A program made the position numbers and the translations under genes. Below, piece after piece: positions 1 to 15,464 of a stretch of DNA of 15,464 nucleotides; position 1 is the first letter of the stretch; each line of letters opens with the position of its first letter. This stretch comes from Nitrospinota bacterium. GTDB taxonomy: Bacteria > UBA8248. The stretch lies in NCBI GenBank assembly GCA_030754595.1, contig JASLZZ010000053.1, positions 1-15,464 of the forward strand, in the 5' to 3' direction. Under the pieces are notes generated by a model. The model had not been told where the DNA came from. It ran no database searches and saw only the letters and a list, made by a program, of their open reading frames with translations.

Positions 1-1
1 G

Positions 2-166
2 GGGTAGTTCGCTCCAGGGAGCCCCGGTCCACAGGATCCACAAGATACCCTCGAAGCACTTGCGGTTATCTGCCCAGGGGCGACCGCCCTTGGGATTAAT
101 CTTCCGGGGCGGGAGATGGGGCTGGATCAGCTTCCACTGCCGATCGGTGAGGCCACGCCATGCCAT
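2..166 (-). CDS. IS5-family transposase, N-terminal part (DUF4096-like), partial
   Basis: Manual translation (not in ORF track): MAWRGLTDRQWKLIQPHLPPRKINPKGGRPWADNRKCFEGILWILWTGAPWSELP. It matches the LTDxQW...GGRP...GILWILxTGxPWxxLP signature and has a GGAGGAG RBS just upstream. Confidence 0.93.
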   Translation of the reverse strand, partial: MAWRGLTDRQWKLIQPHLPPRKINPKGGRPWADNRKCFEGILWILWTGAPWSELP

Positions 167-194
167 GGCTGCACTCCTCCCGGCGGAGAACCAC

Positions 195-223
195 AGCATA
201 CCAAGTCATTTTGAGGTTATGAA
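195..223 (-). promoter_or_regulatory. Putative transposase promoter with -35 inside the IS terminal repeat
   Basis: TTCATA-N17-TATGCT with TGn extension on the minus strand. The -35 lies within the small palindrome GTTAT-TTC-ATAAC (216-228). Confidence 0.5.
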
Positions 224-230
224 ATAACTT

Positions 231-836
231 CTAGGCCTCTTCAAACGCAAAACCGTCAAGGCTTTTATGGCGCGGGCGCGGCGCGAAGTTATGATCAGGA
301 CAGTGATGAAGGATCTCGAGAAAGAATGGAAGCCTTCGGCGAAAGAAGTTAAGGACGAATACGAAAACAACAAGGAAAAATATCAGACGACAGGAAAAGT
401 CACCGCGGCCCATATCATGGTGATGTCGGAAAAAGAAGCCAAGGACCTTCTCGGCAAGTTGGACAAGGACGATGATTTCGCCGAGCTTGCCAAAAAATAC
501 TTCCATGCGCCCGAGCGCCAGAGTGGCGGGAGCCTCGGCGAAATGACGAAGGGCCAACATTTGAAAACCGGACTGCCCGCCATCATCGAAGAGACCGCTT
601 TTATGCTCAAAGCGGGAACCTACAGCGGGGTCATCAAGAGTCAGTTCGGTTGGCACATCGTCAAAACCTCCGGAAAATCCGAATCTCGGCGGCTTCCTTT
701 CGAGGAAGTGCGCGAAGCGATCGAAAAAACCCTGGAGGGAGTCAAGCGAACCAAAAGTTTGAAAAAAATGTTGGGTCAGTTAAGGGAAAATATAAGCTCA
801 AGGCGTACCAGGATCGCCTGCCCTAGCGCAATTTGA
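231..836 (+). pseudogene. PpiC/parvulin-type peptidyl-prolyl cis-trans isomerase (PrsA/SurA-like), 5' part cut off by the IS; probable frameshift near the 3' end
   Basis: Motifs VTAAHIMV, DFAELAKKY, GGSLG, SQFGWHIVK, LPFEEV. The frame is open from the CTAG (LGLFKRKTVKAFMARARREV) with no signal peptide or N-domain. Adding one A in 787-790 gives the more typical ending LREKYKLKAYQDRLP* (TAG 824-826). Confidence 0.8.
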
Positions 837-853
837 TATTGGTTATTGGAGGT

Positions 854-2161
854 TCAGGCGGGTGATTTTTCCGGTTGTTGAACGAGGCTTTTTTGAAGCA
901 CGAGAGCGGCGACGATCGAAATGAATATGAAGAAAATGATGAGCGAGAAGGGCACAACATAGCTTTTTGTGTAGTCGAAGAAAAATCCCGCCAGCGGTGG
1001 ACCGACGACCCCGCCCAAGCCGTAACAAATCTCGGTGAACCCCACAATCACCCCGTAGGTCGGACCCTCGAAGATGTCCCCGCCCATCGCCGAGCCGCAG
1101 GCGCTCATTCCGCCTATCCCGAGACCATAAATCACCACGAAAGCAAATGCCGGAAACAACCCCCCGCCCAGGAAGGGAATCAGAAGCAACAGGATCATCC
1201 CCAGATTGACCAATATTGCCGAAACCGCCGTTCCCCGGCCCCTGCCAATACGGTCGCCCAACCAGCCTCCCGATACGCTCCCGATGGTCCTCAAAAACCC
1301 TACGGCCCCCAACACCAGGGCGGCGGCGGTCATCGAGAAACCCACATCGACGAAGTAAAGCTGAATCTGGCTAATAATGGTATTGTTGTTGAAACCGATA
1401 GCGAAATAGAGAAACATCATCGCCCAAAAGCGGTAGTCGCCTTTCAGGGTGAGAAAAACACTGCGCACGCTTTTGTCCACCGTAGCCTTTTCGGCGGTAT
1501 CCACGACGGCGTTATCGGTTTCCTGGCGCGCCGGAAGACCATCTCTCGCCTGCCCCACATCCTCGGGCCGATCACGCATGATGAGGTAGCTCGCCGGCGT
1601 GATGATAAAAAGAACAATGGCGCCGTAGGCCACATAGGCCAGGCGCCAACCCCACATGTCGATCATTCTTTCGATCATCGGGGAGAGAACCAGAATACCG
1701 ATCCCGATGCCGGAAAGGGTGATACCGGTGGCGCGCCCACGCTTCTGGACAAACCAGCGGGGCATGATCGCCGTGTTGGTGGCGAAACCGTTCAGGGCGA
1801 GTCCGATGCCGCCGACAATGCCGAACAGGAAAAAGATGTGCCAGATGGAGTTAATGAAAAATCCGGCGAGTGAAGCGGCGGCCACAAGGAAACAGCCCCA
1901 AGGCATGATCGCGCGCGGTCCCTTTCTCTCGAGAAGCGAACCAACGTAGGGGGAGGAGACGGCGTAAACGAATAACGCGAGCGAGAATGCGCTGCCAAGG
2001 AGACCTCGGCTCCATCCGAACTCCTGGACGAAAGGGACCGAAAATATGGCAAAAGAGAAGCGATAGACGACCTGAAAAGCCAGCGTCACAAAGCCCAGAC
2101 CGACGATGATCCAGCCGTAATAGAGTCGGGGCGTTGCTTGGGCTTGTGGGGTGGTTGCCAT
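854..2161 (-). CDS. MFS transporter (oxalate:formate antiporter / monocarboxylate-type)
   Basis: About 12 hydrophobic segments with YYGWIIV, FGWSRG, WFVQKRGRATGI, WGWRxAY, GWLGDRIGR motifs. Start chosen at MATTPQ (GGAG upstream); alternative starts exist up to 2299. Confidence 0.9.
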   Translation of the reverse strand: MATTPQAQATPRLYYGWIIVGLGFVTLAFQVVYRFSFAIFSVPFVQEFGWSRGLLGSAFSLALFVYAVSSPYVGSLLERKGPRAIMPWGCFLVAAASLAGFFINSIWHIFFLFGIVGGIGLALNGFATNTAIMPRWFVQKRGRATGITLSGIGIGILVLSPMIERMIDMWGWRLAYVAYGAIVLFIITPASYLIMRDRPEDVGQARDGLPARQETDNAVVDTAEKATVDKSVRSVFLTLKGDYRFWAMMFLYFAIGFNNNTIISQIQLYFVDVGFSMTAAALVLGAVGFLRTIGSVSGGWLGDRIGRGRGTAVSAILVNLGMILLLLIPFLGGGLFPAFAFVVIYGLGIGGMSACGSAMGGDIFEGPTYGVIVGFTEICYGLGGVVGPPLAGFFFDYTKSYVVPFSLIIFFIFISIVAALVLQKSLVQQPEKSPA

Positions 2162-2324
2162 GGCTCTTCGGCTCCGGGCCATAGCCCGGAAAAGCGCCAT
2201 GGATTGGAAGAATTCGAAGATGAAAGATAATGAAATTCGGGAAAACATATCTAATAAAAGCCAAGAACCATCGTAGCGTTTTGAGGCGCCGATCCGCAAT
2301 CCTCGCCGGGGTAAATTCGGCTTT

Positions 2325-3215
2325 CTAAATCCTCGCCTCCCGGAAGGCCATCGCAGTCTGGACGTGGATATCCACGGTGTCCTCGGGATTTTTCGCGTAG
2401 CCTCCGCCGAGGGTTCCCGCGACGGGAACCCCCCGCCTCCGGCATTCGGCGAGAATGAAATCGTCCCGCCGCCGGAGCCCCTCCTTGGAGAGTTTCAGGG
2501 TTCCGAGTTGATCGTTCCCATAGGGATCGGCCCCTGCCTGATAAAGGACAATTTCGGGGCGGTGTACGTCGAGGATTCGCGGAACGTGGTTTTCTATAAC
2601 TTCCATGTAGTCGCGGTCGCCGGTCAGGTCCGACAGGCCGGCGTCTAGATCGCTCCGCTGCTTCGGAGGGTAGATGTTCTCCTGGTGAATCGAAAACGTG
2701 AATACGCTGTCATCGCTCTTGAATATTATCGCTGTCCCGTTTCCTTGATGAAGATCGCAATCGATCACGGTGGCCCTTGAGATGGATCCCTCGGCTTGAA
2801 GCGCCCGGACGGCCACGGCGAGATCGTTGAAATAGCAAAACCCCTCCGCGCAGTCCGGGAAGGCGTGATGAAAGCCGCCCGAAAGATTCAGCGCAAGGCC
2901 CCTCGCCAGCGCTTCGCGGGCGGCGAGAACGGTTCCCCCAACGGCAAGAAACGTCCACCGGACAATCTCCGGCGAAAGAGGAAGCTCGCTCGGGCGAGTG
3001 CGGTAGGTGTGGTTTCCCGAGCGCATGTCCGCAAGGTACTCGGTGGTGTGTACCCGGAGGATATCTTCATCCTTCGCCTCTTCGGGCCGGAGGAATGCGT
3101 CTTCGGGAACGCCCGCCGCCAGCAGGCGTTCGTAGGTCTTGCGGAATTTTTCCACCTGAAGAACGTGACCGTAAAGATCGGCGTAATAGCCTGGATGAAA
3201 AACGAAGGCAGCCAC
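2325..3215 (-). CDS. Zn-dependent histone deacetylase family protein (class IV/HDAC11-like)
   Basis: GGFHHA, GFCYFND, DCDLHQGNG, GADPY and GGGY motifs are all intact. The GTG start overlaps the upstream TAG (TAGTG). Confidence 0.93.
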   Translation of the reverse strand: MAAFVFHPGYYADLYGHVLQVEKFRKTYERLLAAGVPEDAFLRPEEAKDEDILRVHTTEYLADMRSGNHTYRTRPSELPLSPEIVRWTFLAVGGTVLAAREALARGLALNLSGGFHHAFPDCAEGFCYFNDLAVAVRALQAEGSISRATVIDCDLHQGNGTAIIFKSDDSVFTFSIHQENIYPPKQRSDLDAGLSDLTGDRDYMEVIENHVPRILDVHRPEIVLYQAGADPYGNDQLGTLKLSKEGLRRRDDFILAECRRRGVPVAGTLGGGYAKNPEDTVDIHVQTAMAFREARI

Positions 3216-4414
3216 TAGACGGCTCCGATCTCCCGTAGGCGGTCGATATCGCTTTCGGTATAGCCAAGATTTTCTAGAATTTCTTGGGTGTGCTTACCTT
3301 TGGGGGGGCCTGGCCAACGAATGTGGCCGGGCGTTCCCTTCATGTTCGGGATCGGCCCCTGAAACCGGATGGGGCCGAGTTCCTCGTCTTCCATTTTGAT
3401 AAAAGTGCCCCGGTGGCGGACCTGCGGATCTTCGAGAAGTTGTTCGATGTCGTAGACGGGGCCGAGCGCGCCTTCGTAATTTTGAAAATGCCTGACGGTT
3501 TCCTCCAAGGTGTGTTCTCCGATCCAGCCTTGGAGCGCTTCGTCGAGCTCGACCACATTGGCAACGCGCCCCTCTTGGGTCTGCATGCGTGGGTCTTCGG
3601 CCAGATCGTCCCGGCCAATGGCGCTCATGATGCGTCTGAAGATGCTCTCCGCGCTCGCGGAAAGAACGACAAATCGCCCGTCCTTGCAGCGGTAGGTGTT
3701 TCGGGGCGCTACAAAAGGGATTGCGTTGCCGGTGCGGGTCTGAATGGTACCGAGTTGATCGTACATGAGCGACTGCGGCCCAAGGATGGTGGTCATCGGC
3801 TCGTAAATGGCGAGATCGATCTCCTGGCCCGGCGCGCCGTGAACGTCGCGGTGGTAGAGGGCCATCATGACTGCGTAGGTGCCGCACATCGCGCATATTC
3901 CGTCGGCCAGCGCGAAAGCGGGCAGAGTCGGCGGGCCGTCCGGAGAGCCGGTGATGTGAGCAAATCCGCTCATCGCCTCGGCGAGGGTGCCGAAACCCGG
4001 CCGCTTGGCGTAGGGCCCTTCCTGGCCGAAGCCGCTCGTTCTCATCAGGACTAGCCTCGGGTTCAGCGTGTGAAGCGCCTCCCAGCCCAGGCCCCATTTT
4101 TCAAGCGTTCCGGGCCGAAAGTTCTCGACGAGGACATCCGCCCCCTCGCAAAGTTTATTGAGAATTTCGAGGCCCTCTGGTTTCGAAATGTCACATGTAA
4201 TTGATTTTTTGCCCCGCCCGGCCATTTTCCACCATAATGAAACCCCGTCCTTGAGTGGTGCGAAGTTGCGGAGCGAATCCCCCCGGGGGTGCTCGATCTT
4301 GATCACCTCCGCCCCGAAGTCGGCCATGTAGGTGGCGATCCAGGGCCCGGCGAACAGGGTGCCGATGTCAACGACGGTGACGCCTTCGAGGGATTGTTTG
4401 CTCGAACCGGCCAT
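3215..4414 (-). CDS. Family III CoA-transferase (CaiB/BaiF)
   Basis: FGAEVIKIE, ADVLVENFRPGTLEKWGLG, SGFGQEGPY and ALADG (catalytic Asp) motifs. The start at MAGSSK has an AGGAG RBS and gives 399 aa. Confidence 0.95.
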   Translation of the reverse strand: MAGSSKQSLEGVTVVDIGTLFAGPWIATYMADFGAEVIKIEHPRGDSLRNFAPLKDGVSLWWKMAGRGKKSITCDISKPEGLEILNKLCEGADVLVENFRPGTLEKWGLGWEALHTLNPRLVLMRTSGFGQEGPYAKRPGFGTLAEAMSGFAHITGSPDGPPTLPAFALADGICAMCGTYAVMMALYHRDVHGAPGQEIDLAIYEPMTTILGPQSLMYDQLGTIQTRTGNAIPFVAPRNTYRCKDGRFVVLSASAESIFRRIMSAIGRDDLAEDPRMQTQEGRVANVVELDEALQGWIGEHTLEETVRHFQNYEGALGPVYDIEQLLEDPQVRHRGTFIKMEDEELGPIRFQGPIPNMKGTPGHIRWPGPPKGKHTQEILENLGYTESDIDRLREIGAV

Positions 4415-4488
4415 ATGCGAAGCACTCCTGTCGTGGTCCGGGTTTCGTGGACCGGGGGTGGCGGAAGGCTCAGGATTCACGATTGCGT

Positions 4489-4517
4489 ATGGTAGCAAGC
4501 CCCTTGGCGGCCATCAA
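4489..4517 (-). promoter_or_regulatory. Putative sigma70 promoter for the CoA-transferase/HDAC unit
   Basis: TTGATG-N17-TACCAT with TGn extended -10 on the minus strand. Confidence 0.55.
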
Positions 4518-4637
4518 CGATTGAGTCTTCCGGACATAGACTTGAGTGATGGGAGTTGGGATACTTTTCTTTCGAAGGATATCGCCGTCAGACTTCGGCG
4601 GGCCGCGCCGGTCCTCCCGATGAGAGGAATTTAAAGA

Positions 4638-5735
4638 ATGCCCCGAATAATAAAAATCGTTCTCTGTGCTTTCTTTTTGTTTGCTCCCGCCCATATCAAT
4701 CTTCCGGGCTCAGGGCCGGACGGAGTCCGCTGGGCGACGGATAATGCCGAGGCCCGCTTCGGTCGGATGAGGAGCTTCGGGTTCCGGGGCTCGCGGGGCA
4801 TGTTCCGCTCCCGGCGGTCATTCGGCGGCTTCAGCCGCAGGAGGAGCTACGGTTCTTCCCGATCCCGGCTGGGTTCTCGGACTTCGGGTTTCAGGCGCAG
4901 ATCGCTTTTCGGCGGCGGCTTCGGCGGCTTCGGCGGCGGCTTCATGGGCGGCATGGCCGGAATGTTCCTCGGCGGGATGGTCGGCCGGATGCTCTTCGGC
5001 GGGATGGGCTACGGCGGAGGATACGGTGGAGGCGGAGGAATCGGGCTGCTTGAGATAATTCTTATTGGCGGCGGTATTTTTCTTCTAATGCGCTACCTCA
5101 GAAACCGGCAGGCCCCCGCCTACAGTGGAAACTACGGCGGATCGTCCCATTCGGGAGGCGATCCCTACGGCGTGGAGGGTTCTTACGACAGGAGTGAGTC
5201 CCCGGGCGGTGTCTACCGAGGGCCCGACATCGGCTCGGGCTATGGGCGCGGCTCAGGGCCGGTGGCGGCGACCTATGCCGCGGACTCTCGTGCCGAAGAG
5301 GGCCTGCCCGGCATCAAATCCTCGGACGGCTCATTTTCCCGCGAGAATTTCTTGCTCGATGTGCGCGAAACATTCATGCGCTTTCAGGACGCCTGGGTGG
5401 CGCGTGATCTTTCGCCGATGCGCGATTTGCTCGACAGCGACATTTATGATCAGTGCCAACGCGATCTGGACAAGCTCAAGAGCAAGGGCCGCGTAAACAA
5501 GCTCGAGAATCTCGAAATTCTCCGTCTCGAGATCGCCGAAAACTGGCAGGAGGAGGGACACGATTTCATTACCGTGACCTACGAGGCGAGCCTGCTCGAT
5601 TATGTAGTTTCGGAATCAAGCGGCGAAGTGTTGGAGGGAAATCCCTCCGAGCCCGTCCGGTTCACTGAGCACTGGACTTGGGTGCGTCCCTCGGGTCCGG
5701 GCCGCTGGTTCCTCTCCGCGATCAGCCAAGCATAA
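4638..5735 (+). CDS. Tim44-domain membrane protein with Gly/Arg-rich N-terminal region
   Basis: Signal-like N-terminus, AEAR...SFGxRGSR motif, Gly-rich hydrophobic hairpin, and a C-terminal Tim44-like domain (FQDAW...DFITVTYEASLLDY...FTEHWTWVR...WFLSAISQ). GAGG RBS. Confidence 0.9.
   Translation: MPRIIKIVLCAFFLFAPAHINLPGSGPDGVRWATDNAEARFGRMRSFGFRGSRGMFRSRRSFGGFSRRRSYGSSRSRLGSRTSGFRRRSLFGGGFGGFGGGFMGGMAGMFLGGMVGRMLFGGMGYGGGYGGGGGIGLLEIILIGGGIFLLMRYLRNRQAPAYSGNYGGSSHSGGDPYGVEGSYDRSESPGGVYRGPDIGSGYGRGSGPVAATYAADSRAEEGLPGIKSSDGSFSRENFLLDVRETFMRFQDAWVARDLSPMRDLLDSDIYDQCQRDLDKLKSKGRVNKLENLEILRLEIAENWQEEGHDFITVTYEASLLDYVVSESSGEVLEGNPSEPVRFTEHWTWVRPSGPGRWFLSAISQA
4908..4943 (+). repeat. In-frame TTCGGCGGC(GGC) tandem repeat encoding FGGGFGGFGGGF
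   Basis: Directly visible inside the Tim44 gene. Confidence 0.7.
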
Positions 5736-5747
5736 GAAAGAGAAAGG

Positions 5748-6125
5748 CTATTCCTCGGTGGGGGTATCTTCCTCTCCGTACTTCTTGCCGCCCTCCCAGT
5801 CCTTGAGCGACCACCAGAGGTAGAGAATTCCGCCCAGGATGGCGGTCATTACTACCGCGAAACCGACGAGAAGATAAAACGACAGCCCGCCGCGGTAGGC
5901 CTGCCCGGCGCCTGGCCGGAGGGCGGTTTCGCCGGAGGGCTGGAGGGATTCACCGACGGAAGGCCGGTGAGCGGGAGCGGAAGAAGCTGCCCTCTCCGCC
6001 ATAATTGCTTGCTCGGCTTCGAACTTCGTGTAGCCGTAGTAGATCAGCGCGCTGATCGCGGCGACGATCAACATCGTGCAGATGGGCCACTTGAGCCCGA
6101 CACCGGTTTCTTTCTCCCCGCTCAT
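5748..6125 (-). CDS. Hypothetical 125-aa membrane protein, two predicted TM helices
   Basis: ATG at 6125 overlaps the LLM stop (ATGA). Hydrophobic segments are WPICTMLIVAAISALIYYGY and LSFYLLVGFAVVMTAILGGILYLWWSL, with an acidic C-tail. Confidence 0.7.
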   Translation of the reverse strand: MSGEKETGVGLKWPICTMLIVAAISALIYYGYTKFEAEQAIMAERAASSAPAHRPSVGESLQPSGETALRPGAGQAYRGGLSFYLLVGFAVVMTAILGGILYLWWSLKDWEGGKKYGEEDTPTEE

Positions 6126-7081
6126 TTTCTTACCTTTGGGATAATTTCCTCCGCCAGCAGGGTCATCTGATCCATGTCCGACTCCGGCGCGCCCACCGGC
6201 CGGAGGATGAAGTGTGACGCCCCGGCCTCGGTGAACGCTTCGAGTTGTTCGGCGCAACGGGCCGGCGGCCCGTGAATCAGGTACTTTTCGGCGATGCCCT
6301 CGAAATTCATGTTGTAGCGCCGTGTGAGGTATCCCGTCCCGGTTTTGAGGGCGCGATCCTCATCGTCATCAATGTAGATAAAGGCATGGTGCGCCGCTGT
6401 CCACCCGCCACCTGAAATCGGAAGCTCACGCCTCGCCTTTTCGGCCATTTCTTGGATTTGTTTCATTCCATCGGCGAACCGTTTGGCGGTGAACAGATAG
6501 GACACGTATCCGTCGCCCAGCAGGGCGGCGCGCTTCCGGGCGGCGTCGCTCCGCCCGCCGATCCAGATGGGCGGGCCGCCCGGAGTGGCGGGCGGCGGGC
6601 TCTGTATGGTCTCTTCGAACGACCAAAACCGGCCTTCATGGCAGATCGGTTTTCCGCTCCAGAGCTTTCGGATGATTTCGATAGCCTCGTCGGTCCGCGC
6701 GCCGCGCTCTTTTAGCGAAACGCCGCAGAGATCGAATTCCTCCTTTCCCTCCCCGCCGACTCCGACTCCGAAAACGAATCGGTCCCCGCCCGAGAGAAAA
6801 TCCACCGTCGCTGCGGTCTTGGCGGCGACTCCGGGGGTGCGCAGGGGGAGAAGGTAGACCGAGGTTCCGATGGTGAGGCGGGTGGTGCGCGCTGCGAAGG
6901 CCGCCAGCGTCGTCAGGCTCTCGGTAAAGTGGCCGCCGTGGAAGGCGATGTGATCCCCGATCCAGAGCGAATCGAACCCGAGGGCCTCGACGGCCTCGGC
7001 GGTGGAAAACATCGCCTCCGGCGGAGAGGGGCGGTCGGGGTGCATCCCCCAAGTGATTCCAAACCGGATGGGTGGCGCCAT
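6122..7081 (-). CDS. LLM-class (luciferase-like) flavin/F420-dependent oxidoreductase
   Basis: LGFDSLWIGDH, LAAFAARTTRLTIGTSV, GVGVGG..EEF, RGARTDEAI and PPIWIGG motifs. AAGGA RBS. Confidence 0.93.
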   Translation of the reverse strand: MAPPIRFGITWGMHPDRPSPPEAMFSTAEAVEALGFDSLWIGDHIAFHGGHFTESLTTLAAFAARTTRLTIGTSVYLLPLRTPGVAAKTAATVDFLSGGDRFVFGVGVGGEGKEEFDLCGVSLKERGARTDEAIEIIRKLWSGKPICHEGRFWSFEETIQSPPPATPGGPPIWIGGRSDAARKRAALLGDGYVSYLFTAKRFADGMKQIQEMAEKARRELPISGGGWTAAHHAFIYIDDDEDRALKTGTGYLTRRYNMNFEGIAEKYLIHGPPARCAEQLEAFTEAGASHFILRPVGAPESDMDQMTLLAEEIIPKVRK

Positions 7082-7172
7082 TATTAGTCCTTTTCGTTTG
7101 GCCGCGTGCGGGAATCTGGCCTATTCGCTCCTGGCGGTGAACCCGGCCGCCGGGATTTTACCACGCCGGTTG

Positions 7173-7200
7173 ATTATCGGATCCTCGGTCCTAGCTGCAA
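7173..7200 (-). promoter_or_regulatory. Possible sigma70 promoter for the LLM gene
   Basis: TTGCAG-N16-GATAAT on the minus strand. Confidence 0.35.
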
Positions 7201-7307
7201 TTTTCAACCAAGGGTCCTTCCTGTGCGTCAAGAAAGCTGGTTCCGGGCGTCAGCCAGCCCCCCGGATTTGAGAGATCCTCGATTGGCCGTGCCGGGCGGA
7301 TCGCATG

Positions 7308-7320
7308 TAAGTCATTGTAA
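7308..7320. promoter_or_regulatory. IHF-like site upstream of the sigma54 promoter
   Basis: TAAGTCATTGTAA compared with the consensus YAANNNNTTGATW, in an AT-rich patch about 55-67 nt upstream of the predicted start site. Confidence 0.4.
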
Positions 7321-7348
7321 ACAAATCGAATGTAATTTTTTGATGATT

Positions 7349-7363
7349 TGGCACCGATCATGC
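7349..7363 (+). promoter_or_regulatory. sigma54 (-24/-12) promoter
   Basis: TGGCACCGATCATGC: GG(7350-51)-N10-GC(7362-63) with TGGCAC intact, compared with the consensus TGGCACG-N4-TTGC. Confidence 0.7.
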
Positions 7364-7420
7364 CCTACCAGGGTTAGGTAGATGCGGAATCTTGTAGAAC
7401 AACCCTCGGGAGAGTGAATA

Positions 7421-7675
7421 ATGGTTGAAACCCGCATGGATGTGATGATTTCCAGGCTTACGGCCCAATCGCAACCCATTAGCAATCGCCCGAGGCAGAC
7501 CGCCAGCGAACAGGTTGTCCAGGCGCGGCCTGCCGAGGGCGCCCGATCCGTCGAGACCGATATCGCCAGAATCTTCGCCAAACAGGCGTTTCAGGCGACC
7601 TCCTCCACGGGGACCAAGCCCGCCGCATCCCCCAAAGAGGAGCCGCGCGGAGGTCATCTGGACATTCTCACCTAG
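7421..7675 (+). CDS. Hypothetical 84-aa low-complexity protein ending RGGHLDILT (YjfB/FlaG-like C-terminal motif)
   Basis: GGGAGAG RBS, located just downstream of the sigma54 promoter, with a C-terminal Gxxh(D/N)hxh-type motif. Confidence 0.75.
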   Translation: MVETRMDVMISRLTAQSQPISNRPRQTASEQVVQARPAEGARSVETDIARIFAKQAFQATSSTGTKPAASPKEEPRGGHLDILT

Positions 7676-7793
7676 TTTTTTCGCGGCATCCCCCACCGCA
7701 TCGCCGGTAATTGGCCGGTGACAGGCGGAATATGCTAATCTCCCCTTGTGGCCGGGTGGTTTCCGGCCGCGCTTCCGGGGGAGGATTAGCCAG

Positions 7794-8045
7794 ATGATCG
7801 ATGCAGTCGGATCCGTTTTGCCGCCCGCCTTGCGGCCCAAGCTCACCGCGCCTCCCGAGACGCCTCCGGCACAGTTCCAGGTTATCAGCAAGGTTTCTCA
7901 AATTGACGTGGCCAGCCAGCGCGCGGCAAGTATTCTCTCCCGAATCAGCTCCCCGCAAGAAGAATAAAAACCACCACCGGTCTCTGGCGACGATTACCCA
8001 AAGGTCGAAGTCTCCAGGGGCAAGGCGGTAAACGTCACGACCTGA
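7794..8045 (+). pseudogene. Second small protein (83 codons) ending RGKAVNVTT, interrupted by an in-frame TAA at 7965-7967
   Basis: GGAGG RBS and ATG at 7794: MIDAVGSVLP...SSPQEE*KPPPVSGDDYPKVEVSRGKAVNVTT* (TGA 8043-8045). The post-stop segment is in frame and ends in the same motif as the upstream protein. Confidence 0.7.
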
Positions 8046-8213
8046 CTCACCCCGCGTTTATATCCTTTCGATTCGCCTCACAGGTTTCACTTGAACGAAA
8101 GTTCCGTGTAGTCTCTTGCCGTCTGCGGGGGGACTGATATTTGAAAATGTCCCTGCCGATTAAAAATAGAGCGCTTCCCGTGTGCGGGGAACGCCGTACC
8201 GAAGGAGCATCAG

Positions 8214-9521
8214 ATGGTCGATATCCGGCCCTTTCGCGGGCTGCGCCACGCCGGAATTTCTCCCGATAAAATTGGGGATATGACTTCGCCTCCCTACGAC
8301 GTTTTCTCTCCTGAGTTGCGGAGCGCCTACCTTGAGCGCCATCCGCATAATGTTGTTCGCCTCATTCTAGGCGAAATTCTGGACGGCGAGGCGGATGATT
8401 CCGGGCGAATTGGCCGCGCCGTGGGCTATATGACCGACTGGCGGCGGGAGGGGATTCTCGCCGCCGACGAGAAACCCGCCCTTTACCCCTACCGTCAGAT
8501 ATTCTCGTTGCCGGATGGAACAAGGCTCGAACGGCGGGCGTTTTTTACTTCTGTCCGGCTCGAAAAGTACGGCGAGGGCAAGATTTTTCCGCACGAGCAA
8601 ACTTTCGCCAAGACGAAAGGATTTTTGTTCGATCTCTATAGCGGATGTGGAGCGCACTTCGGCCCCATCTTTTCTTTTTACGACGATCCCGAGGACGGCG
8701 CGACAATAGCCCTTGCCGCTTCAATGGAGGGCGCGCCGATCGCCGATTTCGAGGAAGAGGACGTGCGCCACACGCTCTGGCGATGCGAGGACCCATCAGC
8801 CATCGAGGCCGCTCAAAAAGCGCTGGCCGACAGGGAGGCTTTTATCGCGGACGGGCATCACCGATACGAAACTTCCCTGAATATCCAGGAGGCCGCCCGG
8901 AAAAATGGCGTGAATAATAACGATGAGGTGGACTGCACGCTTATGTGTCTGGCGAATGTGTCGGATCCCGGAATGGTTGTCTTGCCCACTCACCGGCTAT
9001 TGAAAATAATCGGCTCGCCGGTTGAGGCCGCGCTCGCGTCCCTGGAGGGAGCTTACGAAGTGACCGAAGAGCCTGCGCCGGCGGAGGGCGAAGGCGAGGC
9101 GGTGGCTAAGCGCCTTCGAGAGCTGGGGAGCGGGGGACGCACGGCGTTTTGCTTTTTCTCCGGTGAAGGTCCTCTGCGTTACCTTGTCAGAAAAGAGAAC
9201 CCCCAGACGGATGCCGGCGATATCGCCGAGACTATCGCTTCCCTCGATGTCAGCCGTCTTCATGCCGATGTCGTGGACAGCGCCCTCGCGGCCTCGCACG
9301 ATGAAGCCGACATCGCCTTCACGCCCGATCCCGAGGCAGCTGTTGCCGCTGCGCGCTCGGGTGAGTGCGCGGTTTCTTTGCTGCTCAACCCGACTCCGAT
9401 CCAGTCGGTGGTGAAAATCGCCAAGGCCGGCGGCAAGATGCCCCACAAGTCCACCTACTTTTTTCCGAAACTCAGGACCGGCCTGGTCTTCCACGCCTTC
9501 GCGCCCCCCGCGATGGATTGA
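8214..9521 (+). CDS. DUF1015 family protein (ParB/sulfiredoxin-like fold)
   Basis: IRPFRGLR, SPPYDV, IFPHEQT, FIADGHHRYET, VLPTHRL and MPHKSTYFFPK motifs. AAGGAG RBS. Confidence 0.92.
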   Translation: MVDIRPFRGLRHAGISPDKIGDMTSPPYDVFSPELRSAYLERHPHNVVRLILGEILDGEADDSGRIGRAVGYMTDWRREGILAADEKPALYPYRQIFSLPDGTRLERRAFFTSVRLEKYGEGKIFPHEQTFAKTKGFLFDLYSGCGAHFGPIFSFYDDPEDGATIALAASMEGAPIADFEEEDVRHTLWRCEDPSAIEAAQKALADREAFIADGHHRYETSLNIQEAARKNGVNNNDEVDCTLMCLANVSDPGMVVLPTHRLLKIIGSPVEAALASLEGAYEVTEEPAPAEGEGEAVAKRLRELGSGGRTAFCFFSGEGPLRYLVRKENPQTDAGDIAETIASLDVSRLHADVVDSALAASHDEADIAFTPDPEAAVAAARSGECAVSLLLNPTPIQSVVKIAKAGGKMPHKSTYFFPKLRTGLVFHAFAPPAMD

Positions 9522-9531
9522 GGTCCTCCTG

Positions 9532-10143
9532 GTGATGAAGTTCGAGTCGGCCGAATTTATCACCAGCGCCGCCGATCGCCGCGGCTGGATCGCCGAGGAA
9601 GCCTCCGAGATCGCCATCGCCGGGCGCAGCAATGTCGGCAAGTCCACCCTTATCAACACGCTCTGCCGCCGAAAAAAACTTGCCAAGACCAGCGGCACGC
9701 CCGGCAAAACCCAACTCATCAACTTCTTCCGGATTGACGGCGTCTCCATCCTCGTCGATTTGCCCGGCTACGGGTTCGCCAAGGTTCCCGTCGCGGTCAA
9801 GAACAATTGGCGGCGCATGGTCGAGGCATACCTGAAAGAGCGAGAGGCGTTGCGCGGGGTGGTCGTCCTGGTTGATGCGCGGCGCGGGGCGAGGGAGATG
9901 GACCTGGATCTTGTCGAATGGCTCGCCGAGGCCGGCCTTCCCGCTTGTCTTGTTCTCACCAAAATCGACAAACTCAAGCAAAGAGAACGGAAAATCGCCG
10001 CCGACGAACTGACAAAAACCCTCATCGAGGGCGGCGAGCGCTTTGGCCGCTGGTCCGGGCCGATCCTCACCAGCGCCGAGAAAGGCTGGGGCCGCAAGGA
10101 ACTTGTTGTGCAGTTGAATGAGTGGCTGGAGGAGGAACGGTGA
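9532..10143 (+). CDS. engB: Ribosome biogenesis GTP-binding protein YihA/YsxC
   Basis: GRSNVGKSTLIN (G1), TPGKTQLINFF, VDLPGYG (G3), LTKIDK (G4), TSA (G5). Confidence 0.96.
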   Translation: MMKFESAEFITSAADRRGWIAEEASEIAIAGRSNVGKSTLINTLCRRKKLAKTSGTPGKTQLINFFRIDGVSILVDLPGYGFAKVPVAVKNNWRRMVEAYLKEREALRGVVVLVDARRGAREMDLDLVEWLAEAGLPACLVLTKIDKLKQRERKIAADELTKTLIEGGERFGRWSGPILTSAEKGWGRKELVVQLNEWLEEER

Positions 10144-10232
10144 TCGCCGACAAGAATTTTTCCGGCGCACCGCCGAAACGGTTTTGGTATATTGATTCAG
10201 GTTCGTAGAATTTTCCCCGACAATCCAAAGTC

Positions 10233-11303
10233 TTGAGCGAGATTGCCGTGCCCTCGAAAAAAAAAGCCGCGAAAGCGATTTCGAAAAAAAACACAAAAAA
10301 AACCACTGCGAAAAAAACGCCGGCCAAGAAGTCCACGGCGAAAAAGAAAAAAGCCCCCGTCAACGTGATGGGCTGGAAGCCGGGGGTGCCCAGGGAAAAG
10401 CCCAAGGGCTGGGTCTACGATGGCCCGCTCCGGGTGAATGCAAAACCGAAGAAAAGCGATCTGATTTTCTTTGGGGTGGGGGGTGTGCCCCATTCTGCCG
10501 ACCCAAAGAGCCATCCCGAGGCGGTGCGCAGACTGCGAGAGCTGGGCCTGGGCGTCTACGAAATGGAATTTGTTCACGGGGTGCGCATCAGGCCCGAGAC
10601 CTGCGATGAAGTGATGGCTGCGCAGAAAGAAACCGGCGTCCATGTCACCGCGCACGGCCCCTACTACATTAATCTTTACTCGTTGGAAGACGAGAAGGTC
10701 GAGGCGAGCCGGAAGCGCGTACTCGATACCGCGCGCGCGCTCGAGGCCTGCGGCGGCGACGGCGCTTGTTTTCATCCGGGATTTTATCAAAAGCGCGATC
10801 CCGCCGAGGTGTACGCCTTCATGGAAAAACAGATCGGCGAGCTAGCCGATATTCTGAAAAAGGAAGGATGTCCGGTCCGGCTCGACCCGGAAACGACAGG
10901 CAAGGAGAGCCAGTTCGGATCGCTCTCCGAGTTGTGCGATATGGGTGGGACGCTCAAGGGAAAGAACACCGGCATCACCATCGACTTCGCGCACATTCAT
11001 GCGCGGACGGCGGGGGCGAACAATACCTACGATGAGTTCGCGGGCCAGCTCGAATTGATGAAAAACAAAATGGGCGAGAAAGCGCTCGCCTCGATGCACA
11101 TCCATCTTTCGGGCATCGCCTATACCGAGAAAGGCGAGGCGCACCATCTGGAACTCGACGATTCGGACATGAACTACGAAGATCTGTTTCGGGCACTGAT
11201 TGATTTTGGCGCCTCGGGGCGGGTGGTTTGCGAGAGTCCGGCGCTAGAGTACGATGCCCTCATCATGCAGAAAGCCTACCGCCGACTGAACGGGAGTGGA
11301 TAG
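10233..11303 (+). CDS. nfo: Endonuclease IV family TIM-barrel protein (archaeal-type) with Lys-rich N-terminal extension
   Basis: AHGPYYINL, FHPGFY, PETTGKESQFGSLSE, IDFAHIHAR, HIHLSGI...GEAHH and CESP motifs. Start is uncertain (TTG 10233, GTG 10248 or ATG 10368). A TGnTATATT extended -10 lies at 10185-10193. Confidence 0.85.
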   Translation: MSEIAVPSKKKAAKAISKKNTKKTTAKKTPAKKSTAKKKKAPVNVMGWKPGVPREKPKGWVYDGPLRVNAKPKKSDLIFFGVGGVPHSADPKSHPEAVRRLRELGLGVYEMEFVHGVRIRPETCDEVMAAQKETGVHVTAHGPYYINLYSLEDEKVEASRKRVLDTARALEACGGDGACFHPGFYQKRDPAEVYAFMEKQIGELADILKKEGCPVRLDPETTGKESQFGSLSELCDMGGTLKGKNTGITIDFAHIHARTAGANNTYDEFAGQLELMKNKMGEKALASMHIHLSGIAYTEKGEAHHLELDDSDMNYEDLFRALIDFGASGRVVCESPALEYDALIMQKAYRRLNGSG

Positions 11304-11306
11304 TTA

Positions 11307-11369
11307 ATTCAACAAGTTACGATGACATCGAAACCGCCCTGCTTGCCTTGGTGCCCATATAGGCGTCCA
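11307..11369 (-). promoter_or_regulatory. Putative att-arm region: integrase arm-type direct repeats plus IHF-like site
   Basis: Minus strand TGGACGCCTA-TA-TGGGCACCAA (11348-11369) at the integrase 3' end. ATTCAACAAGTTA (11307-11319) has one mismatch to WATCAANNNNTTR. Confidence 0.5.
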
Positions 11370-12261
11370 AAAGCTGGACTGTGGACGCTTTATTGTCGGC
11401 GCTAAGGTGGGAATATCGGAGGGTCATTTTGATGTCTTTGTGCCCGAGCAACTCCCTCACGGTGACTAAATCACCCCCCGCCATGACCAAACGGGATGCG
11501 AAGGTATGCCACAGGTCGTGGAAGCGGAAATCATCGATCTGAGCGTCCTCCAGGGCTTTCTGGAACCCCTTCCTAACGTCAATTAGATGCTCGCCAGTCC
11601 TCCCCGGAAAGACGAATACCGAACCGAACCGCCGGGGTATCCCATTGAGGGTCGTCCTGAGGGTTTCGTTCATGGAAATTTCCCGGCTCTCTCCATTTTT
11701 GGAATCAACCACCCGAACAACCCCATTTTGAAAATCCACTTCTTTCCATTTCAAACGAAATATCTCACCGCGCCGCATCCTCGTGTTCAATGCCACCTGT
11801 ATGAGTGAGTAGAGGGTCCCCCCCGCCGCCCCAAAGAGCCTTTCGCTCTCCTCGTCAGTTAAATAGCGGCATCTTCTGTCCTCAACGTGAAGGTTGCGAA
11901 AATGCTGAACGGGATTTTCCGTCGCTAAACCCCACTCAATGGCCTTAGTAAACATGCCGCGCAGGACAGCCATTTCCCGGTTAACTGTGCCGGACTTGCA
12001 GGTGCCGGACCGCTCCTGGGCGAGAGCATCAACTTTTAACGGAGTGATCTCACTTGTGCGGATGCTTCCAAAATACTTCTCGAATTGTCGGACTCGGTAT
12101 TCATCACTCTTTACTCCTCGGTGTTGTGCTTTGGCCCATTCCAGATAGAGGCGAGCCAACTTGGGAAAGGTGCATATGGGTTGTGTTTTTTTGTCCAGAA
12201 ACTTGTTTTCGGCGATCTCAACCTTTCGCTTAGCCAGCGTATCAGAGGCTACTTTCTTCAT
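11317..12261 (-). pseudogene. Phage-type tyrosine recombinase/integrase, 5'-truncated and with catalytic-motif substitutions
   Basis: TVNRE, NTRMRRGE (usual TGxRxxE, G->R), DSKNG, FHDLWHT (usual HDLRH, R->W, codon TGG 11509-11511), LGHKDIKMTLRY. Integrase-like sequence ends near 12270, and the ORF-track extension to 12549 is antisense to other remnants. Confidence 0.85.
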
Positions 12262-12272
12262 GGCCTTTGTGA

Positions 12273-12422
12273 GCGGCCCGCCGAGCCTCCGGTCCGGAAC
12301 CCGACGCCGTGACGGCATCGAAACCGGCCTATTTGCTGAACAGTATCGGTCGCTCCCTCGAGGCTTACGAGATCGAGCGCCGCATCGCGGCCCTAGAGGA
12401 GCGCCAGGAGGTGAAACGATGA
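12273..12422 (+). pseudogene. 3' remnant of a phage/satellite-type small helical protein (terminase-small-subunit-like tail)
   Basis: Manual translation ...DAVTASKPAYLLNSIGRSLEAYEIERRIAALEERQEVKR*. The E-x-R-I-A-A-L-E tail overlaps the next ATG (ATGA). Confidence 0.5.
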
Positions 12423-12610
12423 AAAACCTCAAAAAGCGCATCACGCGGCTCGAAGCGGCCACGAAGGTTCCATCGGGCGAATGGCTTGAACCGGAGGAAG
12501 ACGAAACCACTGGAGCATACATGCTGCGCCTCCTTGACACGGGGCTCACCTTCGAAGAGATCTTGTCCGGCCCCCCCCGAGGAAGAAGAGACGGACGATG
12601 GTCCCATTGA
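12419..12610 (+). CDS. Small phage/satellite-type hypothetical protein (63 aa)
   Basis: Strong AGGAGGTG RBS, ATGA coupling, and an MKNLKKRITRLE N-terminus typical of small mobile-element genes. Confidence 0.6.
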   Translation: MKNLKKRITRLEAATKVPSGEWLEPEEDETTGAYMLRLLDTGLTFEEILSGPPRGRRDGRWSH

Positions 12611-12662
12611 TCAACCAGAGACAGGCGACTGACCTTGGCCTCTCCCTCCTCTTCCTCTTTTT

Positions 12663-13556
12663 TTATGCCGACATGATCAACGTTCCGCCCAAAACCACCA
12701 GTCCTGCAGCAAGAAAGGTATGCGGGGTGACGCGCTCAAGATGTCCGAGGAAGAGGTAGCTGAAGATCGCCACCCAAAGGGGCGTCATGCGGCTGAGCGG
12801 AAGGACAGTCGAGACGTTCGCGATAGCCAGGGCGGACCAAAAGCATCCGGCGGCGGCCGTGGTGGAAACCCCGGCCAGGACGAACCAGCGCAGGGCTCTG
12901 GCGTCGGCGCGTATCACCCCGCCGCCCGGCAGGAGCGGCTTCACGAGCAGGAGCAACGGGATCGACACGCCAAAGGCAAAACCGATGGCCACCATGGGCG
13001 TAGCCTGATGGGCAAAGCCCGTCTTCGCCGCGACAGGTCCGATGGCGTAAAACAGTGAAGCCGTGATGGGGAAGATGAGGGCACCTCGGGACAAGTTCTC
13101 GGAACTGCTCTCCTCTTCCGCTATGACACGTGAGATCACCATCAGTCCAGCAACGATGAGCACCGTGCCAAGCCAGACCGCAACCCCCGGACGCTCCGCC
13201 AGGAACGCGACCGCGAACAGGACGCCCCAGATGGGGGCCGAGGCCTGCACCGGCACGGCACGGCTCACCCCCAGGCGCTCAATCCCGACAAAGGAGACCA
13301 GATGACCCAGGCCCTGGCTGAGGCAGCCGCCCAGCATGAACCATAGAATGGCGGGCGGAGCGGCCTTCTGAAGCGTTCCAAGGAAGAATGCGGCAGTCAG
13401 TCCTGCCAAACTCACTATGATGTTGCCGACGAGCACCCCCGCGAGGGGGGAGCCGCTTCGGAATCCTTGGCGAAGCGCTATAAGGGCAATCGTATAGGAG
13501 AGGCCGGAGGCGAGCGCCAGGATCTCCCCGGTCCCGACGAAAGAGAAGCCGTCCAT
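12663..13556 (-). CDS. DMT/EamA family transporter
   Basis: About 10 TM segments in two repeats, with GVSRAVP...FLAERP and VSTVLPL...FLGHLERVT motifs. Confidence 0.9.
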   Translation of the reverse strand: MDGFSFVGTGEILALASGLSYTIALIALRQGFRSGSPLAGVLVGNIIVSLAGLTAAFFLGTLQKAAPPAILWFMLGGCLSQGLGHLVSFVGIERLGVSRAVPVQASAPIWGVLFAVAFLAERPGVAVWLGTVLIVAGLMVISRVIAEEESSSENLSRGALIFPITASLFYAIGPVAAKTGFAHQATPMVAIGFAFGVSIPLLLLVKPLLPGGGVIRADARALRWFVLAGVSTTAAAGCFWSALAIANVSTVLPLSRMTPLWVAIFSYLFLGHLERVTPHTFLAAGLVVLGGTLIMSA

Positions 13557-13720
13557 GCGGCGGACTATACACCTCTTGTAGAGGGAGGGGGAGGGAGGGA
13601 CTCTCCCCCACAGATCTCCCTTAACCGGGGCTGAAAGGCTTGTCTCATGTGTGGATCATTTTTGGGGGCATAATACCAATTATCAATGAGATCGATTTTT
13701 CGGCAACTACAGGGATTCAC

Positions 13721-14263
13721 ATGCCATTCTACAGTTTTTCCGAGATGGACAAAGTTCGGGCGGAAGCAAATCCCCTGAGAGAGTCCCAGACCCTGGCTGG
13801 GGAGATGATGAAGGGAGGTATCGTCACCTATCAAAAAGGTCATCACGGCTCCACACCTCACATCCATCCTGCCGAGGAGGAGCTGGCCATCATTTTTGGG
13901 GGCAGGCTTTATTTCGTGCTCGCCGATGAAGAGCGAATCATCGGGCCTGGTGATATCACTCTCATCCCGCGTAATACGAAGCATGGAAGCATTTCCCTGG
14001 GCGAGAAGGTAGTCAAATTCGTTGTGAAAAGCCCGATAGGAGACGGAAATGTGAGCCAGGATGTTCAGGTGCTCGAAAATGCCGAGGAAATTCTAAGGGA
14101 GTATGAGAAAGAGACTGGAACTGATTGTCCGCGTTTGGAACTCGAACCCCGGACCTACGGATTAAAAGTCCAGAGAAGGAAAAATCGCCTCCTCCCCAAA
14201 ACTCTAATTAAAGCAAAAGTCGGGACCTTCCTAGAGATACCTCAGAACCGTTCTTTGGCCTAG
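13721..14263 (+). CDS. Cupin-domain protein; C-terminus runs through the antisense tRNA fragment
   Basis: PHIHPAEEE and PGDITLIPRNTKHG cupin motifs. AGGGA RBS before MPFYSF. Confidence 0.85.
   Translation: MPFYSFSEMDKVRAEANPLRESQTLAGEMMKGGIVTYQKGHHGSTPHIHPAEEELAIIFGGRLYFVLADEERIIGPGDITLIPRNTKHGSISLGEKVVKFVVKSPIGDGNVSQDVQVLENAEEILREYEKETGTDCPRLELEPRTYGLKVQRRKNRLLPKTLIKAKVGTFLEIPQNRSLA
14137..14171 (-). pseudogene. Degenerate tRNA-Lys(UUU) 3' fragment, probable att site
   Basis: Minus strand GGA-CTTTTAA-TCCGT-AGGTC-CGGGG-TTCGAGT-TCC gives an anticodon loop, variable loop and T-loop. There is no D-arm or 5' acceptor strand, and the 3' T-stem and acceptor are decayed. Confidence 0.85.
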
Positions 14264-14280
14264 TGAGGCTGAGCAGCTTG

Positions 14281-14308
14281 TAAAATGTGGCCAGGATGTG
14301 GGTGAAAA
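14281..14308. repeat. Arm-type integrase-binding direct repeat candidate
   Basis: AAAATGTGGCCAGGATGTGGGTGAAAA contains ATGTGG at 14285 and 14296 (11-bp period), about 110 bp from the tRNA fragment. Confidence 0.5.
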
Positions 14309-14460
14309 ACCAGGAATAGATTTTTCATGTCGGGGAGCTTAAAAGGGCTCGTAAATAATGGCAAGACGACGAAAGGCGTGAATTCAGGCTAGAATTACTA
14401 ATTCGCCATGCACACCCTCCCCATCCGGGGGCGTCTCCGGGTGGGGGGAACTTCGCGTCC

Positions 14461-14772
14461 TCAGGCGGGGACCTCCATGCTGACAAGGGGTCCGTACTGC
14501 TGGCCGCCGTAGGCGTCACCGTCCTCGAGGTCGCACTGGAAGATGGGCCGGGGGATGGAGACCTTGATAGCGCGAGCGGCGTCGTGGTGGACGAGGAGAA
14601 CCTCCTCGACCGGAATCACGTAGATAGAGCTGAACACCTCCTTGGTCAGCACATTCGAGGCTATCACTTTCTGGTAGTTCTCTTCCTCTTCGAACATGAT
14701 GTCGAAGGTTAGGTTGAACGGGCCCGCGTTCTTCGAGCGGATGAGCGTTGCCATCTCGCCGAGCGTCGGCAT
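14461..14772 (-). CDS. DUF4387 family protein
   Basis: IRSKNAGPFNLTFDIMF, AIKVSIPRP and DAYGGQQYGPL motifs. GGAGG RBS; directly downstream of the AtuA-like gene. Confidence 0.9.
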   Translation of the reverse strand: MPTLGEMATLIRSKNAGPFNLTFDIMFEEEENYQKVIASNVLTKEVFSSIYVIPVEEVLLVHHDAARAIKVSIPRPIFQCDLEDGDAYGGQQYGPLVSMEVPA

Positions 14773-14777
14773 TTTCT

Positions 14778-15464
14778 CTATACCTCCATGAGTTCCATTG
14801 GGAACATCTCGTATGGATCGCCCGGCTCGACGACGTGGTTCATGTTGAAGCGGTACACCTCGCCCTTGTCCAACTCAGGCGGGGCGAAGGGGTAGGCCAG
14901 CCCTGAGATGAGGCCTTGCCACTCGGGGATGGGGAAATGCACGGCGAAGTGAGCGAAGGTCTGAGCAATGGATTTGGCCGTTTCGCGGTCGCGGGCCGTG
15001 ACCTCGAAGACCACTCCGACCTCGTGCGGCAGGTCGTCCGCCAACGGTTCCAGGGGGCCCATGACCGCGTCCCGCCCGTACACGCGGTGGATGATGGTGT
15101 AGTCTTCCTGATTTACCTTGCCGCCGAATATTTCCTCTATGCGGTTCTCGAACTTGGCTTTCATCCCCTCCAGCCAGGGACTCAGCTGGCGGATGATGAA
15201 GGGGTCCCGGACCCCGCCGATGACCACAAACTGGTGGCCGACACACTCCACCCCTTCTAGTTTCACGGTGTAGTCTCCGGCCTCTCGGAACTTTGAGCCG
15301 CTCACCCGGACGGCTCGGTCGCTCTCAACCGTGTACTCGGATTCGCTCGTGTCGATCACTCCTCCCGGCTCGGTGATGAAGAAGGGGTCGAAGTTTTCGT
15401 ACAGGGTGTGGGAGGCGACGCTCTGGGGCGAGCAGCGGACCTCGGGATCCATCGGCTCGATGAT
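14778..15464 (-). CDS. Acyclic terpene utilization AtuA-like (DUF1446-type) protein, C-terminal part, partial
   Basis: SVASHTLYE, YTVKLEG, GVRDP, VYGRDAVMG, AYPFAP and YRFNMNH motifs. The frame is open to the window edge, and pairing with DUF4387 is a known arrangement. Confidence 0.85.
   Translation of the reverse strand: MIEPMDPEVRCSPQSVASHTLYENFDPFFITEPGGVIDTSESEYTVESDRAVRVSGSKFREAGDYTVKLEGVECVGHQFVVIGGVRDPFIIRQLSPWLEGMKAKFENRIEEIFGGKVNQEDYTIIHRVYGRDAVMGPLEPLADDLPHEVGVVFEVTARDRETAKSIAQTFAHFAVHFPIPEWQGLISGLAYPFAPPELDKGEVYRFNMNHVVEPGDPYEMFPMELMEV

Follow-up and report, generated by a model that had tools for sequence, protein, structure and literature searches.

ORF1 and ORF2, two small open reading frames of a Nitrospinota genome, belong to an undescribed, lineage-specific set of small and largely disordered proteins of the Nitrospinaceae, which are joined by a common C-terminal tail and not by overall homology. 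Both lie in the window, the stretch of 15,464 nucleotides that was analysed, in which a preliminary description had seen a sigma-54-driven tandem of small proteins with similar C-termini and a possible connection to the flagellar type III system. The reading proposed here, which as a whole falls just short of an even chance, is that the tail proteins are a Nitrospinaceae set that belongs to the flagellar regulon in relatives, docks in a FlaG-like manner, and has been left as relics in the window genome. The genes, the conservation of the promoter, the tail motif, the distribution and the truncation are observed. Taken part by part, the rest is interpretation: membership in the flagellar regulon of flagellate relatives is slightly favoured, a relic status of ORF1, ORF2 and the other members in the window genome is evenly balanced, and docking of the tail on FlhA, for which FlaG is the precedent, is rather doubtful. 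The features of the locus are the following.

7308..7317, plus strand: upstream element TAAGTCATTG, conserved in the genus (alignment) and in genus g6
7333..7345, minus strand: IHF-like site, with one mismatch to the consensus, WATCAANNNNTTR
7349..7364, plus strand: putative sigma-54 promoter, -24 TGGCAC, N5, -12 ATGC, with a predicted start near 7375
7421..7675, plus strand: ORF1, 84 aa; N-terminus and C-terminal tail conserved, with a central amphipathic helix and a Pro/Ser/Ala linker between them
7733..7741, plus strand: extended -10-like element TGcTAATCT, candidate own promoter of ORF2
7734..7790, plus strand: strong hairpin between ORF1 and ORF2, from the fold of 7690-7795
7794..7967, plus strand: ORF2 as present here, 57 codons, with an in-frame TAA at 7965-7967
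7968..8045, plus strand: former C-terminus of ORF2, 25 codons including the tail motif, now downstream of the stop
8112..8141, plus strand: terminator-like hairpin followed by a T-rich stretch, located between ORF2 and the DUF1015 gene (8214-9521), from a pattern scan; the fold of this hairpin alone is not significant

The tail common to the ORF1 and ORF2 families has the form R-G-x-x-h-(D/N)-h-x-(A/T/V)-COOH and is conserved in both; otherwise the two families are unalignable, and hhalign pairs only the last 9-12 columns. Genome-wide, six frames of at least 50 aa end in the tail motif as compared to 0.58 expected, the six including ORF1 and one frame that is probably spurious, as a 638-aa ORF of the opposite strand encloses it. 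The motif that had been noticed in the two ORFs is thus real and reaches beyond them. The tail closes at least five other ORFs of the window genome, small or of low complexity, among them a conserved three-gene cluster on contig C41, which consists of a 126-aa ORF, c41a and c41b, all tail-bearing, and which is conserved in all five genomes of the genus. The c41a/c41b tandem is also found in g9, g5, g3 and g2. A 60-aa ORF on contig C50 has kept the tail at 47% overall identity, and a 72-aa ORF on contig C20 also ends with it. In the window genome, c41a has a TAG at a codon that reads CAG in the closest relative. The C41 cluster is preceded by TAAAGTTC-N11-GACGTTAA in three genomes of the genus and by the -10 part of this element in a fourth, and it is proposed that this second cluster stands behind a sigma-28-like promoter, as judged by the sigma-28 consensus. 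Searches of Pfam and NCBIfam at E up to 10 returned nothing meaningful for the tail proteins, and none of 14 family proteins had a Pfam match at this threshold. The protein atlas gave only unnamed clusters at 0.9 or above; named families at 0.84-0.89 are leads only, namely the spirochaete TP_0700 family for ORF1 and c41a and a Campylobacter flagellar-dependent secreted protein family for c41a.

Judged by its codon substitutions, ORF1 is a real gene under purifying selection. The dN/dS ratio is 0.11-0.32 in the five deeper pairs, and with the exception of the closest ORF1 pair it is 0.11-0.42 for every pair of ORF1 or ORF2 genes. This closest and youngest pair has a ratio of 0.82, a figure behind which there are only 14 changes (4 synonymous and 10 nonsynonymous). 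The start codon is an ATG six bases downstream of the ribosome-binding site GGGAGAG at 7408-7414. In the AF2 model of the product (mean pLDDT 61) there is a single helix at 44-58, the position of the central amphipathic helix (ARIFAKxAFQ, residues about 44-58), and, with no family in Pfam or NCBIfam, the earlier view of unannotated and mostly disordered small proteins was correct. Its neighbours are a luciferase-like oxidoreductase and the DUF1015 gene, none of them flagellar. Conservation in relatives was found for both frames, ORF1 being present in 14 of 51 Nitrospinota genomes (two weak matches with internal stops were dropped) and ORF2 in five of the 51, all from its own genus; a sequence search among 1.84 billion representatives gave 11 credible ORF1 relatives. 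Gene disruptions in metagenome-assembled genomes may be assembly errors, which is unlikely for the 1-base deletion in ORF1 of genome G002, because the deletion recurs in a 3-member protein cluster.

The good -24/-12 promoter that had been described before ORF1 has gained support. Its GG at 7350-7351 and GC at 7362-7363 are separated by 10 bases, as is expected for sigma-54 (close to TGGCAC-N5-TTGCW), and it is among only eight strict matches to TGGCA[CT]-N5-[TA]TGC[ATC] on both strands of the 3.55-Mb genome. A genome-wide scan with a loose pattern gave mostly intragenic noise. In the alignment, neither the -24 nor the -12 element varies among the five genomes of the genus, and a pattern search found an equivalent element upstream of ORF1 homologues at six of seven further loci, with CGGCAC-N5-GTGC instead at the seventh; such a promoter is also found upstream of the ORF1 homologue in L036. 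The ORF1-type promoter thereby recurs in six Nitrospinaceae genera, the own genus and g6, g9, g3, g5 and g7. The gene rpoN, on the presence of which the earlier reading had been made to depend, is located on contig C50 of the window genome, and three full bEBPs and a weaker one are encoded as well, so that rpoN and bEBPs, the combination expected for sigma-54, are both there. The IHF-like site did not hold up: the consensus fits on the minus strand, but the columns vary in the alignment of the five genus genomes, and conservation of 7333-7345 was not found there. The element at 7308..7317 possibly is an activator or bending site; its 10-mer is also found before the ORF1 homologue of g6.

Of the two ORFs of 84 and 83 codons that had been described, ORF1 stands with its length and its ribosome-binding site, but ORF2 does not, as its 83-codon frame (7794-8045) is interrupted by a TAA at codon 58 and the product under table 11 has only 57 aa. 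Two congeners have GAA at the aligned position, and ORF2 is intact with 80-87 aa in all four congeners. The TAA is a common natural allele: the 57-aa product was found on 15 contigs from several sources, and two RNA contigs span the stop without difference. In the head of the gene, the part of 57 codons, dN/dS is 0.09-0.14 in the two closest pairs, and RNA of the head is present in the libraries of three studies; this constraint together with the RNA suggests that a working gene fits better than a relic. Past the stop, dN is about equal to dS in comparison with the closest relative (0.127 vs 0.143), and codon 70 (8001-8003) encodes Lys where the relatives seen have Glu. It is also doubtful that the two genes are a tandem under one sigma-54 promoter, as had been assumed. 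The pattern TGnTAAnnT before ORF2 is conserved in all five genus genomes, including one in which the hairpin pairing partner is not conserved, and an extended -10 promoter of its own is probable for ORF2. In four metatranscriptome runs, the four contigs over the locus start at 7748, 7755, 7763 and 7824 and cover 7748-8003 only, with none on ORF1 or on 7000-7747, although such assembled contigs can show neither transcript starts nor absence. In the hairpin between the genes, the 5' arm CUCCCC pairs with the Shine-Dalgarno sequence of ORF2, GGGGGAGG (7777-7784); the fold of 7690-7795 has -57.4 kcal/mol and a z of -3.77, and none of 200 shuffles was as stable.

The distribution of the family speaks for a link to flagella. 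Flagellin is encoded in 13 of the 14 ORF1-positive genomes, and the 36 flagellin-negative genomes contain a single ORF1 copy, that of G014, which is frameshifted and has a weakened promoter. ORF1 and c41b, the one C41 member that was surveyed, are confined to genera with flagellar genes, c41b occurring in the same genera as ORF1 (11 credible cases in the 51 genomes). ORF1 is present in none of the 23 genomes of genus g8 and none of the four of genus g4, and in one genome of each of these genera the two genes that flank ORF1 are adjacent, 150-195 bases apart, without it. ORF1 was not found in two flagellate genomes, G005 and G026. FlhA, the export-gate component, is missing in seven of the 14 ORF1-positive genomes and present in the other seven. 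The closed genome G010 has neither FlhA nor FliF, yet its ORF1 copy is intact and has a good promoter. The tail family therefore survives without its proposed docking partner. No ORF1 or tail-ORF locus was found within a flagellar gene cluster; the neighbours are housekeeping genes in conserved synteny, and the location away from flagellar genes that had been seen in the window is general. The co-distribution of ORF1 and flagella may come from shared ancestry alone; a DUF1015 tree of 12 sequences left the genera unresolved, with six of nine inner branches open. In the flagellate genome G012, the flagellar cluster has sigma-54 promoters and a bEBP beside fliF. Canonical FlgM is encoded in 14 of the 51 genomes, and as ten of these also carry ORF1, the idea that ORF1 is a FlgM substitute was rejected.

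In the window genome itself, the FHIPEP profile for FlhA had no match, and tblastn with FlhA, FlhB, FliF, FliJ, FliK, FlgI and FlaG of G012 had none either; with all 12 G012 proteins that were used, only an FlgE-like locus and bEBP paralogues were detected, and the FlgE-like gene contains an in-frame TAG. FlgM was not found in this genome, no FliA was over the cut-off, and an orphan flagellin gene has neither a sigma-54 nor a sigma-28 pattern upstream. As the flagellar type III export apparatus is missing, export by it or its regulation, which had been considered possible, is not a present function here. In flagellate relatives, ORF1 would be read from its sigma-54 promoter like the flagellar operons there, and the alternating hydrophobic tail would serve as a docking beta-strand, the nearest precedent for which are the last six residues of FlaG on the FlhA export-gate ring; the tail proteins would thereby be gate-docking modulators, minor secreted substrates, or both. 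In the window genome, the flagellar apparatus, sigma-28 and FlgM have been lost and the genes would be left as relics, with a decay in which ORF1 is intact under a constraint that seems relaxed on the youngest branch, and ORF2 and c41a have acquired premature stops.

According to a report on Campylobacter jejuni (PMC11536152), FlaG is a secreted regulator of filament length that is co-expressed from sigma-54 and sigma-28 promoters. The same report gives an AlphaFold 3 model in which the last six FlaG residues form a strand on FlhA 431-439 (IRIRDNLRL), and mutations there resulted in longer filaments, with co-immunoprecipitation tending lower; the strand is thus proposed from a prediction that is backed by genetics. 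In G012, FlhA 403-411 is LHIRDNLQL. The C-terminus of the G012 FlaG has G at -7, L at -4, D at -3 and V at 0, which is the register of the tail with its hydrophobic last residue, and FlaG (PF03646) is also a small protein, flexible in its N-terminal part, with an outermost C-terminus that is proposed to add to FlhA as a beta-strand. At -8 and -2 the two are unlike: where the tail always has Arg-Gly, FlaG has Ser-Gly, and the hydrophobic residue of the tail at -2 is a Glu in FlaG. FlaG furthermore has a folded domain, which the tail proteins lack. The genes of the tail proteins have no fliD, fliS or flagellin gene next to them, and the family persists in genomes without FlhA. The FlaG domain had no Pfam match in the tail proteins, and hhalign of the ORF1 profile against the G012 FlaG gave a probability of 0.1% and left the tails unaligned. 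YjfB (PF14070) has a similar C-terminal tail, G-x-x-h-D-h-x-h. It is likewise a small flagellum-associated protein of uncharacterised function, belonging according to another report to sigma-28/FapA flagellar sub-modules (PMC11607428), whereas ORF1 has a sigma-54 promoter and lies outside flagellar clusters. PF14070 (gathering score 27 bits) had no match at E up to 10 in six proteins, in the own genome and in the 51 phylum genomes. Homology to YjfB or FlaG, which the preliminary description had brought up, is thus not detectable, and the flagellar link has its support from the distribution, the sigma-54 flagellar operons of G012 and the tail register of FlaG. FlgM (PF04316), the secreted anti-sigma-28 factor, resembles the tail proteins as a small, intrinsically disordered protein of about 85-100 aa in the flagellar hierarchy, and its profile had no match in them. 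Encapsulin cargo with a C-terminal loading peptide was considered as well and rejected, the PF04454 shell gene having no matches at E up to 0.1.

Somewhat improbable is a clade-specific family unrelated to flagella, in which the tail would be a docking or turnover signal for another conserved partner (a C-terminal degron of an AAA+ protease, or a PDZ- or TPR-type ligand) and ORF1 a sigma-54-controlled regulator of a stress or nutrient response. The seven ORF1-positive genomes without FlhA, the closed G010 among them, are what such a family would lead one to expect, as are the loci among housekeeping genes, the constraint on the ORF2 head with its RNA from three studies, and the three full bEBPs of the window genome, which are unrelated to flagellar clusters. 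It does not agree with the absence of the family from all 27 non-flagellate g8 and g4 genomes in spite of an existing locus in at least one of each, with the frameshift in the only copy of a flagellin-negative genome, or with two broken family members in a genome that lost most flagellar genes. A degron is weakly suggested by the hydrophobic-x-Ala end of the tail, which is like the genome's own tmRNA tag in a comparison of the tag only, but strand addition would better explain why an Arg-Gly is invariant five to six residues ahead of the hydrophobic end, and why the penultimate residue varies, than would a degron of the LAA type.

Quite improbable is that the tail proteins are true, divergent homologues of FlaG or YjfB that are too short or disordered for profile methods. 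The G012 FlaG starts similarly (Met, then Val/Ile, then Asp/Glu) and has a tail of the same register, the YjfB tail is alike, and the atlas leads below 0.9 also point in this direction; against this stand the Pfam search of the 14 proteins, the complete absence of PF14070 from the 51 genomes, the hhalign result, the missing folded domain and the coexistence of canonical FlaG and FlgM with the family in relatives. The lack of a common core is already more likely. For the stop in ORF2, a read-through or recoding that still yields the 83-aa protein has next to no probability. The downstream frame is open to the ancestral stop with its tail motif intact, and the allele is common and present in RNA libraries, but a TAA followed by A, as here, is an efficient stop, near-identical strains have GAA at this codon, the part past the stop evolves with dN close to dS and has changed a Glu that every relative seen has kept, and the FlgE-like gene and c41a are other young nonsense alleles of the same genome. 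Equally remote is a non-coding region in which RNA elements alone are conserved, to which the very stable hairpin at 7734-7790 and the confinement of short RNA contigs to 7748-8003 would be suited; both frames show more synonymous than nonsynonymous change throughout the genus, the frames with their start codons and ribosome-binding sites have persisted in genomes of 65-69% DNA identity, and there is no Rfam family at E up to 1 in the ORF1-ORF2 region.

Returning to the tail proteins as a set of flagellar origin, a further-reaching and unlikely extension is that R-G-x-x-h-D/N-h-x-A is the mark of a protein class so far overlooked, whose members would dock on the flagellar export gate in the manner suggested for FlaG. 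Within one lineage, no fewer than six small disordered proteins, unrelated to each other, would share this code, and a part of the set would outlive the machine in several genomes, together with an orphan short flagellin and FlgM, hinting at a second, non-motility role. If proteins generally docked on the FlhA ring by this tail code, a mechanism that so far has been proposed for FlaG alone would be broadened, and gate modulators or minor secreted substrates could be sought in uncultured bacteria by a simple rule on the sequence. Among the Nitrospinaceae there is a natural series of flagellate, recently de-flagellated and long non-flagellate genomes, in which the fate of accessory flagellar genes after the loss of the machine can be traced gene by gene. 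For annotation, several uncalled or unnamed small genes are gained, one of them being present as a frequent nonsense allele in a nitrite oxidiser that is abundant in the sea. As to other elements, no tRNAs were found in the window, and the Rfam search at E up to 1 gave only a sub-threshold Acido-1 match, which lies inside the DUF1015 gene.

ORF1 (7421-7675) and ORF2 (from ATG at 7794), two small genes, are located within a 1.13-kb gap between genes on contig C53 of a metagenome-assembled Nitrospinota genome of 3.55 Mb (G000; 138 contigs, completeness 96.9%, contamination 6.4%). The gap is bordered as follows:

6122-7081, minus strand: luciferase-like oxidoreductase gene, one flank of the gap
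8214-9521, plus strand: DUF1015 gene, the other flank
Same side as the DUF1015 gene: EngB-type GTPase gene

ORF1 agrees with the preliminary description: it encodes 84 aa, and GGGAGAG stands six bases 5' of the ATG. The gap DNA has a match in each of the four congeners (92, 82, 69 and 65% identity) and none among 36 more distant genomes searched, and as to the ORFs themselves, both are kept in all four congeners. There ORF2 is intact with 80-87 aa, and ORF1 of the congener G002 has a one-base deletion close to the 3' end, the resulting product of which recurs in a public three-member cluster. This conservation and the low dN/dS by the Nei-Gojobori method (ORF1: 0.11-0.32 over five deeper pairs; ORF2: 0.18-0.42 over ten pairs) show that both are protein-coding genes under purifying selection. 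An overlapping minus-strand ORF of 177 aa is sufficiently explained by G+C content.

ORF2 had been taken for an open frame of 83 codons, a reading that passed through a stop codon: the frame ends at TAA 7965-7967 (codon 58) and then runs on to TGA 8043-8045. In two congeners the aligned codon is GAA. The 57-aa product is recorded on 15 contigs from several archives and near-identical intact 83-aa forms on 1-4 contigs each, all sampled words of the stretch are present in eleven DNA runs of six studies (runs flagged as possible sources), and two metatranscriptome contigs span the TAA with no difference. Because of this recurrence on contigs, in DNA runs and in RNA contigs, the TAA is a common natural allele and not an assembly error. 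ORF2 is strongly constrained 5' of the TAA (dN/dS about 0.09); 3' of it, dN (0.127) and dS (0.143) versus the closest relative are about equal, and Lys replaces a Glu that all relatives seen keep.

The -24/-12 promoter proposed for ORF1 stands. TGGCAC-N5-ATGC at 7349-7364 is among only eight strict matches genome-wide on both strands and is invariant in the genus alignment, where its flanks are variable. By pattern search the element was found 5' of ORF1 homologues at six of seven further loci, the seventh having CGGCAC-N5-GTGC, and it also precedes a divergent homologue of genus g7; rpoN and three full sigma-54 activators (bEBPs) are present in G000. The accompanying IHF-like site varies from relative to relative, and a single sigma-54 operon for both ORFs was judged wrong. 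Between them, TGnTAAnnT at 7733-7741 is conserved in all five genus genomes, even in one whose hairpin-pairing partner sequence is not, and four RNA-library contigs from three studies are confined to 7748-8003, with starts at 7748, 7755, 7763 and 7824, which as contig ends cannot prove a transcript start. This -10 element and the contig positions make an own promoter of ORF2 more likely than one operon. A very stable hairpin (window 7734-7790, -57.4 kcal/mol, z -3.8) sequesters the ORF2 ribosome-binding site, its CUCCCC pairing with the Shine-Dalgarno sequence, and may serve to control translation or to stabilise the 5' end. Elsewhere in G000, on contig C109 (L045), a good sigma-54 promoter (TGGCACATGAATTGCC) is found 5' of a universal-stress-protein gene, with genes for a LonB-like protease and for a bEBP nearby, and it is thus likely that this is a local RpoN regulon.

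The C-terminal motif described as common to both proteins is real and takes the form R-G-x-x-h-(D/N)-h-x-(A/T/V)-COOH (the tail): profile-profile comparison of ORF1, ORF2 and c41b, an ORF on contig C41 of the same genome, aligns the last 9-12 columns only. A six-frame genome scan for the motif at the frame end found 7 versus 2.5 expected, and among frames of at least 50 aa 6 versus 0.58. One match inside a long opposite-strand ORF is probably spurious; the remaining ones are located in intergenic gaps. Further tail-bearing ORFs are:

C50:50194-50373, minus strand: uncalled 60-aa ORF, good ribosome-binding site, tail kept in G002 at 47% identity
C20:4136-4351, plus strand: uncalled 72-aa ORF, good ribosome-binding site, tail; found only in the closest relative
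C41:3749-5565 (L015): three-gene cluster of a 126-aa ORF, c41a and c41b, all three ending in the tail motif

The C41 cluster is conserved in all five genus genomes, and the tandem of c41a (an acidic low-complexity protein of about 240-270 aa) with c41b (about 80-90 aa), tails included, extends to genera g9, g3 and g2; g5 yielded only c41b, where a contig ends. In G000 itself c41a is broken by an in-frame TAG (C41:4732-4734) that is CAG in the closest relative. Several tail proteins begin Met-(Val/Ile)-(Asp/Glu). Upstream of the cluster stands TAAAGTTC-N11-GACGTTAA, which is similar to the sigma-28 consensus; three genus genomes retain it, and a fourth retains its -10 part.

Searches of Pfam, NCBIfam and Rfam found no matching family. 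When 1.84 billion representatives were searched exhaustively with a profile, 13 matches came up, two of them discounted as long repeat proteins, and word-based searches gave 19, 15 and 32; the few organism-named matches are Nitrospinota or 'Tectomicrobia' MAGs, one being labelled only 'bacterium'. Among 51 genomes of the phylum, a diverse profile (E up to 0.05) found the ORF1 family in 16, which became 14 in six genera after exclusions; two matches in genus g8, with internal stops and the tail absent, were dropped. Its conserved core consists of an acidic residue, a helix ARIFA(K/R)xA(F/M)Q, a linker of 15-20 residues and the tail, the N-terminus varying from genus to genus, and in an AF2 model made with the family alignment the mean pLDDT is 61 and residues 44-58 form the single helix. 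ORF2 is restricted to the genus (5/51), genus g6 having no copy of it in the interval from ORF1 to DUF1015, and c41b is found in the same genera as ORF1 (11 credible of 51).

Co-occurrence with flagellar genes, as had been anticipated, is found: of the 51 phylum genomes, 15 have flagellin, 9 have FlhA and 14 have FlgM, and flagellin is present in 13 of the 14 ORF1-positive genomes, a count that does not translate into independent events because the DUF1015 tree left the genera unresolved. The one ORF1-positive genome without flagellin, G014, has a homologue 5' of DUF1015 (L063, G014:C62) that is frameshifted and split over two frames, with Gln at the invariant Arg and a weakened -24/-12 element (TGGTAC...TGCG). 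None of the 27 genomes that make up g8 and g4 has the family; in one genome of each genus the genes for the oxidoreductase and DUF1015 are adjacent with a gap of 150-195 bases, and in a second g8 genome the upstream neighbour differs. In the flagellate relative G012, the large flagellar cluster (L041-L043, G012:C37) has good sigma-54 promoters, e.g. TGGCACATCTCTTGCT 5' of a rod gene, and a bEBP adjoins fliF; in flagellate Nitrospinaceae, expression of the flagellar genes appears to depend on RpoN.

A present-day flagellar role in G000 was judged wrong, as FlhA and most flagellar proteins are missing. FlhB, FliF, FlgI, FliJ, FliK, FlaG and FlgM were likewise not found, nor FliA above the cut-off, and tblastn of twelve G012 proteins recovered only a FlgE-like locus and bEBP paralogues. 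Two orphans stand among metabolic genes:

C72:5063-6259 (L038): FlgE-like gene with an in-frame TAG
C43:18698-19486 (L017:6699-7487): flagellin gene, 263 aa

FlhA is missing in 7 of the 14 ORF1-positive genomes. G004 has a complete FliF and G001 a fragment of it; G003, G006 and the closed genome G010 have none. G001, G003, G006 and G010 are without FlhA, yet in all four a short flagellin and FlgM persist together with an intact ORF1 homologue, a late-flagellar remnant set with the machine gone. Family loci were never found inside a flagellar cluster, and ORF1 was not found in two flagellate genomes.

In the tail, hydrophobic residues alternate at -4, -2 and 0 (counted back from the last residue), after the invariant Arg-Gly and before the free carboxylate, the penultimate residue being variable, as is typical of a strand joining a sheet at its edge. 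FlaG of G012 ends similarly (Gly -7, Leu -4, Asp -3, Val 0). According to a study on C. jejuni, FlaG is secreted there, its last six residues form a strand on FlhA 431-439 in an AlphaFold 3 model, and paired substitutions in this region lead to longer filaments and tend to reduce co-immunoprecipitation (PMC11536152). As G012 FlhA has the corresponding strand, it is proposed by analogy that in flagellate Nitrospinaceae the FlhA ring would be the docking site of the tail proteins. The tail may instead dock on something other than FlhA, for which speaks that the family survives without FlhA, the main fact that FlhA docking leaves unexplained; for FlhA docking speak the tail pattern, the end of G012 FlaG and the C. 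jejuni precedent. The preliminary description was thus partly right in what it observed (ORF1 and its promoter, not ORF2 integrity and the IHF site) and right in spirit in its interpretation, with undescribed disordered proteins that have a predicted docking strand at the C-terminus, a sigma-54 promoter and a link to flagella in evolution. The tail protein families are new, and the kind to which they would belong, accessory flagellar proteins like FlaG, is already known.

Within the DUF1015 coding region, a weak Acido-1 RNA match (window 8409-8465, plus strand; 26.6 bits, below the gathering score, which is 50; E 0.15) is probably due to chance. Farther along, a tyrosine recombinase gene of the phage integrase family (window 11317-12549, minus strand) adjoins a region of lower G+C content (about 11400-12200), and together they may mark the boundary of a mobile element.
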